Part shown: in pieces, positions 1 to 64,000 of the stretch | How positions within the stretch are numbered: position 1 is the first letter of the stretch | How the letters are laid out: each line of letters starts with the position of its first letter | NCBI GenBank assembly: GCA_964584265.1 | Contig: CAZOZI010000004.1 | Coordinates: forward strand, 1,877-65,876 | DNA: 64,000 bases | Source: an uncultured Candidatus Saccharibacteria bacterium | GTDB taxonomy: Bacteria; Patescibacteriota; Saccharimonadia; Saccharimonadales; CAYVSP01 | Direction: 5' to 3' | The notes under the pieces: generated by a model | What the model saw: only the letters and a program-made list of their open reading frames with translations | Databases searched by the model: none | What the model was told of the DNA's origin: nothing | Program-made: the position numbers and the translations under genes

Positions 1-1812
1 GCACTAGTAATGTACGGTCGAGCTGGAGCCAAGCATGGTCGTGACCCACAATTGTTAATTTTAAGCAGTGAAGCTAAGCAAACGGCGGTACTTAATCTCA
101 CTAAGCTTGATAAAAAAGCTGTCCAGAAATTTTTGAGTACGCACCTAAACAACAAAGCATCGCTGGTTGGCTATGACATCAAATCGACGCTAGAAATCTT
201 GATTGAGCTTGGTGTGCCGCTGCCCGCGGTGGGGCACGATGTACTCATTGGAGCCTTTTTGCTCAACCCGCTTATACGCGAACAATCATTGACTGAGTTG
301 GCTCAAGCTGATCTTGGCTATGATGGTTCATCATTTGAAGATCTTGACCAGGCACAACTAGTTGATCGTGCAGCCGAGATAACAGGTGTAATTACAGCCT
401 TGTATGAAAAACAAACCGCTGCTCTTGCCAAGTTGCCAAAGCTTATTAAGCTGGCTCGTGACATTGAATGGCCGGTTATCCCAGTAATCGCTCGTATGGA
501 ATACGAAGGTATTCAGCTCGATACAGACTACCTCAAAAAAATGAGTGAGCAACTTGACGACATGGTGCTTGAGATTGAGCAAAAAATTTATGGTCACGCC
601 GATCAGGAATTCAATATTGGCTCACCAATCCAGCTAGCCGACATCCTATTTAACAAACTGAATTTGCCTAAAGAAGGTATAAAAAAAGGAAAAACCGGCT
701 ACTCTACAGCTGCCACTGAGCTTGATAAGCTGCGCGGGGCACATCCAATAATTGATCTCGTAACTCAGTGGCGTGAGGTCACCAAACTTAAGAACACCTA
801 CGTCGACGTTATGCCCAAAATGGTGGATGAAAACTCAAGATTACATACCACCTATGCTCTAACCGTCGCGCAAACCGGACGTCTCAGCTCCAATGATCCA
901 AACTTGCAAAATATCCCGGTTCGCACAGACCTCGGTAAGCAGATTCGCACTGCTTTTGTGGCCGGTAAGGGTAAGATACTGGTTAGCGCTGACTATTCTC
1001 AGTTTGAACTACGTCTTGCGGCTTACTTATCTGGCGATAAACGCCTGATTGATATGTTTAACCGCGACGTTGATGTGCATACCACTACTGCCGCCGAAAT
1101 ATATGGCCGCGAAGAACAGGACGTTACTAAAAATATGCGGCGCGAGGCCAAGGTTGTAAATTTTGGCGTAATGTACGGTCTTAGCACGCACGGCCTGGTG
1201 CAGGCTACTGGTCTTACCTACGAACAAGCCAAAAACTTTATTGATAAATACTTTGAAGTTCGCCCAAAGCTACGTGATTATATTGGTTCAGTTCAAGAGA
1301 TGGCCAAAACTAAAGGTTATACAGAGACAATTTTTGGTCGCCGCCGGCCTACACCTGACATTCATTCCTCTAATTTTGCTGTGCGAGAAGCTGCCATGCG
1401 ACAAGCGGTTAACATGCCATTTCAGGGCAGTGCAGCCGACATTATGAAATTGGCCATGATTGCTGTCCAATCTAAGCTCGATGAATTTAATCAGAAGTAT
1501 TTGGGTTTGGATGCAGCGCAAGGAAGCAAGGAGGAGCGAGTGAGCCGTACAAACGGTACGATGAACGAGCGACTGACGCTAGCTGACACAGCGATGCGCC
1601 AAAAGCGCGCCGGTATATCCGGCTCTGCCGGACAACAGGGCAGTGCGGCCCATATACTTCTGCAAATCCATGACAGTTTAATTGTAGAATGCAACGAAAA
1701 AGACGCTGATAAAACGGCCAAATTACTCAAAGATACCATGGAGCACGTCTATAAACTGCCAGTTAAACTCACCGTTGACACCGCAATCGGCAAAAATTGG
1801 GGTGAATTGTGA
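1..1812 (+). CDS. polA: DNA polymerase I, 3' part (5' end outside window)
   Basis: Frame of ORF 10..1812 stays open back to base 1. Family-A polymerase motifs DYSQFELR, RREAKVVNFGVMYG and QIHDSLIVE. Extra ~46-aa segment just before the QIHD strand (see findings). Confidence 0.93.
   Translation, partial: ALVMYGRAGAKHGRDPQLLILSSEAKQTAVLNLTKLDKKAVQKFLSTHLNNKASLVGYDIKSTLEILIELGVPLPAVGHDVLIGAFLLNPLIREQSLTELAQADLGYDGSSFEDLDQAQLVDRAAEITGVITALYEKQTAALAKLPKLIKLARDIEWPVIPVIARMEYEGIQLDTDYLKKMSEQLDDMVLEIEQKIYGHADQEFNIGSPIQLADILFNKLNLPKEGIKKGKTGYSTAATELDKLRGAHPIIDLVTQWREVTKLKNTYVDVMPKMVDENSRLHTTYALTVAQTGRLSSNDPNLQNIPVRTDLGKQIRTAFVAGKGKILVSADYSQFELRLAAYLSGDKRLIDMFNRDVDVHTTTAAEIYGREEQDVTKNMRREAKVVNFGVMYGLSTHGLVQATGLTYEQAKNFIDKYFEVRPKLRDYIGSVQEMAKTKGYTETIFGRRRPTPDIHSSNFAVREAAMRQAVNMPFQGSAADIMKLAMIAVQSKLDEFNQKYLGLDAAQGSKEERVSRTNGTMNERLTLADTAMRQKRAGISGSAGQQGSAAHILLQIHDSLIVECNEKDADKTAKLLKDTMEHVYKLPVKLTVDTAIGKNWGEL
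1510..1648. repeat. P1 palindromic element copy inside polA, in frame
   Basis: GATGCAGCGCAAGGAAG..GGAGCGAG..CCGTAC..GGTACG..GAGCGACTGACGC aligns block by block with the reverse complement of 26308..26426 and 15459..15565. Confidence 0.7.
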
Positions 1813-1840
1813 ATACTACAGAGCCAAAAGAATATACTAC

Positions 1841-2386
1841 ATGAGTAAATTTATTTTTGTTAGGCATGGACAGAGCCAAGCAAACGCTGCTGGCCTTATT
1901 GCAACAGACGATTCACCGCTAACACCTCAAGGTATAGCTGAAGCTACTAAAACAGCTCATGAACTCAGGGATATGGGCATTAAAGTAGTGGTATGCTCGC
2001 CGATGCCTCGGGCCCAACTAACTGCTGAAATAATTGCCGGTGAGATCGGCGTAGACCTGGCACATATAAAAGTTATTAATGAATTGCGCGAACGAGAAGC
2101 TGGTAAACTTCGTGGCAAAGCTAAAACCCACGAATCTGAGTGGTACCTCAAAATTGATACTGACCACGGCTTCGAATCAAGAGCTGATTTAATAACGCGA
2201 ATGAAGACATGTCTTAATAAACTCAAGGCAATTGCAAAAAAGGAAGGCGTTGTATTGGCTGTAGGACACGCAGCATCTGGCTATTACCTGTTAGAGGTTG
2301 CAAAGGGAAAGACCAAATTTGAGGAATTTGAATTTGATCCAGGTCGGCAAATTAATAATGCTGATTTTATTGAGGTTGAAGTTTAA
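1841..2386 (+). CDS. histidine phosphatase family protein (phosphoglycerate mutase-like)
   Basis: N-terminal FVRHGQSQAN catalytic motif. Start moved to ATG 1841 (MSKFIFVRHG) because ORF-track start 1775 overlaps polA. Confidence 0.8.
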   Translation: MSKFIFVRHGQSQANAAGLIATDDSPLTPQGIAEATKTAHELRDMGIKVVVCSPMPRAQLTAEIIAGEIGVDLAHIKVINELREREAGKLRGKAKTHESEWYLKIDTDHGFESRADLITRMKTCLNKLKAIAKKEGVVLAVGHAASGYYLLEVAKGKTKFEEFEFDPGRQINNADFIEVEV

Positions 2387-2943
2387 TGGCTGAAGAGCGA
2401 TACGATGTGCTCGACGAGCACGGCCATAAAACAGGACAGGTTTTACCGAAATCCGAAGTGCATGAGAAGGAACTTTGGCATGCGTCCGCCTTTGTGTGGA
2501 TTTATAACGATAAAGGTGAGGTGCTTTTGCAACTCCGCGACAAAAACAAGAAATCTTTTCCTGGACTATGGGATGTGTCGGTTGCGGGACACATTTCTGC
2601 AGGGGATAGTCCTGAACTAACGGCAGTTAGAGAGACCGAAGAGGAAATAGGAATAAAGATTTCAGAATCAGAGCTTGAGAAAGTCGAATACACCTATGAT
2701 ATTGCTCCGTACCTGCCCAACAAGAAACACCCCGAATTTTGCTGGGTCTACATTCTTCATAAAAACTTAGAGCTTAAAGACTTGAAAATCGCAGAAGGCG
2801 AGGTAACAGACGTACGCCTTATTAATGTTGATCAGCTTCTACGTGAATTTAGAGATACACAGATGTCAAAAGTCTATGCTGCGCGCAATCCACTAGTCTA
2901 TGAAACAGCGTTAGAAGTAATTAAGAAAAAATTATTGAAGTAA
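2386..2943 (+). CDS. NUDIX hydrolase
   Basis: Nudix box GHISAGDSPELTAVRETEEEIGI. ATG overlaps the upstream TAA (TAATG). Confidence 0.85.
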   Translation: MAEERYDVLDEHGHKTGQVLPKSEVHEKELWHASAFVWIYNDKGEVLLQLRDKNKKSFPGLWDVSVAGHISAGDSPELTAVRETEEEIGIKISESELEKVEYTYDIAPYLPNKKHPEFCWVYILHKNLELKDLKIAEGEVTDVRLINVDQLLREFRDTQMSKVYAARNPLVYETALEVIKKKLLK

Positions 2944-3732
2944 GTCTTCATACCAGCTGACGTCATGGACACGTAAATATAGCTGATGGTTTTTACTTGC
3001 CTGCACAGCAATCATAGCGGCTTCAAGGTTGCGATCTTTGCTGACTTTAAGTTTATTTGCATCTGTTAACAGCTCACCAGTTTTTGTATCAGTTGCCAGA
3101 AAACGTTTCTTGGAGTGCCCAATTACAACTGTTTGATTATTAGGTAGTAACGAAGCAAAACGCAGTAGTTCCCAGTTGAGACGCATGGTCTTGCCAAAAC
3201 CAACACCCGGATCAAGCCAGATATCACTAGACGAAACACCAGCATTTAGAATAATTTGTCTTTGCTGCAAAAGCTCCTGCTTAACTTCTTTAGCACTGTC
3301 CATTCGGAAATTATCATGTGCATCTTTTATTGAACTGGCTTGCAGAGGTAAATGGCTGACTATACAAGTTGCTTTATGGCGAGCTGCGACTTCCACCAGC
3401 GAGGGATTTCGAAATGTAGTCACATCGTTGATAATGAAGGGTCCCAATCGCAAGGCTTTTTCGGCAACTTCTGGATGAAATGTATCTAAGGATAAACGAC
3501 CATGAAATTCTTTATTTAGTATTGGCAAAATGGATTTCAGCCGAGCCCACTCCTCATCAGCAGAAATTGGTTCGACAAATGGGTTGGTGGCCTGTGAGCC
3601 AATGTCTACAATGCCAGCGCCATCAGCAAACAATTTTCTAGCTTGCGTCAAAGCAACAACCGGGTCCAAAAACTTACCACCATCGGAAAAACTATCTGGT
3701 GTAATGTTTAGTATCCCAATAAAACTAACCAT
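2932..3732 (-). CDS. folP: dihydropteroate synthase
   Basis: GILNITPDSFSDGG pterin-binding signature. Start set at MVSFIGILN (3732); ORF-track start 3771 would overlap divergent folK. Confidence 0.88.
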   Translation of the reverse strand: MVSFIGILNITPDSFSDGGKFLDPVVALTQARKLFADGAGIVDIGSQATNPFVEPISADEEWARLKSILPILNKEFHGRLSLDTFHPEVAEKALRLGPFIINDVTTFRNPSLVEVAARHKATCIVSHLPLQASSIKDAHDNFRMDSAKEVKQELLQQRQIILNAGVSSSDIWLDPGVGFGKTMRLNWELLRFASLLPNNQTVVIGHSKKRFLATDTKTGELLTDANKLKVSKDRNLEAAMIAVQASKNHQLYLRVHDVSWYEDLLQ

Positions 3733-3765
3733 TGCTTCATCATAACATCGTGTTAGGATTGTTTC

Positions 3766-4248
3766 ATGCAAGAGGTATATCTGGCGTTGGGCTCAAATGT
3801 GGGGGATAGCCGTCATTTTATTGATGAGGCGATAAAACTGCTCAGCAGTTCGATTACAAATATTGTCCGCGCACCTATCTACAAATCAAAGGCTGTCGGC
3901 TACACAGACCAAGCGGACTTTTTCAATACAATTGTGCAATGTCAAACAAACCTATCGCCGGGAAAACTACTTAAGTTCATAAAAGATGTAGAGAAACAGG
4001 TGGGCAGGGTAGAGCGTTTTCGCTGGGGCCCGCGCGAGATAGATATAGACATAATTTTTTACGGGCAAGAAATGGTGCAAAAAGAAGGATTAACTATTCC
4101 ACACCCTCGTTTTCGCGAACGCGATTTTGTCCTCCTACCTTTGTGCGATCTAAGCCCTAATATTGTCGATCCCGAAACAAAGCTTACTGTTAAAAAGCTA
4201 TTAGAGAAACTACCAAAGGATCAGCAATCAGGTATATCTGAAGTCTAA
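3766..4248 (+). CDS. folK: 2-amino-4-hydroxy-6-hydroxymethyldihydropteridine pyrophosphokinase (HPPK)
   Basis: VYLALGSNVGD N-terminus, RWGPREIDIDII and HPRFRERDFVL motifs typical of HPPK. Adjacent to folP. Confidence 0.88.
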   Translation: MQEVYLALGSNVGDSRHFIDEAIKLLSSSITNIVRAPIYKSKAVGYTDQADFFNTIVQCQTNLSPGKLLKFIKDVEKQVGRVERFRWGPREIDIDIIFYGQEMVQKEGLTIPHPRFRERDFVLLPLCDLSPNIVDPETKLTVKKLLEKLPKDQQSGISEV

Positions 4249-4306
4249 TTTATTGCCAAATATGCTTCTAGATGTTATTATATAGTTGTTAAGAGACTTT
4301 TTTTAA

Positions 4307-4876
4307 ATGAGATACTTTTTAGGGCTGCTGACATTTATCGCTTTCATTATCTTGGTAGTGGTAGTAGTAGTTCATCATGGTTCAAATACTGGTAGTGGCA
4401 CAAGCTCCGGCATTAAAACCGTGCACTTGACTGATTACATTGATAAGAACAGTGAAGTGCAGTTGACTACTGATGGGCATATTAATAGCGAGGAAGAACA
4501 CCGCGCTATTCAAATTAACGTTACTCCAAACTCGCGAGAGGCAATCGTTTTTAGAGGATACAATCAACAAGTCCTAAAACAGGAAAGTTTACCCAATAGC
4601 AAAGCAGCCTACGATGCGTTTTTACGCTCTTTAGCACTACTCAACTTTACTAAGGAAAAAAGAGGCGTTAGACAAACTGATGAACGGGGTGTGTGTCCAA
4701 CCGGCAAGCGTTATATCTATGAACTGCTGGAAGACAATAAAGACGTTACTAGGTTGTGGTCTACCAGTTGTAGCAGCTCACAAGGCACCTTTGCAGGAAC
4801 CCCGTCAACAGTACAAACTTTATTCCAGAACCAAATTCCTGACTACAATAAGTTTGTTATTGATGTTCAGCTATAG
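4307..4876 (+). CDS. hypothetical membrane-anchored protein
   Basis: 189-aa ORF with a hydrophobic N-terminal helix (LGLLTFIAFIILVVVVVV). No recognisable motif. Confidence 0.6.
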   Translation: MRYFLGLLTFIAFIILVVVVVVHHGSNTGSGTSSGIKTVHLTDYIDKNSEVQLTTDGHINSEEEHRAIQINVTPNSREAIVFRGYNQQVLKQESLPNSKAAYDAFLRSLALLNFTKEKRGVRQTDERGVCPTGKRYIYELLEDNKDVTRLWSTSCSSSQGTFAGTPSTVQTLFQNQIPDYNKFVIDVQL

Positions 4877-4908
4877 CTATAGATTGGCTCAGTCTTTAGA
4901 ATGAAGAG

Positions 4909-5493
4909 ATGATTAAAGCCATAATTTTTGATTGTTTTGGCGTGTTAGCTGGCAAAGGTTACAAACGCATTTATCAGAATGCGGGGGGTGATTTAGAAAA
5001 AGATAGGACATTTATTGAAGAAACGCTTCATGCCTCTAACACGGGCCAAATTTCTCATACTGAGGTTAACAAAAGAGTTGCCGAAAGAATAGGCAAATCA
5101 CCCGAAGACTGGCACCAAATAGTTACCCAGGAAGAATTACCAAACGAAGAGCTACTGGACTACATAAAAGAACTTAAACCTCGCTATAAAATTGCAGTTT
5201 TGAGTAACGCGTACTTCGGTACCTTGAAACGAAAGTTTAGTAAAGAGCAGCTGGCACTTTTTGATGTGGCAGTTGTTTCAGCAGAAGTTGGTATGATCAA
5301 GCCGCAACCCGAGATATACAAATACGCAGCCGACCTACTTGACGTGGAGCCACAGGAGTGCGTTTTTATCGATGATATTGAACCATACGCTCGAGGCGCT
5401 CAGGCAGTGGGAATGAGTTACATTTACTATCAGGATTTCCAACAAATGAAACGAGAACTCGAAGCAATTCTAAAGACAAATAGTATACCTTAG
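4909..5493 (+). CDS. HAD-superfamily hydrolase
   Basis: Motif I IIFDCFGVL, motif II VLSNA, C-terminal FIDD acidic motif. Confidence 0.75.
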   Translation: MIKAIIFDCFGVLAGKGYKRIYQNAGGDLEKDRTFIEETLHASNTGQISHTEVNKRVAERIGKSPEDWHQIVTQEELPNEELLDYIKELKPRYKIAVLSNAYFGTLKRKFSKEQLALFDVAVVSAEVGMIKPQPEIYKYAADLLDVEPQECVFIDDIEPYARGAQAVGMSYIYYQDFQQMKRELEAILKTNSIP

Positions 5494-5526
5494 TTGATAT
5501 AAACTAATCACTGACACCTTGCAGTA

Positions 5527-5555
5527 TTGACATACGTGAACCATAAGCGTATTAC
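5527..5555 (+). promoter_or_regulatory. sigma70-type promoter
   Basis: TTGACA-17-TATTAC upstream of ORF 5593. Confidence 0.55.
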
Positions 5556-5592
5556 GAGGATAGGTCGATAAAATAAAAAAAGGAAAATAAGT

Positions 5593-5847
5593 ATGCCACT
5601 AGCTCACGGTAGTGCACCTGAGGCAGATCTTCCTGCCGATAGTATTAAGGACAATCTGTTTCTTTTAGAGCAACAAGCTGCGAGAATCGCTGCGTTTAGC
5701 CTAGACTCATACTTTGATTGTGTGAATCATAAAGGCTTCTGGGCGCCAAAAGTACAAAGAGTGCGTGATGGACCTGCAATAGGCGATCTTTCAATGCTTG
5801 CTGCACTGCGCACCAGTTCTACAAGAACAACAGAATTAGCAGCCTAG
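5593..5847 (+). CDS. hypothetical protein
   Basis: 84-aa ORF with AAAGGAAA Shine-Dalgarno 8 nt upstream and a TTGACA-17-TATTAC promoter at 5527..5555. Confidence 0.55.
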   Translation: MPLAHGSAPEADLPADSIKDNLFLLEQQAARIAAFSLDSYFDCVNHKGFWAPKVQRVRDGPAIGDLSMLAALRTSSTRTTELAA

Positions 5848-6083
5848 CTTATACGAATCACTAGTCGCTTATCTATCTGGCAGGCTTCGGCCATTTGATG
5901 GCTGTGTAGCCGAAGTGTGCCAGCCAGAGCAGCACTAGAAACCGCAATAACTATTTGTTTTGGCCCAACAGTAATAGTTGCGTCAGATTGAAATTTTTCG
6001 CGAATGTAGTTCTTAATTAGTTTAATTTCAGGAGGCTCAACATATTTGCTTTTGCTCAGTAGGTCTCCGATATTAGTCGTCAT
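5844..6083 (-). CDS. small DUF721/DciA-like protein (tentative)
   Basis: Start set at MTTNIGDLL (6083): TGTTACAAT extended -10 (6091..6096) lies 7 nt upstream, so ORF-track start 6113 would be inside the promoter. The pattern IVIAVSSAALAGTLRL resembles DUF721. Confidence 0.5.
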   Translation of the reverse strand: MTTNIGDLLSKSKYVEPPEIKLIKNYIREKFQSDATITVGPKQIVIAVSSAALAGTLRLHSHQMAEACQIDKRLVIRIS

Positions 6084-6158
6084 AGTACCTATTGTAACAA
6101 TCGAAAATACCATATGCGATATTTACTTTGTAATTAAGATATTAGAAACGACTACAAC

Positions 6159-6186
6159 TTGACAGATAAAGAGACAGGTCTATAGT
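6159..6186 (+). promoter_or_regulatory. sigma70-type promoter
   Basis: TTGACA-16-TATAGT upstream of ORF 6223. Confidence 0.55.
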
Positions 6187-6222
6187 CAACAATAGTTACG
6201 CTTAAATAAACAGGTAACAAAA

Positions 6223-6720
6223 ATGGCGAACTCTCACGAAGTCGATGCATTGTTTTTCACTGAACGCAGTGAACTGCTTGTTGCCCGAAACGTCGTTGAA
6301 GCTTATATTTTTCCAGATCGTGACGCTATTCAAGCCTATGAGAACGTTAATCCTGCATATAGAAGGATAATTCAGAATTTAGGTGACGCCGCCTTAGACA
6401 CGAGATGGGAAAAATGGAAAGAAGAAGATCCTCCTGCAGAACCCCTAATACTAGTCATTATTGGTGATGATTCCAAACTTGTTCGCCAGGCTTTGCAACA
6501 GCGTTTAGCAAAGCCAGAGAGCTATGCTCGAGATTGGGAAGATGAGTTTGAAAGAGCCCAAATAGCAATGCTACTAGGTACGCCAAATAGAATAATGGGA
6601 GATTGGTGGAAAGTAATATTTGGTCGGAAAGACCAGGTGGAATTTTCGGCTCCACAGGACAGAATCAATAACACGCAAGGCTTACTTAATTTTACTGATA
6701 TACCAGACTTAGCAGCTTAA
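6223..6720 (+). CDS. hypothetical protein
   Basis: 165-aa acidic ORF. Own promoter TTGACA(6159..6164)-16-TATAGT(6181..6186). Confidence 0.6.
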   Translation: MANSHEVDALFFTERSELLVARNVVEAYIFPDRDAIQAYENVNPAYRRIIQNLGDAALDTRWEKWKEEDPPAEPLILVIIGDDSKLVRQALQQRLAKPESYARDWEDEFERAQIAMLLGTPNRIMGDWWKVIFGRKDQVEFSAPQDRINNTQGLLNFTDIPDLAA

Positions 6721-6745
6721 ATAAACTGCTACAATAAAATGCACT

Positions 6746-7783
6746 ATGCCGGAGTTGCCAGAGGTTGAGACGGTTAGAAGTGGGCTTAACAGGTTATTGC
6801 CTGGAAAGCGTGTTAAGTATGTAACGCATAATTGGGCTAAATCTTTTCCAAATGCTGAAGAAGATGTAAAGTGGTTTCTAATTGGTGCCAGAATTAAAAA
6901 AGTGGCACGTCGCGCTAAGATCTTACTAATTGAACTTGATAGCAAATATAGCCTGGTGATTCATTTAAAAATGACCGGGCAACTCGTTTTTGTAAAAAAC
7001 AATCCTTCCAGCGTATCTTCAGGCGAGCAGAATTTCGGTGCGAAGGCGAGCAACGGACCGAGTCGTAAAAGGGTTACGGTGAAGGGAGTAACGCAGCCTT
7101 TAAGCCGAAAAGCTGCCGCAAGCCAGTCTGAACAAGCGACTTGGTCGGTTGAGCTGACTGGCGATGAAGATCGCTGGGGGGCAGGGCATCCAAACGATAG
7201 CTTAATAGGTAATCTACCAGATAAAAGCACCAGAGTTATACTCGATTTTGGCGACAGCAAGCTATTTTTTAACGATCAACGCAAATTTGGCTGGATGCGG
7301 CTCATGCCAACCGCCGAAGTGCTCAACATAGACTTTATGAAAAGACTCGGACCTGAGCCATTGAATGCAGATTTTACTCAGACCACTTTCCGCGAGCGAC
7401 TTAGTCGGCGAGCGAATACAAATATTAAGGCTGCGCTGCTGGATCAAAGCGTTATTGCCGGAATCGGCAACATTTATGCCGATGAATCACTGTGGGGTGC
7501 CAAAATTCATCCAGCCACACTGGTTAAAAACCTATCTTTTAATAAACTCAATCAACTATATGATTCCATGCGTAAAGTGCTGAAACTGGCGATTAAAAAG
7601 GGCGGCTCAACCGATCGAAATTATGTAGACGCTGAGGGCAAAAAGGGCAGTTATTTAAGCTTCGCTAAGGTATTTCGGCGCAATGGGCAGCCGTGCCCAC
7701 GCTGCGGTACAATAATTGAGAAGATACGAGTTGCAGGGCGAGGCACACACTTTTGTACAAAGTGCCAGAAGTTGACAAAATAG
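6746..7783 (+). CDS. mutM: formamidopyrimidine-DNA glycosylase
   Basis: MPELPEVETVRSGL N-terminus, H2TH region, C-terminal zinc finger CPRCG...FCTKCQ. Long internal extra segment (see findings). Confidence 0.9.
   Translation: MPELPEVETVRSGLNRLLPGKRVKYVTHNWAKSFPNAEEDVKWFLIGARIKKVARRAKILLIELDSKYSLVIHLKMTGQLVFVKNNPSSVSSGEQNFGAKASNGPSRKRVTVKGVTQPLSRKAAASQSEQATWSVELTGDEDRWGAGHPNDSLIGNLPDKSTRVILDFGDSKLFFNDQRKFGWMRLMPTAEVLNIDFMKRLGPEPLNADFTQTTFRERLSRRANTNIKAALLDQSVIAGIGNIYADESLWGAKIHPATLVKNLSFNKLNQLYDSMRKVLKLAIKKGGSTDRNYVDAEGKKGSYLSFAKVFRRNGQPCPRCGTIIEKIRVAGRGTHFCTKCQKLTK
7031..7175. repeat. diverged P1-like element inside mutM, in frame
   Basis: ATTTCGGTGCGAAGG..GGACCGAGTCGTAAAAGGGTTACGGTGAAGGGAG...GCGATGAAG shares the ATTTCG terminus and the GTGC-AAGG, GGA-CGAG, CGTA/TACG and GTGA-G-GAG blocks with the P1 consensus. 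Confidence 0.5.
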
Positions 7784-7800
7784 TCAAAATTTGTTACAAT
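7772..7800 (+). promoter_or_regulatory. consensus sigma70-type promoter
   Basis: TTGACA-17-TACAAT with TGT upstream of the -10. Overlaps the mutM 3' end. Confidence 0.65.
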
Positions 7801-7822
7801 ATATTTGTTACCAAAAACAAAT

Positions 7823-8557
7823 ATGTCTGAAGCTAAACGAAATTTACCAACAGATGCGCTAGTAGCCAGTTCATCTTTAGAATTTGGACCTGGGCAAGCT
7901 GAAGTTGAAATATATAAACATCTTCTTGATTCTTTAGATCAGGATGAACCGCTACGCTTTAATCCTCGGGTGAACGCTGAACTTACTTCTGATTTAATTG
8001 ATAGAAAAAGAGGTGGAATTTTTACTAACTATGACGTTGCAACAGCTGGTTTAGATAGTCGTGCTGCAATGAAATTGGCACAGCAACGTTACATTTGCGG
8101 TGTTTTAGGGCTTACAGTAGGTCCTTTAGAGATAGAACCACGTTATCACACAGCAGGATTTAGTATTGATTTACCAAATGAAGCTAGCCTGCCTCCAAAA
8201 CCGGAAAGAAGTACTGAGGGGGGCTTTAAAGATAGTGAGGGTCATAGAATATCGGACATCCAAGGCGATGCAATCTATGCTGGTTATTTTATTGCACATA
8301 ATAAAGATCATTTTGATAAACCTTCTGCCTTTGAAGATATGTTTAGACGTATTGTTGAGCAGGCTGAACATGGCAGGATTGAAGTGGCTGACTTAGCTGG
8401 CGATATTAAGGGTGTTGTTTCAACTGTTAGACAAATAGCGCGCATTTTAGGTTATCAAGTTGGTGATTTTGTAAAAGATCAGGCAACAGGTAAATTCTTT
8501 TGCGCTGTTAGTAGTACCAGAAAAGGTTTTGATTCCCCGAATACACGTTTTAAATAA
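7823..8557 (+). CDS. hypothetical protein
   Basis: ORF downstream of consensus promoter 7772..7800. Start uncertain: TTG 7805 (ORF track) or ATG 7823. Confidence 0.6.
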   Translation: MSEAKRNLPTDALVASSSLEFGPGQAEVEIYKHLLDSLDQDEPLRFNPRVNAELTSDLIDRKRGGIFTNYDVATAGLDSRAAMKLAQQRYICGVLGLTVGPLEIEPRYHTAGFSIDLPNEASLPPKPERSTEGGFKDSEGHRISDIQGDAIYAGYFIAHNKDHFDKPSAFEDMFRRIVEQAEHGRIEVADLAGDIKGVVSTVRQIARILGYQVGDFVKDQATGKFFCAVSSTRKGFDSPNTRFK

Positions 8558-8591
8558 AAGCGTAAGAGGTTAGGCTTGCTATTATAAAGCT

Positions 8592-9515
8592 GTGATTACA
8601 CTCACTGGGAGTAATAGTTTTGCTTTGAGACGTGAGCTCAATGGGCTAGTTGATGATTTTGTGCAAAAAAACGGTGATATTGCAATTGAAAGGCTTGATG
8701 GGGAAGAATCTGAGTACGCCCGAATTACCGAAGCACTGCAAAGCCTGCCATTTTTAGCGTCTAAGAAACTAGTCGTTCTACGTTCACCAGGAGCCAATAA
8801 GCAATTTGCTGAAAAGTTTGAGAACATAGTACCGACAATATCCGAAACAACAGATGTAATTATCGTTGAGCCAAAGCTTGATAAGCGTACGCAGTACTAC
8901 AAAACGTTGAAAGCTAAGACCGATTTCAAAGAATTTCGTGAGCTTGACCAGCGGCAATTAGCTAACTGGTTGGTAGACGCGGCCAAAAGTAAAAAAGGAA
9001 GCTTAAGTTTCGGCGATGCTTTATATATTGTTGAGCGAGTAGGATCAGACCAGCAATTTCTATATAACGAACTGCAGAAACTACTCGATTATGATTTAAA
9101 AGTTTCGCGTTCGACGATAGATCTATTAACCGAGCCATCACCGCAAAGTACCATTTTTGAACTGCTCGATGCTGCTTTTGCTGGTAAAACTAAGCGCGCA
9201 ATTTCACTCTATGAAGAACAGCGCAAGCAAAAAGTCGAACCTTTAGCAATTATTGCCATGCTTGCCTGGCAGCTACAAATAATGGCTCTGATTAAAGCGG
9301 CAGGAGATAGGACGGCTGAACAAATTGCTAAAGAGGCAAAAATCAATCCATTTGTGGTACGAAAGAATCAACCGTTAGTCAAACATATGACACTTAGTGA
9401 GCTTGAAAAACTCACTGCGCGCGTGTTGGACATTGATATAAAGCTTAAAACCCAGAGCATTGATGCTGATGATGCGCTGCAGCATTTGCTATTAACAATT
9501 ACTCAAACGGAGTAG
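8592..9515 (+). CDS. holA: DNA polymerase III subunit delta
   Basis: 307 aa with the typical HolA N-terminal layout (ITLTGSNSFALRRELNGLVDDF) and length. GTG start. Confidence 0.75.
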   Translation: MITLTGSNSFALRRELNGLVDDFVQKNGDIAIERLDGEESEYARITEALQSLPFLASKKLVVLRSPGANKQFAEKFENIVPTISETTDVIIVEPKLDKRTQYYKTLKAKTDFKEFRELDQRQLANWLVDAAKSKKGSLSFGDALYIVERVGSDQQFLYNELQKLLDYDLKVSRSTIDLLTEPSPQSTIFELLDAAFAGKTKRAISLYEEQRKQKVEPLAIIAMLAWQLQIMALIKAAGDRTAEQIAKEAKINPFVVRKNQPLVKHMTLSELEKLTARVLDIDIKLKTQSIDADDALQHLLLTITQTE

Positions 9516-9655
9516 TTCTTTTCCAAAGAACACAAATGCTATGTTCCATTTTTGTGTCGACAAAAACGGAACCCAAAAAACGACAGGCAGCTGCCAAACA
9601 TGATTGCCGGTCTACCCAGACTTCAGCCGTGCGCTAAAGGACTCCTTTTAGTCGG
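9513..9655 (+). repeat. composite 3'-flank element, left modules (after holA)
   Basis: Module order: TAG-GTTCTTT-tcc-AAAGAAC hairpin; hairpin GTTCC-A-TTTTTG-tgtcga-CAAAAA-C-GGAAC; box AAAACGACAGGCAGC; box AGCCGTGCGCTAAAGGACTCCTTTTAGTCGG. Collinear with 31352..31489. Confidence 0.65.
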
Positions 9656-9820
9656 CTTTCGACCTTTATATTCAGAATGGCCTAGAGCTATCTTTAGCGC
9701 AACGATTCGGCTTCAGGCTGAAGCCCAGCATTAGTTTGGCAGAGCCTGAGGGTCAGAAATCTCCAGCCCGGTAAATGCTCATGTTTGCATCCGTGGATTA
9801 TTAGTAGATAATTATGATTC

Positions 9821-10342
9821 ATGGCTATTTATTGTACAACTGAGGAAGCTAGAGAATATATTAGCCACGAGCTTCCAGTTGGCCTAGAACTACCACGGAA
9901 TACAAACTTTAACACTGTAAAAAATCACTGCGCAACCGCAGTAATTTTTGCCGCGCTGGGTGAACCAGAACAAACACATAATCTTAGCCAACTTTATAGT
10001 GCATTTGCGATCAGAAGTCCGGGCTGGGCTGATGTAGAGTTTACAAAAAATGATTCTAAACGAATACGCGAGAACATAAGACGACGCAGGGATAGCAGCG
10101 AACAAGATGCAAATCTACGATTAGCTGACGGGCGCGAGGAAAATCAGATTGAGGCGTTCCGATTTATCCTAGCAAATGCGTGGAAGCTCGAAGATGATTT
10201 AGTTGATGTTTATGCAGTTGACGCTCAGGGCACGATAGCCAAGGTAACGACTATGGGTGGCTGGGTTGATCTGGAAGATTTTAATTGGCATTGGATAGCT
10301 GAATCAATTGAATCGGGTATTAAGCGAGAATTTAATTCATAA
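9821..10342 (+). CDS. hypothetical protein carried between the two halves of a composite repeat element
   Basis: 173-aa acidic ORF with no recognisable motif. Flanked by repeat modules 9513..9655 and 10415..10602. Confidence 0.6.
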   Translation: MAIYCTTEEAREYISHELPVGLELPRNTNFNTVKNHCATAVIFAALGEPEQTHNLSQLYSAFAIRSPGWADVEFTKNDSKRIRENIRRRRDSSEQDANLRLADGREENQIEAFRFILANAWKLEDDLVDVYAVDAQGTIAKVTTMGGWVDLEDFNWHWIAESIESGIKREFNS

Positions 10343-10414
10343 AGACTTAATAATAAAGTTCTAGTATCTGTTCCGTAAAATTTCAGGTCCTGCAGATTCT
10401 TTTTTGGGTCTGGG

Positions 10415-10602
10415 CATCTGAGAGAACCTGACTATATATTGTACAAAACAGGCGTTCTTGGGTGCGAGAGTTGTTTGACGAGTAAAAGATCCAGTGAATC
10501 TTTTACGAGGAGTTCTCGAGCAAGCCTGTTTTGAACTAATAAATAGATCAAGTGAACGAAGCAGCCCAGCAGTTTTGAGACACTTTTGCTGTCAAAAGTG
10601 TC
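10415..10602 (+). repeat. composite element, right module (structured, RNA-like)
   Basis: Aligns along its length with 31601..31785. Closing helix AACAGGC/GCCTGTT. Internal hairpin TAAAAGAT-CCAGTGA-ATCTTTTA. Terminal hairpin GACACTTTTG-ctgt-CAAAAGTGTC. Confidence 0.65.
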
Positions 10603-10637
10603 AAAGTATTGCTTCTTGGAAAGAAGAAAAGAATAAG

Positions 10638-11012
10638 TTATTTCTTTGTAGTTTTCTTGGGGGCTTTTTTGACCGCTGATTTAGCGGTTGTCCGCTGGCT
10701 AGCGGATTTAGGTACCGTTTTCTTGACAGTCTTGGTAGCAGTTTTCTGGATTTTAGTACCAGCGGCTTTAGCAGCTGCAGCTAGTTGGCGTTGCTTGCGG
10801 GCGACTTTATTCTTGTGCATGATGCCTTTTTTGCCAGCTAAGCCGAGTGCGCTTTGTGCAGCCGCTTGGGCTTCACCCACTTTTTTACCATCAGTTACAG
10901 AAGTCTGAAACGTTTTGAGCGAACTTTTAAGAACACGCTTGGTCTTTAGATTACGTGCTGCCGCCTTTCGAGCGGTACGAACGCGTTTTTTAGCTGATTT
11001 GATAATAGGCAT
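10638..11012 (-). CDS. rpsT: 30S ribosomal protein S20 with Lys-rich C-terminal extension
   Basis: MPIIKSAKKRVRTARKAAARN N-terminus and IMHKNKVARKQRQL core. About 35 extra K/T/A-rich residues at the C-terminus. Confidence 0.9.
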   Translation of the reverse strand: MPIIKSAKKRVRTARKAAARNLKTKRVLKSSLKTFQTSVTDGKKVGEAQAAAQSALGLAGKKGIMHKNKVARKQRQLAAAAKAAGTKIQKTATKTVKKTVPKSASQRTTAKSAVKKAPKKTTKK

Positions 11013-11152
11013 AAGGAATCTATCCGCTTAACTTAACAACATATATTTAGTCGAGGCTCAACTATACAGGGGTAGAGCCTTTTTGTAAAGTGTATTTACT
11101 ACTTGCGAGATTTATGATACGCTAATGCTTGTCAAACCTATAAAATAAAAAG

Positions 11153-12826
11153 ATGCCACCAGTAGAACCTTCACCTAAGCAACAGATTGCTGAACGACTT
11201 AAAACCGCCAACAATATATTGGTAACGGTGAGTACTAACCCATCCGTTGACCAATTGGCAGCGGCCATTGGTTTTTCATTGCTTCTAAATAAGCTGGGTA
11301 AGCACGGCACGGCAGTTTTTAGTGGCCAGGTACCATCTACATTAGAGTTTTTGCGTCCTGAGCAAACCCTGGAGAAAAATACCGATAGTTTACGCGATTT
11401 TATTGTTGCGCTTGATAAGGCAAAAGCCGACCGTTTGCGTTACAAGGTAGAAGATAGATTTGTTAAAATCTTTATAACGCCGTATAGGACTTCTTTAAGC
11501 GAAAAAGACCTGGAGTTTAGCCAAGGGGATTTCAACGTGGACGTGGTAGTTGCTCTGGGGGTTCATGACCAAAAAGAACTGGATAGCGCCATTACCGCGC
11601 ACGGCCGGATTTTGCACGACGCCACTGTTATTGCTATTAATAAGCAAGACAAAGGTAACATCGGTACCATTAACTGGAATGAGCCCAGAGGCAGTAGCTT
11701 ATGCGAACTGATTATTTCTCTGAGCGAACTATTGGGCGAGAACTTGCTTGATGCCCAAATTGCCACCGCGTTGCTTACAGGCATAGTGGCCGAAACTGAA
11801 CGCTTTAGTAACGACAAAACATCGCCTATTACTATGACTTTTGCCGCCCGACTCATGAGCGCTGGCGCTAATCAACAACTTATTGCCAGTAAGCTTCAAA
11901 AACCAGCTCCACCACCTCCACCACCCATGCCACCGGCTCCCAAGCCTAAAGCGCCCACTCCCAGTAAGCCTAAGACACCACCACCCATGACACCTGCGAA
12001 GCCAGATGACGTCGGTGCTTTGAAGATTGATCATGGGGATGGTCCTAAGCAGTCCACTATGCCACCAGCTGAAGAGGAAAGCACTGAACCCAAAGACCAA
12101 ATTGACATTGATACACAAGGCACACTTCATCGTCTTGATTTGGAGCGGCAGCATCAGGCAGAAGAGCAAAAAGCCAAGGAAGAAGAAAAAGAATCCCGTC
12201 TCATGCTCGAACCGCCTACGCTCAAAAGTAAACTCACGGCTAATAGTGAGCCAGAGGCACTTGACCCAAGCACTGACCCCTTAAGTTTGCCACCGGTGCC
12301 ATCGCCTTTATTGAGTCACACATCAGCGATTCCCCAGGCTAATATGCCTGCCGCGAACAAACCATCAAGCTCTGTACTGGATAGCGCCATTGAAGCAGCA
12401 AAACCACAATCACAAAGTAGTGCCTCCCAACCCACGCAGCCAGACAATCCACCACCACCTGATCCAAACGCGGCTCGTGGAGCTGTTAACGAAGCTTTCC
12501 AATCTGTTCCCGTTGCGTCTCAGCCGTTGGCGCCAATACAAGCGCTTAATGCTCAGCGGGTAGATCTTGGTCCTAAGCAGAACGTTCCCTCAACTCCGGT
12601 GCCTCCTGCGCCAGTTATAAACACACCACCGGCTGCCCCAGCAGATCTGAATCTGCCCCCAAATTTAGTTCCTCCAATATCTAAGTCACCGACAAGTACA
12701 ACAGATAGCACCGGTTTAGCTACACCGCCACCACCAGTTCCACCACCAATGATGCCACCACCATTTGGCAAACCGCCGGACGATGTAGATGATGTGCCTC
12801 CCCAAGAGCCGCTAGCTGCCCTGTAA
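11153..12826 (+). CDS. DHH-like domain protein with long Pro-rich C-terminal region
   Basis: The N-terminal ~240 aa follow the NrnA/DHH layout, but the DHH motif I position reads STNPSVDQLAAA. The C-terminal ~320 aa are Pro/Ala/Ser low complexity. Confidence 0.55.
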   Translation: MPPVEPSPKQQIAERLKTANNILVTVSTNPSVDQLAAAIGFSLLLNKLGKHGTAVFSGQVPSTLEFLRPEQTLEKNTDSLRDFIVALDKAKADRLRYKVEDRFVKIFITPYRTSLSEKDLEFSQGDFNVDVVVALGVHDQKELDSAITAHGRILHDATVIAINKQDKGNIGTINWNEPRGSSLCELIISLSELLGENLLDAQIATALLTGIVAETERFSNDKTSPITMTFAARLMSAGANQQLIASKLQKPAPPPPPPMPPAPKPKAPTPSKPKTPPPMTPAKPDDVGALKIDHGDGPKQSTMPPAEEESTEPKDQIDIDTQGTLHRLDLERQHQAEEQKAKEEEKESRLMLEPPTLKSKLTANSEPEALDPSTDPLSLPPVPSPLLSHTSAIPQANMPAANKPSSSVLDSAIEAAKPQSQSSASQPTQPDNPPPPDPNAARGAVNEAFQSVPVASQPLAPIQALNAQRVDLGPKQNVPSTPVPPAPVINTPPAAPADLNLPPNLVPPISKSPTSTTDSTGLATPPPPVPPPMMPPPFGKPPDDVDDVPPQEPLAAL

Positions 12827-12863
12827 GCGCTTAAGCTTGCCGTTTCATTAACCCATCCGCATA

Positions 12864-14027
12864 ATGGTTTTTGTGAGTGACTATAGAGAGCAGGTGATTG
12901 ATCTTGGCGATGATGCGTCTGAAATGCTTTATAGGGCTAATAAATATACGTGGGCTAATCGTGCCGGTTTATATGGCGAAGTTATTGCCGATGTAGATCA
13001 TTTTCGCGGAATGCGTTTTTGGACAGATGCTCCGCTTTATAACATGCCGGAACACGAAAAACTCGTTAATAGCTTGGAAACTGACGGAATCGGTACGAAG
13101 ATTAAAGTAACTCAGGCGACATCTCGCTACGACACAGGTGCATTTGATTTATTTGCTATGACTATTGATGACGCTGCAATAGGAGGCTATGAACCTGCTG
13201 TGGTCAACACCTATTTAGCCGTAAATCGGTTAAATCCTCATCTTGCCCAATATATGGAGCAGTTGGCTAATGGAATGGTGAATGCGGCCAGAATAGGACG
13301 GGTTGCGGTATTTGGTGGCGAAACCGCTATTCTTGGCAATATGATTGGGGGCCATGGCAATCCAGACCTGCGGTTACTATATGATTGGGCTGCAACGGTG
13401 GTTGCGAAGGGCCACCCCGATAGGTTAGTCAATAATACAGGCATAAAGCCTGGGATGGCCTTGGTGGCATTCAGAGAATTTGCTTTTAGATCGAACGGCT
13501 TGACCAAGGCACAAGAGATAGCCCGCGAACATTTTGGCCAGCGTTGGGCAGACAGATACGTAGAATTTGATGACGGTAGGAAAAAGCTTGGTCACGCCGT
13601 GTTACTTGGTTCTACAATCTATACGTCAGTCTATGTTGACGCGATTGGCGGCATGGATCTGCGTCATAAAGGAAGAGCAGCAATTGAGGGCGCAGTGCAT
13701 ATTACAGGCGGTGGAGTAGCCGGCAAATTAGGCGATATGTTGGCGGTTAATGGTTACGGAGCCGACATAGAAGATCCGATGCCAACACCAGAGGTCGTCA
13801 AGTTGTTACAATCTAAAGCTAAAATTCCAGACCGCGTTGCGTATGGCATGTTTGGCATGGGTCACGGCACGATTAATGCTACGAGCCAGCCGGAAGAATT
13901 AATTAAGGTTGCAGCTGAAAACGGCGTAGAAGCAAAGGTGATAGGCAGTGTTACAAAAGAGACGGGTATAGTTATACGAAGTGCTGGCGCTAGAACACCT
14001 GGTAGAAAACTTAAACTTGCAGCCTAG
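12864..14027 (+). CDS. AIR synthase (PurM)-related protein
   Basis: DGIGTKIKV and FGGETAILGN motifs of the PurM/ThiL/HypE/SelD fold. 387 aa. Confidence 0.65.
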   Translation: MVFVSDYREQVIDLGDDASEMLYRANKYTWANRAGLYGEVIADVDHFRGMRFWTDAPLYNMPEHEKLVNSLETDGIGTKIKVTQATSRYDTGAFDLFAMTIDDAAIGGYEPAVVNTYLAVNRLNPHLAQYMEQLANGMVNAARIGRVAVFGGETAILGNMIGGHGNPDLRLLYDWAATVVAKGHPDRLVNNTGIKPGMALVAFREFAFRSNGLTKAQEIAREHFGQRWADRYVEFDDGRKKLGHAVLLGSTIYTSVYVDAIGGMDLRHKGRAAIEGAVHITGGGVAGKLGDMLAVNGYGADIEDPMPTPEVVKLLQSKAKIPDRVAYGMFGMGHGTINATSQPEELIKVAAENGVEAKVIGSVTKETGIVIRSAGARTPGRKLKLAA

Positions 14028-14702
14028 ATGGACGGGATTCTACTGGTAGATAAGTCTTCGGGCTGGACTTCGTTTGATGTGGTAGCTAAAGTACGCAGCC
14101 TTTTGAAGCAATCAGGAATTGAAAAGCCTAAGGTAGGTCACGCAGGGACTTTAGATCCTCTAGCCAAGGGACTATTGGTGGTATTGGTTGGAAATTACAC
14201 AAAAAGGGCAGGAGAGTTCTCAAAGCTTGATAAAACTTACGAAGTAACCATGAAATTAGGCGTGACTTCTAATACTGGAGATGAAGAGGGAGACAAAACG
14301 GCGGTTTCTAACCGCAAACCTTCAGAAAAAGAACTAAAAACAGTTCTAAAGGGTTTTGAAGGTGAAATTATGCAGACTCCACCACAGTTCTCAGCCATCA
14401 AAATAAACGGCCAGAGAGCCTATAAACTGGCCAGAAAAGGCCAAAAAGTGGAAATAGAACCTAGAAAAGTTACAATTTATAGTCTAGAGATAACAAATTA
14501 TGGTTACCCAGAGGCGAAATTTACAGCTACAGTATCATCTGGCACATATATTCGATCATTAGTAGAAGATATAGGAAAAAAACTTGGCACTGGCGCCTAT
14601 ATGTCAGGTCTAAACCGAACTAGAGTAGGCAAATTTACACTTAGAGAGGCACGTAGTATCGATGACCTAAAAGAATATTTGAACAAGGTATTGCTAAATT
14701 AA
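14028..14702 (+). CDS. truB: tRNA pseudouridine(55) synthase
   Basis: GILLVDKSSGWTSFDVV and catalytic GHAGTLDPLAKGLL motif. Confidence 0.9.
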   Translation: MDGILLVDKSSGWTSFDVVAKVRSLLKQSGIEKPKVGHAGTLDPLAKGLLVVLVGNYTKRAGEFSKLDKTYEVTMKLGVTSNTGDEEGDKTAVSNRKPSEKELKTVLKGFEGEIMQTPPQFSAIKINGQRAYKLARKGQKVEIEPRKVTIYSLEITNYGYPEAKFTATVSSGTYIRSLVEDIGKKLGTGAYMSGLNRTRVGKFTLREARSIDDLKEYLNKVLLN

Positions 14703-14726
14703 AAAGCTTATGCTATAATACATAGT

Positions 14727-15146
14727 ATGAACGCAGAAACACAAACAAACCGTGCAGCTACATCCCCTACTGTTTTGAGTCATAGTGAAGCCGATAGAAT
14801 ACTTGGTGAAGTTGAAGATACTAATAAAGCGCTGAAAAACGCTAAGATGCAAGTCTTAGGAGAAACAGCTGCTACATCTGGCATTTTAAGCAAGGATGAA
14901 GCTGAGAGAATACTTGGCAAGGTTGAAGATACTAATAAAACGTTCAAAGATTCTAGAACTCAAATTTTAGAAGAAATTCCTAATCCAGATACAGCTGGCT
15001 TGCACAAGGTAGCAAAACCTGACCATCAAATTGCAGCTAATGCTCAACCAGCCGAATTAGCTAACCCAGATATGCTAGTAGTTGATCCAGTCGATACATA
15101 CATTCGTCACGGCAATGACCGCGAACCCGTAGGTGCAGTAAAATAA
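14727..15146 (+). CDS. hypothetical protein with internal tandem repeat
   Basis: Two ~38-aa repeats (SEADRILGEVEDTNKALKNAKMQVLGE / DEAERILGKVEDTNKTFKDSRTQILEE). TGCTATAAT -10 box 14714..14719 lies 7 nt before the ATG. Confidence 0.6.
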   Translation: MNAETQTNRAATSPTVLSHSEADRILGEVEDTNKALKNAKMQVLGETAATSGILSKDEAERILGKVEDTNKTFKDSRTQILEEIPNPDTAGLHKVAKPDHQIAANAQPAELANPDMLVVDPVDTYIRHGNDREPVGAVK

Positions 15147-15190
15147 CTCTTGTATAACAGATAAGGCTGTGCTAATATATTGCTCAGCGT

Positions 15191-15454
15191 ATGGTAACTT
15201 CGGATAAAAAAGTCAAAGCTGCTCCTAAAAAGGCAGCTAAAGTAGATACGGGCAGTACCAGTTTTCAAATTACTCATTTAACTGAGCACATAAAGGATTT
15301 AACTGGCCACCTTAAGGTGAATCCCAAGGATTTTGCAGCCCGACGAGGACTATTGCAGATGGTTGGACATCGCAAGCGTTTACTTAATTATTTAGCTAGC
15401 AAAGATAGCAAACAATACCTTACGCTCAAAGAAAAGCTAGGCATTCGCCGTTGA
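15191..15454 (+). CDS. rpsO: 30S ribosomal protein S15
   Basis: [39 protein letters not shown] is the S15 signature region. Followed by pnp, as in most bacteria. Confidence 0.93.
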
Positions 15455-15458
15455 CCCC

Positions 15459-15565
15459 CTAGTTTTGTACATTTCGTTGTTGGAACTTTCGCTCCGCGCT
15501 CACCGTACCAGTTGAGTACGGCTCGCTTGCGGTGCTCGTTCCGCCTAGAACTGTACTAAAACCAG
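15459..15565. repeat. P1 palindromic element, intergenic copy (rpsO-pnp)
   Basis: ~107-nt imperfect palindrome (CTAGTTTTGTACA...TGTACTAAAACCAG) with core GCTCAC-CGTAC-N7-GTACG-GCTCGCT. Begins 5 nt after the rpsO stop. Confidence 0.75.
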
Positions 15566-15665
15566 AGAGTCAATCTCTAAGTTAACAATTTATACGATTC
15601 GGGAGTAGGACATTAGTCCGCTGGGTATGCGGATTGAATCTTGCGCCCGAACAGAAAGGAATTTG

Positions 15666-17810
15666 ATGGGAACAACGATAAACCCATTTGGCAAGAAAAT
15701 CATTAAAGTAGAAACCGAACTAGCGGGTCGCCCATTCAGCCTAGAAGTAGGGCGGGTTGGTTTTAGAAGCACCGCGTCGGTCTTAGCACGTTATGGCGAA
15801 ACCGTGGTGTTGGCTACTGCTATGGTTAGCCAAAAGAGTATTAGCGGCATGGATTACTTTCCTCTCTCCATTGACTATGAAGAAAAATTTTATGCAGCCG
15901 GTAAAATCAGCGGCAGCCGTTTTATTAAACGCGAAGGGCGACCCTCAGACGATGCTGTGTTGATTGGACGTCTTATTGACCGACCAATTCGTCCGCTTTG
16001 GCCTAAAGGCTATCGTCAAGAAGTACAAGGTGTTGCAACCGTGCTCAGTATGGATCCGGCATTTCGGCCGGACATGGTCGCTATGACTGCCATGAGCGCC
16101 GCATTTATGCTAACGGGCGCCCCATTTGAAGGACCAATAGCCGGACTGCGAGTTGGATTGGTTGATGGCAAATTAAAAGCTTTCGCCAGCTCAGAAGAAC
16201 TAAATGAAGGTCTGCTTGATCTGGTAGTGGCCGGAACCAAAGACGCCATTATGATGGTGGAGGCCGGTGCTAACGAAGTTAGCGAAGAGCAAGTTATTGA
16301 AGCGCTTGCATTCGCACACAAAACCATGCAGCCAGCTATAAAACTGCAACAAGAACTGGTTGAAAAAGTTGGCGTTAGTCCTATTGAATATGAACTTCTT
16401 AAGCCTGATGAAGATGTTCAGAAACGCGTTGAAACATGGTTGGCCGGTAAATTGGGTACAGGACTGCGGGCACCATACCCAGAGCGTAATGATATAGTCG
16501 CAAAACTGCGCGACAGTATGTATGCCCATTTCGAAGAAGAGATAGGTGAACAATTTACTGAGCTCAAAGCCGAATACGACGAAGCCTTTACACTGGCTCT
16601 CCATAAAGATGTTCGTGACGGTATAGTAAAAGAAAGTATCCGTCCTGATGGACGTAAATTGGCCGAGATCAGACCTCTATCGAGCGAAGTAGGATTATTA
16701 CCTAGGGCTCATGGCTCTAGCTTATTTACTCGAGGTATGACTCAGGCGCTGAACATAGTAACGCTTGCACCAACCAGCTACGCGCAAATGCTCGATACAA
16801 TGGAGAGAAACGATAGCCAAAAACGCTATATGCATCACTACAACGCCCCTGGTTACACAGTAGGCGAAGTGCGCCGACTCGGTAGTCCGGGCCGCCGTGA
16901 AATAGGGCACTCTGCCCTTGCTGAACGAGCCTTATTGCCGGTAATTCCGGATGAAGCAACATTTCCTTACGCTATTCGCTCAGTTACTGAAATTATGAGC
17001 CAAAATGGCAGCACCAGTATGGCAGCCACTTGTTCGAGTTGCTTGGCGCTGATGGACGCCGGTGTGCCTTTGCTGCGTCCTGTTAGCGGCATTGCCATGG
17101 GCCTTATGATGGAAGGCAATAAGCCGTATATCCTAAGTGACATAGCTGATGCCGAAGATTTTGCTGGCGACATGGACTTTAAAGTAGCCGGTACCCAAAA
17201 GGGCATTACAGCACTACAAATGGATATGAAAGTACACGGTTTGCCGGTGGAAATACTGGCTGAAGCACTGAAACAGGGCAAAGAGGGACGTACACATATT
17301 CTTAAGCATATGCTCGAAACCATAAATCAACCACGTAGCGAAATGAGTACTTACGCTCCGCGCGTGGAATCAATCAAGATTAACCCCGATAAAATTCGTG
17401 AAGTCATCGGCAAGGGCGGCGAGACCATCAATAAAATTATTGCCGAAACAGGGGCAGAAATTGATATTAAAGATGACGGTACAGTCTTTATAGCTAGTCC
17501 GGACAAAGCTAGTATTGACGGGGCTAAGCAATACATTCAGACACTGACGGCTGAACCAGAAGTGGGCAAAATCTACCGAAACGCTCCAGTTGTTAGCGTT
17601 ATGGACTTTGGTGTTTTTGTGCAGATTATGCCAGGCAAAGACGGGCTCGTGCATGTTTCTGAAATGAAAGAAGAGCGCGTAAACAAGCCGAGCGATGTTG
17701 TTAAAGAGGGTGATTTGGTTACCGTTAAGTTGGTCGCTATTGATGATAAGGGGCGCCTGAATCTAAGTATGAAACAGGCAATAAAAGAGGAGCAAAATGT
17801 CAAAGGTTAA
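15666..17810 (+). CDS. pnp: polynucleotide phosphorylase
   Basis: Two RNase PH domains plus KH and S1 C-terminal domains. Start at ATG 15666, preceded by AAAGGAA. Confidence 0.93.
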   Translation: MGTTINPFGKKIIKVETELAGRPFSLEVGRVGFRSTASVLARYGETVVLATAMVSQKSISGMDYFPLSIDYEEKFYAAGKISGSRFIKREGRPSDDAVLIGRLIDRPIRPLWPKGYRQEVQGVATVLSMDPAFRPDMVAMTAMSAAFMLTGAPFEGPIAGLRVGLVDGKLKAFASSEELNEGLLDLVVAGTKDAIMMVEAGANEVSEEQVIEALAFAHKTMQPAIKLQQELVEKVGVSPIEYELLKPDEDVQKRVETWLAGKLGTGLRAPYPERNDIVAKLRDSMYAHFEEEIGEQFTELKAEYDEAFTLALHKDVRDGIVKESIRPDGRKLAEIRPLSSEVGLLPRAHGSSLFTRGMTQALNIVTLAPTSYAQMLDTMERNDSQKRYMHHYNAPGYTVGEVRRLGSPGRREIGHSALAERALLPVIPDEATFPYAIRSVTEIMSQNGSTSMAATCSSCLALMDAGVPLLRPVSGIAMGLMMEGNKPYILSDIADAEDFAGDMDFKVAGTQKGITALQMDMKVHGLPVEILAEALKQGKEGRTHILKHMLETINQPRSEMSTYAPRVESIKINPDKIREVIGKGGETINKIIAETGAEIDIKDDGTVFIASPDKASIDGAKQYIQTLTAEPEVGKIYRNAPVVSVMDFGVFVQIMPGKDGLVHVSEMKEERVNKPSDVVKEGDLVTVKLVAIDDKGRLNLSMKQAIKEEQNVKG

Positions 17811-17985
17811 TATCAAGAACAGCGTAATTGGGGCTGGTTTTCTGCTGCTTGCCTACGCAATCGGCTCTCGGGCGCTCGATACTGGCAGCTACTGGGAATA
17901 TCTTGGCTGTGTTGTTGCCTTAGCGTTTAGTATAAAGTTTATTGTTCACGCACTGCATGCGAATAAATATGGTAAAAAAGTCTAA
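17797..17985 (+). CDS. small two-helix membrane protein
   Basis: 62 aa with two hydrophobic helices. Strong AGAGGAG Shine-Dalgarno inside the pnp 3' end. Confidence 0.55.
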   Translation: MSKVNIKNSVIGAGFLLLAYAIGSRALDTGSYWEYLGCVVALAFSIKFIVHALHANKYGKKV

Positions 17986-18544
17986 ACAAGCTCAACTCGA
18001 CGACATCCGTCAAAAGATCCTTGACGATAAAGTCTGTTTAAACCTGGCGCAGCAGGCGACACAGCTTGTATTTGGTGAAGGCAGCCCAGATGCGGAGTTG
18101 GTTTTTATAGGTGAAGCGCCTGGTAAGAATGAGGATTTGCTGGGCCGCCCATTTGTTGGTGCCGCCGGCAAATTTTTAGATCAAATGTTGGAAATGATCG
18201 GTCTCAAACGCGAAAAAGTCTATATAACCAATATTGTTAAATACCGACCACCAAATAACCGTGATCCACTCCCTGACGAAAAAGAAACCTTTTTGCCTTA
18301 TTTAGAGGCCCAACTAGAAGCAATTCAGCCGAAAGTAACCATAACGCTTGGTCGCCACAGCCTTAATTGCTTCTTGCCGGATCTTTCCATAAGCCAGGTT
18401 CATGGCCAGCCAAAAAGATATAAAGGTCGGGTCTTTTTGCCGCTCTTCCATCCCGCCGCCGCTTTATATAACGGCTCAATGAAACAGACTCTCATTGATG
18501 ACTTTGCCAAGATCCCCATTATTTTAAATAAGCTTTCAGTATAA
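17969..18544 (+). CDS. uracil-DNA glycosylase, family 4
   Basis: [17 protein letters not shown] and FHPAAALY motifs. Start ambiguous: TTG 17942, ATG 17957 or ATG 17969. Confidence 0.85.
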
Positions 18545-18572
18545 GAACTCCAGTAAATCAGAAAGGAATTAT

Positions 18573-20576
18573 ATGAGTCCCAATAAACCAAAACCACAGA
18601 ATAATAATCCTAAACCAGTGCGTAATGCTTCACGCGGTGCCGCTATACGCGCGCAGAGACGCAGTCACGAAGACGCCACCGTAAAGATGAACCAATATTT
18701 AAGCCCTAGTCCTCAAGTTGAAAAACGGCGCGCTAATGTTATTGATGATAGCCCGCGTCTTAAAATTATCGGGTTGGGCGGCATGGATGGCGGCGGCTCC
18801 AAGAACATGATCTTAGTTGAATACATGAATGATGCAGTTGTAATGGATTGCGGAAATGATCTTGGCGTTGACTTGCCAGGTATTAATTATGGCATTGCAG
18901 ATACGTCGTACCTAGATAGCATTAGTAATAAGTTGCGAGCGTTCATTATGACGCATGGACATCTTGATCACATAGGTGCACTACCGCATATTTTGCCTAA
19001 ATATCCTAATGTGCCAGTCTACGGCAGTGGTTTCACTATTGGTCGGGTTGAGGAGATATTTCATAATTTTGGTCTGCCAATGCCGGAAGGGTTTGAACTT
19101 AAAACCGTCGCAATGAACGAAAATACCCACGAACGGCTTAAAATTGGCAACTTTTTCGTCGAACTGGTGCGTGTAACTCACTCTATTCCCGGCAGTACTG
19201 TGGTTGTGCTTGATACGCCAGTTGGCCGTCTCATTAACACCGGTGACTTTAAGTTCGATCCCCATCCATTAGATCAGGAAGTTACTGATTATGACCGGCT
19301 CAAGCAATTAGGCGATGAAGGCGTGTTAGCTCTCATGAGTGAGAGCACCACATCTGAACGTCCCGGACGCACACCGTCCGAAAGTATTATTGAGCCGACC
19401 ATTATTGACATCATGGACCGAGCACCTGGCCGAATTTTCGTGGCTCTTTTTTCCACTAATATGAAACGGGTGCAGATGATTATAAATGCTGCCGTTCACC
19501 ACAACAAAAAAGTGGCCATGGATGGGCGCAGCATGGTAAGCACTTTGGAAATGGCTGTTCGACATGGTTTTATGAAAATTCCAAAGGGCACATTTGTGCC
19601 GATAGCCAGCTCTACTAATTTAAAAGATGACGAATTAGTAGTAGTTTGTACCGGTAGCCAAGGTGAACCTAACTCTGCATTGGTGCGCATGAGTGAAGGT
19701 GATCACAAACATATCAAACTCAAACAGCAAGACACGGTGATTCTATCCAGCACCCCTATTCCAGAATCGGGCAATGATGCATTAATCGGTAATATGGTAG
19801 ATGACTTAGTGCGCAAAGGAGTGCATGTTTATGAACATCGCAATGCCGAAATTGATCACATTGGCCCTCTGCACACATCTGGACATGCCTCTCAAGAAGA
19901 GTATGGCGAAATGATTCAGCTGACTAAACCAAAGTTCTTCATCCCAATTTACGGTGCATTTCGTAGTAAGCAGCGTCATATTGAGTTGGCAATAGAGCAC
20001 GGCATCCCGCGTGCCAGTACTCTTAATGCCGAAAATGGCGACGTGATAAGCATTAGCAAAGATAAGATGGAGATAACCGAGCAAGTATCGCATGGTACGG
20101 TGCTAGTGGACCAGACTGGCTCAATTGTCAGCAACATTGTCATCAAAGATCGACTCATGCTGGCTGAAGAAGGTTTGGTGGCGGTAGTGCTTACGCTCGA
20201 TAAGAAAAACGGCGCACTATTAACCAGCCCCGATATAATCAGCCGCGGTTTCATTTATATGCGCGACAGCGAGGAGCTTATGAATGCCTTTCGCAATGAA
20301 CTCAGACGCGCAGTCCAACAGCGTTTCAAGCGGATTGACTTGGATAGATTCAAGCAGGAACTTAGAGAACATGTTACACACTTTTTGTTTGAGCAAACTG
20401 GCCGAAGCCCAATCGTTATTCCAGTTGTTAATGTAATTGGTAAAACACCGGAAAAACCACATGGCCAGAATGGAAATGGAGCTCCCAAAACGCAAGAAGA
20501 GGAGACTGAAGATTTGCAGAAGCGATTTGCCGCTATGCGCGCCAAACTGTTGAATCAAGATGCCCGAATAGATTGA
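18573..20576 (+). CDS. rnj: ribonuclease J
   Basis: Metallo-beta-lactamase HGHLDHIGALP motif, beta-CASP and C-terminal domains. AAAGGA Shine-Dalgarno. Confidence 0.9.
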   Translation: MSPNKPKPQNNNPKPVRNASRGAAIRAQRRSHEDATVKMNQYLSPSPQVEKRRANVIDDSPRLKIIGLGGMDGGGSKNMILVEYMNDAVVMDCGNDLGVDLPGINYGIADTSYLDSISNKLRAFIMTHGHLDHIGALPHILPKYPNVPVYGSGFTIGRVEEIFHNFGLPMPEGFELKTVAMNENTHERLKIGNFFVELVRVTHSIPGSTVVVLDTPVGRLINTGDFKFDPHPLDQEVTDYDRLKQLGDEGVLALMSESTTSERPGRTPSESIIEPTIIDIMDRAPGRIFVALFSTNMKRVQMIINAAVHHNKKVAMDGRSMVSTLEMAVRHGFMKIPKGTFVPIASSTNLKDDELVVVCTGSQGEPNSALVRMSEGDHKHIKLKQQDTVILSSTPIPESGNDALIGNMVDDLVRKGVHVYEHRNAEIDHIGPLHTSGHASQEEYGEMIQLTKPKFFIPIYGAFRSKQRHIELAIEHGIPRASTLNAENGDVISISKDKMEITEQVSHGTVLVDQTGSIVSNIVIKDRLMLAEEGLVAVVLTLDKKNGALLTSPDIISRGFIYMRDSEELMNAFRNELRRAVQQRFKRIDLDRFKQELREHVTHFLFEQTGRSPIVIPVVNVIGKTPEKPHGQNGNGAPKTQEEETEDLQKRFAAMRAKLLNQDARID

Positions 20577-20600
20577 CAAACCATAGACAAATGCTATAAT
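20573..20600 (+). promoter_or_regulatory. consensus sigma70-type promoter
   Basis: TTGACA-16-TATAAT. Overlaps the rnj stop. Drives ORF 20656. Confidence 0.65.
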
Positions 20601-20655
20601 TGGTTAAATAAGTTGTCCTGACACAACCATAAGGAACGGGACAAAAGGAATCTTC

Positions 20656-20976
20656 GTGAGTACTGGTTCAACAAGCGGTCCTGAAGCCTCGGGAGCATCT
20701 TCTTGGCCCCAAAAAAAGCCAATTAGTTATCCAGCATTTGATGGCAGAGCTATGCTTTCTGCTTATAGAGATGAAGAAATACGCCATGACAACATTGTTC
20801 ATGACGGTCTTATCGGTATTGGGCCTGTTGTTGGTGATGGCGGACCGAAAATTGAATCAGAGGGTAGTCCAGCAGAAGTAGTTACACTTGCAGTGGAGCA
20901 ATCTGTGAGAGTTATTCCTGTAGATGTTCCAATGGAACCATCTGCGTCTTTACCTTCTAACATTCAACTCGCCTAA
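20656..20976 (+). CDS. hypothetical protein
   Basis: 106-aa ORF with GTG start and AAGGAA Shine-Dalgarno. Consensus promoter 20573..20600. Confidence 0.55.
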   Translation: MSTGSTSGPEASGASSWPQKKPISYPAFDGRAMLSAYRDEEIRHDNIVHDGLIGIGPVVGDGGPKIESEGSPAEVVTLAVEQSVRVIPVDVPMEPSASLPSNIQLA

Positions 20977-20995
20977 AAGCGTTAAAATGATAGCA

Positions 20996-21024
20996 TTGAC
21001 GGATGATGTAATTTCTGCTACTAT
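20996..21024 (+). promoter_or_regulatory. sigma70-type promoter, leaderless configuration
   Basis: TTGACG-17-TACTAT, then 7 nt to ATG 21032. Confidence 0.6.
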
Positions 21025-21031
21025 ATGATTT

Positions 21032-21229
21032 ATGACAGAAGCAGAGCAGCCTAATCTCACCAGAAAACAGTTAGAATTTATGGCAGATGACGCTCTTGCC
21101 GAATTCAGAGATTTTGCTGATAGCCTTACGGAACCTATTTCAGCCGAGGATCTAGCAAGAGCGAGAGAACTTGGGCATATAAGTGTCGAGGCAAGAATCC
21201 GAGCCATTGAAGCTCCATCTCTAGAGTAA
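21032..21229 (+). CDS. hypothetical small acidic protein
   Basis: 65-aa ORF. Promoter TTGACG-17-TACTAT (20996..21024) ends 7 nt before the ATG. Confidence 0.5.
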   Translation: MTEAEQPNLTRKQLEFMADDALAEFRDFADSLTEPISAEDLARARELGHISVEARIRAIEAPSLE

Positions 21230-21250
21230 GTGTTATAATTAAAACCGGTT

Positions 21251-23446
21251 ATGGCCAAAAAGAAAAATCCTGTTAAGAACAAAAAGAAGAAAGTTGAGAA
21301 CATTGAGCGCTCCAGCTTCTGGCCTCTGAGTGGTGCGGTAGCTTTGATGGTTCTAGCTATCTTTTTGCTTCTAGGTGGTTTTAACACGGGCGGACCTTTG
21401 CCAAAAAACTTGTTTCACGGCGCTTATTGGGGGCTTGGCTGGGCAGCATACCTTGCACCTATAGCACTCGTTTACTGGGGCATCCACAAGTTTGTGAGCG
21501 AAGATTACAAGATCCCACTAGCCAAATTTATTAGTATGCTCACGGCATTAGTAGCTAGTGCTGCTTGGCTACATGTCGCTTTTGTTAGTAAAGATCATAC
21601 TGGACAATTTATTGGTGGACATGGTGGTGAGGTTGGCAGAACACTAGGTAGTGCGGTATTAAATGCAGTTGATAAATTACCTGCCGCATTTATGTTTTTT
21701 ATATTTGCGCTGTTTAGCTACTTCTTTGCTTTCGGTGTTTCACCGAAAGTTCTTATGAAGCTAGTTGAACTATTCAAGCGTCCAGAGAATGACACAGATT
21801 TGAACGATCTTAAAGCCAAGTCGCTTGATCGAAACTTTCAATTGAATGAAGGGGTACCAGTAGAACACCATAGCGCAGCAAGGCTCTCCAGTTTCAAAAA
21901 CACTGCTCAAAAAATGACTCCAACTGATAGCCACGAAGCACTTACCACTGCGAGTGATCCTGATTGGCAATTCCCACCACTGAATTTATTAAATGAAAAA
22001 CAAGATAAAGCAGACGCTGGCGATGTAGAAGGTAATGCCGAAATCATCAAAGAGACCTTTGCCAACTTTAGTATTGATGTCGACATGGAAGGTGCCAATA
22101 TTGGTCCAAGAGTAACTCAGTATACACTCAAACCGCCAGCAGGGGTAAAATTGACCAAAATTGCCGCGCTTGAGAATAACTTGTCGCTCGATTTGGCCGC
22201 TCAGTCCATCCGCATCGAAGCACCCATTCCAGGTAAAAAAGCGGTTGGCATTGAGGTTCCCAACGTCAAACCAGCCACCGTTCGTTTAAATAGTATTCTT
22301 ACCAGTCCCGCCTGGGCGCAGACCAAAGGCGCACTTGGTATTGCCATTGGTAAGGATATCTCGGGCGCGCCAATTATAGCCGATCTGGATTCTATGCCAC
22401 ACCTGCTGGTAGCCGGCCAGACCAATTCCGGTAAGAGCGTCATGATTAACACAGTCCTAACCAGCTTGCTTTATCGTAATAGCCCTAGTGATCTCAAGCT
22501 TATTTTGGTTGATCCAAAACACGTTGAACTAACGCCTTACGATGAGATTCCACACCTGCTTACACCAGTTATTACAGAACCAGAGAAGTGCATTAGTGCC
22601 CTTAAATGGGCAGTGGCTGAAATGGAGCGTCGTTATAGAACGCTAGCTGAAGCGCGTCGGCGTAACATCAACGAATACAACCAGCTCAAAAAAGATGAGG
22701 GGATGCCTTACATCATCATAGTTATTGATGAGTTGGCTGATCTTATGATGATGGCAGCGCGTGATGTTGAAGCGCTCATTGTGCGTATTGCCCAAAAAGC
22801 CCGCGCCGTCGGCATTCATTTAGTCATTGCCACGCAACGTCCGAGCGTAGATGTAGTAACTGGACTTATAAAAGCCAATGTACCGGCCAGAATTGCCTTT
22901 ACAACCAATAGCCAGGTAGATTCACGTACTATTATTGACCAAATAGGTGCCGAGAAACTGTTGGGCATGGGTGATATGCTGTTTGCCACTGCCGATATGC
23001 CCAAACCCAAACGCATACAAGGAGCGCTTATTGAAATTGATGAGGTACAGAAGGTCACTGATTTCTTACGCATGCAGCGTCCGCCACAGTATGATGACGA
23101 AGTTATTTCGCAACCAGTGCAGCTCAATGGTCGAGGCGGAGTAGTAGCTGACTATGGTGCCAATGAGGCAAACGACGATATGTGGAAAGATGCCATCCAG
23201 GTTGTTATTCAGGGCCGAAAGGCCAGCACTAGCTTGCTTCAGCGTCGATTGCGTGTCGGCTACGCTCGAGCCGCGCGGTTGATTGAAACCATGGAAGAGC
23301 AGGGCATTGTTGGCCCCGCCGATGGTAGCCGTCCTCGCGAAGTACTAGTGCAAAATATGGATGAAGTATTCGGGCGTGACGAACCAGCCGAGCCGTCTCC
23401 TGAAGAGAACCCTGCCGACAGTTATGAAGAAGAAAAAGAAGAATAA
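21251..23446 (+). CDS. ftsK: DNA translocase FtsK/SpoIIIE
   Basis: N-terminal TM helices, Walker A GQTNSGKS, Walker B IIIVIDELADL, gamma winged-helix domain (LLQRRLRVGYARAARLIETMEEQGIV). Confidence 0.93.
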   Translation: MAKKKNPVKNKKKKVENIERSSFWPLSGAVALMVLAIFLLLGGFNTGGPLPKNLFHGAYWGLGWAAYLAPIALVYWGIHKFVSEDYKIPLAKFISMLTALVASAAWLHVAFVSKDHTGQFIGGHGGEVGRTLGSAVLNAVDKLPAAFMFFIFALFSYFFAFGVSPKVLMKLVELFKRPENDTDLNDLKAKSLDRNFQLNEGVPVEHHSAARLSSFKNTAQKMTPTDSHEALTTASDPDWQFPPLNLLNEKQDKADAGDVEGNAEIIKETFANFSIDVDMEGANIGPRVTQYTLKPPAGVKLTKIAALENNLSLDLAAQSIRIEAPIPGKKAVGIEVPNVKPATVRLNSILTSPAWAQTKGALGIAIGKDISGAPIIADLDSMPHLLVAGQTNSGKSVMINTVLTSLLYRNSPSDLKLILVDPKHVELTPYDEIPHLLTPVITEPEKCISALKWAVAEMERRYRTLAEARRRNINEYNQLKKDEGMPYIIIVIDELADLMMMAARDVEALIVRIAQKARAVGIHLVIATQRPSVDVVTGLIKANVPARIAFTTNSQVDSRTIIDQIGAEKLLGMGDMLFATADMPKPKRIQGALIEIDEVQKVTDFLRMQRPPQYDDEVISQPVQLNGRGGVVADYGANEANDDMWKDAIQVVIQGRKASTSLLQRRLRVGYARAARLIETMEEQGIVGPADGSRPREVLVQNMDEVFGRDEPAEPSPEENPADSYEEEKEE

Positions 23447-23461
23447 ATTGGTTAAAAAGCT

Positions 23462-24562
23462 GTGAATGTACTAAAAAAACATCCATTTAGTAAAAACACA
23501 CGACTATTTACGGCACTAAGCGCAACCATAGCCATTTTGGTCATAGGTGGTGCAGCTTTGGTTGGTATTAACCGGCTACAAGGCTCACGAGCCTTTACAG
23601 GCCATCACGCCAGGTGCGATCAGAATCAAGCCTATATCAATGGCCAACCAGTGAGTTCAGTCCAAACCGGCCAAACCTTTCAAGCAACTGTTAAATTCTA
23701 CAATGACGGAACTACTTCTTATACCAAAGCCTATGCTTGGTACATGGCTGAGTATAACGGTAGTAATTATTGGAATGCGTCTGGAAGAGACGTTAATGGT
23801 CAGACAGACCCAGGTGGAACCGCTGTATTTAATCTAACACTGCATGCCCCATCATCTGCCGGTACCTATCCTCTTAACTGGACTTTGGGCATCGCATCTT
23901 CACCACCGCAACAAGTTGCTAACCCATGTATTTCACAGCTCCAAGTCAATGCTCCGCAGCCCCCGCCAACTCCAGCGCCAAACGCACCGGGTATTTCAGT
24001 AACAGGGGTAAGCGCGAGTTCAATTAGTTTGGGATGGGGTGCCTCGAACAATACAAGTAGCTACTCAATCTTTCGAGACAACAGCCAGATTGCTAATATT
24101 AACGCTACATCTTATATAAACAGCGGTCTTGGCTGCAATACGTCGCACAGTTACTTTATAGTCGCCAATGGTCCTGGCGGCGCAACTAGGTCAAATACAG
24201 TTTATAAGACCACTAATAGCTGTTCCTCACCTAGCACTCCGGGAGGGACTAACCCACAAGGCGGCGTAAATATACAGCCAATACAGGGGTCTAGCAATGA
24301 TTCAGCTGCCAACCAGAGCTCACAGGAAAGTTTTCTTACAAATGGAGATACGAATGGATCTACGGACTCTAGTAACAATTCGCCATCTTTTGCTCAAGCA
24401 AAGCACAAGCCATTATGGGAAACACTTCTGAGGGTGTTCCTCGTACTTGTCATACTGGCAGGAGTTGGTTTTGGCGGACTGCTACTACTAGGTAAATATT
24501 TAACGGGTCGTAAGCAGAAAGAAGTTGCCGACGATTTGTGGCGCAAATCCGAAGGTCTATAG
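23462..24562 (+). CDS. surface protein with Ig-like and fibronectin type III domains, TM helices at both ends
   Basis: N-terminal TM, FN3-like segment (PGISVTGVSASSISLGWGASNNTSSYSIF), Ser/Asn-rich linker, C-terminal TM. GTG start. Confidence 0.65.
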   Translation: MNVLKKHPFSKNTRLFTALSATIAILVIGGAALVGINRLQGSRAFTGHHARCDQNQAYINGQPVSSVQTGQTFQATVKFYNDGTTSYTKAYAWYMAEYNGSNYWNASGRDVNGQTDPGGTAVFNLTLHAPSSAGTYPLNWTLGIASSPPQQVANPCISQLQVNAPQPPPTPAPNAPGISVTGVSASSISLGWGASNNTSSYSIFRDNSQIANINATSYINSGLGCNTSHSYFIVANGPGGATRSNTVYKTTNSCSSPSTPGGTNPQGGVNIQPIQGSSNDSAANQSSQESFLTNGDTNGSTDSSNNSPSFAQAKHKPLWETLLRVFLVLVILAGVGFGGLLLLGKYLTGRKQKEVADDLWRKSEGL

Positions 24563-24700
24563 TTCTTTTCCAAAGAACCAAATATTTTACTACTTTTTAC
24601 CGAAAAAGTAGCGCAAAAGCTCTCCGGCGACTTCCAGTTCTTTATGACTTTAGTTGTCAAGCGCCACGGGCGCGTTAGCCCCGTAGAGCGCCTTTGAGTT
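24560..24700. repeat. third, partial copy of the composite element
   Basis: Same TAGTTCTTTTCCAAAGAAC 19-mer on the stop codon. Hairpin CTACTTTTT-accg-AAAAAGTAG (24590..24611). Inverted fragment GCGCCCGTGG..GCTTGAC of the right module at about 24655..24676. Confidence 0.5.
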
Positions 24701-24820
24701 TCAGAGTATGAACGTCTATTGACCAACAGGGGTAAGTAAGCTATACTTGTGCGGTCATTAGTACTTCAGGTTACTGCATCTTTTGAGCGAGTAGCCTTTA
24801 ACCAAGAGAAGGACACTATT

Positions 24821-25420
24821 ATGAGTGCACGAGCAACGCAGGCCGATGAAGAACAAGGCGCTGGCGAGGAGCGCAAAGAAGATGTACAACAAAGTACTTC
24901 GACTGCGCACCGGAGTCAGCAACAGGGGTCCCCAGAAAGCCAGCTTTCCGGGGTAAAGCGCCGTAATGCATCGGCAAGTACTGACGGAGTCAGCAGCTCT
25001 CCTGGTGAACAGGTCAGTACGGTGCGTGGGTCGGTGAATCAGTACGAAATTGCTGTGCTATATCATCCGGATTTAGAAATTGATTTGGATAAAGCCGAAA
25101 AACGGGTGACCAAGATTTTTACCGACAACGTTGGCAAGGTGGTCAAAACCGACAATTGGGGCAAGCGTAAATTGGCGTATCCCATCAAAAAGAGTGAGTC
25201 AGCCGTTTACGTATTTTACACAGTTGAAATACCGGCAGAAGGTGTGCGAAAAATTGAAAGCACGCTGAATATTACAGATGAGGTTATACGTTATCTAATT
25301 GTTCGTCCTGATCTTAAGGCTATCGCTAAAGCAGAAGCTGCCAAAACCGAAAAGGCAAAAAAGGCGGCTGAGCGTGGTGATGGCGAAGAAGACAATGAAA
25401 ATGAGCATACAGAGGAATAA
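24821..25420 (+). CDS. rpsF: 30S ribosomal protein S6 (with ~70-aa N-terminal extension, or a shorter protein from GTG 25034)
   Basis: The S6 core starts at NQYEIAVLYHPD. ATG 24821 has GAAGGA upstream and the frame is open throughout. The extension is built from repeat modules (see findings). Confidence 0.85.
   Translation: MSARATQADEEQGAGEERKEDVQQSTSTAHRSQQQGSPESQLSGVKRRNASASTDGVSSSPGEQVSTVRGSVNQYEIAVLYHPDLEIDLDKAEKRVTKIFTDNVGKVVKTDNWGKRKLAYPIKKSESAVYVFYTVEIPAEGVRKIESTLNITDEVIRYLIVRPDLKAIAKAEAAKTEKAKKAAERGDGEEDNENEHTEE
24845..24912. repeat. P1-like element core in the rpsF 5' region
   Basis: GATGAAGAACAAGG..GGAGCGCAAAGAAGATGTACAACAAAGTACTTCGACTGCGC has the same block order as the polA copy (GATG-AG, CAAGG, GGAGCG, GTAC-GTAC, GCGC). 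Confidence 0.55.
24930..24953. repeat. hairpin module GGGGT-[CCCCAGAAAGC..GCTTTCCGGGG]-TAAAG
   Basis: Shares flanks and architecture with 52418..52445 but has a different, still complementary stem sequence. Confidence 0.55.
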
Positions 25421-25599
25421 TAGGGAAAAGAGAGCCCGAGAATTGAATTTATTTCAACCCCGGCGCGATGAGAAACACGAACGGTTTGTCTCATTAGGCG
25501 AAGCCGCAGAAATGCTTATGCTTGACATAAAATGCTACTCAGCAGTAGGGTATAAGTACAAATTAATGATAAGACGTAGTTCTTATAAGGAGGCCCTAA

Positions 25600-26088
25600 A
25601 TGGCACGATCATTTAACCAAGCAATTTTAATGGGTAATCTTACCCGAGATCCTGAACTCAGGACCACGCCTAATGGGCAATCTGTGTGTTCTTTTAGCCT
25701 AGCGCTAAATCGCAGCTACAAGAGCAAAGATGGTGACTGGCAAGAAGTGACCGACTATGTCGATATCGTCGCCTGGGGGCCATTAGGTGAGCGTGTAGCG
25801 CAATATCTAACCAAAGGACGCCCAGCGCTCGTGAATGGTCGATTACAGTCCCGTAGCTGGGAACAGGACGGCCAAAAGCGCAATAAGGTAGAAGTGGTTG
25901 CCAGTGATGTAACTTTTCTAGGGGGTCGGGGCGATGGTAATAGCAGTGGGGGAGGTGAATTCGACCAATCTAAGCCAGATTCGCCCAGTGCCGAAAAGCC
26001 AAAACCCAGCAAAAAAGCTAAAGCTGATGATGTTGTGATAGAAGACATCGGCGATGAACCAATTAATTTAGACGATATACCGTTTTAA
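25600..26088 (+). CDS. ssb: single-stranded DNA-binding protein
   Basis: OB-fold N-terminus (NQAILMGNLTRDPELRTTPNG), Gly-rich linker, acidic tip DDIPF. AAGGAGG Shine-Dalgarno. Confidence 0.93.
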   Translation: MARSFNQAILMGNLTRDPELRTTPNGQSVCSFSLALNRSYKSKDGDWQEVTDYVDIVAWGPLGERVAQYLTKGRPALVNGRLQSRSWEQDGQKRNKVEVVASDVTFLGGRGDGNSSGGGEFDQSKPDSPSAEKPKPSKKAKADDVVIEDIGDEPINLDDIPF

Positions 26089-26097
26089 GGAGATATA

Positions 26098-26301
26098 ATG
26101 GCAAAGATTTTTAAATATAGAACAGACGTCCCGTTTTTCGACTATAAGGATTTTAAAACCTTGCAGCGCTACGTTAATGGCTACGGGCAGATTGAAACCC
26201 GTAAGAAAACAGGTCTAACTGAAAGCCAGCAACGTCGTTTGAGCGTGGCTATCAAACGCGCGCGACACATTGCACTCTTACCTTTTGTGGCAAACGGCTA
26301 G
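26098..26301 (+). CDS. rpsR: 30S ribosomal protein S18
   Basis: DYKDFKTLQRYVNGYGQIETRKKTGL and RRLSVAIKRARHIALLPF. Canonical rpsF-ssb-rpsR order. Confidence 0.93.
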   Translation: MAKIFKYRTDVPFFDYKDFKTLQRYVNGYGQIETRKKTGLTESQQRRLSVAIKRARHIALLPFVANG

Positions 26302-26307
26302 TATTTT

Positions 26308-26426
26308 TAGCCTATATTTCGCGAATTGCGGCGTCAGAACCTCCGCGCTTCGCTCACTGTACTGCTTACGGTACAGCTCGCTCCAGTACTCAGTTCTTCC
26401 TTGCACTTCATCGAAATGATAGGCTA
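26308..26426. repeat. P1 palindromic element, intergenic copy (rpsR-efp)
   Basis: 119-nt imperfect palindrome with termini TAGCCTAT-ATTTCG...CGAAAT-G-ATAGGCTA and core GCTCAC-TGTAC-N8-GTACA-GCTCGCT. Begins 7 nt after the rpsR stop. Confidence 0.75.
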
Positions 26427-26441
26427 AATTAGGAGATAATT

Positions 26442-27008
26442 ATGGCACTAGGTGTTACGGATTTAAAAAAAGGGCAGGTTTTCCAGCTTGAAGGTGTGCC
26501 TTACAGAGTGGTGGAATATGCACAAAAAGTTATGGGCCGTGGCGGAAGCATAGTAAACGTCAAAATTAAGAGCTTGCTAGACGGGCGAGTACTGGAAAAG
26601 ACCTTTAAGGGTAGTGAAACAATTCAAGCAGCTGATATTACTGCTAAAACCGTACAATATCTCTACTCTGATGGCACTAACTTCCACTTTATGGATGATA
26701 AAACCTATGAGCAGTTTCAGCTCCCAGCTCAAGATATGACCGACAAAAAAGGTTTTATGAAAGAAGGCGACGGAGTCCAGGCACAACTGTTCAATGGCCA
26801 AGTTATAAGTGTTGAGCTACCCAAAAACGTATCGCTCAAAGTAACTTACACCGAAGATGTGGTTAAGGGTGATACTAGCTCAGCCATTACTAAAAGTGCC
26901 GAAGTCGAAACTGGCATAAGCGTAAAAGTACCTGCCTTTATCAAAACGGGTGATATTATAAGCATTGATACAACTAACGGGGTTTATCGAGAGCGTATTA
27001 AGAGATAA
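26442..27008 (+). CDS. efp: elongation factor P
   Basis: Three-domain EF-P, 188 aa. The loop tip reads VMGRGGS (Arg at the position of E. coli Lys34). Confidence 0.9.
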   Translation: MALGVTDLKKGQVFQLEGVPYRVVEYAQKVMGRGGSIVNVKIKSLLDGRVLEKTFKGSETIQAADITAKTVQYLYSDGTNFHFMDDKTYEQFQLPAQDMTDKKGFMKEGDGVQAQLFNGQVISVELPKNVSLKVTYTEDVVKGDTSSAITKSAEVETGISVKVPAFIKTGDIISIDTTNGVYRERIKR

Positions 27009-27098
27009 ATCAGAATGCCCAAAGCATGATTACGGTATCGTATTGACCAAATAAGTGGTTTCTATTATTCTTGAGAATATAAGAAATTAAGGAATATA

Positions 27099-27377
27099 AT
27101 GCGTACAAAAAAAGAACCGTTAGCCCAAGCTGATGTTTTTAGGGGTTTGGCACATGAGCATAGAGTAGAGCTTTTGAAACTACTGGGTAAAAAGCCCTAT
27201 TTAACCTTAGATGAGATAGCAGATACACTTGACGTTAACTATAAAACAATTGCAGGCCACCTAAAACGAATGGAGCTAAGCGGCCTAGTGCATAAACAAC
27301 AGGAAGGATCAAGTGTTGAGCATTCATTAACAGCTAGAGGAACAAAGATCTTCCGTTTTTTAAAAGAAATCCGGTAA
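27099..27377 (+). CDS. ArsR-family winged-helix transcriptional regulator
   Basis: FRGLAHEHRVELLKLL...LTLDEIADTLDVNYKTIAGHLKRMELSGLV helix-turn-helix pattern. Confidence 0.75.
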   Translation: MRTKKEPLAQADVFRGLAHEHRVELLKLLGKKPYLTLDEIADTLDVNYKTIAGHLKRMELSGLVHKQQEGSSVEHSLTARGTKIFRFLKEIR

Positions 27378-27378
27378 T

Positions 27379-28095
27379 ATGACTAAGATTAGGCTTGCCC
27401 AATTACTCACGCAGCGTAACTTAGCCTCAACTCATAGCCAAGCCGAAAATTATATTAAACTTGGCTTGGTAAAAGTTAATGGCAAGATCATAAATAAAAA
27501 TGGATTTTTGGTTTCTAAAAATGTTGAGACTGTACTTTTAACAGGGGAGAATTACGTTTCTCGCGCAGCCCTTAAGTTAAACTCTGTCGCCGACAAACTA
27601 AAAATTGATTTTCGTGGCAAGGTCACTTTGGACGTTGGTTCCAGCACTGGTGGATTTAGTGATTTTGCCCTGCAACATGGTGCCAACAAGGTAATTGCGG
27701 TTGATGTGGGCACCAATCAAATGCATCCCAGTCTAAGAACAGATCCTCGAATTGAACTACATGAGCAAGCAGACATACGGGAGCTAAAATTATCTATAGT
27801 TCCCGATATAGTTTTAATTGATGTTTCGTTTATCAGTCTACGTGAAGTGCTGCCAACCGTCGCTAAATTAAGTGATTCTGCAACTATGATAATCGCTATG
27901 GTAAAGCCTCAATTTGAAGCTGATGATAGTCAAAAAAGTAAAGGCATAATAAAGAATGAAAAGATGCGTAGAAATATCTTTCAACAGATTGAAACCTGGA
28001 TACAAAAGTTGTTCGTTATTGTTGATAAAGCAGACTCTGAAATAACCGGCCAGAAGGGCAATAAAGAGCGGTTTTACAAACTCAAACTATTGTAG
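27379..28095 (+). CDS. tlyA: TlyA-family rRNA 2'-O-methyltransferase
   Basis: N-terminal S4 domain, FtsJ-like SAM motif LDVGSSTGGFSDF. Confidence 0.85.
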   Translation: MTKIRLAQLLTQRNLASTHSQAENYIKLGLVKVNGKIINKNGFLVSKNVETVLLTGENYVSRAALKLNSVADKLKIDFRGKVTLDVGSSTGGFSDFALQHGANKVIAVDVGTNQMHPSLRTDPRIELHEQADIRELKLSIVPDIVLIDVSFISLREVLPTVAKLSDSATMIIAMVKPQFEADDSQKSKGIIKNEKMRRNIFQQIETWIQKLFVIVDKADSEITGQKGNKERFYKLKLL

Positions 28096-28737
28096 GAACT
28101 TCCTTAGTCGCGTTTCGTCTTTGAGAATTACGTATTGAGGGTGTGTTTTAATAAGGCCCTTTTTCTCCAGTGCTGATAATTCACGGCTGGTAGTCTCGCG
28201 GGAAGCATTGATGGAACTGGCGACATCTTGTTGTCTTAGAGGTACGTCAACTTTAATGCCGGCCTCATCTTTTACGCCGAAGCGCTGAGATAGGAATAGC
28301 ATAAAAGAAATCAATCTTTCGCGAACAGTGCGATACTCTAGATTAATAATACGCTCAGAATGAATACGATACATCTCAATAGTCATATCAATCAATGGCA
28401 TAAGCGCATCCGGATGTTCCCTTAAGTATTGTGTGTAGGCACGGCGACTTAAGCGCCAAACTTCGGTAGGGGCGAGTGCTTGGTAAATAATGTTGCGCTC
28501 TTGACCCGTTACTGCCCAGATGAGTGGGAAAATCTCGCGATCTTTTCGGATAATAAGCAGGTTTTCTTCACCGTATTTAGTAATGTCGAACGCTTTTACT
28601 AATCCGTGCTCTATATAAAAAACGCCCGAGGGAGTTTCCCCAGGGCGAATAATAAACTCACCTTTGTCGTAAGTTAGCCGTGTGCCACGCTGAAATGTGT
28701 CAACCAGCGCGGCAAATTGCGCGGAGGTAGCCAACAT
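28087..28737 (-). CDS. Crp/Fnr-family transcriptional regulator
   Basis: cNMP-binding beta-barrel (GEFIIRPGETPSGVFYIEHGLVK) and C-terminal HTH (QQDVASSINASRETTSRELSALEKKGLI). Start ATG 28737 or 28755. Confidence 0.85.
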   Translation of the reverse strand: MLATSAQFAALVDTFQRGTRLTYDKGEFIIRPGETPSGVFYIEHGLVKAFDITKYGEENLLIIRKDREIFPLIWAVTGQERNIIYQALAPTEVWRLSRRAYTQYLREHPDALMPLIDMTIEMYRIHSERIINLEYRTVRERLISFMLFLSQRFGVKDEAGIKVDVPLRQQDVASSINASRETTSRELSALEKKGLIKTHPQYVILKDETRLRKFLQ

Positions 28738-28864
28738 GTATATATTATGCCACAACTTAAGAAAAACGGTGTGATAAAAATCTCAGTGTGTTTGTGATGG
28801 AAGTTACCGACAATCTATTCAAAAGAGTTTATTGTTGAAGCATGAGATAAAGGGAGGAACTACT

Positions 28865-29527
28865 ATGGTACCAGCGCCAGAAGTTAAGAAACAACTTAAG
28901 CGCATCGGTGCCGATTTTCGGTTCTGGGGCCTCCCGGAGTTGCGCGAGCTTCCTAAGATACTTTTTGATAATGAACAGATTGAACACGTTGTAAATGGCC
29001 GTTATAGCGGCGGTTTTGCAACGTTGTGTGTAACTAATATAAGAGTGCTGTTAATTGATAAAAAACCGCTGTTTCTCACGCTTGAGGATGTACGCTACGA
29101 TATGGTCTCCGACGTAATGTTCAACCATCGTTTGATAAACGCTAGCATAATTATTGGCACAGTTCACAACTCAATAACTTTTATGGGTTTTAATAAAACC
29201 AAGTTTCGCGACATGACAAACTACATTCAGCAAAGAGTCATGGAATATCGTCGCCATCAGGCTATGCATCAGCTGAATGGGGAAACTGCGATAGTCGAGC
29301 CTCAGCTTGAAGCATATCAGCCGCAACCATTTACAGAACCTGTATTTCAGCAGCAAACAACACCTACTGTGCGGGCTGAAGCCGTAAACTACCAACCTAC
29401 GAGCGTTGGGAGCATCGCAACAGCGGCTGCCTCAGCCGCAACTAATCCGTCAGTAGTGCAGCAGTTACCGATAAACCCCTATAAGATGCCTATTATGATC
29501 AGGCGTCGATCTGCACGCTTCTATTAG
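28865..29527 (+). CDS. bacterial PH-domain (YokE-like) protein
   Basis: LPKILFDNEQIEHVVNGRYSGGFATLCVTNIRVLLIDK matches the bacterial PH-domain pattern. Start supported by AAGGGAGGA 8 nt upstream. Confidence 0.6.
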   Translation: MVPAPEVKKQLKRIGADFRFWGLPELRELPKILFDNEQIEHVVNGRYSGGFATLCVTNIRVLLIDKKPLFLTLEDVRYDMVSDVMFNHRLINASIIIGTVHNSITFMGFNKTKFRDMTNYIQQRVMEYRRHQAMHQLNGETAIVEPQLEAYQPQPFTEPVFQQQTTPTVRAEAVNYQPTSVGSIATAAASAATNPSVVQQLPINPYKMPIMIRRRSARFY

Positions 29528-29591
29528 ATCAAAAACTTGGTTTGCATGGGTCGATGTGATGATACTTTAGCCGTGTTAAACTTGTGGCAGT

Positions 29592-30263
29592 ATGTATTTT
29601 GATAGTCGAGCTGATGCTGGTAGGCAACTGGCAGGGCGCCTTTCGAGCTATGCTAATCAAAACACAGCCGTAGTGGCTCTTAATGAAGGTGGTGTAATTG
29701 TTGGCGCCCAGATTGCAATAGCTATTCACGCCAATCTTATGTTGCTGGCCAGTGCCGATATTACATTGCCAGGAGAAACCGATCCAATTGCTGGCATGAC
29801 CGCTGGAGCACCGCTTACTTATAATCCTGCGTTATCCGAAGGCGAAGTTGAGGAAATGACGGGAGAGTACCATAACTACATAGAAAGCCAACGTCTCGAG
29901 AGGTTTCACAAACTAAACACGCTTATCGGCAGAGAAGGGACTATCAAGCGTGATCTACTTAAAAGACGCGTTGTGATCTTAGTGGCGGACGGCTTGCCGG
30001 ACGCCTTTTTGCTGGATCTAGCAGCCGATTTTCTTAAGTCGGTCAAGCTTAAAAAACTGGTTATGGCAGTTCCTATTGCCAGCGTGCCAGCAGTTGACCG
30101 CATGCATCTATTGGCTGATGAACTACACGTGCTAAGTGTGCTGGAGAGCTATTTAAATACTGACCATTACTACGAAGATAATACAATGCCAAATCAGGAT
30201 GGACTTTTTAAGATTATGCAGGACATATCCCTGGAGTGGGACACTAAGCCCAAAGCAAAATAG
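29592..30263 (+). CDS. phosphoribosyltransferase-fold protein (COG1926-like)
   Basis: FDSRADAGRQLAGRL N-terminus, VVALNEGGVIVG and VVILVADGLPDA PRTase-type motifs. Confidence 0.65.
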   Translation: MYFDSRADAGRQLAGRLSSYANQNTAVVALNEGGVIVGAQIAIAIHANLMLLASADITLPGETDPIAGMTAGAPLTYNPALSEGEVEEMTGEYHNYIESQRLERFHKLNTLIGREGTIKRDLLKRRVVILVADGLPDAFLLDLAADFLKSVKLKKLVMAVPIASVPAVDRMHLLADELHVLSVLESYLNTDHYYEDNTMPNQDGLFKIMQDISLEWDTKPKAK

Positions 30264-30390
30264 TAAAGCACTTGCACCTCTTCTTGCTTGTGCTAACATA
30301 AGAAGTGCCGTTCCTTAAATAAAACGCTTAAAAAATGGAAACCACTTCAAAAAACGTGTGAAGGTGGGTTCCTAAAAACCAAAAGCAAAA

Positions 30391-31329
30391 ATGCAAAATG
30401 TAAATGCGTGGCTATGGCCACGCCGTTACTACGTATATTCCAAAAAGATGCCTCGTATTCAGCCGGGGCCGTTTGTAGTTGCAGTAATGGGTGGTGTGAT
30501 TATCCTAAGTTTGGGTATGTTAGTTCGTGCCCGAGTAATGCCACAGGCTTTGTCGCCTGCTCAGGCAAAATTAGTTGCACTACCAACTATTCCTGAAACC
30601 GAAAAAACGTCAGCACAAACACCTCCTACGATTGAGCCGGTTTCTAGTTATATTGGCCTTCAGCAACCTGTTAATAATTGGATTAATGCTCATAAAAGTG
30701 TGCAATGGGGAGTTGACTTGCAAGATGTTGCTAATCCGATCAATCAGTTGAGCATTAATGCCGGCGAAAGTTTTGAGGGTGCAAGCATATATAAATTGTT
30801 TTTGACGATTCCACTTGCTGCCAGACTGCCTTTTAGTTCTTGGCGTTCTCAATACGTTTGGAGTGAGCAAGGGCGTCGTACCTATGCAGATTGCGTGCAA
30901 GCTATGCTGTCTGTTTCAGATAACCCTTGTGGAGTTGCAGTCGGTAGTTATTTGGGCTGGGCTCGGGTTAGCCAAAGTCTTCATAGTCAAGGTTTCGGTA
31001 ACACATCGCTGCTCAATAGCCCCATTACTACCACGGCAGCAGATACGGCTAGTTATCTGGTAGGCCTTCAGCAAGGCAAATGGTTTGATGCTCAAACACG
31101 GACATTTATCCTTGCTAGTTTAGCTCAACAGCGTTTTCGATCAGGCATTCCCCAAGGTTGCAGCGGCTGCACCGTCTTAAATAAAACTGGCCAGCTTGAT
31201 GGCTATACTCACGACGCAGCCATAATCCAAAAAGGTACCCACGTCTATGTACTCGCAATTTTTTCTAAAGGTGGCAGTTATGAACAGATTGCGCAGCTAA
31301 GCCAACTTATTAATTCGCAAATACATTAA
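30391..31329 (+). CDS. membrane-anchored serine hydrolase, class A beta-lactamase/PBP-like
   Basis: SxxK (ASIYK), SDN (SVSDNP) and KTG (NKTGQ) motifs in the right order. N-terminal TM. Start 30391 or ATG 30448. Confidence 0.7.
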   Translation: MQNVNAWLWPRRYYVYSKKMPRIQPGPFVVAVMGGVIILSLGMLVRARVMPQALSPAQAKLVALPTIPETEKTSAQTPPTIEPVSSYIGLQQPVNNWINAHKSVQWGVDLQDVANPINQLSINAGESFEGASIYKLFLTIPLAARLPFSSWRSQYVWSEQGRRTYADCVQAMLSVSDNPCGVAVGSYLGWARVSQSLHSQGFGNTSLLNSPITTTAADTASYLVGLQQGKWFDAQTRTFILASLAQQRFRSGIPQGCSGCTVLNKTGQLDGYTHDAAIIQKGTHVYVLAIFSKGGSYEQIAQLSQLINSQIH

Positions 31330-31351
31330 ATATTTAGCTACAGAGTTCCGT

Positions 31352-31489
31352 AGCGTTCTTCGAACGCTTCATGCAACTACCTTTCTTTGGTTGCAAAGAA
31401 AGGTAGTAAAGAAACAACAGGCGACGAGAATACACAACTGTTCGCAGATACCAGTTACGGCCGTGTGCCAAAGGACTCCCTTCGGTCGG
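31352..31489 (+). repeat. composite 3'-flank element, left modules (ORF-less copy)
   Basis: AGCGTTC-ttc-GAACGCT hairpin (31352..31368), 13-bp hairpin CTACCTTTCTTTG-gttg-CAAAGAAAGGTAG (31377..31406), box AAACAACAGGCGAC, box GGCCGTGTGCCAAAGGACTCCCTTCGGTCGG. Confidence 0.65.
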
Positions 31490-31600
31490 TCTGGCTCTTT
31501 TTTCATGAATCGAGCCAGACTGTCTTTGTCCCAATGACTCGGCCTAACCTGATTGTTCACAATCGGTTTTCTCGAGCCTGGCTAAATCAGGCTCTAGGAA

Positions 31601-31785
31601 CATCTGACTAGATGCTGTAAGAAATAGGCGCCCGTGGGTGCGAGGACTGCTTGACGAGATTTTTAGCCAGTGGCTAAAAATTGAGGAGTTCCGCAGCAAG
31701 CCTGTTTATTACAGCAGATAGATCAAATGTGACGAATGCCTGTCGTTTTTTGGGTTCTGTTTTTGTCGACACAAAAATGGAACAT
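31601..31785 (+). repeat. composite element, right module (ORF-less copy)
   Basis: Closing helix AATAGGC/GCCTGTT and internal hairpin ATTTTTAG-CCAGTGG-CTAAAAAT. Ends with an inverted copy (31738..31785) of the 9541..9589 hairpin block. Confidence 0.65.
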
Positions 31786-31808
31786 GTTTGGTTATTTGAA
31801 AAATAACA

Positions 31809-32921
31809 CTATACGTTGAACCTAAACTCCACCACATCATTGGGCTGCATGATATAGGTTTTGCCTTCGGTGCGGACCTTGCCGACAGCTCTAGCAGCAG
31901 CCAACGAACCATTCGTAACTAAATCGTTATAATCAATTATTTCAGCCGCAATAAAGCCACGTTCAAAATCGCCGTGTATAACACCAGCCGCCTCGGGCGC
32001 AGTTGCGCCCTTGGTAATAGTCCAAGCGCGCACTTCTTTTTCACCAGCGGTAAGATAACTTTGTAGTTCCAACATGTCATAGGCAGCGTGGATTAGTTGG
32101 ATCAACCCGGATTCCTTTTGGCCGTAGCTATCAAGTAGTTCTTGGCGATCAATTTCATCCAGACCTCTTAATTCGCTTTCTAATTTGGCGCAGACAAAAA
32201 GAGCTTTTGCAGGCTCAACATGCTTGTGCAAGGATTCCTTGCTAGCTTCGTCGCTAAGAGCCTTTTCATCTACGTTAAAAAGATAAATGATTGGTTTAGC
32301 TGTCAGCAACTGAAGACTGCGAAAATATTCACCTTCGCCACTTTGCATTCTAATATTCTCGAGAATATTAGAATGATACAATGGCTTATTTGATTGAAGG
32401 AGTTGATGTATTTCTTTTAGAAGAGTGAGAGATGGCTTAAGCTTGGGCTCAGCTTTGGCCTCTTTTTGAAGTACTAGTAGTCGTTTCTCAACAGTTTGTA
32501 GATCGGCTAGCACCAACTCGGTGTTGATTACTTCGATGTCTTTTTTTGGGTCGTTCCGCTGGCCAGCGGATTCATCTACATGCTGTACGTTTGGATCCTT
32601 AAAGGCGCGCACTACCTGTACGATGGCATTGCAGCTGCGGATATGGCTTAAGAATTGGTTGCCCAACCCTTCACCCTGGCTTGCACCAGCTACAAGTCCA
32701 GCAATATCCACAAATGTAACCGTGGCAGGCTTAATGGGTACATTGCCATACATTTCACTAAGTTTTTGCAGACGTTCATCTGGAATGGGGACGATACCGG
32801 TATTAGGTTCAATGGTGGCGAAAGGATAATTGGCTGCCAAAATATTATTATCGGTCAGCGCATTGAATAAGGTGGACTTACCGACGTTCGGCAGCCCGAC
32901 AATCCCAATTGATAAAGACAT
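31809..32921 (-). CDS. ychF: redox-regulated ATPase YchF
   Basis: GIVGLPNVGKSTLFNALT P-loop, TGS C-terminal domain. TGTTACAAT -10 lies 6 nt before the ATG. Confidence 0.93.
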   Translation of the reverse strand: MSLSIGIVGLPNVGKSTLFNALTDNNILAANYPFATIEPNTGIVPIPDERLQKLSEMYGNVPIKPATVTFVDIAGLVAGASQGEGLGNQFLSHIRSCNAIVQVVRAFKDPNVQHVDESAGQRNDPKKDIEVINTELVLADLQTVEKRLLVLQKEAKAEPKLKPSLTLLKEIHQLLQSNKPLYHSNILENIRMQSGEGEYFRSLQLLTAKPIIYLFNVDEKALSDEASKESLHKHVEPAKALFVCAKLESELRGLDEIDRQELLDSYGQKESGLIQLIHAAYDMLELQSYLTAGEKEVRAWTITKGATAPEAAGVIHGDFERGFIAAEIIDYNDLVTNGSLAAARAVGKVRTEGKTYIMQPNDVVEFRFNV

Positions 32922-32985
32922 GCGTTTATTGTAACAGATATGAGATATTGCAAAAAAGTATAAAAAGTGCTATATTATATAAGTA

Positions 32986-33981
32986 ATGCATGGTGTTTTT
33001 GAGAGTCTTAATTCAAGAGATTTGGCTGGAGCGACTGCCGAACAAAAATGGCGCATTTTTAAAGCTGAACATTTAAGGATTGGTCACTTATTTACTCGGG
33101 CTGCTGTCTGGGCTGAACTAAGGGAAGCCGACGGCTGGATGGACGAAGGACCAATGGCGGCAGTAGCGCCAATGGAACTACTCGATTTATATTCACGGAT
33201 TGAAGGAGTTCAATCTTCTTCAGAGCACTACGCTATACTAGCTGAACCAGTTCCCGAAAAAGCTCAAGCCATGGCCGACAGGCCACTGGTTTGGTTTGAT
33301 ATCATTCATGGTCTAACTGCGCCACATGTTATTAAAAGCGTTGGTCAAGCTGCTCATGAATTAGCAATGCAAAACGCACAATTATGGCATAGGGCCCTAG
33401 ACATAGGTACGGGAACCGGCAATCAAGCTGCCGTCTTGTTGGGTCAAACAGAAGTTCCCCGCAGTGTCGAGAATTTAACGACCATTGATAGAGAAATGCC
33501 CTTACTAGCTATAGCCAGCAATCGTTATCCGGAAGCACAGCATGTCCAAGGTGATGCTCTGGTTTTGCCCTTTCCAGATGCAAGTTTTGATTTAATCACG
33601 AGCGGCGGGCTGGCTTATGGTTTGGAATATGACGACCAAACGACATTTTTTAGTGAAGTATCACGGCTATTAAAACCCGGTGGCGTGTATCTCGACGGCG
33701 ATTATTGCAACCCTTATTCGCATCCCGATTTTCTCGGCTCTGGTCCCAAATATGATATAGAGCATTCTATCGCAATGCACATAGCCCCAACCGAAATTGC
33801 TCCACCAAAATACTGGAAGTCATTATCAGAAAAATTTGGTATTGAGGTCAAATTATATGAACCAGACGACTTTCCTCCTGAATTTGGTTTGCAGCACTCT
33901 GAGCGCGAATATCGCGGCGAGCGGCCTAATGAAATTACAGATGTTCGTGTTCTTTCAAAGGGATTAGCCGACGTAAGCTAG
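32986..33981 (+). CDS. class I SAM-dependent methyltransferase with unknown N-terminal domain
   Basis: LDIGTGTGNQA motif I and GDALVLPFPDASFDLI. The N-terminal ~130 aa are unassigned. Confidence 0.7.
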   Translation: MHGVFESLNSRDLAGATAEQKWRIFKAEHLRIGHLFTRAAVWAELREADGWMDEGPMAAVAPMELLDLYSRIEGVQSSSEHYAILAEPVPEKAQAMADRPLVWFDIIHGLTAPHVIKSVGQAAHELAMQNAQLWHRALDIGTGTGNQAAVLLGQTEVPRSVENLTTIDREMPLLAIASNRYPEAQHVQGDALVLPFPDASFDLITSGGLAYGLEYDDQTTFFSEVSRLLKPGGVYLDGDYCNPYSHPDFLGSGPKYDIEHSIAMHIAPTEIAPPKYWKSLSEKFGIEVKLYEPDDFPPEFGLQHSEREYRGERPNEITDVRVLSKGLADVS

Positions 33982-34018
33982 TACTATATTTAACTGCCTC
34001 ATCTGTTATATTAAAACT

Positions 34019-35812
34019 ATGTCTAAGGAGGAACTTAAGCGTGACAAGCACGTCACCAATTATATTCATCGTGTTTTCTGGCGTGCTATGGTTAAGTCCA
34101 AGCTTTACTTTGCGCTTACCGTACTAACTTTTCCGTTTGCATTCTTCTTCATTAATATTATTATCCCGTTCGAAGTTGCCTATACTATCCAGGCAATAAT
34201 AAACAGAAATTTTAGTGTCGTCGGGGACTATGCGCTCAAGATTATTCTTATTACAATTGCAGGGAATACCATATTAGCTATTGGCACTTGGGCATTTAAC
34301 CGTGATGGCACAGAAGGTGCCAAGCATGTACAGAACCAAATTTTTAACAACTATCTATCAAAAGATTTTGAGTTTTACAGCAATAACTACATCGGTTCGC
34401 TTGGCACACAAGCCTCTAATTTAAGAGAGGCTTTTGTTGTGTACAATCGGATTGCTCTGTTTGAAATACCGCGGGCATTCGTGATTGTTATTGCGGGATT
34501 AACCGTCGTAGCTTTCCAATCTTTACCATTGGCAGCCATAACGCTACTATGCATATTCTTGGTATTTAGTTTCACTATTGCAACAGGTGGCTTTCGTTTG
34601 AAATATCGGCGAATGGTAAGTTTTGCTAGCAGTAAACTTGCAGGCATATTAGGTGATGCGTTGTCTCATGCAACAGTAGTAAAAAGCTTTGTTAATGAAA
34701 AGTATGAAGTACACCGACTTAATAAAGCAATGAATGATTGGGAAAAAGCTCAGCTAAAATCATGGGACCTGTTCACTCCTGTAAATTTTGGCAGAAATAT
34801 GCTTTTAGCTATTACTATGGGCGCGCTACTTCTAGCGTCCGCACATTTATATCAATCGGGTAGTATTTCTATAGCAATTATCGCATTGGTCCAGTTGTAT
34901 GTAATAAGACTTATTAACACAACTATTGATACTGGAGAGATAATCAAAGAGTACGAGGCCACAATGAGTATGGCTTATCAGCCGGCATCTACTATGATGA
35001 TTGAGACGGAAGTTACCAATAACATTCATCCCGTAAAGCTGCAAAATACCGAAAAAATCGACATTATATTCGACGATACTTCGTACCGTTACCCTGAAAT
35101 GTCTACGGGCGATCATGCTGTCATTGATTTCTCAATTGAAATAAAAAATGGTAAGAAAATTGGATTAGTCGGTTATTCTGGCAGCGGCAAGACAACTATT
35201 ACAAAGTTGCTTCTGCGCTTTATGGATGTAAATGCTGGCAGCATTAAAATCAACGATATTGATATTCGTAATATTGCTCAAGAAGAGCTGCGTAACTTAA
35301 TCGCATATGTGCCGCAAGAACCTTTGCTATTTCATAGATCAATTCGTGAAAATATTGCTTACGCCAAGCCCGAGGCTACTCTGAGCGAAGTAGAGCAGGC
35401 GGGGAAAATGGCATTTGTTGATGAGTTTGTCGGGAATTTGCCCAAGGGCTATGAGACGCTTGTGGGCGAACGCGGGGTGAAACTATCGGGTGGCCAACGC
35501 CAGCGCGTCGCCATTGCCCGAGCACTACTCAAAAATTCACCGATTCTGGTTTTAGACGAGGCTACAAGTGCACTGGATAGTCAAAGTGAATATTACATAC
35601 AAAAAGCCCTAAACCAATTGATGAAAGATCATACTTCTATCGTCATTGCACACCGGCTGAGCACTATCCAGAAAATGGATGAGATAGTTGTTATGGACAG
35701 AGGCAAAATTGTTGAAAAAGGCACGCATAGTGAATTAATCAAAAAATCCAAAACTATCTACGCTCGATTGTGGAAACACCAAAGTGGCGGGTATATAGAA
35801 GAGGAAACATAG
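34019..35812 (+). CDS. ABC exporter, fused permease/ATPase (MsbA/MdlB type)
   Basis: Six-helix TMD, Walker A GYSGSGKTT, signature LSGGQRQR, Walker B ILVLDEATS. Confidence 0.9.
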   Translation: MSKEELKRDKHVTNYIHRVFWRAMVKSKLYFALTVLTFPFAFFFINIIIPFEVAYTIQAIINRNFSVVGDYALKIILITIAGNTILAIGTWAFNRDGTEGAKHVQNQIFNNYLSKDFEFYSNNYIGSLGTQASNLREAFVVYNRIALFEIPRAFVIVIAGLTVVAFQSLPLAAITLLCIFLVFSFTIATGGFRLKYRRMVSFASSKLAGILGDALSHATVVKSFVNEKYEVHRLNKAMNDWEKAQLKSWDLFTPVNFGRNMLLAITMGALLLASAHLYQSGSISIAIIALVQLYVIRLINTTIDTGEIIKEYEATMSMAYQPASTMMIETEVTNNIHPVKLQNTEKIDIIFDDTSYRYPEMSTGDHAVIDFSIEIKNGKKIGLVGYSGSGKTTITKLLLRFMDVNAGSIKINDIDIRNIAQEELRNLIAYVPQEPLLFHRSIRENIAYAKPEATLSEVEQAGKMAFVDEFVGNLPKGYETLVGERGVKLSGGQRQRVAIARALLKNSPILVLDEATSALDSQSEYYIQKALNQLMKDHTSIVIAHRLSTIQKMDEIVVMDRGKIVEKGTHSELIKKSKTIYARLWKHQSGGYIEEET

Positions 35813-35961
35813 CCCTATGGCTTCTCAACAGCAGCGCGCAAACTATAGGAAGCCGGTTTGAGACTGCAGTTTTTGTTAAACGGCAGCCAATGAGTAGCTA
35901 GAAGACTTTAGACAACATCCCTGACAACTGGTACAATCAGCATAAGCGTTATTCAATACTT

Positions 35962-36522
35962 ATGAGCAGCGAATTACAAAAACCAGTAGTCGGCGAAATC
36001 AAGGGTGGCCCTAGGCTCTTTACTTATATTTCAAACTTTTTTTCTAAACCTGCTAAAAAGTTAAACCTTTCAAAGCTACCAAAGGCAGTAAAAGTTTTAA
36101 TCCCACTAATTTTGTTAGTTCTTATTCTAGGAAGCGGCATAGCACTATACCGCAATTACAAAAAACCCGTGATTGCTTGTGATAATAATGTGATTGAAAA
36201 AGCCACACTAATAATAGATAGAGGAAGCGCACAAGACCTAAAACCTATAGTTTCCAACATTCAGAAAAATGTAAAATACACCAAAGATCCAAACTGTCTC
36301 TATATTGTTACGGAGTTCTACGTAAAAAGTAGTGATTATAAAAACGCCCAAGTAGCATTCTCAAATCTAGAGAAAACATATAACCCCAAAAAGGGTTTTA
36401 ATTCTCATCTTGATACTACTTCAACAACTATGAAAGACTTAAAGCATGAGATTGATTTGCTGAAAGAGCTTAGTCAACCACAACCAAAGCCGGCTGTTAA
36501 CCCATGGGGTGCGCCATTATGA
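35962..36522 (+). CDS. hypothetical membrane-anchored protein
   Basis: 186 aa with one TM (VKVLIPLILLVLILGSGIAL). End overlaps the next gene. Confidence 0.6.
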   Translation: MSSELQKPVVGEIKGGPRLFTYISNFFSKPAKKLNLSKLPKAVKVLIPLILLVLILGSGIALYRNYKKPVIACDNNVIEKATLIIDRGSAQDLKPIVSNIQKNVKYTKDPNCLYIVTEFYVKSSDYKNAQVAFSNLEKTYNPKKGFNSHLDTTSTTMKDLKHEIDLLKELSQPQPKPAVNPWGAPL

Positions 36523-38876
36523 AAACAACAAAGCTTAAGATTACAAAGTGGTTATTAATCTGTTTATTGGCCTCTCTTGGCGGGCTTATACTACATCCAC
36601 ATCATGCTAGTGCGGGTTCCATATCCGACTATATATCTGAGGTTGCACCACGATACATAGGTGATTACGTAGAGAATGCTTGTACCCCACAAGCCGATGG
36701 AGGATATGGCTTCACTGTAGTTGCATCCCAATGGATTTCACCCGCAAATGATCCAACCAGTACCAAAGCCCGCGTGCCCTTTGGCGCTAGTGGCGTACTC
36801 CTACAACTTAACTATGTAACTTATCGTTGCACGGACAGTGCTGTTGATTACGCTACTTTTAGAATTGATTCAACGACACCTAATATCCCAGAGCTTATTG
36901 GATTACAGCAGAGTTTGCCCTCTTTTGGTGCAGTAGGGCATCGTAACAGTGGTGTTATAAGTACATTTAACTATACTAACGGAGCACCTTTTGAGAACAC
37001 TCAAGACGTAACTATTACGACTACTAGTAGGGGTACCAGAACATTTCAAAATGTCGCCCCATACTATGGCCATTCTTACTGTTCGCTGTGGAAACCCGGA
37101 GACCACGACGATCAGACGGGTGGTCCGTTCGATTTTGGGCCCTGTGATAATGGCTTATCTCACTTCAAGCTAACTTTTGAGGTCGGTGAACCACAAATTC
37201 AAGCCCATGTATTTTCGGTGGATAAAAACGGAGATCATTTAACGCACCTGGCAGGCGTTCAACTGAACACCTGCGATTGGGGACAGTTCACTACTGGCGA
37301 TGGCACAAACAAGTATATAAAAAAAGGCTATGCTTATTTTCCAGTGCCAAAAGACAAAGGTTTTTGTGTAAGGGTTACGGATAGTGGCACAGGAACAGGT
37401 AATAGTACCATAGCGGGTTACGACGGTCCTTTTGTTAGACCTTGGTTCACGGGTTACTTTGCTGGCGATGTGCCGTCTCCCCATACTGATTGGAATAGTG
37501 CAAACGGTACTCTTTGCACACGACCAACTGCAACTGATCATCAAAATGATCCACCGCAAGGTTTTGGGGACCCGCCCGACTTTCCATATACAAATCATTG
37601 TGCCAATCCATCTTATGAACATCAAGTAGCCGGCGCTGAAGCAGGTTATCAAACATTTTTTGCGGCCGGTACGTTTTTTGATAGGAATTGGGATGGCGGC
37701 TATGACTTTGTATATGTTAAGCGAACAGCTCAACCTAACCCTATACAGTGCTTTGCAAACCCCTCTCAAATAAATGTTAACGACAAAACACTTTTTAGTG
37801 CCTCACCGATTTTTGATGAATCCGGGAATCAAATTAATTATACGTGGTTGTCCCCGGGCGGTATTCCGCCTAGTAGTAACAATGTGCCGCTAAATCCCTA
37901 TCAAGTCCAGTACAACACAATAGGTAAATATACTACCACCGTTACGGCCAGGGGGCAGCAGGCAACTTGCAGCGTAAGAGTAATAAAACCACCGACCTAT
38001 CCATACCTACGCGTCTTCAATGGTGATGTAATCGCTGGGGGAGGTATTGAGTCTTCTGGTACGTGCGGCTTTACGGCCGGCGCAGGCATTTTAGCCTTTG
38101 ACAATACAAGTCTTGCCGGCGCAGGCGCTGGTACACAGCTAGCTGCCTATGCGCTTAATGCCATACATGGCTTTAATTCGTCCGCCGGACGCTCCAGCCC
38201 GCCACTAATTCCGATTCCGAATAGTGGACTAAGTTTTGCGAATACATCGCCTCAAGCTAACCCGCCTTTAAAATATGGCGGTGGTTTTGGTACGGTTGCT
38301 TGTACCCCCGACTTCTTTAGCAAGGCTAAACCACTTGGAACAGACTTAAGTCTTGGCAACCCATCATCAATTACACTTCCAGACACAAGTATCAATAGTA
38401 CTATTATCAAATACCATGACTTTGGAGCAACTGGAGGCAAACTAATTATTGGTAATAATGTTACATTCACTGGCGCTTCTGCTGGTTGGGCTAACACTCA
38501 GTCAATCCCTCAGTTTTATATAGTTATTAAGAACGGCGACATCTATATTGATCAGAGTGTTATTCAGCTCGATGGGGTATATATTGCTCAAGGCGGCAAT
38601 ATCTATACATGTACAAACGCTAGCAGTCTCTATCCAGATGGCATCGCTGTGGCTAATAACTGTACCAAACAACTGACCGTAAACGGTGTCTTTATTGCTG
38701 ATTCGGTTCGTCTCCTCAGAACAAAAGGAGACATTGCTTCTAGCACCAATGGAGAAGCAAACCCAAATCCCAATATTGCAGAAATATTTAACTACACACC
38801 AGAAATATTCCTAAACTCACCGTTTAACATATCTACCCCATATGATTCCATCACAAATTTGCCGCCAATTTTATGA
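36519..38876 (+). CDS. large secreted/surface protein of unknown function
   Basis: Signal peptide MKTTKLKITKWLLICLLASLGGLILHPHHASA. Gly/Thr/Asn/Pro-rich, beta-rich sequence. Immediately upstream of the pilus locus. Confidence 0.7.
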   Translation: MKTTKLKITKWLLICLLASLGGLILHPHHASAGSISDYISEVAPRYIGDYVENACTPQADGGYGFTVVASQWISPANDPTSTKARVPFGASGVLLQLNYVTYRCTDSAVDYATFRIDSTTPNIPELIGLQQSLPSFGAVGHRNSGVISTFNYTNGAPFENTQDVTITTTSRGTRTFQNVAPYYGHSYCSLWKPGDHDDQTGGPFDFGPCDNGLSHFKLTFEVGEPQIQAHVFSVDKNGDHLTHLAGVQLNTCDWGQFTTGDGTNKYIKKGYAYFPVPKDKGFCVRVTDSGTGTGNSTIAGYDGPFVRPWFTGYFAGDVPSPHTDWNSANGTLCTRPTATDHQNDPPQGFGDPPDFPYTNHCANPSYEHQVAGAEAGYQTFFAAGTFFDRNWDGGYDFVYVKRTAQPNPIQCFANPSQINVNDKTLFSASPIFDESGNQINYTWLSPGGIPPSSNNVPLNPYQVQYNTIGKYTTTVTARGQQATCSVRVIKPPTYPYLRVFNGDVIAGGGIESSGTCGFTAGAGILAFDNTSLAGAGAGTQLAAYALNAIHGFNSSAGRSSPPLIPIPNSGLSFANTSPQANPPLKYGGGFGTVACTPDFFSKAKPLGTDLSLGNPSSITLPDTSINSTIIKYHDFGATGGKLIIGNNVTFTGASAGWANTQSIPQFYIVIKNGDIYIDQSVIQLDGVYIAQGGNIYTCTNASSLYPDGIAVANNCTKQLTVNGVFIADSVRLLRTKGDIASSTNGEANPNPNIAEIFNYTPEIFLNSPFNISTPYDSITNLPPIL

Positions 38877-38882
38877 TAGGTG

Positions 38883-38912
38883 TTGCTAAGATAGATAGTG
38901 CTTATGTATAAT
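38883..38912 (+). promoter_or_regulatory. candidate promoter of the pilM operon
   Basis: TTGCTA-18-TATAAT, about 105 nt upstream of pilM. Confidence 0.55.
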
Positions 38913-39021
38913 CAGAGTCAACTATGAATCTCGTTAGAGCCTTGGTGGGCGAGAGCGAGAATTCTAGGAAAAAATATGCGCGTAGCTGAAACACATAACA
39001 AATTAAAGAGGCCATAGTCAG

Positions 39022-40059
39022 ATGAGTATGCTGAGTGGTGTATCAGATTTCTTTGGGTTGGACATTGGGACAACCGCTATTCGTTTGGTACAACTTCGCG
39101 GTGGTAATCCAAAAGCGCTAGTAAAATATGCCTTTGCACCCTTGGACAGCAAAATTGCTATGAGTGACTCAAAGGCCGACCAGCAAAAATTGGCGCAAAC
39201 CTTACGTGATCTGTTAGAACAAGCCAATATTGCTACTAGAAATGTTGCTGTTGGCGTGTCTTCAGATCGGGTATTCACAACAGTTGTGGATATTGACCGT
39301 TTAACTCCCGATGAACTTGCTAAAACTATTCGTTATCAAGCTGATTCTCTTATACCCACACCATTAAATGAATCAAAGCTTGACTGGGCTGTCATTGGCG
39401 ATTCTCCTAAAGATAAAACAAAGGTTGAAGTACTTCTCACTAGCGTTACTAACCAATTCGTGGAAAATAGATTAGATATGTTGGAATCAATTGGTCTAAA
39501 TGTAATTGCCTTTGAGCCAGACAGCATCGCGCTAACCAGGGCTATAATTCCATCTGATGCCACTGCCCCGCATATGTTATTGGATATTGGCAATAAAGCG
39601 ACAGATTTAATTGTGACGATGGAGGGATCCCCGCGTCTTATTCGCTCAATTCCAACTGGCAGCGAAGCTATTTTAAAGGCTGCTATGCAAAATCTTAACA
39701 TTGATGAAAAGCAGGCCCAGCAATTTGTCTTTAAGTTCGGGCTGGCCAAGGGCAAACTTGAAGGTCAAATCTATAATGCTATTATTGGTACCGTTGATAT
39801 CTTGACAAGTGAAATTGAAAAATCGATAAAGTTCTTCCAGGCACGCTACACCGGTACAAAGCTTGAGCGCATTATTGTTACTGGCGGTGCATCAGCTTTA
39901 CCAGAGTTTCCTCTTTATCTTGCTAATAAATTCGGACTTAATGTAGAAATTGGAAACGCTTGGCGTAATGTCAGCTTTCCTGCAAGTCGCCAAAATGAAC
40001 TGCTGGCCGTTTCTAATCACTTTGGTGTAGCAGCCGGGCTAGCGGAGAGGCAGGAGTAA
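39022..40059 (+). CDS. pilM: type IV pilus assembly protein PilM
   Basis: Actin-like ATPase fold: GLDIGTTAIRLVQL N-terminus, IIVTGGASALPEF C-terminal phosphate-2 motif. Confidence 0.88.
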   Translation: MSMLSGVSDFFGLDIGTTAIRLVQLRGGNPKALVKYAFAPLDSKIAMSDSKADQQKLAQTLRDLLEQANIATRNVAVGVSSDRVFTTVVDIDRLTPDELAKTIRYQADSLIPTPLNESKLDWAVIGDSPKDKTKVEVLLTSVTNQFVENRLDMLESIGLNVIAFEPDSIALTRAIIPSDATAPHMLLDIGNKATDLIVTMEGSPRLIRSIPTGSEAILKAAMQNLNIDEKQAQQFVFKFGLAKGKLEGQIYNAIIGTVDILTSEIEKSIKFFQARYTGTKLERIIVTGGASALPEFPLYLANKFGLNVEIGNAWRNVSFPASRQNELLAVSNHFGVAAGLAERQE

Positions 40060-40742
40060 TGGTTCAATTTAATCTTTTACCAGAAGTCAAACTGGACTAT
40101 ATAAAGGCAAAACATAGTAAGCAGGGTACTGTTGTAATAGCTAGTGCAGTGGCACTAACAACACTCACAATTTTTATCCTACTTTTTTTGGTTGTTAACG
40201 TAGTTCAGAAAAAGCACCTAAGTGATTTAAATAAAGATATTAAGACATACAGCTCGCAACTCCAAAATACCCCGGATCTGAATAAAATCCTGACAGTTCA
40301 AAACCAGCTAAATAGCCTACCTGATTTACATGCTAAAAAACCAATTGCGTCACGTCTTTTCAGCTATTTGGGACAAGTTACACCGGCCAAGGCCAGCATC
40401 AGCAGGCTACACATTGATATGGAGGCTCATACTCTTACGATTGAAGGAACAGCTGACCAACTTAGTACCGTCAATACCTATGCTGATACTCTTAAATTCA
40501 CAACGTTTAATACTAAAGATAATTCTAAGCAGTCGTCTGCTTTTAGTAATGTAGTGTTAACCAGTTTCAGTAGAGACGCTACGTCAACTAACTATAATTT
40601 ATCGCTCAGTTTTGATCCGGCTATCTTTGATGGAGCTCAAGAAGTTACCCTAACAGTGCCCAAGACAACTACTACCAGAAGCGAAACCGAAAAGCCATCT
40701 GCGCTTTTCCAGGCACCGGCTAATCCGCAGGGAGGACAGTAA
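40059..40742 (+). CDS. pilN: PilN-like pilus assembly protein
   Basis: MVQFNLLPE signature followed by a single TM. Start overlaps the pilM stop. Confidence 0.75.
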   Translation: MVQFNLLPEVKLDYIKAKHSKQGTVVIASAVALTTLTIFILLFLVVNVVQKKHLSDLNKDIKTYSSQLQNTPDLNKILTVQNQLNSLPDLHAKKPIASRLFSYLGQVTPAKASISRLHIDMEAHTLTIEGTADQLSTVNTYADTLKFTTFNTKDNSKQSSAFSNVVLTSFSRDATSTNYNLSLSFDPAIFDGAQEVTLTVPKTTTTRSETEKPSALFQAPANPQGGQ

Positions 40743-41416
40743 TGGCTAAACCGCTAATCTCAACTAAACGTCTGTTAATAGATAAGGCCAATAGTACAAT
40801 CGTTATTGTTGTAGCCGTGGCCTCTTTTGTTACTGTCTTCTCGCTTGTTGCCACCAAAGCATTGTTAAGCCAGCGTGGCTACCAAGCACGAGTGACTTCA
40901 GAAAAGGAAAAAGCCGTCAAACAACTCAAAGCTAACGTGAATGCTGTCAGCACATTGCAAACAGCCTACAAAGGCTTTGTGGATACTCCAGATAATGTGC
41001 TAGGAGGTAATCCAAAAGGTACAGGTGACAAAGATGGGGATAATGCCAAAATTGTGCTTGATGCCTTGCCAAGCAAATACGACTTCCCAGCACTAGCTTC
41101 AAGCCTGGAAAAAATTCTTAGCAGCCAAAGCATTAAGATTGTGAGTATAACTGGTACTGACGAAGAAGTGCAGCAGGAAGCAAATCAAAGCAGCCCAACA
41201 CCAGCCCTGGTCGATATGCCTTTTCAAATTGCAGTATCGGGCAATTACGCCGCACTACAAACTTTAATGGGTACGTTAGAAAAATCAATACGCCCAATTC
41301 AAGTGCAAACACTTGATTTCAGTGGTACCGATGCCAGTATGCAGTTGACTATAACTGCTAAAACTTTCTATCAGCCATCAAAGAGTCTTAGTATTACAAC
41401 AAAGGATGTGAAATGA
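40742..41416 (+). CDS. pilO: PilO-like pilus assembly protein
   Basis: N-terminal TM plus coiled coil. Position after pilN, translationally coupled. Confidence 0.65.
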   Translation: MAKPLISTKRLLIDKANSTIVIVVAVASFVTVFSLVATKALLSQRGYQARVTSEKEKAVKQLKANVNAVSTLQTAYKGFVDTPDNVLGGNPKGTGDKDGDNAKIVLDALPSKYDFPALASSLEKILSSQSIKIVSITGTDEEVQQEANQSSPTPALVDMPFQIAVSGNYAALQTLMGTLEKSIRPIQVQTLDFSGTDASMQLTITAKTFYQPSKSLSITTKDVK

Positions 41417-41661
41417 AACAAAAAGACATTGCTCTGATAATCGTAATTGTATTCATTAGTGGCGTTATTTCGATTTTTATCTCCAAACTAGTCATTACTC
41501 CACCAAAAAATCGCCAACAAAAGGTTGAAGTTGTTCAGGCAATAACAACTGAGTTTAATAAACCTGACAGCAAATACTTCAACAGCAGTGCGATTGATCC
41601 AACCAAACTTATCCAGATTGGCAATAATTCTAATACGGCACCATTTAATACTAAGCCTTAA
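41413..41661 (+). CDS. small single-TM protein of the pilus operon
   Basis: 82 aa with an N-terminal TM. ATGA overlap with pilO. Confidence 0.55.
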   Translation: MKQKDIALIIVIVFISGVISIFISKLVITPPKNRQQKVEVVQAITTEFNKPDSKYFNSSAIDPTKLIQIGNNSNTAPFNTKP

Positions 41662-41679
41662 AGGGGATGAGGCTAGCCT

Positions 41680-43470
41680 ATGACTGTCTTATCCACAACC
41701 ATCCAACACCAAGTTGAAGATAGTTTAGTTAAAAACAAGCTTATAACAAGCCAAGAATTAACGGATTTGCGAAGTAAAGGTGAGAAACAAAACATACCAC
41801 TTCTCGGTTTACTTGTGAGCGAAGGACATATCACCAATGAACAGCTTACAAAAACAATCGCACATGTCACCAAAGTACCTTACGTTAATCTAAGCAACGC
41901 ACAGGTTGATCCAGAGATACTAGCCCTATTACCCCAGGAATTAGCTGAACGCTATATGGCAGTTCCGCTTGGTGAGATGCAGCATCGACTGGCTGTTGGT
42001 ATGCTTGATGCCGATAACATTCAAGCCGTCGATTTTTTAGCTAACAAAATTAGTCGTCCACTTAAGGTTTATGCAGCCAGTGAAGAGGGAATTCGACAAG
42101 TACTTCATCAGTATAAAGCGCAGATTAGTGCAGAAATTAGTAGTGCCTTTAGCGAACAAAAAGAGATTGAAGAGCTGGTCGTTGGTGCAGACAAAGAACC
42201 GGATGAAAAAATTGATACACTTGCTCAAGATTCACCGGTTAGTAAAGTACTAAGCTCTATATTAGAGTATGCTGCTTCACATCGAGCTAGTGACGTACAT
42301 ATTGAACCGCGAGAGAAGGATCTAAGGATTCGTTGTCGAGTGGATGGGGTGCTACGCGAAATTATGAAACTACCAAAAAGCAGCGAACCACCAATTGTTT
42401 CGCGAATAAAAATTTTATCCAATTTGAAGATTGACGAACACCGTATTCCACAGGATGGCCAGTTTACAATTAAGGTGTTAGATCACAATATTGACCTCCG
42501 TATAGCTATCTCGCCGGTTGTCTGGGGAGAGCAAATCGTCATTCGTTTGCTTGATAAATCAGGTACAAGTTTCAAGCTCGAAGAAATGGGCTATGCCGGC
42601 CGTTCATTACGTCTTATTCGTCAAGCCATCAAACGACCTAATGGCATGATTTTGACGTCCGGACCAACTGGCTCTGGTAAGACCACTTCCATGTATGCGC
42701 TTCTACAGGAGGTAAAAAATGACGCCATCAATATTGTGACCCTGGAAGATCCAGTAGAGTATAAGATTGAAGGCGTCAATCAAATACAAGTCAACGCTGA
42801 TGTAGGGCTTACCTTTGCAACAGGACTACGTTCTATCTTGCGTCAGGACCCAGACGTAGTCATGGTAGGGGAAATCCGCGATAAAGAAACGGCCACATTA
42901 GCTGTACAGGCAGCACTCACAGGGCATCTGGTTTTCAGTACATTGCACACTAATTCAGCGGCCGGTATTCTGCCAAGACTTCTAGATATGGGTATTGAGC
43001 CATTTTTGATTGCCAGTACGGTTCATACAGTCATTGGTCAGCGTTTGGTGCGCCGAATCCCAGATGACAAAAAACAATCCTACCAGGCGGATAAAACTGA
43101 GACTGAGGCAATCCATGCTACTTTGGAGCACTTATTGCCCACGGCCGAGACAGACGTTAAGAAGGTTTCGGTAGATTTAGGCTACGAAACCTTGCCCTTG
43201 AAAGGCCAAAACGCTTATACTTTGTTCAAGGGCGAAGACAGTTCCGATAGTCCGGGGGGCTATAAAGGACGAATGGGCCTGTACGAAGTGTTTGAAGTAA
43301 CCGAGGCTATTCAAGATCTCATTCTCAAACGCTCAACAAGTGGCGAAATTCAAAAAGCGGCCCAAGCCCAAGGTATGGTTACAATGCGAGAGGAAGGATA
43401 CCTTAAAGCATTAGCAGGCTACACTACGCTCGCCGAGGTCAACAGGGTCGCCGCATTGGATAGCGCTTAA
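41680..43470 (+). CDS. pilB: type IV pilus assembly ATPase PilB (GspE family)
   Basis: N-terminal GSPII domain, Walker A GPTGSGKTT, Asp and His boxes, Walker B VMVGEIRD. Confidence 0.92.
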   Translation: MTVLSTTIQHQVEDSLVKNKLITSQELTDLRSKGEKQNIPLLGLLVSEGHITNEQLTKTIAHVTKVPYVNLSNAQVDPEILALLPQELAERYMAVPLGEMQHRLAVGMLDADNIQAVDFLANKISRPLKVYAASEEGIRQVLHQYKAQISAEISSAFSEQKEIEELVVGADKEPDEKIDTLAQDSPVSKVLSSILEYAASHRASDVHIEPREKDLRIRCRVDGVLREIMKLPKSSEPPIVSRIKILSNLKIDEHRIPQDGQFTIKVLDHNIDLRIAISPVVWGEQIVIRLLDKSGTSFKLEEMGYAGRSLRLIRQAIKRPNGMILTSGPTGSGKTTSMYALLQEVKNDAINIVTLEDPVEYKIEGVNQIQVNADVGLTFATGLRSILRQDPDVVMVGEIRDKETATLAVQAALTGHLVFSTLHTNSAAGILPRLLDMGIEPFLIASTVHTVIGQRLVRRIPDDKKQSYQADKTETEAIHATLEHLLPTAETDVKKVSVDLGYETLPLKGQNAYTLFKGEDSSDSPGGYKGRMGLYEVFEVTEAIQDLILKRSTSGEIQKAAQAQGMVTMREEGYLKALAGYTTLAEVNRVAALDSA

Positions 43471-43482
43471 CAAGTAAAGGTG

Positions 43483-44562
43483 ATGGATACACACATGCAA
43501 GGTCAACCAAGAATCGAAGTACTACTAGAAGAGGTTATTAAGAAAAAGGCCTCTGACTTACATATTCAAGTCGGATTAGCACCAATGTTAAGAGTTGATG
43601 GTGTTTTAGTAGCTGTAACAGGGGCGGAACCTTTAAGCGAAGAGGCAGTTGAATCACTTATTTTTGCTATTTTGGATGAAGACCAAAAGCAAATTCTCTT
43701 AAAAGATAAAGAGTTCGATTTTAGCTTTGCCTTTGGAGACCTGGGGCGATTTCGAGTAAATGCCTTCCATGAACGTGGTAACTTAGCCGCCGCTTTGCGT
43801 CTTATACCAAATGAGATCTTAACGGTTGAACAACTTGGTCTACCGGCCATCGTCAATAAATTTGCTGACTATCCTCGCGGTCTTGTGCTTATTACTGGTC
43901 CAACCGGCTCTGGTAAATCTACGACTCTGGCGGCCATCGTCCATAAGATCAATATGGAACGCCCGGCGCATATTATTACTATCGAAGACCCAATTGAATT
44001 TACGCACAAATCCAATAAGTCAGTTATTGTGCAACGAGAAGTTCACTACGACACCTATTCCTTTTCTGCGGCGCTTCGCAGTAGTTTGCGTGAAGACCCA
44101 GATGTAGTATTAATTGGTGAAATGCGTGACCTGGAAACGATCGCAGCTGCTATTACTATTGCCGAAACAGGACATCTTGTGTTAGCAACACTTCATACCA
44201 ATAGTGCAGCGCAGAGTATTGATCGTATGATTGATGTTTTCCCTCCACACCAGCAGCCTCAAATTCGTGCCCAGCTCAGTAATATACTAATGGCTATTTG
44301 TTCACAACGTCTGCTACCAGCCATTGGTGGCGGGCGTATTGCTTCAGCAGAAATTCTGACCGCTACTGCAGCTGTGCGTAATATTATTCGTGAAGGCAAA
44401 AGCCATCAGCTTGAAGCAGTTATTCAAACTGGAGCTGAGTATGGTATGCAATCTATGGACAAAACACTGGTTTCACTCATACATAATGGTACTGTTACCT
44501 ACGAGGAAGCCCGCATGGTAGCGGTTGATATTGAAGAACTTGATCGACTTATGAGAGGCTAA
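43483..44562 (+). CDS. pilT: twitching motility ATPase PilT
   Basis: GPTGSGKST Walker A, VLIGEMRD, PilT signature AAVRNIIREGK. ATG 43483; GTG 43480 is also possible. Confidence 0.92.
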   Translation: MDTHMQGQPRIEVLLEEVIKKKASDLHIQVGLAPMLRVDGVLVAVTGAEPLSEEAVESLIFAILDEDQKQILLKDKEFDFSFAFGDLGRFRVNAFHERGNLAAALRLIPNEILTVEQLGLPAIVNKFADYPRGLVLITGPTGSGKSTTLAAIVHKINMERPAHIITIEDPIEFTHKSNKSVIVQREVHYDTYSFSAALRSSLREDPDVVLIGEMRDLETIAAAITIAETGHLVLATLHTNSAAQSIDRMIDVFPPHQQPQIRAQLSNILMAICSQRLLPAIGGGRIASAEILTATAAVRNIIREGKSHQLEAVIQTGAEYGMQSMDKTLVSLIHNGTVTYEEARMVAVDIEELDRLMRG

Positions 44563-44566
44563 AACT

Positions 44567-45787
44567 ATGTTGACCTTCGAGTACGTTGCCCGCGATTCGG
44601 CCTCAGGCCAGAAAATCAAAGCCGAAGTGCAGGCTCAAAGTGAGCAGGCAGCCGCTAAAATGATTAAAGATCAAGGGATGTCGCCCATTGAGATTACGGC
44701 GCAACAAGAAAAAAGTACCAATTTAGTTGGCCATTATTTACATCGTATTAAGAGTAAAGACAAAGTTCTGTTTTCGCGCCAGTTGGCAACGCTAATTAAT
44801 GCCGGGTTACCACTAATACAAAGCTTACGTAGTGTTGCTCAACAGGCTACCAATAAACAATTCAAGATTATTATCAATAAGGTAATTACAGACATAGAAG
44901 GTGGCTCAGCACTTTCTGCAGCTCTTGCAAAATACCCTCGTGTGTTCAACCAGGTGTACATAAGCTTGATTGCAGCCGGTGAGACATCTGGAACGCTTGA
45001 TGCTGCGTTAGAAAGATTGGCGACACAGCAGGAAAAAGATGCCGAAATACTTAGCAAAGTCCGCGGCGCCATGATCTATCCAATTATTGTTCTAGTTGTA
45101 ATGTTTGCAGTGGTTGGCTTTATGATTATTAAGGTTCTACCCCAAGTCCAAATCTTATATGCAGGCCTACCAGGAGCTCAACTACCCATTCTTACCAGAG
45201 TATTACTAGCTATTTCTCATTTTGTTGTTAAATTTTGGTGGTTGCTGCTGATACTAATTGGTATTCTGGTCTTTTTTGGTTCGCGCTGGGCTCGATCTCT
45301 CGGTGGGAAACAAGTTGTCGATCGTTTAAAGATGAAAGCTTGGCCAATTGGTCCACTATTTATGAAGCTCTACATGGCTCGTTTTGCCCGTACTGGGCAG
45401 ACTTTAGTAGCCAGCGGTGTACCGCTTATCAAAATGCTTGAAATAACAGCTAAATCAGTTAATAACGTGCACATTGAAAAATCTATTGAAGCTGCAATTG
45501 AAAAAGTAAAAGGTGGCAAAGCTTTGTCTGACTCACTACAAGGCGATCGTAACTTTTTGGAACTGGTGCCAAATATGTTACGCGTTGGTGAGCAATCAGG
45601 TGCCATAGAACAAATGTTTGGTAAAACGGCTGATTACTATGAACATGAAGTCGATAATGAGATAAAAACCATTTCCACCATAGTTGAACCGGTCATGATG
45701 GTTATACTCGGTGTCTTTGCTTTTATCATTGTTGCGGCGGTTCTGCTGCCAATTTACGGTTTGGCCGGAAAAGACATCATCCACTAA
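44567..45787 (+). CDS. pilC: type IV pilus platform protein PilC (GspF family)
   Basis: Two GspF repeats and three TM segments. 406 aa. Confidence 0.9.
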   Translation: MLTFEYVARDSASGQKIKAEVQAQSEQAAAKMIKDQGMSPIEITAQQEKSTNLVGHYLHRIKSKDKVLFSRQLATLINAGLPLIQSLRSVAQQATNKQFKIIINKVITDIEGGSALSAALAKYPRVFNQVYISLIAAGETSGTLDAALERLATQQEKDAEILSKVRGAMIYPIIVLVVMFAVVGFMIIKVLPQVQILYAGLPGAQLPILTRVLLAISHFVVKFWWLLLILIGILVFFGSRWARSLGGKQVVDRLKMKAWPIGPLFMKLYMARFARTGQTLVASGVPLIKMLEITAKSVNNVHIEKSIEAAIEKVKGGKALSDSLQGDRNFLELVPNMLRVGEQSGAIEQMFGKTADYYEHEVDNEIKTISTIVEPVMMVILGVFAFIIVAAVLLPIYGLAGKDIIH

Positions 45788-45802
45788 CCTGTGGAGAACC
45801 TA

Positions 45803-45831
45803 TTGCTTTTTTCGTTCACACACCGTAGTAT
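45803..45831 (+). promoter_or_regulatory. candidate promoter of the major pilin gene
   Basis: TTGCTT-17-TAGTAT between pilC and the pilin gene. Confidence 0.6.
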
Positions 45832-45878
45832 GGCAAGCATAAGCATTAAATAAATAAATGCAAAGGGGGCATTTGCAA

Positions 45879-46373
45879 ATGCTAAAACAACTTAGAAAAC
45901 AAACTGAAGGCTTCACAATTATTGAAGTCTTGATCGTACTGGCTATTGCCGGACTAATACTATTAATCGTCTTCCTGGCTGTACCGGCCTTGCAGCGTAA
46001 CGGCCGTAATACAACCAAACGTAGTGACGCCAGTAAAGCTCTTGGTGCTGTTGGCGAGTTTGTCTCAAATAACAACGGCAAAGTACCAGCTACCGCAGAT
46101 GTAGCGTCCCTACAAACTTCAGCTAACTTGAGTAACGGTACAACGTTGGCCACAACAATTCCTACAGACAAGGCAGGCGTTGTGCTGGCACCTCTTAACA
46201 AGATTGAATTAGTTACAGGTGTCACTTGCACGGGTACACACGTTACTGCGGGTGCTCTAACTGATGCAGATTTCCAGGGTGAGGTTGCCAACGGCTCAGC
46301 ACGCTCATACGTTGCTCTCTTCTCGGTTGAAGGAGCAGGTGGTAAAGAAACATCACAGTGCGTCGGATCGTAA
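45879..46373 (+). CDS. major type IV pilin
   Basis: Prepilin leader MLKQLRKQTEG|FTIIEVLIVLAIAGLIL with Glu at +5. AAAGGGGG Shine-Dalgarno. Own promoter and strong terminator. Confidence 0.88.
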   Translation: MLKQLRKQTEGFTIIEVLIVLAIAGLILLIVFLAVPALQRNGRNTTKRSDASKALGAVGEFVSNNNGKVPATADVASLQTSANLSNGTTLATTIPTDKAGVVLAPLNKIELVTGVTCTGTHVTAGALTDADFQGEVANGSARSYVALFSVEGAGGKETSQCVGS

Positions 46374-46392
46374 GCTAGGATAAGCTAACGCT

Positions 46393-46422
46393 AAAAGCAG
46401 CTCGGTCACCCGAGCTGCTTTT
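46393..46422 (+). terminator. intrinsic terminator after the major pilin gene
   Basis: 13-bp perfect stem AAAAGCAGCTCGG-tcac-CCGAGCTGCTTTT with an A tract before and a T tract after (bidirectional form), 20 nt after the stop. Confidence 0.8.
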
Positions 46423-46436
46423 GCTATGATACAAGC

Positions 46437-47252
46437 ATGAAAATTCTTTTAGTTGCTGTTTTGGGGCTGACATTAGGTAGTTTCGTAAATGCGCTCGTCT
46501 GGAGGCTGCGTTTGCGCTCAAAAACAAAGACTAATCTATCAATTTGGCATGGTCGGTCGATGTGCCCAAACTGTCGACACAAATTGGCAGCCGGTGATCT
46601 TATTCCGGTGTTAAGTTGGCTATGGCTGAAGGGAAAATGTCGCTATTGCCATAAACCAATTAGCTGGCAATACCCAGTTGTTGAGCTACTCACGGCCGCA
46701 CTTTTTGTAGTTTCCTATCTAGCTTGGCCCTATTCATTTACTTCACTTCAATCTTGGCTACTTTTTGTTTTTTGGCTGATATTTCTGGTAGGTTTTGTGG
46801 CGCTGATTGCCTACGATTTACGCTGGATGCTGCTGCCTAATGTAATTATCTATCCACTACTGTATCTAGCGGCTCTTCAGACTCTGCTTCTCGCGAGCGT
46901 CTTTCATGGTGGCTGGGAATCTTTGGTGGCAGCCGCAGCGGGTGTAGCGGTACTCGGGGGTTTATTTTATCTGCTATTTCAGCTGTCTGGTGGACGTTGG
47001 ATAGGCGGCGGCGATGTAAAGCTCGGTGTTTTACTGGGCCTACTGGTAGGCGGGCCGGCAAATGCGCTATTACTACTTTTTTTGGCCTCGCTACTAGGGA
47101 GTCTTTACTCTGTACCACTAATGCTTAGCGGCAAAGCTAAACGCACTTCTCGTTTGCCATTCGGACCGTTCTTACTTGCCAGCGGCATAATTGTCTATTT
47201 ATGCGGCAGCAGCATTATAGAGTGGTATAAACGGCGTATTTTTCTGCAATAA
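46437..47252 (+). CDS. pilD: prepilin peptidase (A24 family)
   Basis: Cys motifs CPNCRH...CRYCHK, multiple TMs, GGGDVKL active-site motif. Confidence 0.9.
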   Translation: MKILLVAVLGLTLGSFVNALVWRLRLRSKTKTNLSIWHGRSMCPNCRHKLAAGDLIPVLSWLWLKGKCRYCHKPISWQYPVVELLTAALFVVSYLAWPYSFTSLQSWLLFVFWLIFLVGFVALIAYDLRWMLLPNVIIYPLLYLAALQTLLLASVFHGGWESLVAAAAGVAVLGGLFYLLFQLSGGRWIGGGDVKLGVLLGLLVGGPANALLLLFLASLLGSLYSVPLMLSGKAKRTSRLPFGPFLLASGIIVYLCGSSIIEWYKRRIFLQ

Positions 47253-47304
47253 AAGTAGTCTTGTATCTGTTCTGCAACGTGCTTATGGTATATACTGGCC
47301 GTAT

Positions 47305-48135
47305 ATGAACAAACATGGTAGTCCCAGGGGCGGCTACACTATTGTAGAAGCGCTTATTTTCTTAGCAGTTACTACAGCTCTGTTTATTAGTGCAGCGGCC
47401 TTAATTTCTGGCCAACAGGGAAGAACGGAATTTACACAGAGCGTCCGTGATTTTGAATCCCAGATGACAGATCTAGCCAATAATGTCTCATCTGGCTACT
47501 ACGCTAAAACCAAAGACTTCACATGTATTGACAACGGCACCGGCAAGCCAAAAATTAGTAGTGCTGCAAACCCTCAAGGTACGAACAAGGGATGCATATT
47601 TGTAGGTGTTGTTATACAGGTGGCGCCGGCAGGAAACGACAGTCAGTATAAAGTTTATACGGCGGCAGGACTTAAACTAAACAGTACAGGAACTGATGTT
47701 CAAGACTTGGGCGAAACACAACCAGTTCTTATATATCCGCCCTCATCAGGTTCGAGCGTTCCCGATCTTAGTACTGATTACACACTTGGTAACGGCGTAA
47801 CTTTCGTATCTCTTAATTATGGTAATCCTCCACAATCAATAGGTACGTTTGGCTTTTTTACAACTTTTGGTACGCTTGGTGGCGGTAACAAAACGGCCGG
47901 CACAATATATACTAATCTTATACCTGTGACACATACTTTATTTGCAGATACGCCAACTGTTCTGGTTGCCAGTAAATTTAAAGTAGGCAACTTAACGACC
48001 ACTAATCCGCCCGGTGGCGTTTCAATATGCTTAAAAAGCAACGGCTCTAATCAATCGGCTTTGTTGACGTATGGTGAGAATAATCGTTCATTGACTTCAG
48101 ACCTCAAATTCTTTAATAGTGGAAACTGCACTTAG
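47305..48135 (+). CDS. minor pilin / pseudopilin
   Basis: Prepilin motif GG|YTIVEALIFLAV with Glu+5. Confidence 0.75.
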   Translation: MNKHGSPRGGYTIVEALIFLAVTTALFISAAALISGQQGRTEFTQSVRDFESQMTDLANNVSSGYYAKTKDFTCIDNGTGKPKISSAANPQGTNKGCIFVGVVIQVAPAGNDSQYKVYTAAGLKLNSTGTDVQDLGETQPVLIYPPSSGSSVPDLSTDYTLGNGVTFVSLNYGNPPQSIGTFGFFTTFGTLGGGNKTAGTIYTNLIPVTHTLFADTPTVLVASKFKVGNLTTTNPPGGVSICLKSNGSNQSALLTYGENNRSLTSDLKFFNSGNCT

Positions 48136-48137
48136 CT

Positions 48138-48653
48138 ATGCGACGCATAACAAACAGAGGCGACACCATTATAGAAGTTCTAATAGCAATTTTAATTATC
48201 AGTGTCTTGCTAGGTACAGCTTATTCTACGGTCAGCCATTCTGCTAACAATGCACGGCAATCTCAAGAGCGTAGTGTAGCCATTGGCCTAATGGAAAGCC
48301 AGACTGAGCGGCTTAAAACACTAGCAAGTACGCCTGGCAACACTGTTTTTAAGTACGTTAACTGGTCTTGTGTAAATAATAGCAATCAAATCAAAGAAGC
48401 TACGGATCCAGCTCACTTGCGCCCTAATAGTGCCGTTAATCCGCCGTATCTCGATCCTAATCAGGATGACTTCAGTGAGTATACGAACGTCTGCACAGAT
48501 AGTGCACACGGAATACCATACTATTTGTCAATTCAACGAGAAGACAGCGGATCAACCCATAATTTTATCGTGCGTGTACGTTGGGAACGAGCCGGCGGCG
48601 GCAACAGCGGTGGACATGAACAGGCTAGTGTTAATTACAGGTTGTGGCCATGA
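48138..48653 (+). CDS. minor pilin / pseudopilin
   Basis: Prepilin-like N-terminus NRG|DTIIEVLIAILIISVLLG with Glu+5. Confidence 0.7.
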   Translation: MRRITNRGDTIIEVLIAILIISVLLGTAYSTVSHSANNARQSQERSVAIGLMESQTERLKTLASTPGNTVFKYVNWSCVNNSNQIKEATDPAHLRPNSAVNPPYLDPNQDDFSEYTNVCTDSAHGIPYYLSIQREDSGSTHNFIVRVRWERAGGGNSGGHEQASVNYRLWP

Positions 48654-49351
48654 GTAAACATAAACAAAGCGGCTTTACTATTATTGAACTATTGATTGCA
48701 ACAGTTGTTTTTGCAACCATACTGCTTGTCGTAACCTTTAGCATTTTATCGATTGGGCGCATTTACTATAAGAGTATTAACAGTTCTAAAACCCAGGAAA
48801 CTGCGCGCAGTGTAATGGATGAAGTAGCTAAATCGATTCAATTTAGCGGTGGTGATATTGGGCCGGGAAAACCTAATAGCAGTGATAGCAATTCACTTGC
48901 TTACTGTGTGGGTGGCCGACGCTATTCTTATAAACTAGATGTTCAGGTTGAGAAGACGGCCAACTCCGTTATGCACCAGGGTCCATACGGGCTAGTGGCT
49001 GATAGTCTATTTGGTTGTACTCCAAATGCAACTCAAGCACAAGATTTGACTAGCTCGTCGCTACCAACAAAAAGCCAAGAAACACTAGGTATCCATATGC
49101 GCGTGTCCAAGTTTGATATTTCTCAACCGGACTCTGTAAATTATCCAAACTTGTGGAAAGTAACGATACGCGTGGTTTATGGTGACGATGATTTACTTTG
49201 TAGCCCAAGTCAAGGCAACTGCAGTAACACTAACCCTACTAATTTCACCCACATTCCTCCACCTGATGATCTTAAGTGTCGATCTGAGACAGGCTCACAA
49301 TTTTGTAGTGTTTCAGAATTATCAACTGTCGTTGAAAAGCGTGTACCATAG
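48644..49351 (+). CDS. minor pilin / pseudopilin
   Basis: Prepilin motif KQSG|FTIIELLIATVVFA with Glu+5. Confidence 0.75.
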   Translation: MAMSKHKQSGFTIIELLIATVVFATILLVVTFSILSIGRIYYKSINSSKTQETARSVMDEVAKSIQFSGGDIGPGKPNSSDSNSLAYCVGGRRYSYKLDVQVEKTANSVMHQGPYGLVADSLFGCTPNATQAQDLTSSSLPTKSQETLGIHMRVSKFDISQPDSVNYPNLWKVTIRVVYGDDDLLCSPSQGNCSNTNPTNFTHIPPPDDLKCRSETGSQFCSVSELSTVVEKRVP

Positions 49352-49365
49352 TAGAGGGCATAAAC

Positions 49366-50493
49366 ATGAAAATAACTAATATAAAACATATTAACCGCGA
49401 CGAAAGTGGACTCGTAGCTATTATGGTTACGCTGTTCTTTATCTTAATTATTAGTTTGATTGTATTAACATTTGCCAGAATTATACGTCGTGAAGAGCGT
49501 CAAACACTTGATAGGCAACTTGAGACGCAAGCCTTTTATGCGGCCGAGACCGGTATTAATGATGCCAAGGCTGCTATTAATAATACCAGTGAAAATTATA
49601 AAGGACCAAAACCTAACTGTCCGCCACTTACAGGCGCAACCGACCCAATAGAACTAAAAGATAATGTGGTTGATAGTGCCCACAACGTGTCTTACCCTTG
49701 TTTGACCATAGACACAACGCCAACTTCGTTATTCTATCCAAATGTTCGTGACGGTGCATCCACAATTATTCCGGTTGGTGGCAAGTCAAAGACTGGTAAC
49801 CCAATTAGTAATTTGACCATTAGCTGGCATACCAAAGGTGATAATACCTATACCGCAAAGTGTGGGTACTCGCCAAACAGCAATACCTTTAAACCTCACG
49901 ATACCTGGTCGAGTGCAATGTGCGTAACAGGTTTACTAAGGATGGATTTGGTTAAATTGAGTGCCTCAGGATCAGTCCCGAATAGAGCCACACTACTTAG
50001 CACAGGCGATAATGTGACTTTCTTCTACCCAGTAGATCCATCAGATGCCAGTGGTGTAACCAATGTGTCTATAGCATCACTTGGGACCAAAGGCACTATT
50101 GTGCCCGTTACCTGTTCACTGGCCAATAAGGGCTGTTCCATTACACTCAATGGGCTTGGGTTTAATGCAAAAGGTGGATATTTACGGCTAATGTCAGTCT
50201 ACTTGAACTCTTCGGTTACAATTACTGCTACAGACTCCGGTGGCGCTGCCATTAAGCTTGCTGGTGCCCAGGCTCTAATTGATTCGACCGGTAAAGCTAA
50301 TGACATTCTAAAGCGAGTTGAAGCTCGGTTGCCACTGTATAACGCGCTGGCACCCGATTATGCTATTCAATCGTCAAATACTATCTGCAAGCTTTTAAGA
50401 GTAACTGACGACGGCACTATTAAGTCTGCTGACTATTATCCCAATGGAATACCTGCGGGCGTAGATACAGATTCTTGTCAGATTCAGCCTTAG
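49366..50493 (+). CDS. PilX-like pilus-associated protein
   Basis: N-terminal ESGLVAIMVTLFFILIISLIVL hydrophobic segment without Glu+5. Last gene of the pilin block. Confidence 0.6.
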   Translation: MKITNIKHINRDESGLVAIMVTLFFILIISLIVLTFARIIRREERQTLDRQLETQAFYAAETGINDAKAAINNTSENYKGPKPNCPPLTGATDPIELKDNVVDSAHNVSYPCLTIDTTPTSLFYPNVRDGASTIIPVGGKSKTGNPISNLTISWHTKGDNTYTAKCGYSPNSNTFKPHDTWSSAMCVTGLLRMDLVKLSASGSVPNRATLLSTGDNVTFFYPVDPSDASGVTNVSIASLGTKGTIVPVTCSLANKGCSITLNGLGFNAKGGYLRLMSVYLNSSVTITATDSGGAAIKLAGAQALIDSTGKANDILKRVEARLPLYNALAPDYAIQSSNTICKLLRVTDDGTIKSADYYPNGIPAGVDTDSCQIQP

Positions 50494-50503
50494 ACTAGCC
50501 TTA

Positions 50504-51418
50504 TTACTCAGACTTACGATGGAATTTTGTGTGCACCTCTTTAAGGTGGGGATCTGTGACATGGGTGTAGATTTGGGTGGTTGAAATGTTGCTGTGGCCT
50601 AAGAGTGCCTGAACGCTTCTTAGATCAGCTCCATTCATGAGCAAATCGGTAGCAAATGAATGGCGCAGCGTGTGCGGTGAAACATGCTTTGTTATACCTG
50701 CCATTAACGCGTAGCGGCTCACCATTCTTTGCACACTGCGAGCCGTTAACCGATGGTAATTGCCGCTTAAATCCACCTTTTTGCTACCACCAAAACGAAT
50801 AAATAGTGGTCGAGTAGTGTCACCACGCTCATCAAGATATTTTTGGATCCATTCCGCAGCTGCCGGACTGATAAAGATTGGTCGGTCCTTTTGGCCTTTG
50901 CCACGCACCATAAACTCACGCCTTTTCAAATTAATGTGGTCACGGTCCAAACCAACCAGTTCTGACACACGCAGCCCCGACGAGAAGAGCAACTCTAAAA
51001 TAGCGCGATCACGTAAGCCGGCAAGGCTAGAAGTGTCTATTTCACTGAAAAGTCGCTCAACTTCTTCGGTTGAAAGGAACGTTACTTGTTTACGACGGGT
51101 GCGGGCCAGCTCAATTTTGTCAGCACTCAACGCTGTGATGTCGCGTTTGGCGCAAAATTTTAAAAAACTTCTTAGTGCAATAAGATGATAGTTCTGCGTG
51201 GCAGCCTGCAGTTCATCACTAGTGTTGGTACCCAAGCGATTTAGCCACAGACGCCATTTCCGAACCAGTTCCGGAGTTATGTCTCTGACTTTTATATCTC
51301 CAGCAAAATCGATTAAACGTGTTAGATAGTGGTCATAGTTACGGATTGTCTTTTGCGACCGGTTTTGCTCAATTTCCAAGTATTCTAGAAAGTCAGTTTT
51401 AGCTTTTTCCAGGTGCAT
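50504..51418 (-). CDS. tyrosine recombinase, XerC/XerD-like
   Basis: C-terminal catalytic region HTLRHSFATDLLMNGADLRSVQALLGHSNISTTQIYTHV. Start set at MHLEKAK (51418), 6 nt after TACAAT 51425..51430; ORF-track start 51436 lies in that -10 box. Confidence 0.88.
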   Translation of the reverse strand: MHLEKAKTDFLEYLEIEQNRSQKTIRNYDHYLTRLIDFAGDIKVRDITPELVRKWRLWLNRLGTNTSDELQAATQNYHLIALRSFLKFCAKRDITALSADKIELARTRRKQVTFLSTEEVERLFSEIDTSSLAGLRDRAILELLFSSGLRVSELVGLDRDHINLKRREFMVRGKGQKDRPIFISPAAAEWIQKYLDERGDTTRPLFIRFGGSKKVDLSGNYHRLTARSVQRMVSRYALMAGITKHVSPHTLRHSFATDLLMNGADLRSVQALLGHSNISTTQIYTHVTDPHLKEVHTKFHRKSE

Positions 51419-51504
51419 ACCTACATTGTACGACACTACGGGGCAGGGCTAGTAACAGTGGTGCTTATCTGTTAAACTATTCATAAATAACATAAGGAAT
51501 AAGC

Positions 51505-52086
51505 GTGGAACGAACGTTAATAATAATCAAACCTGATGCAGTACAGCGCGGTATTGTTGGTGAAATAATTTCGAGATTTGAAAAAGTGGGTCTTAAATTT
51601 GTCGGTATGAAAATGCTGGTACCTGAAGACCAACGTCTGGCCAAACACTATCCTACTGACAGACATGAATTTATTGAGGGCATGGGGAATAAAACGCTTG
51701 ATAATTATAAAGACCTTGGCATGGATGCTACTGATGTTTTTGGCCACTCTGATGCGTATAAAATAGGTTTGCAGGTACGCGAGTGGTTAGTTGACTTTAT
51801 GAAATCAGGCCCAGTTATTGCGGCTGTACTGGAAGGTCCGCATGCTATAGATATTGTTCGTAAAATACGTGGCTTTACGCTGCCGTCGGCCGCTCAGCCA
51901 GGTACCATAGCAGGTGATTATTCGTTTGATTCTTCAGCACTAGCTAATGCTGGGCAGCGAACTATCAAAAACCTTGTCCATGCATCAGGCAATAAGGAAG
52001 AAGCTGAGCACGAGATTCCAATTTGGTTTGATAAAGATGAACTACATAACTACGAAACTATTCACCAAAAACACATGACAGATTAA
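51505..52086 (+). CDS. ndk: nucleoside-diphosphate kinase (long form)
   Basis: ERTLIIIKPDAVQRGIVGEIISRFE N-terminus and NLVHASG active-site His region. GTG start. About 45 aa longer than classic Ndk. Confidence 0.85.
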   Translation: MERTLIIIKPDAVQRGIVGEIISRFEKVGLKFVGMKMLVPEDQRLAKHYPTDRHEFIEGMGNKTLDNYKDLGMDATDVFGHSDAYKIGLQVREWLVDFMKSGPVIAAVLEGPHAIDIVRKIRGFTLPSAAQPGTIAGDYSFDSSALANAGQRTIKNLVHASGNKEEAEHEIPIWFDKDELHNYETIHQKHMTD

Positions 52087-52109
52087 ATAGGGTAAAATAC
52101 TTTAGCGTA

Positions 52110-52184
52110 GCCCCTGTAGTTCAATGGATAAAACAACTCCGTCCTAAGGAGAAGCTAGAGGTTCGACTCCTCTCGGGGGCACCA
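52110..52184 (+). tRNA. tRNA-Arg (anticodon CCU)
   Basis: Cloverleaf folded by hand: acceptor GCCCCTG/CGGGGGC, anticodon loop GTCCTAA, T arm AGAGG-TTCGACT-CCTCT, encoded CCA. Confidence 0.85.
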
Positions 52185-52483
52185 CGTCGCAATTAACTAT
52201 AACCTCGCCTCAACTTTCGCAAACAAGTGGCGAAAATTAGAGCGAGGTCTCGCGTTATTACTCCTTTTCCCAAGCTGAATCCTCTCAGCTTGGGGCTATC
52301 ACACTAGACCCTAAAGCATAAACCCTATACGCTTATAGTATGAATTCATATAAAAATGTTCTTTGGGGAGAAAGCCGGAGCGGCGGATTCATTCCGCGCC
52401 CCGCGCGTTATTGGGGTCCCCAAAAAGAGAGGATTCTTTTTGGGGTAAAGATGTGGGTGTCCCCCTCCTAAGGAGCGAACATA
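52185..52483. other. hairpin-dense non-coding region downstream of tRNA-Arg
   Basis: Hairpins at 52202..52248 (ACCTCGC/GCGAGGT outer, TTTCGC/GCGAAA inner), 52269..52294 (10-bp perfect CCCAAGCTGA/TCAGCTTGGG) and 52418..52445 (11-bp perfect). Confidence 0.5.
52418..52445. repeat. hairpin module GGGGT-[CCCCAAAAAGA..TCTTTTTGGGG]-TAAAG
   Basis: 11-bp perfect stem. Paralogue of 24930..24953. Confidence 0.55.
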
Positions 52484-53026
52484 GTGAGCGAAAAGCATAA
52501 ATACTTTGCTGACCAGTTAGACGACGAAGAAGTGCTGCTGGTTTTCCGCAAGCACCCAATTGTTATGCGCAAGGGTCTGATTTTGGGCATGATAGCTATT
52601 TTACTTGGCACCATCCCAGCTCTTATAAAGCCAGAGTATAGCTACTTTTTTGGCGGCCTGGCTGCTGGTTTTGTAGTTGGCGGACTGCTAATGCTGCCGG
52701 CCTGGATTGGCTGGTATTACAGCGTGTTTATTGTTACCAATCAGCGGCTGATTCAAATTACGCAAAAAGGCCTATTCCACAAAAGTGTCGTTGACGTCGG
52801 TATAAACCAGATACAAATGGTGAATTATGAAGTCGCCGGACTGCAAGAAACACTGCTGGGATTTGGTACAATAATGATGCAAACATACTTGGGTGATTTA
52901 GTAATTCATGACGTGCACCACCCGGCCAAAATTCAGAAGAAGCTGCTAGGTATTTTAAGAGACCAAGGGGTGGTGGCAGCGAGCTACCCCACGCACAGTA
53001 AAGGTGACAATGCAGAAGAAGATTAA
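52484..53026 (+). CDS. membrane protein with bacterial PH domain (YdbS/DUF304-like)
   Basis: Two TM helices followed by SVFIVTNQRLIQITQKGLFHKSVVDV. GTG start. Confidence 0.65.
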   Translation: MSEKHKYFADQLDDEEVLLVFRKHPIVMRKGLILGMIAILLGTIPALIKPEYSYFFGGLAAGFVVGGLLMLPAWIGWYYSVFIVTNQRLIQITQKGLFHKSVVDVGINQIQMVNYEVAGLQETLLGFGTIMMQTYLGDLVIHDVHHPAKIQKKLLGILRDQGVVAASYPTHSKGDNAEED

Positions 53027-54086
53027 AGGATTGATAGATAAGGGCAAGGATAAGATTCCTAACCAAAAACCCGAAGCCGAAGTATTACAAGAAGCCGCTG
53101 ATAATGCGCCGCGTATTACTAATGAAACCGTGGCCGAACACCGTGAAAAAGTGTTAGGTAGTGCCCGCAAATACATCTATCCGCTGCAGCATTCCAAGCA
53201 TAAGATTGTGCTTATCTCCACCTCGCTATTCATTGCAGCTGTTGTGTTCTTTTTCAGCTACTCGGTTCTAGCGCTGTATCGCCTGCAGTCTACATCCACC
53301 TTTGTATATCGGGTAACCCAGGTCTTGCCGTTTCCAGTAGCTAAAGCTGGTAAGCACTTTGTAGCTTACGAAAACTATCTGTTCGAGCTGCGTCACTATA
53401 TGCATTACTATGAATCGCAGCAAAAGCTTGACTTCAATAGCGAATCAGGCAAACAGCAACTGACAGATTTCAAAAAGCGAGCACTCGACGATGTCGTTAA
53501 TGCTGCTTATATAAAAGAATTGGCAGGCAAGCATCACGTCAGCGTGAGCGATAAAGAAGTCAGCGACCAAATTGCCATTGTACGTACTCAGAACCGTTTA
53601 GGCGGTAGCGATAAAGTTTTCGAGGATGTACTCAAGGATTACTGGGGCTGGTCGGTCGATGACTTTAAAAGGGAACTCAAACAGCAATTGCTGGCGCAAA
53701 AGGTTGTAAGCGTTCTTGATACCACTACTACCCAGCAGGCCAGCAAAGCTCTTAGTGAACTTAAAGGTGGCGCTGATTTTGCGGCTCTTGCCAAAAAATA
53801 CTCGGCTGACACGGCCACAAAAGACAATGGAGGTGATATAGGACAAGTCAGCCGCTCCGATCGCGATCTGTCGCCACAGACGGTAGATGCTCTTTTTAAG
53901 CTCAAACCTGGCCAGTTTTCAGATGTCATAAATGTTGGCTATGGTCTGGAAATAGTGAAAAACATCGAGACACAAGGTGATAAAGTACATGCGGCCCACA
54001 TACTTTTAAATTTTCAAGATGTAAATACCTATCTAAATGACTTAAAAGACAAAGAGAAAACCAAAACCTACATTACGCCCCATTAG
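53004..54086 (+). CDS. membrane-anchored parvulin-type peptidyl-prolyl isomerase (PrsA/SurA-like)
   Basis: N-terminal TM, SurA-like helical region, parvulin domain (FAALAKKYSADTATKDNGGDIG ... GYGLEIVK ... AAHILL). Confidence 0.8.
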   Translation: MTMQKKIKGLIDKGKDKIPNQKPEAEVLQEAADNAPRITNETVAEHREKVLGSARKYIYPLQHSKHKIVLISTSLFIAAVVFFFSYSVLALYRLQSTSTFVYRVTQVLPFPVAKAGKHFVAYENYLFELRHYMHYYESQQKLDFNSESGKQQLTDFKKRALDDVVNAAYIKELAGKHHVSVSDKEVSDQIAIVRTQNRLGGSDKVFEDVLKDYWGWSVDDFKRELKQQLLAQKVVSVLDTTTTQQASKALSELKGGADFAALAKKYSADTATKDNGGDIGQVSRSDRDLSPQTVDALFKLKPGQFSDVINVGYGLEIVKNIETQGDKVHAAHILLNFQDVNTYLNDLKDKEKTKTYITPH

Positions 54087-54456
54087 TTTCGAGCAATTGT
54101 GAAAAAGCAAAGCGCAGAAAAGGCAATGTGTTTTCTCGCACTAAATGGCCAGCTGTACGCTGGGCATAGGTAAATGTGCCGCTGGCCGCCTCTATAGCTT
54201 CTCCACGGGAAAGCTGCCTAAAGAATATATCAAGCCTGGGCGGGTGTTTAACCACTGTTCTTGATAGTGCAAGCAGAGCTGCGGCTGGGATTGTTTTTTC
54301 TGGGCCAATGAAAGAACTAGATAATATTAAAGCTAATTCTGCAGCTTCAACGCTCACGTCTGCAAGCACAAGTGCATTAGCACCAAGCTTCTCAAAATCC
54401 AAGGAACAAATCTCTAAGATATCCGGGATAGGCAAACGCTCAATTGAGGCTACCAT
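54073..54456 (-). CDS. hypothetical protein
   Basis: 127-aa ORF. Candidate promoter TTGTCT-17-TACGAT upstream. Preferred over the Ser/Ala-rich antisense ORF 54176..54478. Confidence 0.5.
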   Translation of the reverse strand: MVASIERLPIPDILEICSLDFEKLGANALVLADVSVEAAELALILSSSFIGPEKTIPAAALLALSRTVVKHPPRLDIFFRQLSRGEAIEAASGTFTYAQRTAGHLVRENTLPFLRFAFSQLLETNGA

Positions 54457-54513
54457 ATTGTCTCAATCGTACGCTTGAGTAACAATAAAGACAACTTCTA
54501 GGGCAATACATTG

Positions 54514-54542
54514 TTGACAATTAATGAAGCTTATGCTAATAT
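54514..54542 (+). promoter_or_regulatory. consensus sigma70-type promoter
   Basis: TTGACA-17-TAATAT upstream of ORF 54586. Confidence 0.6.
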
Positions 54543-54585
54543 GAGTTTAGTTACAATAAAACAAACACAAAGGAAAAAAATAGTA

Positions 54586-54915
54586 ATGGATACTCGTTAC
54601 CAACCACTTTATCGCCAGGCTGCAACCATGCAGCACAAATTTCATGATTTTACGCACACTACTGCTAATGATCCAATGGCCAATGTATTGCGCCAGCAAA
54701 TTCATGGGCTTACGAATGATTTAGCCAGCAATAAGAACCCGGGTGTGATTGACAGGCGTCTACGAACTATTCAAACCCAACTGCGCCGTACTCAAGCAGC
54801 CAACCCAAGTGCAATGCCCGGCCAAAACCCTTTGATTAACATGAATCAAAAGAACTTCTTGAACAGCAACTTTGAACGGATGCGCCAAAACGTCATACAA
54901 CACCCTAATTTTTAG
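54586..54915 (+). CDS. hypothetical protein
   Basis: Start moved to ATG 54586 (AAAGGA upstream) because consensus promoter 54514..54542 lies inside the ORF-track 5' extension. Confidence 0.55.
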   Translation: MDTRYQPLYRQAATMQHKFHDFTHTTANDPMANVLRQQIHGLTNDLASNKNPGVIDRRLRTIQTQLRRTQAANPSAMPGQNPLINMNQKNFLNSNFERMRQNVIQHPNF

Positions 54916-54958
54916 GTATTTGTACTAAGTTTTGGCCGTTGTGGGGAAGTAGTAAATA

Positions 54959-55267
54959 TTATTGATCTGAAGCAGGAACTCGGTTTGTTTCAGAGTGTTT
55001 GTACAAATTTGCTAAGGCAAAAGCCCTATCGAAACTATCAGTTAAAATTAGCCCGCCTAATACCTGGTTGCTCTTTATCTCGTCCGAAGTAATTTCTCGA
55101 CCCAGTAGCATTTCCAAACATGTAAGACGCTTTGGCATACTCGGCCATAGCTCTCTGGCAACCGGTTCAATTTCTATAACGGTAGCAGAGGGGTCCAGCC
55201 CGTGCTCTTCTAGAACTCGCACTACCCATGGATCTTGTGTTTGCGCTGTTCCTTCTACTTCTGTCAT
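54959..55267 (-). CDS. hypothetical protein, array unit 6
   Basis: 102-aa acidic ORF. A 10-bp perfect inverted repeat abuts the start codon. Confidence 0.55.
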   Translation of the reverse strand: MTEVEGTAQTQDPWVVRVLEEHGLDPSATVIEIEPVARELWPSMPKRLTCLEMLLGREITSDEIKSNQVLGGLILTDSFDRAFALANLYKHSETNRVPASDQ

Positions 55268-55270
55268 TGT

Positions 55271-55311
55271 ACTAGTAACTCACATTGATTGACTTATTGC
55301 AAGTTACTAGT
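55271..55311. promoter_or_regulatory. perfect 10-bp inverted repeat abutting the unit 6 start codon
   Basis: ACTAGTAACT-N21-AGTTACTAGT. On the minus strand it ends 3 nt before ATG 55267. Confidence 0.5.
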
Positions 55312-55363
55312 TCTTGGCAGGCATTGACATTACTGGGATAGAACTATTTTATTTATCATAAGA

Positions 55364-55870
55364 CTATGCTTGAGCTGGGCCGGGATTAAGAGCAAGCAGC
55401 TGACCCAAAGCTTCACTGATTTCCCCAGAAGTTATATTCTCGCTTACTATAACTATTGGTACCCCATGTTCTTGGCATAAAGCTTCTATATAATCTGTTG
55501 GAGTGGGAAGAGAATATCCACCAAGATCGTATCCTCTCATTTGAGGCAACACAAATACGATGTCCGGCGCAGTATCGGAAACAATATCAGGCTCAGGTAC
55601 ATCAGCGCGGTTGCCTCTGTAGAAAACGTTATCAATGTTGTCAACTTGACGGGATATTACTACACCATCGTCCGCTACACCATGTTCTTTTAGATATGTA
55701 GATAAAGCAACAGATATTTGTTTAGCACCTTCATAGTGGCCGCCAGTTGACGTATCTGTGGCAGCATCCCATCTATAGGGGACTTGCCCGTATATAACCA
55801 CTCGTGGTACATGTCTCGTAACCTCGCCTGTAGATTTTTCAAGTTCGCGACCATGACCCGGTATATCCAT
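55364..55870 (-). CDS. hypothetical protein, array unit 5
   Basis: 168-aa ORF. Promoter TTGACT-17-TAAAAT ends 6 nt before the ATG. Confidence 0.6.
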   Translation of the reverse strand: MDIPGHGRELEKSTGEVTRHVPRVVIYGQVPYRWDAATDTSTGGHYEGAKQISVALSTYLKEHGVADDGVVISRQVDNIDNVFYRGNRADVPEPDIVSDTAPDIVFVLPQMRGYDLGGYSLPTPTDYIEALCQEHGVPIVIVSENITSGEISEALGQLLALNPGPAQA

Positions 55871-55876
55871 GTTGCT

Positions 55877-55905
55877 ATTTTAGCACAAAAGGTATAAAAA
55901 GTCAA
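55877..55905 (-). promoter_or_regulatory. promoter of array unit 5 (type 2 module)
   Basis: TTGACT-17-TAAAAT with TGC upstream of the -10. 6 nt to the ATG. Confidence 0.7.
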
Positions 55906-55929
55906 TATTCATGCTTCTTTAACATTGCC

Positions 55930-55963
55930 GGTGTGCCTGCCTGCCGTAGGTAGGGAACTATTT
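55930..55963. repeat. array junction motif (unit 4/5 junction)
   Basis: Plus-strand reading GGTGTGCCTGCCTGCCGTAGGTAGGGAACTATTT. Confidence 0.8.
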
Positions 55964-55999
55964 ATAACTAGCAAACAAAAACCCAGTAACCAATAGGCT

Positions 56000-56323
56000 C
56001 TATCGAATAGGGTGAAAAGTCCGTTTGTAAACTTTGGGTTCTCTGCCCGCCATTGCTCTTGCCGTGTTTCTAACTGCTCTGGTACCAGTGTCAAACGAAC
56101 CGTCGTCGTGCGTAAAAGTAACTCCTAAACGATCTTCAGGGCGTGTGGGTAGGGGCAGATCTCTGCCCATAGCAGCTCTTAATATTTGTCTGGCAGCTTG
56201 GCGGCCCATTTCTTGGCCCCCATTCTCATGCGTAGATATGAGACCTAACTTTTTTTCTGAATGTAAGGCATAAGCTTCTGCGGGTGGTTGGGTTGGGACT
56301 AATGCTTCTTGATGTTCTGCCAT
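56000..56323 (-). CDS. hypothetical protein, array unit 4
   Basis: 107 aa from MAEHQEA. AGGAAA Shine-Dalgarno. The ORF-track 5' extension overlaps promoter 56343..56371. Confidence 0.6.
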   Translation of the reverse strand: MAEHQEALVPTQPPAEAYALHSEKKLGLISTHENGGQEMGRQAARQILRAAMGRDLPLPTRPEDRLGVTFTHDDGSFDTGTRAVRNTARAMAGREPKVYKRTFHPIR

Positions 56324-56342
56324 GATAATTTCCTGAGTATTT

Positions 56343-56371
56343 ATTCTAGCATAAACATGATAGAAAGTCAA
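56343..56371 (-). promoter_or_regulatory. promoter of array unit 4 (type 2 module)
   Basis: TTGACT-17-TAGAAT. Here a 19-nt leader with AGGAAA precedes the ATG. Confidence 0.7.
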
Positions 56372-56372
56372 C

Positions 56373-56386
56373 TGGCGGACCTTAAC
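56373..56386 (-). repeat. tRNA-Asp 3'-end-like sequence, junction 3/4
   Basis: Minus strand GTTAAGGTCCGCCA followed by GTTGAC (-35). Compare tRNA-Asp GTCGGGCCCGCCA followed by GTTGAT. Confidence 0.55.
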
Positions 56387-56392
56387 AGAAGA

Positions 56393-56408
56393 GGTGTGGA
56401 ATTATTTT
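56393..56408. repeat. array junction motif, short form (unit 3/4 junction)
   Basis: GGTGTGGAATTATTTT is the same flanks with the central 19 nt (GCCTGCCTGCCGTAGGTAG) precisely absent. Confidence 0.7.
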
Positions 56409-56412
56409 AGGC

Positions 56413-57372
56413 TTATGCAGCCTGTTCCCATAAACGTTCAGCAACAATGACATCAATAGCTTGATCCCACATATCATATGCTAGTTGGCTACCAGGGCAT
56501 CCTATAGTTGGCTCGTCCACTTTAATATCACCTAATCGGGTTCCAACAGGATAAACAACTATATGGTCACCTTGCATGTCTCGTTCTAAGCCCTCCAGTC
56601 GATTTGCAACATGCACATCTGCCCTGAGCACAAAGTTAGTTGTAGGCTGGGACCATTCAACAGCTTCTTGACCTGAAAGGTTAGTTCCTAACTGGGTATA
56701 GCTCTCAATTATGTCAGACGGCATGAAGCTATTACGGTCTAAGACAAAATCGCTTCCTCGGAGCCCATCGCCAAGACAAAAAGTAAACGCTTTTGCATAC
56801 TGTTGGGGGTGATGCAGTGGTTCTTGAAGCAAGGTATGAGCACTGTTTCTTGCCAAAGTTTCAGTATCTACTGATGCACCATTGGCTCTCGCCATTGCTG
56901 GCATTCGTCTGAGAATATTAACAATTGTTGCAGGCGCAAATTGAGCACCTGGAAATACAATTTCTCTTAGTCTCTCGGTTCCAGTGCTTTGGGACACTAA
57001 TGGTTTGAGCGGTATATGGCCTAGGTTTTGTAGTGCCCCATGATAGGGACATCCAGTTTCTGGAGGAATTACTGCTTCAAATGCTTTTTGGGCTGTTGAA
57101 GAAAGTAGTCTTTCTAGAGGCACCCAATCTTTGTTCATAGGCTGGCTAAAACCCGTGAATGGTTCGCCATTTGGTTGGACAAGGCCATATGGCGGAGCAG
57201 TACTACGAAAATTGGCATAAACTTCACGCACATTGTCCACTAAGATATGGGCATCGGCGTAGAAGTGTGGCTTTGCTTCAGTAAGTGAAGCACTAGGGTC
57301 AAGGGAACTAGGTACACCTGCCTTCCTTTGGCGTAGCTGTTCTCCGTAATCTCGGCGGGCCTCACTAGACAT
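56413..57372 (-). CDS. hypothetical protein, array unit 3
   Basis: 319-aa ORF with no motif recognised. Promoter TTGCTT-17-TATTAT ends 7 nt before the ATG. Confidence 0.65.
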   Translation of the reverse strand: MSSEARRDYGEQLRQRKAGVPSSLDPSASLTEAKPHFYADAHILVDNVREVYANFRSTAPPYGLVQPNGEPFTGFSQPMNKDWVPLERLLSSTAQKAFEAVIPPETGCPYHGALQNLGHIPLKPLVSQSTGTERLREIVFPGAQFAPATIVNILRRMPAMARANGASVDTETLARNSAHTLLQEPLHHPQQYAKAFTFCLGDGLRGSDFVLDRNSFMPSDIIESYTQLGTNLSGQEAVEWSQPTTNFVLRADVHVANRLEGLERDMQGDHIVVYPVGTRLGDIKVDEPTIGCPGSQLAYDMWDQAIDVIVAERLWEQAA

Positions 57373-57379
57373 AAAACAA

Positions 57380-57408
57380 ATAATACCACAAAAGTAGTAT
57401 TAAAGCAA
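57380..57408 (-). promoter_or_regulatory. promoter of array unit 3 (type 1 module)
   Basis: TTGCTT-17-TATTAT, 7 nt to the ATG. About 90 percent identical by eye to the unit 1 promoter, including ATACTAC-N4-GTGGTAT. Confidence 0.7.
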
Positions 57409-57411
57409 CAC

Positions 57412-57426
57412 TGGCGGACCCTGACG
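57412..57426 (-). repeat. tRNA-Asp 3'-end-like sequence, junction 2/3
   Basis: Minus strand CGTCAGGGTCCGCCA. Matches 12 of 13 tRNA 3'-end positions with one 1-nt indel. Confidence 0.55.
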
Positions 57427-57431
57427 TTGCA

Positions 57432-57466
57432 GGTGTGCCTGCCTGCCGTAAGTAGGGAACTATTTT
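57432..57466. repeat. array junction motif (unit 2/3 junction)
   Basis: GGTGTGCCTGCCTGCCGTAAGTAGGGAACTATTTT. Confidence 0.8.
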
Positions 57467-57499
57467 GTGTTTTCAGAAGGTTTTGCTAAAAAAAAGCTA

Positions 57500-58120
57500 C
57501 TATACTTGAGCATCCAAGGCTTGGAGAGCATCCTCTACGGGTTTAAGCTGAATCCACCTATGCGCCCTATCTTCATTAGCTCCGTCTGCTATATAAGAGG
57601 GATCTGTAGAGTCAACAGATATAGAAAAATTGTATCGAAAGCCATCTTCTGGTAAATGTACGCCTTCGTCCCAATGATCCAAAGCCTCGACATTATTTGC
57701 TAGTACTGCGTTTATAAAACCACCAGAATAAAAACCGACACGTCTGGCTGGATAGTCTGGAAATTCGGGATCGAATGGATTAGGCGAATCAAATTTATTT
57801 AAAAGAGTTATAGTTAGGCTTGGTTTGTCGTCCCAAGCAGAGGATCCCCCCTCATTCAAAAAAGGCATAAGTTTAAGCCATACTCTAGTGGTACCCCTTG
57901 GCATATCTACATCATCCACTAAAGTTTTTGCCATTGGTTTACCACGGTCATCGTGCTGAGTATCGGCATCGGGGTGCTTGTTTAAAACATGAGTGGCTAG
58001 TCGAATGATAGAGTCGAACTGCTTTTTTTCTTCAGGATGCAAATTTTCTTTAGAAACAAGGGCATCATCGAGAACTTCGCCTGTTGGATCGTGGTTAGGG
58101 CCGGAGGCAGAGAGAGGCAT
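57500..58120 (-). CDS. hypothetical protein, array unit 2
   Basis: 206-aa acidic ORF. Promoter TTGACT-17-TACAAT ends 6 nt before the ATG. Confidence 0.65.
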   Translation of the reverse strand: MPLSASGPNHDPTGEVLDDALVSKENLHPEEKKQFDSIIRLATHVLNKHPDADTQHDDRGKPMAKTLVDDVDMPRGTTRVWLKLMPFLNEGGSSAWDDKPSLTITLLNKFDSPNPFDPEFPDYPARRVGFYSGGFINAVLANNVEALDHWDEGVHLPEDGFRYNFSISVDSTDPSYIADGANEDRAHRWIQLKPVEDALQALDAQV

Positions 58121-58126
58121 TAGTTT

Positions 58127-58155
58127 ATTGTAGCATAAACAGTATGAAAAGTCAA
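58127..58155 (-). promoter_or_regulatory. promoter of array unit 2 (type 2 module)
   Basis: TTGACT-17-TACAAT with TGC upstream of the -10. 6 nt to the ATG. Confidence 0.7.
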
Positions 58156-58156
58156 T

Positions 58157-58171
58157 TGGTGGGCCTTGACG
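58157..58171 (-). repeat. tRNA-Asp 3'-end-like sequence, junction 1/2
   Basis: Minus strand CGTCAAGGCCCACCA followed by ATTGAC (-35). Confidence 0.5.
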
Positions 58172-58176
58172 TTAGA

Positions 58177-58211
58177 GGTGTGCCTGCCTGCCGTAGGTAG
58201 GGAATTATTTT
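58177..58211. repeat. array junction motif (unit 1/2 junction)
   Basis: GGTGTGCCTGCCTGCCGTAGGTAGGGAATTATTTT. Its 3' part supplies the last codons and TAA stop of unit 1. Confidence 0.8.
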
Positions 58212-58636
58212 CTTAATTCAGGTACGACTAACGCACCGTTGTCCATAGGAATACTGTAACGATTAATCTGAGGAACGCTTAAGGATGCGGCCGTATGGAA
58301 TTCATCAGGATAAAGACGAACCCATGTAAAATCTCCTCGAGGTCTAAAAGCCCTTGCTGTAGCTACGCCGCCGACCTTAAATAGTATTCTTAACTTACCA
58401 AGCTCTAAAGATGAGCCAACGACACGAAACTCAGGGTCTGTTCTATATACTTCAGATGGTAACAAACCCCGCATGAAGCCGTTAAGTTCGTCTGCAGTAT
58501 ATAGGGGGGTTGCTGGATAACTGTGGACTTCATAACCAACCACGTCTCCATCTTCATGATGATCACGAACAGCAGCAACTACCAGTTCAGGGTTTGCTTG
58601 TAATGTGTCAACTACATCTCTTGGAAAATTAGCCAT
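58205..58636 (-). CDS. hypothetical protein, array unit 1
   Basis: 143-aa ORF. Promoter TTGATT-17-TATTAT starts 1 nt after the tRNA-Asp CCA end and ends 7 nt before the ATG. Confidence 0.65.
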   Translation of the reverse strand: MANFPRDVVDTLQANPELVVAAVRDHHEDGDVVGYEVHSYPATPLYTADELNGFMRGLLPSEVYRTDPEFRVVGSSLELGKLRILFKVGGVATARAFRPRGDFTWVRLYPDEFHTAASLSVPQINRYSIPMDNGALVVPELRK

Positions 58637-58643
58637 GATATAA

Positions 58644-58672
58644 ATAATACCACAAAAGTGGTATTAAATCAA
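58644..58672 (-). promoter_or_regulatory. promoter of array unit 1 (type 1 module)
   Basis: TTGATT-17-TATTAT, then 7 nt to the ATG. Contains palindrome ATACCAC-N4-GTGGTAT (58647..58664). Confidence 0.7.
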
Positions 58673-58673
58673 C

Positions 58674-58751
58674 TGGCGGGCCCGACCGGATTCGAACCGG
58701 CGATCTCCTCCGTGACAGGGAGGCGTGTTAGGCCAGCTACACCACGGGCCC
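58674..58751 (-). tRNA. tRNA-Asp (anticodon GUC)
   Basis: Hand fold: acceptor GGGCCCG/CGGGCCC, anticodon arm CCTCC-CTGTCAC-GGAGG, T arm GCCGG-TTCGAAT-CCGGT, discriminator G, encoded CCA. Confidence 0.9.
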
Positions 58752-59019
58752 GCGTCAGAACCGACGGTCAGTTTTCACAAAAGAAACAAGATTTCTTTTG
58801 TTTCATCCTCTAGTCGCTTCTTCCTTACAGTTTTCCAAACAGTCGAGCCGAATGAATCGACTCCTTGGTTTGGAAAACTGATTTAGACAAACGAGGATTA
58901 GCTTTTGGATCCAAACGCGAAGCTGTGACGCGCTGGAGGTAATCATAAAATGACAAAGCAAAGGATACCAGTTACAGGGGTAAAAAGCAAACCTATGAGT
59001 GATATAATACGCTCTGTTT

Positions 59020-59096
59020 GCCACCTTAGCTCAGTTGGCTAGAGCACCACTTTCGTAAAGTGGGGGTCCGGGGTTCGAATCCCCGAGGTGGCTCCA
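59020..59096 (+). tRNA. tRNA-Thr (anticodon CGU)
   Basis: Acceptor GCCACCT/AGGTGGC, D arm GCTC-AGTTGGCTA-GAGC, anticodon arm CCACT-TTCGTAA-AGTGG, T arm CGGGG-TTCGAAT-CCCCG, encoded CCA. Confidence 0.9.
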
Positions 59097-59171
59097 GCGG
59101 GTATCGTATAGTGGCTAATATGTGACCTTCCCAAGGTCGAGAGGAGAGTTCGATTCTCTCTACCCGCACCA
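59097..59171 (+). tRNA. tRNA-Gly (anticodon CCC)
   Basis: Starts directly after tRNA-Thr. Acceptor GCGGGTA/TACCCGC, anticodon loop TTCCCAA, T arm GAGAG-TTCGATT-CTCTC, encoded CCA. Confidence 0.88.
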
Positions 59172-59193
59172 GTTTGCTATATAATAACTACAA

Positions 59194-59541
59194 ATGGCTG
59201 AAAAGCGCTACATACATGATCGCGTAATATTGCTCTTGCTGAGTATTAGCACCTTTCTGGTTCTACTTGGCAGTCTGCTGATTGCGCTGCGTCTCGGTGG
59301 CCGCAACAACGGCTATATTGTGCAATACCGAGCCAACTTGGGTATAAGCGCCTTTAAGACGGGAAGTGCCTGGCAGCTACTGAGCTTTATTGGTTTTATG
59401 TTAGTTGTTTTAGTGGTGAATACCATGTTAAGTATACGTGCTTATAACATTCGACGAGAGTATGCTACAACGATATTGGGCATGGGGTTACTGTTGATTG
59501 TGATGGCAATTGTGGTTAGTAATGCGTTGCTAGTCACATGA
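59194..59541 (+). CDS. small multi-TM membrane protein
   Basis: 115 aa with three or four hydrophobic helices. Directly upstream of the GT2 synthase gene. Confidence 0.6.
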   Translation: MAEKRYIHDRVILLLLSISTFLVLLGSLLIALRLGGRNNGYIVQYRANLGISAFKTGSAWQLLSFIGFMLVVLVVNTMLSIRAYNIRREYATTILGMGLLLIVMAIVVSNALLVT

Positions 59542-59569
59542 AACAACCTAATGTGGTGCGTGCGGCGTC

Positions 59570-61207
59570 ATGACAGACTTGGAGATACCTCAGCCGAAGG
59601 ACAGACACGGCATCTACCGTTTTTTTGAAATCCTACCGGGGTTATTATCACTTTCTATCTTCTTAACCCCAATTGTTCTCAGCGTTTTCTATGTTTCTGC
59701 CGCAGCGCTCTTCATAATTGTCTACATACTAATAGTTTTACTAAGGGGCATTGCCATATCAATACGCGCGAATGAAGGCTTCCGTAAAGTCAAACAGGCC
59801 AGAAAGGTGGATTGGGAGCTGTTTCTTAAAGATTTCTATGAGCCAAATTTGACTGCCACCCGTCACATTGGCGCAAAATCCAATCTCTATAAGTCACATG
59901 TTTGGAACATGAAACGACTAATCGGAGGTAACCTCATTGACATGCTTCCTGAAGAAGTTATTCACGTTGTTATTATTTGTACGTACAACGAGTCACAGGA
60001 TATCATGCACCCGACAATTGAAAACATCTTAAGCACCAGTGGTTTTGAGAACCGCAGGATTGCTCTCTTTATTGCTTATGAAGAACGCGCATCGGCCCAG
60101 AAGAAACGTGAAACCCTACAAACCCTAGAGCTTTATAAGAATAAGTTCTATCACGCCGAAGCTGTTGAACACACCCTTAAGCCAGGCGAAATTGCTGGTA
60201 AGGGTGCAAACGCCACCAATGCTGGGCGGCGTGTACTAGTGTGGGCAAAAGAGCAGGAAATCAACCCTGCACATGTTCTGGTTACGACCCTTGATGCCGA
60301 TAATCGTACTGATAAAAACTTTTTCTCGCTTCTCACATATGTCTATTTGTCGGCTGAAAACCGAAAGCAAAAGTCTTACCAGCCGGTAGCTCTATACAAT
60401 AACAATATCTGGGATGTTCCGGCTATTATGAGGCTTTGTGCCATTGCTAATACCTATTTCCATATGGCGAACTCCGTGCGCCCGCACGCACTGCGCAATT
60501 TTTCGGCCCATAGCCAAAGCCTTGATGCGCTGATAGATACTGATTTTTGGAGCGTTAGAACTATTGTGGAGGACGGGCATCAATTCTGGCGAACCTATTT
60601 TCGCTACGATGGGCAGTACGAAGTGCTACCGCTTTATACGCCGATTTATCAAGATGCAGTTTTTGCAGGCAAGCGTTTGCGCACGACCATAGCCCAGTTT
60701 AGACAAATTCGCCGCTGGACTTATGGGGCATCAGATGTAGCTTACGTTGCTACGAATGCGTTTTTTAGAAAGAATAAAGTACCAAAATTTGACGCTACCG
60801 CTAAGTTTTTCCGCTTGCTTGAATCACATGTGGGGTGGGCAACCTCAGCGCCACTGATTCTTTTATCGGGCTGGCTACCACTGTTTCTAAACCGAAACGC
60901 CAACCACAATATTGTGGCGCAACGTCTCCCAAACATTGTTAGTACCGTCAATGCGGTTGCCCTGATAACTCTGTTATGCGTGGTCTATATTGGAATTGCT
61001 ACCTTGCCGCAGCGTCCAAAATACCAAAAGCGTTGGCGTTCCATAGGATTCCTCTGGCAATGGATACTAACACCAGTGGTTGGTATTATTTTTAACTCCT
61101 TGGCAGCTATTAATTCCCAGATTCACTTAGCATTTCGCCGCTATATTGGCACCTTTGATGTTACCGAAAAAGTTGTAATAGGTGGTGACAAACGAGAAGC
61201 TTCCTAG
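59570..61207 (+). CDS. membrane-integrated family-2 glycosyltransferase (processive synthase-like)
   Basis: VVIICTYNES, TTLDADNR and QIRRWTYG (QxxRW-type) motifs, flanked by N- and C-terminal TM helices. Confidence 0.75.
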   Translation: MTDLEIPQPKDRHGIYRFFEILPGLLSLSIFLTPIVLSVFYVSAAALFIIVYILIVLLRGIAISIRANEGFRKVKQARKVDWELFLKDFYEPNLTATRHIGAKSNLYKSHVWNMKRLIGGNLIDMLPEEVIHVVIICTYNESQDIMHPTIENILSTSGFENRRIALFIAYEERASAQKKRETLQTLELYKNKFYHAEAVEHTLKPGEIAGKGANATNAGRRVLVWAKEQEINPAHVLVTTLDADNRTDKNFFSLLTYVYLSAENRKQKSYQPVALYNNNIWDVPAIMRLCAIANTYFHMANSVRPHALRNFSAHSQSLDALIDTDFWSVRTIVEDGHQFWRTYFRYDGQYEVLPLYTPIYQDAVFAGKRLRTTIAQFRQIRRWTYGASDVAYVATNAFFRKNKVPKFDATAKFFRLLESHVGWATSAPLILLSGWLPLFLNRNANHNIVAQRLPNIVSTVNAVALITLLCVVYIGIATLPQRPKYQKRWRSIGFLWQWILTPVVGIIFNSLAAINSQIHLAFRRYIGTFDVTEKVVIGGDKREAS

Positions 61208-61611
61208 CTATCTAAGGGGTGGTAGGCAAGGTATTGCACACCTGCTGCCTTATCAAAGCGCTTGATAACCGCTGATGTAGCTCTGATCACCTGGTTTCTT
61301 TCTAAGATAGCTGCGTCATTCTGTGGCCATAGCTTGCTTAAGACACTAGAGCAAAGACCTGTAGCATCGCTTACAGCTGTTTTTCGGTGCTTGCATGCTT
61401 CAAAGATACTTACAAACAATTTATCGCGTGAGAAGGGCTCTAAATGGCTTTTATGCTTAAAACGGATAGCTTGCACCCAGTTAACACCTTCAATAGAACT
61501 GAAAATATTGTTACAAGCATAGCATTTCCTTCTACGCCAGACTTGATTGGCCCGACTCTGCAAGCGTGAATTGATCACTTGAGTATCTTCACCACAATAA
61601 ATACAAACCAT
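61204..61611 (-). CDS. nrdR: transcriptional repressor NrdR
   Basis: Zinc ribbon MVCIYCGEDTQVINSR...RRRKCYACNNIFSSIE followed by an ATP-cone. Start moved from ORF-track 61716 to MVCIYCG. Confidence 0.85.
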   Translation of the reverse strand: MVCIYCGEDTQVINSRLQSRANQVWRRRKCYACNNIFSSIEGVNWVQAIRFKHKSHLEPFSRDKLFVSIFEACKHRKTAVSDATGLCSSVLSKLWPQNDAAILERNQVIRATSAVIKRFDKAAGVQYLAYHPLDS

Positions 61612-61811
61612 GACAATATGTTGGCATATGGCAATAAAAAATGGAAGTGGATAAATAATACAAAAGTGGGGAAAAGGTATTAAAAAACCCAGCTTTTTAC
61701 AGCTGGGCTTCTTCACGCGTCCTTACTTGCTAGCAAGCGCTGGACGGGTGCGTCGTATTCGACTGATAGTGCGGTTTGATGGAGCTAGTTCTTCGTAAAA
61801 GAGTTTAAACT

Positions 61812-61856
61812 CCGCAAGCGCACTTGTAACGGTACTCAAGTAATGAGCGCCTCCCG
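61812..61856. repeat. partial P1 element (nrdR-tgt intergenic)
   Basis: CCGCAAGCG...GTACTCAA...TGAGCGC matches the reverse complement of copy 15459..15565 (CCGCAAGCG AGCC GTACTCAA CTGGTACGG TGAGCGC). Confidence 0.5.
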
Positions 61857-61942
61857 GTTAACTCGAGTAATATAGTGCAAACGAGCAAGAAAGTCAACAA
61901 TATGACATAGCATAAGCGTCTTAGAGTGCTACAATACTATTC

Positions 61943-63019
61943 ATGTCTACCTCTGTTTTTAGTGTTAAATCGTCGCATGGACCGCGCAACGGTGTATTAA
62001 AAACGCGAGCTGGTAAGCTGCAAACACCGACTTTTATGCCCGATGCTACGCGTGGTGCTGTCAAAACATTAACTCCCGAAGCTGTCAGCAACACCGGCAT
62101 ACAAGGCATTTTGTGTAATACCTATCATTTATATCTACAGCCGGGGCCCCAAACCGTAGTCAAATTAGGTGGTTTGCATGCTTTTACCAACTGGCAGGGG
62201 CCTATATTGACTGATTCTGGCGGCTTCCAGGTCTTTTCACTCGCTAGTATCCGTAAAATTAGTGAGGAAGGGGTAACCTTTAGAGATTCGGCCACTGGCA
62301 ATGAGGTCTTTCTGTCGCCTGAGTTGTCAATCCAGACACAACTCAAACTTGGCGCCGATATGCTAGTGGCATTTGATGATGTCACGGCACTTGATGACGA
62401 AGGTAAGGCAAGGACACACGAAGCATTTGAACGTACGCAGCGCTGGTTAGAGCGTAGTTTGGCAGAGTTCCAACGTCAAACAAAAGGAATGAAGCTAAGC
62501 GAGCGGCCGCTCTTGTTCGGAGTCGTGCAAGGAGGCTTAGACAAAAAACTGCGCCGACGTAGTCTTGATAAGGTTCAATCCTTACCGGTTGATGGTGTTG
62601 CTATTGGCGGGCTTTCAGTTGGGGAGCCAAGAAAAGATATGTATACTATTCTTAAATTTTTAGCACCTCACTATGATCCGACGCGCCCGCACTTTTTACT
62701 TGGAGTAGGCGAGCCAATTGATGTGCATTTCGCCATCAAACACGGCATTGATATGTTCGACTGCGTTTTGCCAACTAGAAATGGCCGCCATGGCACTGCT
62801 TGGGTAAAAGGCGATAAAAAGATTCACCTAACAAATGCTCAATACACGCGTGATGCTAAACCAATTGATCCAGGTTGTGATTGTACGACTTGTGTTAGTG
62901 GCTACAGTCGCGGATTTCTACGCCATCAATTTAAAGTCGGCGAACCTTTAGCGGGCTCACTAGTTTCCATCCATAACTTGCGCTATATACAGCGCATTTG
63001 TGAAGCATACAGAACGTAG
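61943..63019 (+). CDS. tgt: queuine tRNA-ribosyltransferase
   Basis: LTDSGGFQVFSL, VQGG and zinc site CDCTTC...H motifs. TACAAT lies 7 nt before the ATG. Confidence 0.92.
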   Translation: MSTSVFSVKSSHGPRNGVLKTRAGKLQTPTFMPDATRGAVKTLTPEAVSNTGIQGILCNTYHLYLQPGPQTVVKLGGLHAFTNWQGPILTDSGGFQVFSLASIRKISEEGVTFRDSATGNEVFLSPELSIQTQLKLGADMLVAFDDVTALDDEGKARTHEAFERTQRWLERSLAEFQRQTKGMKLSERPLLFGVVQGGLDKKLRRRSLDKVQSLPVDGVAIGGLSVGEPRKDMYTILKFLAPHYDPTRPHFLLGVGEPIDVHFAIKHGIDMFDCVLPTRNGRHGTAWVKGDKKIHLTNAQYTRDAKPIDPGCDCTTCVSGYSRGFLRHQFKVGEPLAGSLVSIHNLRYIQRICEAYRT

Positions 63020-63033
63020 TAGACTGGTGCTAA

Positions 63034-63648
63034 ATGAGTAGCGCTGATCCTGAGAGGGTTCCATTTATACCGGTTGATGTTCTCCCCGTTACTGAATTAA
63101 AAGAACTTACACCTATTAAGGGCGGCTTTAGTTCTGTTGTATATAGATCGGGAAGCCAGATACTTAAATTTACTAGATTTGTTGGGACTCCCGAAGATGC
63201 TCAGAGTCGTGCTGCGGTATTGCAAAACGAACATGACCTGATCGTTGATGCCGTGGGAGAGGAATATACTCCTTCAACCGTAATTAGGACGGTAGCTGCC
63301 AATGAGCAAGGTGACAAAGCTCGCGTGCTTACTACGCAACCATTCGTTGAAGGAGTTGTAATTGGAGAGGCGTTGGATAGGTCAGGGTTTGATGCAACAG
63401 ACCTGCTTTATTTTCTTAGAAGATCTATACGAATGTATGAGGAACGTAGAAAAATACCGGATATAGCACATATAGAGCACTTATTTCGTTTCTCAAAAAC
63501 ACCCAATCTTATAGTTAATCCTGATAACTGGCATCCAACTTTGGTTGATATTAACTTTGGTAGAACTCAGCGTAGACCATATATTGGCGAACCTTTTTCT
63601 TTTTTGATCTCCATTGCTGCTCGAAGAGCTCTTAGCCGACTGGAATAA
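63034..63648 (+). CDS. hypothetical protein (weak kinase-like N-lobe pattern)
   Basis: 204-aa ORF. GGFSSVVYRSGSQILKF resembles a Gly-rich loop followed by a Lys strand. Not conclusive. Confidence 0.5.
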   Translation: MSSADPERVPFIPVDVLPVTELKELTPIKGGFSSVVYRSGSQILKFTRFVGTPEDAQSRAAVLQNEHDLIVDAVGEEYTPSTVIRTVAANEQGDKARVLTTQPFVEGVVIGEALDRSGFDATDLLYFLRRSIRMYEERRKIPDIAHIEHLFRFSKTPNLIVNPDNWHPTLVDINFGRTQRRPYIGEPFSFLISIAARRALSRLE

Positions 63649-63711
63649 CAACTCTATTGCGAGGAGTACCGAAATATCGTATAGTCCTATCTGTTAAATA
63701 GGTTTTGAGGA

Positions 63712-63788
63712 GGGCAATTAGCTCATTTGGCTAGAGCGCCACATTGACGTTGTGGAGGTGATAGGTTCGAATCCTATATTGCCCACCA
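63712..63788 (+). tRNA. tRNA-Val (anticodon GAC)
   Basis: Acceptor GGGCAAT/ATTGCCC, D arm GCTC-ATTTGGCTA-GAGC, anticodon arm CCACA-TTGACGT-TGTGG, T arm ATAGG-TTCGAAT-CCTAT, encoded CCA. Confidence 0.9.
63776..63788 (+). repeat. direct repeat, copy 1 (tRNA-Val 3' end)
   Basis: ATATTGCCCACCA, identical to 63839..63851. Confidence 0.8.
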
Positions 63789-63838
63789 GATAAAAATTAT
63801 TAGTTTTATCTGGTGATACAGGCCAATTACACGAAGTG

Positions 63839-63851
63839 ATATTGCCCACCA
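63839..63851 (+). repeat. direct repeat, copy 2 (tRNA-Val 3'-end duplicate)
   Basis: ATATTGCCCACCA, 50 nt downstream of the tRNA end. Confidence 0.8.
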
Positions 63852-64000
63852 AGCTGACTTATCAACAAGCACCGAACTGGGGTACTTGTTAGTTTTTACA
63901 CAGAAGTGTTTTAAGAAAGACAATATTAAAATGCTAGCCATATAGTACTAGCGTATGTATACTAGGGTTTCTGTTGGGTTTGGTTCCGGCAGGTGTTTGT

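Follow-up and report, generated by a model that had tools for sequence, protein, structure and literature searches.

Among the described bacterial elements that come closest to the one reported here, ERIC (or IRU) is an imperfect palindrome of about 125 nt that is dispersed, non-coding, located in transcribed intergenic regions and conserved across species, and it is regarded as non-autonomous mobile DNA that has side effects at the RNA level. The Rickettsia palindromic elements (RPEs) are palindromic repeats of 100-150 nt in the reduced genome of a host-dependent bacterium, for which no transposase is known. They are confined to Rickettsia and close relatives, and their in-frame insertion into protein-coding genes, some of them essential, adds a peptide to the product. 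REP/BIME sequences are extragenic palindromes, often found near stop codons and in an orientation-dependent manner; the REPs themselves are clustered units of 20-40 nt with a conserved GTAG head, and are believed to be recognized as folded single strands by the RAYT transposase acting in trans. Correia/nemis elements and MITEs are likewise small, non-autonomous, hairpin-forming and co-transcribed with their neighbors, and Correia elements and MITEs are typified by conserved terminal inverted repeats, target-site duplications and a recognizable parent insertion sequence. Finally, the attC sites of integrons are imperfect palindromes of 57-141 nt, with variable sequence and conserved structure, which lie immediately downstream of ORFs and of which only the strand antisense to the cassette genes folds into the recombination substrate; their defining boxes, RYYYAAC...GTTRRRY, pair with each other. 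The Patescibacteria, in turn, have very small genomes that are usually called streamlined and poor in mobile DNA.

The window studied here (the whole 64-kb stretch of DNA that was analyzed) contains, in the spacer between rpsO and pnp, a hairpin that invites comparison with all of these elements. The first-pass annotation had recorded a long imperfect palindrome at 15459-15565, which is indeed present and slightly longer than reported, with a paired region spanning approximately 15451-15574 and a footprint of 15448-15576 on the minus strand in the covariance model described below (R1). This copy, termed E1, matches R1 over its full length with a score of 105.5 bits (E = 6e-25). The upstream neighbor, rpsO (ribosomal protein S15; 15191-15454, plus strand), is an ORF for which the Pfam domain Ribosomal_S15 is recorded in an identical protein, and E1 begins at its TGA stop codon (15452-15454). 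The downstream neighbor, pnp (polynucleotide phosphorylase; 15666-17810, plus strand), is an ORF whose start we placed at the ATG at 15666 in preference to 15627, the start in the ORF list, given the AAAGGA ribosome-binding site upstream of the former; counted from this start, the alignments of 80 PNPase relatives set in at residue 1-5. The minus strand of E1, which is antisense to both rpsO and pnp, is the structured one, with a predicted RNA fold of -60.2 kcal/mol (z = -8.0) as against -44 kcal/mol (z = -5.3) for the plus strand. No terminator-like site was found within 15100-15800, E1 being devoid of a T-run, and no promoter-like site on the minus strand was found to read into it.

Searching the window with R1, with filters off, recovered five matches, of which three are strong, one is backed by an independent protein insertion and one is marginal. 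The second intact copy, E2 (26303-26431, minus strand; 95.8 bits, E = 2e-22, full length), sits right after the stop codon of rpsR (TAG, 26299-26301; gene at 26098-26301) and 10 nt before efp, and its structured strand is again antisense to both flanking genes (-50.8 kcal/mol on the minus strand versus -40.3 on the plus strand). Close to E2, a terminator-like site was found in a small hairpin spanning 26296-26312, which is not the element itself, and the minus strand has a weak promoter-like site that points into E2. Neither E1 nor E2 has the combination of a G+C-rich stem-loop with a T-run that marks an intrinsic terminator. As both are part of the seed alignment of R1, they are bound in part to match it; the exact apex pattern and blastn provide support that does not depend on the model. 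The pattern GCTCACYGTAC-N7/8-GTACRGCTCGC occurs in the window in E1 and E2 only, with 0 occurrences expected from 100 shuffles, and widening the gap to N(4-12) recovered the same two copies and none in 100 shuffles. In blastn comparisons E1 matched E2 with E = 5e-5, whereas the copy in polA described below was matched by E2 with E = 4e-7 and by E1 with E = 0.03. The ordered blocks said to be common to E1 and E2 (ATTTCG, GAAC, CTCCGCGCT, CACYGTAC, GTACRGCTCGCT and GTTC) are all found in both, and the similarity, the statistical standing of which had been left to be settled, is borne out by the shuffles, by blastn and by R1. Overall, E1 and E2 are only about 68% identical, and their outer stems are unrelated in sequence yet almost perfectly paired. 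A nhmmer profile built from E1, E2 and the polA copy drew in nothing else of significance in the window.

The remaining matches lie in or near coding regions. E3 (1491-1618, plus strand; 53.1 bits, E = 3e-11) is a diverged copy within polA (ORF 10-1812), where its structured strand is the sense strand and it lies in frame in a loop of PolA preceding the conserved QIHD motif. The protein has about 50 extra residues between AMIAVQSKL and ILLQIHD, mostly derived from E3, and its Pfam DNA_pol_A match is split into two stretches at this point, the first ending at residue 494. At the same site 17 of 21 aligned Saccharimonadales polA homologs have at most one residue. The inserts of the two nearest homologs occupy the same loop of PolA, yet they are unrelated to E3 and were rejected as family members, one consisting of tandem GAACGAA repeats and the other of a palindrome that is not of this family. 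E4 (7006-7133, plus strand; 24.9 bits, E = 6e-4, full length) is a decayed copy in mutM/fpg, in frame within ORF 6746-7783 at residues ~88-130, and has the same orientation, and across the apex the same reading frame, as E3. The N-terminal domain of Fpg has an insertion at the place of E4: the Fapy_DNA_glyco match ends at residue 87 (profile position 90 of 117), exactly where E4 begins, and a Saccharibacteria Fpg that is 42% identical bears an intact copy, oriented the other way, at this same point of the protein. E5 (24854-24927, plus strand; 20.4 bits, E = 0.009) corresponds to model positions 29-101, that is to the inner part of the element, and lies about 110 nt upstream of the start of the S6 (rpsF) domain, which begins at residue 98 of the long ORF 24749-25420; given the rough calibration of R1, whose E-values carry an approximately fivefold uncertainty, E5 could still be a chance match. 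Thus, of the six copies proposed in the first-pass annotation, those at rpsO-pnp, after rpsR, in polA (on the strength of R1 and of blastn to E2) and in mutM stand, that in rpsF is reduced to a partial and marginal match upstream of the S6 domain, and that at 61812-61856, where R1 has no match up to E = 10, is without support.

Individual folds and a hand-checked seed of 20 sequences, E1 and E2 among them, were used to establish the architecture of the family and to construct R1 (128 positions, 38 pairs). RNAalifold applied to the raw MAFFT alignment recovered the apex only, because the arms were misaligned, and was replaced by this seed and model. The element is a rod-shaped hairpin, in which variable, covarying stems alternate with conserved GA/GA internal loops and which has a conserved G.U pair. 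The outermost stem, P1, has about 20 bp that are free in sequence and is followed by a tandem GA/GA loop. Inside this is a 3-bp stem that covaries (UGC/GCA, UUC/GAA, UAC/GUA, ACC/GGU), and then a conserved loop with NAGGCG opposite CAACGNN. These are succeeded by a variable P2 stem of 4-7 bp, a GA/GA(A) loop, the P3 stem, and the series GA/GA, GC, GA/GA leading up to the apex. P3 is left unpaired in R1 because its pairs were too misaligned in the seed. The apex stem, GCCGUAC/GUACGGU, is nearly invariant and closed by the conserved G.U pair, although its conservation among scan matches is partly imposed by the search pattern; copies recovered by R1 only, namely those in polA, in mutM and in two further loci, keep GAGCCGTA...TACGGTGAG. 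E1 and E2 both show a full-length R1 match, the apex, the flanking GA/GA loops and the NAGGCG/CAACGNN loop.

This structure resides on one strand, which reads GCGAGCCGTAC-loop-GTACGGTGAGCG. The first-pass annotation had rightly picked out direct repeats, GCTCAC and GCTCGC, flanking a short inverted repeat YGTAC...GTACR, but it had read the wrong strand; on the reverse strand, which carries the conserved structure, these direct repeats become tandem G.A/A.G mismatches (5'-GA-3'/5'-GA-3'). The structured strand has the better fold in 116 of 117 distinct copies, with mean energies of -65.2 and -52.7 kcal/mol for the two strands, a difference of 12.5. Of the pair cells in 121 matches aligned to R1, 90.8% are standard pairs, compared with 61.5% after shuffling and 28-38% with slid partners, and compensatory changes on both sides are seen at 36 of the 38 modeled pairs. 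In 111 of 120 sequences the apex is closed by a G.U pair. On the structured strand, and on an alignment that had itself been fitted to R1, G.U pairs outnumber A.C 257 to 83 with the apex-closing pair excluded and 201 to 64 in P1 alone, and purine-purine mismatches outnumber pyrimidine-pyrimidine ones 239 to 82. Folding energies calculated for DNA and RNA did not tell a single-stranded DNA form from an RNA form. We also noted that the apex resembles the lower helix of group II intron domain V, sharing GAGCCGUA...GUACGGU and the G.U pair with a yeast domain V sequence; we take this likeness to be a coincidence, because there is no Rfam hit, no upper helix and no bulge.

To survey the family, we scanned 185,579 species, represented by one genome each (596 Gb), with the 22-base apex pattern GCTCAYYGTAC-N(3-9)-GTACRGCTCRC. 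It matched at least 119 stretches in these species-representative genomes, where about 8 would be expected by chance (an estimate assuming uniform composition, with 18 fixed and 4 two-fold positions, 7 spacings and 1.2e12 positions). With hosts assigned by record title, the matches listed comprise 51 stretches of Saccharibacteria type, 29 from other named Patescibacteria, 11 from unclassified 'bacterium' records, eight from Rokubacteria/Methylomirabilota, six from Byssovorax, three from Acidoferrum and, on labels taken from the title alone, eight from MAGs labeled Gammaproteobacteria, two from Bdellovibrionales and one from Burkholderiaceae. The neighboring genes of the Burkholderiaceae contig are common to Saccharibacteria contigs, and this contig may be mis-binned. 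At least 80 stretches are in MAGs named as Patescibacteria, and some copies lie in contigs of 66-73% G+C, which makes an origin of these in Patescibacteria impossible. The family is not private to the source genome and occurs in Patescibacteria and at least three other phyla; the genome-wide census that had been called for thus succeeded well beyond that genome. With full flanks, the 120 pattern matches yielded 117 distinct copies, nearly all of which show the same long hairpin and the same conserved blocks. The number of copies per fetched stretch (up to 8 kb each) ranges from one to four, with two to four in 15 of 99 stretches. Nanosyncoccus MAGs (L037, L040, L050 and L111) are among the carriers.

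The hairpin appears to belong to a previously undescribed family, as judged from Rfam and the open-access literature searched: at gathering scores, the Rfam matches in the window and 18 loci were confined to tRNAs and a single LOOT RNA that is unrelated, relaxing the threshold to E <= 10 for E1 and a canonical Rokubacteria copy brought up nothing relevant, and no description of such a hairpin was found in open-access full text. A blastn search (word size 11) against 5,426 complete E. coli genomes gave no match at E <= 0.1. An origin in a plasmid, a phage or E. coli was rejected, there being no relevant blastn match.

The rpsO-pnp spacer was then compared across relatives, using the PNPase N-terminus in a metagenome scan that gave 80 loci at 63-86% identity. 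In 68 of them rpsO adjoins pnp, mostly with spacers of 146-200 nt. A segment identical to the rpsO-pnp region of the window is present in sequencing run SRR9179560. R1 matches three of the 68 syntenic spacers, L184 and the identical pair L187/L188 (two distinct sequences), and these are 308-309 nt long. Their copies are oriented like E1 and, as it does, start at the stop codon of rpsO; judged by eye, they are members of another subfamily, which differs in its loops and outer stem, and on this account they look like independent insertions at the same spot. The closest relative by PNPase (L123, 86% identity) has no counterpart of E1, its spacer being alignable with the window only from about 15590 onward. 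On these comparisons E1 is an extra insertion, missing from the closest relative and from 65 of the 68 syntenic relatives, whereas a conserved pnp leader would be kept at the orthologous position. The shared part, over which the two spacers can be aligned nearly base by base, is a different hairpin at 15597-15655 (plus strand; TTCGGGAGTAGGACATTAGTCCGC...GCGGATTGAATCTTGCGCCCGAA), which is not a member of the family and lies directly 5' of the pnp ribosome-binding site. Many relatives have, as seen by eye, hairpins that resemble it and contain the motif GGGUGAUAGAGCACAG...UUGAACCUUGUCACCC; RNAalifold run on a rough alignment of these leaders gave no consensus structure, and their conservation was judged by eye. 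The first-pass annotation had pointed out that a hairpin is expected here from the E. coli rpsO-pnp arrangement; it is this separate hairpin, rather than E1, that is apparently the counterpart of the expected leader structure.

We next considered where the copies lie, using crude longest-ORF calls for the genes in the loci. Between tandem genes, 52 copies have the structured strand antisense to both neighbors and 13 have it in the sense direction, and the bias persists in loci below 56% G+C (36 antisense, nine sense; p = 7e-5); a further 16 copies lie between convergent and nine between divergent genes. In 37 tandem cases the distance from the end of the preceding gene's stop codon to the start of the footprint has a median of -3 nt (interquartile range -7 to +5), and in 30 of these the element is closer to the upstream stop than to the next start; E1 and E2 conform to this pattern. 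Copies lying in frame within genes were found in Fpg (twice), a class I tRNA synthetase (twice), ArgRS, PurD, DnaE and PolA, with the Pfam domains of the hosts either lying on the two sides of the copy or being interrupted by it. Six of the seven antisense in-gene copies examined encode an AHRTxSTAR core in one and the same frame, while the PolA and Fpg copies of the window have the other orientation and share one frame between them. The family would account for part of the 'extra' segments in PolA, Fpg, tRNA synthetases, PurD and DnaE. The element encodes nothing of its own, and when the 613 neighboring ORFs within 3 kb were clustered in search of a linked protein gene, the largest cluster covered six of 117 copies. 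The clusters (EF-G, L27 and its neighbor, an ABC transporter, ATP synthase subunits, pyrophosphatase and PolA) are of housekeeping genes only, and a linked transposase or other gene was accordingly rejected. Direct repeats flanking the copies, sought as target-site duplications, measure 0-1 nt in 99 of 114 copies, no terminal nucleotides conserved across copies were found, and a composite autonomous element with split ends flanking a gene was not encountered in about 0.9 Mb of loci.

Set against the described systems, the family resembles ERIC in size, palindromic form and intergenic position. It differs from ERIC in spanning phyla rather than a single order, in its conserved tandem G.A loops, strand-specific structure and in-frame entries into coding regions, and in that no TA duplication was seen; nor does it have the sequence match in the 5,426 E. 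coli genomes that would be expected of an enterobacterial ERIC, REP or BIME. The RPEs, going by their descriptions, both resemble the family and stand apart from it. In-frame insertion into protein-coding genes is common to both, and in this family ORFs run through the copies, which would be read through as peptide, but we know of no description of stop-codon adjacency or of a conserved G.A/G.U core for RPEs. With REPs the family shares a location near stop codons and possibly recognition as a single strand, but its copies are about 125 nt long, have no GTAG head and are mostly solitary, and no RAYT gene was seen among their neighbors in stretches of up to 8 kb. Unlike Correia elements and MITEs, it yielded no terminal inverted repeats, target-site duplication or parent insertion sequence; the sequence of the outer stem varies between copies, and no split copies flank a gene. 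The RYYYAAC...GTTRRRY boxes of attC sites are absent in either orientation, NAGGCG and CAACGNN being opposed and unpaired, and the copies do not form arrays, nor is there an integrase cluster among their neighbors.

The family is probably a non-autonomous mobile palindromic element, comparable to ERIC, REP/BIME, Correia/nemis and the RPEs. Its membership in the window and beyond, the conserved structure and its strand asymmetry, the sporadic presence at orthologous sites, the in-frame copies in genes, the stop adjacency with its orientation bias and the lack of a linked gene are direct observations. Behavior like that of an insertion is seen in the sporadic presence at rpsO-pnp (3 of 68), in the absence from most polA homologs, in the multiple copies per stretch and in the near identity, over their whole length, of the copies from four Rokubacteria MAGs. 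Given that no target-site duplication, no conserved terminus and no parent transposon was found, we can only infer transposition, and likewise mobility through a factor supplied in trans. Such an enzyme would recognize the folded single strand, be it single-stranded DNA or RNA, through the conserved non-Watson-Crick core. Copies would land, or survive, mainly at two kinds of site, right behind stop codons and within permissive protein surface loops, in the latter case being read through in frame, and would be retained about four times more frequently where the host mRNA carries the weaker-folding complement. E1 would then be one insertion of a structure-conserved element of about 118-128 nt, with the stop codon of rpsO on one side and the native leader hairpin of pnp on the other. 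Transcripts of rpsO and pnp presumably include it as a hairpin of moderate stability, and any influence on the stability of the rpsO 3' end or on pnp processing would be secondary. RNase III processing has been reported for nemis, paralleling the idea in the first-pass annotation of an RNase III substrate.

The main rival to this mobile-element reading is that each copy is a structured RNA or DNA module useful to the host and kept by selection in its place. Such a module might be a post-stop hairpin for protecting mRNA 3' ends, tuning translation termination or punctuating operons, as has been proposed for E. coli REP and Yersinia ERIC, or it might be the binding site of a conserved protein. 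It would fit with the wholly different yet paired outer stems and the compensatory changes at nearly all modeled pairs (36 of 38), with the roughly 3 to 1 preference for G.U over A.C even in the variable stem, and with the position of most tandem-context copies next to the upstream stop codon. It is also favored by the location of copies behind highly expressed genes (rpsO, rpsR, rpmA, fusA and the atp genes) and by the fact that two lineages have gained a copy at one and the same position behind rpsO. The limited identity of E1 and E2, with unrelated outer stems that are yet paired, looks like long-term selection on each copy and not like a recent selfish burst. Both this and the conservation of the tandem G.A loops and of the G.U pair, a typical trait of functional RNAs, count against the mobile-element reading. 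The host-module reading is nonetheless rather unlikely, since the better-folding strand is antisense to the flanking genes by about 4 to 1, leaving the host mRNA usually with the weaker version, and since presence at rpsO-pnp is sporadic, copies occur inside the coding regions of essential genes and as one to four in stretches of up to 8 kb, and neither E1 nor E2 has a T-run after its hairpin.

The strand-specific structure and covariation, together with the conserved non-canonical loops and G.U pair, would also be expected if each copy were a small non-coding RNA gene, whose structured strand is transcribed and binds a protein partner via the G.A-rich internal loops, and the weak promoter-like site reading into E2 points the same way. 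This is less probable again, as nothing is conserved outside the hairpin, which leaves no shared promoter or terminator, and as E1 has no such promoter-like site, copies lie within ORFs in both orientations, no Rfam family matches and orthologous sites are only sporadically occupied. As for the notion that the similarity within the window is due to chance and that E1 is rpsO's own terminator or a pnp RNase III processing site, a hairpin in this spacer is expected by analogy with E. coli, and E1 taken alone would resemble one. It is almost certainly wrong: the shuffles, blastn and the covariance model rule it out, at least 119 matches with the same architecture exist elsewhere, the hairpin of the pnp leader that appears to be conserved has another sequence, and the closest relative is devoid of E1. 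The claim that the hairpin belongs to a dispersed palindromic repeat family is accordingly upheld by R1, blastn, the apex pattern and the wide census alike.

Within the mobile-element reading, the single-strand mechanism of IS200/IS605 is a poor fit, since the structured strand is usually off the mRNA and, for co-directional genes, off the lagging-strand template. In the window, GC skew suggests that the plus strand is the leading strand, which would place the structured strand of E1 and E2 on the leading-strand template, the opposite of the IS200/IS605 rule. An equally good reading of the orientation bias is that copies which place the strong hairpin in the mRNA are purged. A bolder proposal, which we regard as rather unlikely, is that the core, with its four tandem G.A loops, asymmetric loop and invariant G.U-closed apex on one strand, is the recognition or catalytic module of a new mobility system. 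Such a system would act on folded single strands and move between Patescibacteria and unrelated soil phyla (Rokubacteria, Acidobacteria and Myxococcota), and if it existed the family would represent a new class of structured mobile element beyond a MITE-like repeat. An equally bold alternative is a widespread functional RNA that has colonized coding regions. The conserved loops are almost the same in four phyla and the structure is specific to one strand, which together offer a handle for finding the recognizing factor.

With four or five copies within 64 kb, of which two lie inside genes for DNA repair and replication, and with its recurrence in at least 80 Patescibacteria MAGs, the family would alter the picture of Patescibacteria genomes as streamlined and poor in mobile DNA. 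For annotation, hairpins of this family in intergenic DNA could be mistaken for terminators or regulatory leaders. The family may also mark DNA exchange between epibiotic Patescibacteria and other phyla. In four Rokubacteria MAGs the copies are nearly identical end to end; those within one Kaiserbacteria genome are divergent, and one Kaiserbacteria stretch has four copies within 1.4 kb.

The loop of polA that is occupied in frame by E3, a diverged copy of the ~125-base palindromic hairpin family (1491-1618, + strand), carries unrelated inserts in other Saccharimonadales, as seen in the two nearest polA homologues. In one of these (L003, about 1100-1240) the insert is a different palindrome, and in the other (L002, about 620-730) it is a GAACGAA tandem repeat. 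Insertions seem to land, or to be tolerated, repeatedly in this loop. A copy of the hairpin family is also found at the matching protein position in two Fpg proteins sharing 42% identity, one encoded in the window (copy at 7006-7133) and the other at a second Saccharibacteria locus (L009, copy at 3064-3191). Given that these copies share a single position in Fpg and yet lie in opposite orientations, they imply either independent insertions or a flip of the palindrome in place. Elsewhere, the family forms local pile-ups: a 1.4 kb stretch of a Kaiserbacteria contig (L051, 3727-5141) holds four copies, two of them just 5 nt apart, and at a further locus (L061, 4155-4505) two copies separated by 222 nt adjoin two tRNA genes. 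Another contig bearing a copy, from a MAG labelled as Gammaproteobacteria, also contains a LOOT RNA (RF03000, 81 bits; L025, 838-960).

On the structured, that is better-folding, strand the apex of the hairpin family reads GAGCCGUAC...GUACGGU with a G.U pair (for example, at window positions 15496-15528). Across 8 + 7 nt, it has the same sequence as the lower helix of domain V of a yeast group II intron. As no Rfam intron model matches, we treated this likeness as a coincidence.

A separate hairpin on the + strand (15597-15655), lying immediately 5' of the ribosome-binding site of pnp, is apparently conserved, with relatives displaying the motif GGGUGAUAGAGCACAG-[inner hairpin]-UUGAACCUUGUCACCC. 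This hairpin is likely to be a cis-regulatory leader of pnp in Saccharimonadales; it matched no Rfam family at E <= 10. Between truB and rpsO, the small ORF at 14727-15146, whose product has no Pfam family on record, contains a tandem 111-nt coding duplication (14773-14976; 74% identity over 93 aligned nt), which encodes the peptide repeat EADRILGEVEDTNKALK / EAERILGKVEDTNKTFK.

Other repeats were also observed within the window. Comparison of the long spacer 31329-31809 with the flanks of the ORF 9821-10342 (9515-9655 and 10428-10554) revealed a second repeat family, without an Rfam match, in the form of three shared blocks: 31737-31807 against 9589-9515 in inverted orientation (88%), 31604-31729 against 10428-10554 (69%) and 31460-31489 against 9626-9655 (83%). 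Additionally, three spacers adjoining minus-strand ORFs have an 88-nt repeat in common (55887-55974, 57389-57476 and 58134-58221), whose core reads GGTGTGCCTGCCTGCCGTAGGTAGGGAAC and which has shorter relatives at 56340-56398 and 61868-61898.

Follow-up and report, generated by a model that had tools for sequence, protein, structure and literature searches.

An N-terminal extension of ribosomal protein S6 in a Saccharibacterium is probably an in-frame copy of a dispersed, folding repeat element

To our knowledge, foldable repeats lying in frame in essential genes have until now counted as a peculiarity of Rickettsia. The Rickettsia palindromic elements (RPEs) are described as foldable repeats of ~150 nt, present in many copies in a reduced genome, about half of them in frame in unrelated housekeeping ORFs and half elsewhere (Ogata et al. 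2000 Science 290:347 and Ogata et al. 2002 Genome Res 12:808, both as reviewed in PMC10969869). As PMC10969869 presents them, their peptides are tolerated in loops or at termini, and they have no known associated transposase. Bacterial MITEs and similar repeats (ERIC/IRU, BOX, Correia/NEMIS and Anabaena MITEs; PMC10969869) are small, non-autonomous, multi-copy and foldable; they occur in both orientations in transcribed regions, can carry nested hairpin insertions and can give in-frame fusions. The PARCELs of Mollicutes, as far as the account in PMC2996958 goes, are palindromic coding repeats that have spread among proteins of minimal genomes, lie in tandem within genes and are selected as protein modules. 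REP/REPIN sequences are short GC-rich stem-loops with conserved flanks and compensatory variation in the stem. The rpsF-ssb-rpsR operon, too, begins with a structured RNA: the S6:S18 complex reportedly binds the rpsF leader at a short UTR hairpin (Matelska 2013; Fu 2014).

We analysed a stretch of 64,000 nt from an uncultured Candidatus Saccharibacteria bacterium (hereafter the window), in which the reading frame of ribosomal protein S6 extends 71 codons beyond the normal N-terminus of the protein. This extension is probably an in-frame copy of a dispersed element of ~165 nt that folds strand-specifically, is native to Saccharimonadales (CPR/TM7), behaves like an RPE and would be translated as a passenger tail. 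A limited literature search returned the RPE papers and no paper linking such elements to CPR. The locus contains the following features.

24719..24747, + strand: sigma-70-like promoter of rpsF, TTGACC-17-TATACT (10/12 match), common to short-form relatives
24768..24797, + strand: leader hairpin in the rpsF 5' UTR (GGUUACUGC..GCGAGUAGCC), covarying, present in short and long forms
24808..24813, + strand: Shine-Dalgarno sequence GAAGGA, 7 nt upstream of ATG 24821, orthologous to that of short-form rpsF
24821..24823, + strand: ATG at the ancestral rpsF start position, by alignment with L007
24821 or 25034 to 25420, + strand: rpsF, with ssb, rpsR and efp downstream
25034..25420, + strand: S6 core (Pfam Ribosomal_S6, PF01250), its first codon, GTG, at the start-codon position of short-form genes
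25600-26088: ssb, downstream of rpsF
26098-26301: rpsR, after ssb and before efp

The initial annotation placed a normal S6 N-terminus at GTG 25034 and an open frame from ATG 24821 behind a GAAGGA Shine-Dalgarno sequence. Both observations are correct: (V)NQYEIAVLYHPD begins at 25034, and the Shine-Dalgarno sequence lies at 24808-24813. The protein is S6 by its PF01250 annotation, by a confident AlphaFold core (residues 72-185) and by synteny with ssb and rpsR, and its close relatives all belong to Saccharimonadales. At ~72 of 80 species loci, S6 is short and starts (ATG/TTG/GTG) at NQYEIAV, with a Shine-Dalgarno sequence just upstream and in-frame stops further up. Long S6 is found at 7 of the 80, as well as in L081 and several metagenome contigs; among the best 120 S6 clusters, ~40 are of a 185-219-aa form with an alignable N-terminus. 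S6 is short wherever a relative lacks the element, and the element is present in each long S6 that was found; a relative with the long N-terminus but no repeats did not turn up.

In a DNA alignment, the promoter (TTGACn-17-TAnAAT), the covarying leader hairpin and the Shine-Dalgarno sequence are common to short and long rpsF, the promoter here aligning with TTGACnAACAGGGGTA..TAnAAT of L007, L039, L044, L027, L078 and others; the leader hairpin at 24768..24797 has no Rfam match. Because window positions 24718-24813 align to L007 1898-1993 and the ATG follows 8 nt further on in both, ATG 24821 occupies the ancestral start position. Inserts of 177-216 nt lie behind this ancestral ATG in the long forms. 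They are flanked by the hexamers ATGAGT/ATGAAT and NTGAAT/NTGAGT (here ATGAGT at 24821 and GTGAAT at 25034), a pattern that is suggestive, in sequence, of a duplicated target ATGAAY.

The inserted segment folds as a closed three-way junction, with these parts.

24830..25033, + strand: element copy forming the S6 extension (cmsearch 159.7 bits, E 1e-37)
24831-24840/25023-25032: helix P1 of this copy
24842-24850/24967-24975: helix P2
24860-24887/24894-24920: long arm P3
24978-24985/25013-25020: arm P4, with an inner hairpin

RNAalifold applied to nine S6 orthologues gives this fold with 58 pairs, 19 of which have changed on both sides. Standard pairs fill 92% of the paired cells in that alignment, a share that drops to 21-42% on sliding the partners by 1-3 columns, and the observed covariation was reached by none of 500 shuffles. 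The covariance model has ~168 positions and 53 base pairs in the same three-way junction. A set of 18 copies drawn from five kinds of locus has 93% of its cells paired (25-38% after sliding) and shows covariation, with both sides changed, in 35 of the 53 pairs; again 0/500 shuffles match. The fold belongs to one strand: G·U cells number 76 and A·C cells 15, the alifold consensus energy is -64.7 kcal/mol in sense and -36.7 kcal/mol in antisense, and the sense strand folds better in 18/18 copies. The unpaired junction and loop bases CAAGGCG, GAGGAGCGCAA, GCAA..CGCAGUAAU and CGGUGCG are conserved as well as the paired ones. The extension had been described as an assembly of intergenic-type repeat modules; its derivation from a repeat stands, and the mosaic of three modules gives way to a single element of ~168 positions.

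At gathering thresholds, Rfam 15 finds only tRNAs in the whole window, and a scan of 24500-25150 at E<=10 returns a single spurious snoRNA match (E 2.9). The group I/II intron, ribozyme, riboswitch and ribosomal-protein leader models of Rfam 15 do not match the element. A hammerhead-like CUGAUGAG is present in some copies; it is not conserved and was rejected. Mimicry of the 16S rRNA site that S6:S18 binds was set aside by reasoning, since the order of helices around the junction differs from h20/h21/h22-h23; the presence of the element at unrelated loci disfavors it further. Gene conversion was rejected as a source of the covariation, as the S6 copy is 72-80% identical to the S6 copies of other species, while BLAST detects no resemblance between it and the other copies in the same genome.

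BLAST and pattern searches of the window found no second instance of what the initial annotation called a P1-like core, returning only matches of 15 nt or less. The covariance model built from relatives recovers four further members in the window, with E-values, themselves rough, of 3e-19 to 1e-7, so the repeat nature ascribed to this core is real even though BLAST did not see it.

1495..1659, + strand: in DNA polymerase I, in frame (cmsearch 85.1 bits), the element being read in the same frame as in S6
7012..7175, + strand: in Fpg/MutM (ORF 6746-7783), in frame (cmsearch 45.5 bits), read in a different element frame from S6
15452..15572, - strand: between rpsO and pnp, antisense to both, lacking arm P4 (cmsearch 47.5 bits)
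26306..26428, - strand: degenerate member between rpsR and efp (cmsearch 37.5 bits, match 26270-26427)

The overlap of the last match with the C-terminus of S18 was discounted as an over-extended match: empty sites have ALLPFVANG too, and the palindrome starts after the S18 stop codon. Three of the five copies in the window are thus intragenic, and their positions are ones at which the hosts appear to tolerate inserts: the S6 N-terminus, where the tail is predicted to be disordered; a site in Fpg where ~79 extra residues fall between residues 80 and 91 of the solved protein; and one in PolA, after ..KLDEFNQK and just ahead of the HILLQIHDSLIVE motif, a site that on Taq polymerase falls between ..EEMGAR and MLLQVHDE.

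Over 481 kb of Saccharimonadales DNA, the covariance model finds 34 places, including the 5 in the window. A frame-blind DNA pattern drawn from the P3 arm finds 13 loci in metagenome contigs, 10 of them rpsF; the remaining three copies lie in frame in TsaE (L087 and L090, between SPTFTL..Y and HFDFYRL) and in a glycosyltransferase-like gene (L086). When 1.84e9 representative proteins were searched with a profile of the encoded peptide, 47 matched, a set biased toward open-frame copies; ~30 of the 47 are stand-alone ORFs of 49-66 aa. Others are hosted by TruB, MPG (methylpurine glycosylase), TilS, Dus, a HAD hydrolase, TsaE, MnmA, a pilin-like protein and unknowns, and one Dus protein carries two copies. 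The same kind of search against a 5.8e9-protein word index, which misses short low-complexity queries, found only two small ORFs; these led to L096 and L097, where the element is a small ORF whose stop codon overlaps the start of the next gene. Viral contigs gave no match to the element. In-frame hosts are thus several and unrelated (S6, PolA, Fpg, TsaE, the glycosyltransferase-like protein, TruB, MPG, TilS, Dus, HAD, MnmA and the pilin-like protein), and the element occurs in intergenic DNA on either strand as well. Many "extended" or "hypothetical" CPR proteins and ORFs of 50-60 aa may be copies of it.

Orthologous sites are polymorphic for the presence of the element at the rpsF start, in the rpsF-ssb-rpsR-efp spacers, where different species have different intergenic slots occupied, and in fpg. 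Filled and empty fpg sites occur among relatives, one such pair aligning at the DNA level, and Fpg homologues of relatives cover a continuous length range of 289-356 aa. On a crude four-protein NJ tree, species with long S6 are scattered among those with short S6, so that the insert must either have been lost precisely several times or have been gained more than once. This distribution suggests that the element is mobile. The copies examined revealed neither a transposase partner nor terminal repeats in common, and their target duplications were not consistent; specifically, no consistent direct repeat flanks 19 other copies or the fpg filled/empty pair. What every copy does have is a closing inverted repeat whose sequence is particular to its locus (CAACCTTCTCA/TGAGAAGGTTG in L087, CACGATTTTCGCA/TGCGAAAATGCGTG in L086), with only a weak inner consensus (..YTTYNGCA / TGCNRAAR..). 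In fpg and polA, the 3' strand of P1 runs into host-coding sequence and its complement is on the insert side. P1 could have arisen as an inverted copy of the target flank, by small-palindrome insertion, by template switching or by selection.

The element resembles RPEs as a functional class: it is a short, foldable, multi-copy repeat found in frame in unrelated ORFs at tolerated positions. We call it RPE-like because it lies in frame in many housekeeping genes and between genes, and comes and goes between species. It differs in its unrelated host phylum; in forming a three-way junction with conserved junction bases, where an RPE is a simple long palindrome; in the strand specificity of the fold (G·U to A·C of 76:15); in retaining fold and sequence from species to species, through compensatory changes, at a single orthologous locus; and in having a different closing helix at every locus and at least two element reading frames in use. 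With MITEs it shares small size, non-autonomy, copy number and foldability, occurrence in both orientations in transcribed regions, nested hairpin insertions and the capacity for in-frame fusion (PMC10969869). Unlike MITEs, it has no terminal inverted repeats conserved between copies, and a large share of its copies in the window (3/5) are intragenic; beyond the possible ATGAAY duplication at rpsF, no consistent target-site duplication was seen. Its likeness to PARCELs, as these are portrayed in PMC2996958, lies in being a palindromic coding repeat spread among proteins of minimal genomes; by the same portrayal PARCELs are tandem within genes and selected as protein modules, whereas the element occurs as single units and its peptide is weakly constrained. 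An unrelated and structurally more elaborate family in Saccharibacteria would make this a case of convergence, both lineages having reduced genomes and depending on hosts, and such elements may be a general route to new protein segments in small genomes.

The initial annotation had asked whether the other reading frames of the segment are closed while this one is open, and they are: frame 0 contains no stops in 13/13 S6 orthologues, frame 1 contains 1-3 and frame 2 contains 1-6. Length differences among the extensions (+3, +36, +39 and +39 nt) all keep the frame. In the TsaE copies, a -1/+1 pair of indels puts 8 codons into a frame other than that used in S6. Two sets of substitution values, with differences given by codon position, compare the extension with the S6 core.

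Extension: pS 0.32, pN 0.22, dN/dS ~0.6; differences at the three codon positions 0.21 / 0.26 / 0.26
S6 core: pS 0.77, pN 0.15, dN/dS ~0.09; differences at the three codon positions 0.17 / 0.14 / 0.54

The extension thus shows no codon periodicity and no third-position excess, whereas the core shows the excess. AlphaFold, run with a 45-sequence alignment, gives residues 1-69 a pLDDT of 33-41 and no secondary structure, with confidence from residue 72 onward, so the S6 tail, which includes the peptide ATQADEEQGAGEER, is predicted to be disordered. It had been suggested that S6 carries a repeat-encoded tail rich in Ser, Gln and Glu; the tail is encoded by a repeat and shows no notable selection for Ser/Gln/Glu. 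The encoded peptide is barely constrained (dN/dS ~0.6). What is conserved is the nucleic-acid fold with its junction bases, and the combination of a conserved fold and conserved unpaired bases with a drifting peptide amounts to overlapping RNA and protein constraints.

These data are best accommodated if the element inserted right at the beginning of rpsF, perhaps with duplication of ATGAAY. The promoter, leader hairpin, Shine-Dalgarno sequence and ATG of the ancestral gene would then precede the element, and the old second codon and all that follows would come after it. Ribosomes would start at ATG 24821 and translate through the element, producing an S6 with a hydrophilic, disordered tail of ~59 aa. 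The peptide would be a passenger, and the fold and junction bases the conserved part. Insertion in rpsF would be tolerated since one frame is open and the S6 N-terminus can presumably bear a disordered tail; more generally, selfish foldable DNA of this sort might persist inside genes only where the frame stays open. We favor translation from ATG 24821, which is suggested by the orthology of the start signals, the maintenance of the frame, the loss of the old start in some lineages and read-through elsewhere; read-through is required in PolA, Fpg and TsaE, as the element is internal to those proteins.

If the insert were purely selfish and decaying, it would be hard to see why its fold and unpaired bases are so strongly conserved in place across species. 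At a single locus, the fold and many unpaired bases are kept between species whose synonymous sites are saturated. As gene conversion does not account for this, it points to selection on RNA or single-stranded DNA at each locus. The element may be a functional RNA or single-stranded DNA module under purifying selection wherever it resides, rather than mere selfish DNA. We put this forward tentatively, as a possibility that the invariant junction bases, the strand specificity and the embedding in translation, tRNA-modification and DNA-repair mRNAs bring into view. Such a module could be where a CPR-specific RNA-binding protein or RNase docks to co-regulate these mRNAs, or could be a substrate of an excision or mobility machinery that recognizes the closing helix together with the sequence flanking the target. 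The conserved fold may hint at a new function at the RNA level or a new mechanism of mobility.

An improbable alternative, which the initial annotation had also proposed, is that the repeats form a structured 5' leader. The 213 nt would then be an untranslated or incidentally translated riboregulator, for example an S6:S18 autoregulatory site, and S6 would start at GTG 25034 or GTG 25019. The structural half of this proposal is borne out, the segment being a strongly covarying fold with conserved unpaired bases, and synonymous sites in the extension are constrained. The start at GTG 25034 fares less well. The ancestral Shine-Dalgarno sequence and ATG lie upstream of the element and not downstream; 25034 has no good Shine-Dalgarno sequence before it and is buried in helix P1; and in all 13 orthologues one frame stays open while the others are closed, with indels that preserve it. 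Although most S6 orthologues retain GTG or TTG at the old start, three relatives have lost it (GGC in L011 and L084, CTG in L002). That loss would still leave room for internal initiation, because an in-frame GTG at 25019-25021, within the conserved CGGUGCG and 5 codons before the old start, is present in all copies. The copies of L096 and L097, immediately upstream of a gene start with overlapping stop and start codons, are placed as a leader would be, but those inside PolA, Fpg, TsaE, TruB and others are where a leader role is impossible, and Rfam offers no match. Like the rpsF leader bound by S6:S18, the element gives the rpsF-ssb-rpsR operon a structured 5' end; unlike it, the element follows the start codon and recurs at many unrelated loci, and the UTR hairpin at 24768-24797 is separate and older.

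Far-fetched, in our estimation, is removal of the element after transcription or translation, such that mature S6, PolA and Fpg would be without it. This could come about through a small element of a new type, intron-like or excised by RNase and ligase (P1 would juxtapose the flanks), through translational bypass or through protein splicing. The closing helix of every copy does unite the flanks with locus-specific sequence, P1 extends into host sequence in fpg and polA, and the fold is under purifying selection in place. Against RNA-level removal stands the retention of the frame in all coding copies, with pairs of indels that restore it, since an element taken out of the RNA would not have to keep a frame open; nor does any group I/II intron or ribozyme model match. 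Inteins have Cys/Ser/Thr at the splice junctions, a terminal Asn and Hint-domain blocks, and measure at least ~130 aa. The inserts are low-complexity segments of 59-71 aa without intein-type junction residues and are predicted to be disordered. The graded Fpg homologues (289-356 aa) resemble a decay series in which translated inserts shrink codon by codon.

That the extension is a genuine, selected S6 N-terminal domain of one Saccharimonadales clade, its resemblance to repeats being secondary, is scarcely credible: the ~40 long clusters with an alignable N-terminus would fit, but dN/dS is ~0.6 with no third-position excess, pLDDT stays <50 and no secondary structure is predicted, the distribution of the long form among close relatives is patchy, and the same nucleotide sequence turns up between genes on either strand as well as in unrelated proteins and in other frames. 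N-terminal extensions of CPR ribosomal proteins should be checked for the element before they are read as ribosome specialization.

Two smaller repeats had also been described within the extension. The direct repeat GGAGTCAGCA is found twice and no more in the window, at 24912-24921 and at 24986-24995, where 0.08 would be expected by chance. Its standing as a module does not hold: no relative has the same sequence at both sites, which makes the repeat a local coincidence. The second is a small hairpin, said to recur in non-coding DNA at 52413..52450, and it does so with identical flanks.

24925..24958, + strand: small hairpin GGGGTCCCCAGAAAGCCAGCTTTCCGGGGTAAAG, nested at the variable P3-P2 junction of the element
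52413..52450, + strand: second copy, GGGGTCCCCAAAAAGAGAGGATTCTTTTTGGGGTAAAG, non-coding, upstream of the gene at 52484-53026

The stems of the two copies differ by compensatory changes, and the module has 2 matches in the window where 0.25 would be expected. The nested hairpin (GGGGTCCCC..GGGGTAAAG) occupies the same junction in L081; L005 has an unrelated hairpin at this spot, and all other S6 orthologues have none. It looks like a small REP-like unit, sharing with REP/REPIN a short GC-rich stem-loop of 34-38 nt, conserved flanks, compensatory stem variation and occurrence after a stop codon and in a leader. It differs from them in having been seen in only three contexts, one of which is inside another element and a coding frame. 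In this genome, insertion of the 34-nt hairpin into the junction loop would have added 36 nt, or 12 codons (GSPESQLSGVKR), which accounts for a tail of 71 aa here instead of ~59. A third relative of the hairpin follows the ychF stop codon (L088:7105).

Besides the copy that forms the N-terminal extension of S6, the window holds four copies of the element, a dispersed structured repeat of ~168 positions built around a three-way junction. Both intergenic copies lie on the strand opposite to their neighbouring genes.

Copies of the element in the window besides the S6 copy
1495-1659, plus strand, in-frame within DNA polymerase I
7012-7175, plus strand, in-frame within Fpg/MutM
15452-15572, minus strand, intergenic, rpsO/pnp spacer
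26306-26428, minus strand, intergenic, rpsR/efp spacer

In fpg (6990-7030 / 7160-7200) and polA (1489-1508 / 1646-1665), the closing helix, the outermost helix that pairs the element's two ends, runs 3' into host-coding sequence, with the partner strand of that part sitting on the insert side. The host-coding part reads DEDRWG in fpg, where empty sites have DQMRFG; in polA it reads HILL, ahead of QIHD of the polymerase motif. Among related Saccharimonadales the Fpg insertion point is the same and protein length forms a continuum from 289 to 356 aa (P0170-P0289, alignment A7), and the inserts look as if they had been shrinking codon by codon. Two of these homologues, P0183 and P0179, carry an extra insert of ~10 aa at a second site (VKGLSSHKSG / VRGPTSH).

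In relatives the element also occurs as a stand-alone ORF, and the gene that follows has its start codon overlapping the stop of this ORF.

Stand-alone ORFs formed by the element
L096, 1415-1594, 59 aa, next gene a P-loop kinase
L097, 1433-1582, 49 aa, next gene a ROK kinase

Because the start of the L096 ORF also overlaps the yqeY stop, these start/stop overlaps suggest translational coupling through the element at this locus.

The small hairpin, a 34-nt REP-like stem-loop (24925-24958) nested in the S6 copy, recurs outside coding sequence. A second copy, GGGGTCCCC..GGGG(T/A)A(A)G, lies within 52340-52484, a GC-rich, non-coding stretch with many hairpins upstream of a membrane-protein gene (52484-53026), and a third relative is found immediately 3' of the ychF stop codon on another Saccharimonadales contig (L088 7100-7142).

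A conserved rpsF promoter and covarying leader hairpin (24719-24797), for which Rfam gave no match, are common to species with and without the element insert behind the rpsF start codon. The rpsF leaders of four relatives (L001, L002, L005 and L044) contain an additional inserted hairpin, CACCCGCCTAAACTT..AAGTTTAGGCGGG.

Other repeats are also present in the window. A 64-nt inverted repeat, ATGTTCCATTTTTGTGTCGACAAAAAC..., pairs 9541-9604 with 31722-31785 (88% complementary, 22 kb between), and a separate family with core GGTGTGCCTGCCTGCCGTAGGTAGGGAA, preceded by TATT.TAGCA.AAAC...GTCAA, occupies the tRNA-rich end.

Members of the GGTGTGCCTGCCTGCCGTAGGTAGGGAA-core repeat family
55876-55974
56340-56398
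57389-57476
58124-58221
61868-61898

Follow-up and report, generated by a model that had tools for sequence, protein, structure and literature searches.

A family of palindromic repeats in Saccharimonadales, similar in behavior to Rickettsia palindromic elements, in operon spacers and in frame within housekeeping genes

Between the genes rpsR and efp of an uncultured saccharibacterium lies a 119-nt imperfect palindrome, and the question it raises is whether such a structure is a native part of the operon or one copy of something that has spread. The window, as the whole 64-kb stretch of DNA analyzed is called here, was placed in Saccharibacteria (among Saccharimonadales metagenome-assembled genomes) by the relatives of its EF-P protein, of which the best match is only 83% identical. 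The operon runs rpsF (24749/24821-25420), ssb (25600-26088), rpsR (26098-26301), and efp (26442-27008), and the rpsF-ssb-rpsR-efp order is conserved among related loci. The upstream neighbor of the palindrome, rpsR, is a plus-strand ORF for S18 with 78-99% identical homologs in 70+ loci, and the downstream neighbor, efp, is a plus-strand ORF with Pfam EFP domains on an identical protein. A sequence-only reading had taken the palindrome, under the name P1, for a repeated element inserted at this junction with further copies inside genes, a view borne out by the in-frame copies in polA, fpg, and rpsF described below.

The palindrome spans about 26308-26426 (model match 26307-26426), has a simple single-hairpin form, and is referred to here as the reference copy. 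It reads TAGCCTATATTTCG...CGAAATGATAGGCTA, with CTCACTGTAC-TGCTTACG-GTACAGCTCGC at its center; the ends TAGCCTAT/ATAGGCTA and ATTTCG/CGAAAT are perfectly paired with one bulged G, and the hairpin tip is CTGTAC-TGCTTACG-GTACAG. Both the sequence and the pairing are as first described, and the coordinates agree as well: the copy starts 7 nt past the rpsR stop codon (TAG, 26299-26301), with the six nucleotides TATTTT between them, and ends 15 nt short of the efp ATG at 26442. It reaches just upstream of the efp Shine-Dalgarno sequence, AGGAG (26429-26433), which itself lies outside the hairpin, 2 nt beyond the last base. The proposed comparison of folding energy with shuffled controls gave -37.7 kcal/mol for plus-strand RNA against -26.2 ± 3.2 for 200 shuffles (z = -3.6) and -48.2 kcal/mol for minus-strand RNA against -31.1 ± 3.2 (z = -5.4), with 0/200 shuffles as good on either strand. 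The reference palindrome is not a chance feature.

Some features of the site resemble a transcription terminator, as a stop codon lies close upstream and a terminator scan scored a terminator-like mini-hairpin in the window at 26296-26312, formed by pairing between the end of rpsR (GGCTA) and the beginning of the element (TAGCC). The GGCTA at the end of rpsR is also the 3′ end of the reference element, which may be coincidence or a trace of insertion. A native intrinsic terminator of rpsR was nevertheless rejected, as neither strand has a U-tract behind the 119-nt hairpin (AAATTAGGAG on the plus strand and AAAAATAC on the minus strand); the 119-nt hairpin is also absent from the terminator-scan list for the window.

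Comparison of the same junction among relatives bears directly on this point. Among 73 Saccharimonadales relatives with both genes, the rpsR-efp spacer is 30 nt or shorter (5-30 nt) in 19, which are counted as empty, and longer than 200 nt, frequently with an additional small ORF, in 49. The empty junctions include that of the close relative L003, where the spacer is six nucleotides (taa-AAATTC-atg), and the spacer is 5-12 nt in ten other relatives, compared with the 140 nt that separate rpsR from efp where the reference copy is present. Among the relatives examined, a family member occupies this junction only in L043, L070, and L079. On a rough tree these carriers are scattered, and the nearest relatives, L003 and L002, have no copy in the region compared. 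Because the junction is empty in many relatives and carriers are few and scattered, the reference copy is an insertion and not a conserved terminator. Empty sites are also known in polA and in a uracil-DNA glycosylase gene. The family as a whole, which occupies the spacers of tightly packed operons as well as variable loops of conserved proteins, is patchily distributed among relatives, and much of this pattern could result from losses instead of gains.

The remaining members of the family were recovered with a covariance model, R1, built from 22 copies that included the reference copy. In the 64-kb window, R1 found exactly five copies, two in spacers and three in ORFs. The reference copy scores 91.2 bits (E = 7e-24) on the minus strand; the strand listed is that of the covariance model, which is the purine-rich, better-folding strand, and the operon mRNA is its complement. 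The second spacer copy lies between rpsO and pnp (15453-15571, minus strand; 82.2 bits, and E = 3.7e-5 in a single-query nhmmer search), begins at the rpsO stop codon, and has the same orientation as the reference copy; the same rpsO-pnp site is occupied in L158/L094 and L151. The copies in ORFs all match the model on the plus strand and comprise a core within polA (1496-1613, 75.9 bits), a core within fpg/mutM (7013-7130, 67.7 bits, in the ORF 6746-7783), and a composite copy with a nested extra hairpin at rpsF (24831-25027; model match 24831-24946, 61.8 bits, E = 2e-15), the last recovered by R1 although it was outside the training set. The reference copy had been called the best preserved, and it does have the top score of the five, with the proviso that it was itself among the training sequences.

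The five window copies are only 55-66% identical in pairwise comparisons and differ by indels, and for these reasons a generic repeat finder run on the whole window missed the family entirely. A single-sequence nhmmer search of the window yielded two weak paralogs only, and it took iterated profiles and R1 to give all five copies. A search for the terminal 14-mer with three mismatches allowed found no paralog in the window, because the family does not conserve its termini. The expectation of paralogs, including copies within genes, thus holds when they are recognized by core and structure, which reveal four in the window, and fails for the terminal sequence. A further 22 copies were found by R1 in 80 related loci. 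In an Rfam 15 scan of the window only tRNAs were called; the best match near the reference element was HCV_SLVII, at 18.6 bits against a gathering score of 63, and copies in nine other loci had no Rfam match.

With empty junctions among relatives and four paralogs in the window, what was found is the opposite of a hairpin that is conserved at this site in all relatives and confined to it. The idea that the palindrome is a native rpsR terminator, an ordinary spacer hairpin, or a product of chance can be given almost no credence: it is already contradicted by the empty sites, by its absence from the junction in most relatives, and by the paralogs, some of them within genes, in addition to the missing U-tract and the shuffled controls.

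Three genes of the window illustrate how the element is accommodated within proteins. In polA, the whole insertion (about 1498-1644, 49 codons) lies directly before palm motif C (LLQIHDS) and carries a second small hairpin at about 1617-1640. The Taq, Bst, and Klenow polymerases align on both sides of the 49-residue stretch, which has no counterpart in them, and 117 of 120 Saccharimonadales homologs have a short loop at this position. Shortened versions of the insert are found in P0001 and P0006, which are among the closest relatives of the window polA, and a full homologous insert occupies the same position in the distant homolog P0012 (contig L082; 64.7 bits with R1), the nearest relatives of which (83-87% identical) lack it. 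Between the window and L082, the insert is 69% identical as DNA, compared with 60-62% for the flanking gene, and 49% identical as protein, compared with 56-61%. The insert is therefore more conserved as DNA and less as protein than the gene around it, and so the constraint is not on the peptide.

In fpg, the extra segment relative to solved Fpg structures covers about 6986-7222; these structures align to residues 1-80 and 160-342 only, with roughly 70 further residues between the two that contain the copy. In rpsF, the element lies at the start of the gene. Relatives have a conserved leader, a GGAAGGAG Shine-Dalgarno sequence, a start codon, and NQYEI at once, whereas the window has the same leader and Shine-Dalgarno sequence followed by ATG at 24821, 213 stop-free nucleotides (71 codons) that contain the element, and then GTG-AAT-CAG-TAC-GAA. 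The ancestral start is the GTG at 25034, and the element lies in frame between it and ATG 24821, such that initiation at ATG 24821 would add 71 codons to the N-terminus of RpsF; L077 is arranged likewise. The leader itself (24763-24815) reads CTTCAGGTTACTGCA...GAGCGAGTAGCC...CCAA.GGAAGGAG before the start codon in all relatives inspected (L003, L004, L007, L008, L010, L015, and L063), and is probably the S6:S18 autoregulatory leader, though not called by Rfam at the gathering score.

Further host genes were found in other genomes; in the metagenome loci, gene context was taken from stop-to-stop frames and not from proper gene calls. A family-4 uracil-DNA glycosylase (UDG) carries the element in frame in L048, L037, and L073, and the window's own UDG gene (17942-18544) is without it. 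In the L037 UDG (about 2100-2670), ...QMTTDLDAA... is found twice within an insert of about 100 residues, which suggests that all or part of the element has been duplicated in tandem there. The isoleucyl-tRNA synthetase (IleRS) of L089 has two in-frame copies, located where solved IleRS structures skip residues 225-254 and 722-754, and additional copies occur in GlmS (L126) and Dus (L115), both within long ORFs with matching Pfam domains. Reading frames through the in-gene copies stay open, the inserts fall in loops whose length varies among homologs, and the encoded peptides are hydrophilic (Kyte-Doolittle values of -0.2 to -1.2).

Several simpler generalizations about the in-gene copies were considered and rejected. 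A preference for DNA-repair genes, suggested by polA, fpg, and UDG, does not hold given the copies in IleRS, GlmS, and Dus. A single common reading frame and orientation was rejected, since indels shift the frame within the element and both IleRS copies have the opposite orientation. Stop codons are also unsupported as the cause of the in-gene orientation, as the usual sense strand has more stops per frame (1.85 versus 0.9) than the other strand; the hydrophilicity of the peptides is more likely the filter.

The conservation of the structure in this family is unusually clear. The RNAalifold consensus is one long hairpin with compensatory changes in 17 of 21 pairs. In a model-based alignment of 27 copies, 91.3% of cells are paired, compared with 67% for shuffled and 26-38% for slid partners, and double-change cells number 144 against 43 in the control. 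The same analysis of 80 metagenome copies gave 93.9% paired against 72% shuffled and 375 double changes against 125, in an alignment that was fitted to the model and in which the central helix was fixed by the search pattern, with the outer helices independent of the pattern. The terminal stems have entirely different sequences between copies and are complementary within each copy, with termini such as TAGCCTAT..., TAGGACTTTC..., AATCCGTATCG..., and ATCAATAAAATT..., and the conserved features of the fold are an invariant CGTA/TACG tip and purine-rich internal loops.

Beside the simple form of about 117-125 nt, about half of the copies have a composite form of about 161-167 nt, in which an outer stem of 9-12 bp closes both the main hairpin and a second small one. 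The small hairpin has the form CCTGYY-stem-GCnnAGC-stem in the reference orientation and covaries too, as between the window and L082 polA copies. Stems are likewise maintained by compensatory changes in diverged copies, such as the sister copies of L012 and L022, although this would be expected of a functional RNA as well.

The family is abundant, and part of it appears to have been mobile recently. An exact core pattern, TCACCGTACN{4,9}GTACGGCTCRCT, which matches only 4 of the first 27 copies, matches at least 120 metagenome stretches, where about 3 would be expected by chance on a rough estimate. R1 found 80 matches, mostly full length, in 80 fetched metagenome loci and confirmed a copy in nearly all of them; compared with the window proteins, these contigs mostly cover regions of the genome other than the window's. 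Carriage by phages is unsupported, as the core pattern had 0 matches among IMG/VR viral contigs. Most copies are old and diverged. A young AT-rich subfamily (L142, L124, L099, and L146), with ends ATCAATAAAATTGCC... and ...GGTAATTTTATTGAT, is 86-92% identical and has flanks at background identity, and such near-identical copies in unrelated flanks point to recent spread.

The young subfamily is bordered by an A-run on its left side and by a T-run on its right, and these flanks contain no direct repeat. The target-site duplication that had been sought at the boundaries of the reference copy amounts to an ambiguous TA at both ends; the same TA bounds the L043 and L070 copies, and it is inseparable from the inverted repeat. 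Neither a target duplication nor a conserved terminal inverted repeat was found at the copies examined. The only near-identical pair of filled and empty loci is L009 (12588-12768, 181 nt with a copy of the element) and L008 (12588-12649, 62 unrelated nucleotides), with flanks 97-99.7% identical. The two differ by a segment replacement, and the stop codon of the upstream gene differs too; the pair was rejected as a clean example from which exact ends and a target duplication might be read. A Pfam scan of 10 minus-strand window ORFs found no transposase and no Y1-transposase domain, only a XerC/D-like recombinase and housekeeping genes. The former (50504-51436, minus strand) is a XerC/XerD-type tyrosine recombinase with Phage_integrase and SAM-like N-terminal domains and has no apparent link to the element. 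Insertion is well supported, and transposition itself is inferred, because no target duplication, conserved terminal repeat, or candidate transposase was found.

A further property of the family is its strand asymmetry. The model strand, which is the complement of the reference orientation, is about 10-12 kcal/mol more stable in nearly every copy, with 65 G:U against 32 A.C in its outer helices and internal loops that are 74% purine, including recurrent GA/AG opposite GA. The stability gap is about 12 kcal/mol in every context class and the same for both orientations of the model strand to local genes, and since it is independent of local orientation, the asymmetry looks like a property of the family and not an adaptation of single copies to their own mRNA. 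In spacers between co-directional genes (n = 33), the model strand is antisense in 26 and sense in 7; within ORFs the sense orientation is the more frequent one, with exceptions. This 26:7 bias is not predicted by a purely neutral element without an added selection filter. Two such filters may operate, one in proteins, where the purine-rich sense orientation would yield hydrophilic peptides, and one in spacers, where the weaker-folding orientation in mRNA would be better tolerated; a strand-specific insertion mechanism is a possible alternative to both.

The orientation bias, together with the strong covariation and the conserved purine-rich internal loops, could also be explained if the hairpins were host-selected cis-acting RNA elements of polycistronic mRNAs that serve in processing, stability, or decoupling, for example as targets of an RNase III-type enzyme, comparable to the leader hairpin of E. 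coli rpsO-pnp, with the in-gene copies as by-products. Spacers of the same highly expressed operons, namely rpsO-pnp, ssb-rpsR, rpsR-efp, and the region downstream of rnj, are repeatedly occupied in genomes that are distant from one another, as would be expected of such elements, and the idea is compatible with a mobile origin followed by domestication. In most intergenic copies, however, the better-folding strand with its G:U and G.A pairs is the non-mRNA strand, and the asymmetry is equal in all contexts. The element is also missing from the rpsR-efp junction of most relatives and present within the coding regions of unrelated enzymes, which together make selection for a cis-acting role an unlikely explanation.

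Of the 33 intergenic copies, 26 have the structural strand opposite to the flanking genes, and the intergenic copies might alternatively be small antisense RNA genes, in which the purine-rich, better-folding strand is transcribed against the operon and acts on the mRNA or binds a protein. A weak promoter-like site (26467-26439, minus strand, 9/12 matches) does lead into the reference copy, but it coincides in part with the efp start, and such sites occur at chance level (7 found versus 4.4 expected). The copies share no conserved promoter or terminator, several in-gene copies have this strand as the sense strand, and no Rfam family matches. An antisense function is accordingly very improbable.

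The reading that is probably correct is that the palindrome belongs to a non-autonomous family of hairpin-forming repeats in Saccharimonadales that resembles the Rickettsia palindromic elements (RPEs) in behavior and has spread by insertion. Under this reading, the elements would spread, or have spread, by insertion and would persist only where little harm is done, either in spacers directly behind a stop codon or in protein loops that tolerate them and in which they would be read as hydrophilic peptides. The strand asymmetry, being independent of context, suggests that a single-stranded form of one strand, as ssDNA or RNA, takes part in propagation, such that the hairpin would be needed there and not for local mRNA function.

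At the locus in question, insertion would have parted the formerly adjacent rpsR and efp and introduced an imperfect hairpin of about 50 bp into the polycistronic mRNA. With the hairpin in the spacer, 2 nt upstream of the efp Shine-Dalgarno sequence, efp would be initiated independently, its translation uncoupled from that of rpsR and its Shine-Dalgarno sequence left free beside the base of the stem. It is plausible by analogy that the hairpin is also a site for processing by a double-strand-specific RNase or for 3′-end stabilization, as RNase cleavage or upstream 3′-end protection has been proposed for Correia and ERIC hairpins (PMC2229807).

Among known systems, the RPEs are the closest in behavior. 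In two accounts (PMC10969869, PMC2229807), RPE-1 to RPE-10 (Ogata et al. 2000) are described as 105-150-nt imperfect palindromes with long predicted stem-loops, present as many diverged copies in a small reduced genome, either intergenic or in frame in housekeeping proteins without inactivation, and as having ambiguous target-site duplications, TA at the termini of some copies, and no known transposase. The present family is similar in size and hairpin (119 nt, with a consensus hairpin of at least 21 pairs), in its dispersed intergenic and intragenic copies (5 in 64 kb), in stop-free in-frame insertion (polA, fpg, IleRS twice, UDG, and the rpsF N-terminus), and in the ambiguous target duplication and the failure to find a mobilizing enzyme. 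The hosts differ, being Patescibacteria/CPR (Saccharimonadales) here and Alphaproteobacteria (Rickettsiales) for RPEs, and sequence homology is not expected; the family is likened to RPEs by behavior and, the host phylum being different, is not counted among them. Traits of the Saccharibacteria family include a composite two-hairpin form, the CGTA/TACG tip, purine-rich loops, and a strand asymmetry that is constant; none of its copies was seen in an RNA gene.

Classical miniature inverted-repeat elements (MITEs) such as Correia/NEMIS, ERIC/IRU, RUP, and YPAL are alike in their length of about 100-170 nt, their long hairpin transcripts, their occurrence in transcribed spacers, and the occasional in-frame ORF fusion (ERIC and the 107-bp Correia element), and Correia elements may affect mRNA processing by RNase III. 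Their terminal inverted repeats are conserved and correspond to those of a parent IS, and a target duplication of TA or more is usual, whereas the Saccharibacteria family has terminal stems that vary in sequence yet remain complementary, with no conserved terminal repeat, and neither a duplication nor a parent IS was found. It does have the marks of recent mobility associated with MITEs, namely near-identical copies at different loci and empty sites.

REP/BIME sequences with RAYT proteins (IS200/IS605-like Y1 transposases) and IS608-type ssDNA transposition offer another parallel, as these systems recognize structure instead of terminal sequence, act strand-specifically on single-stranded hairpins, and produce an orientation bias of insertions. 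REPs are, however, 20-40 nt long, carry GTAG/CGTC tags, and are extragenic, in contrast to the untagged 117-167-nt elements here, and no RAYT or TnpA was found among the 10 minus-strand window ORFs scanned with Pfam. The family is neither a REP nor a terminator nor an Rfam family, and is a new family of palindromic repeats that are RPE-like by behavior. In an incomplete collection of full texts, no description of palindromic elements, MITEs, or repetitive hairpins like these in Saccharibacteria/CPR was found, and the family is apparently undescribed in this phylum.

The repeated use of the same sites may have a further meaning. The same polA loop is filled in two lineages whose nearest relatives lack the insert in one case, and the rpsO-pnp, ssb-rpsR, and rpsR-efp junctions recur, which may point to target-directed integration and not mere tolerance, with the conserved fold (one or two stem-closed hairpins, the invariant tip, G.A-type internal loops, and the strand asymmetry) serving as the recognition form of an ssDNA or RNA intermediate for a so far undescribed CPR mobilization machinery. 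This proposal is speculative and, at present, distinctly unlikely to be correct; if true, it would describe a novel type of mobile element, guided by structure and routinely remodeling essential proteins.

In-frame protein-coding palindromes have hitherto been treated as a peculiarity of Rickettsia, and an independent, abundant family in Saccharibacteria behaves alike. A second lineage of small, host-dependent genomes with such elements suggests that the phenomenon recurs with compact genomes and spacers of a few bases. In practical terms, gene calls in CPR metagenome-assembled genomes become inflated or split where such elements lie, as with the apparent 71-codon extension of rpsF and the insertions of about 49 codons in polA and some 70 in fpg. 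Loops specific to a lineage arise in this way in polA, fpg, UDG, IleRS, and GlmS, and the elements also provide dense presence/absence markers for strain typing. A large, highly covarying family with a young subfamily is also good material for the study of how such elements move, RPEs included.

Other repeats were observed in the window. Related non-coding stretches lie 22 kb apart at 9541-9604/31722-31785, 10417-10482/31593-31658, and 9626-9655/31460-31489; one pair of them forms a 64-nt inverted repeat, 88% complementary, with no Rfam match. Between truB and rpsO, the ORF 14727-15146 (139 residues) contains a 111-nt tandem duplication, 74% identical, at 14773-14976. Three to four copies of a 31-88-nt direct repeat with the core GGTGTGCCTGCCTGCCGTAGGTAGGGAACTATTT occur at 55876-58673, in the spacers of a minus-strand ORF block (55364-58636) that has no Pfam match and adjoins a tRNA cluster (58677-59168); these repeats could represent a promoter or regulatory region that the ORFs have in common, or else a small island.
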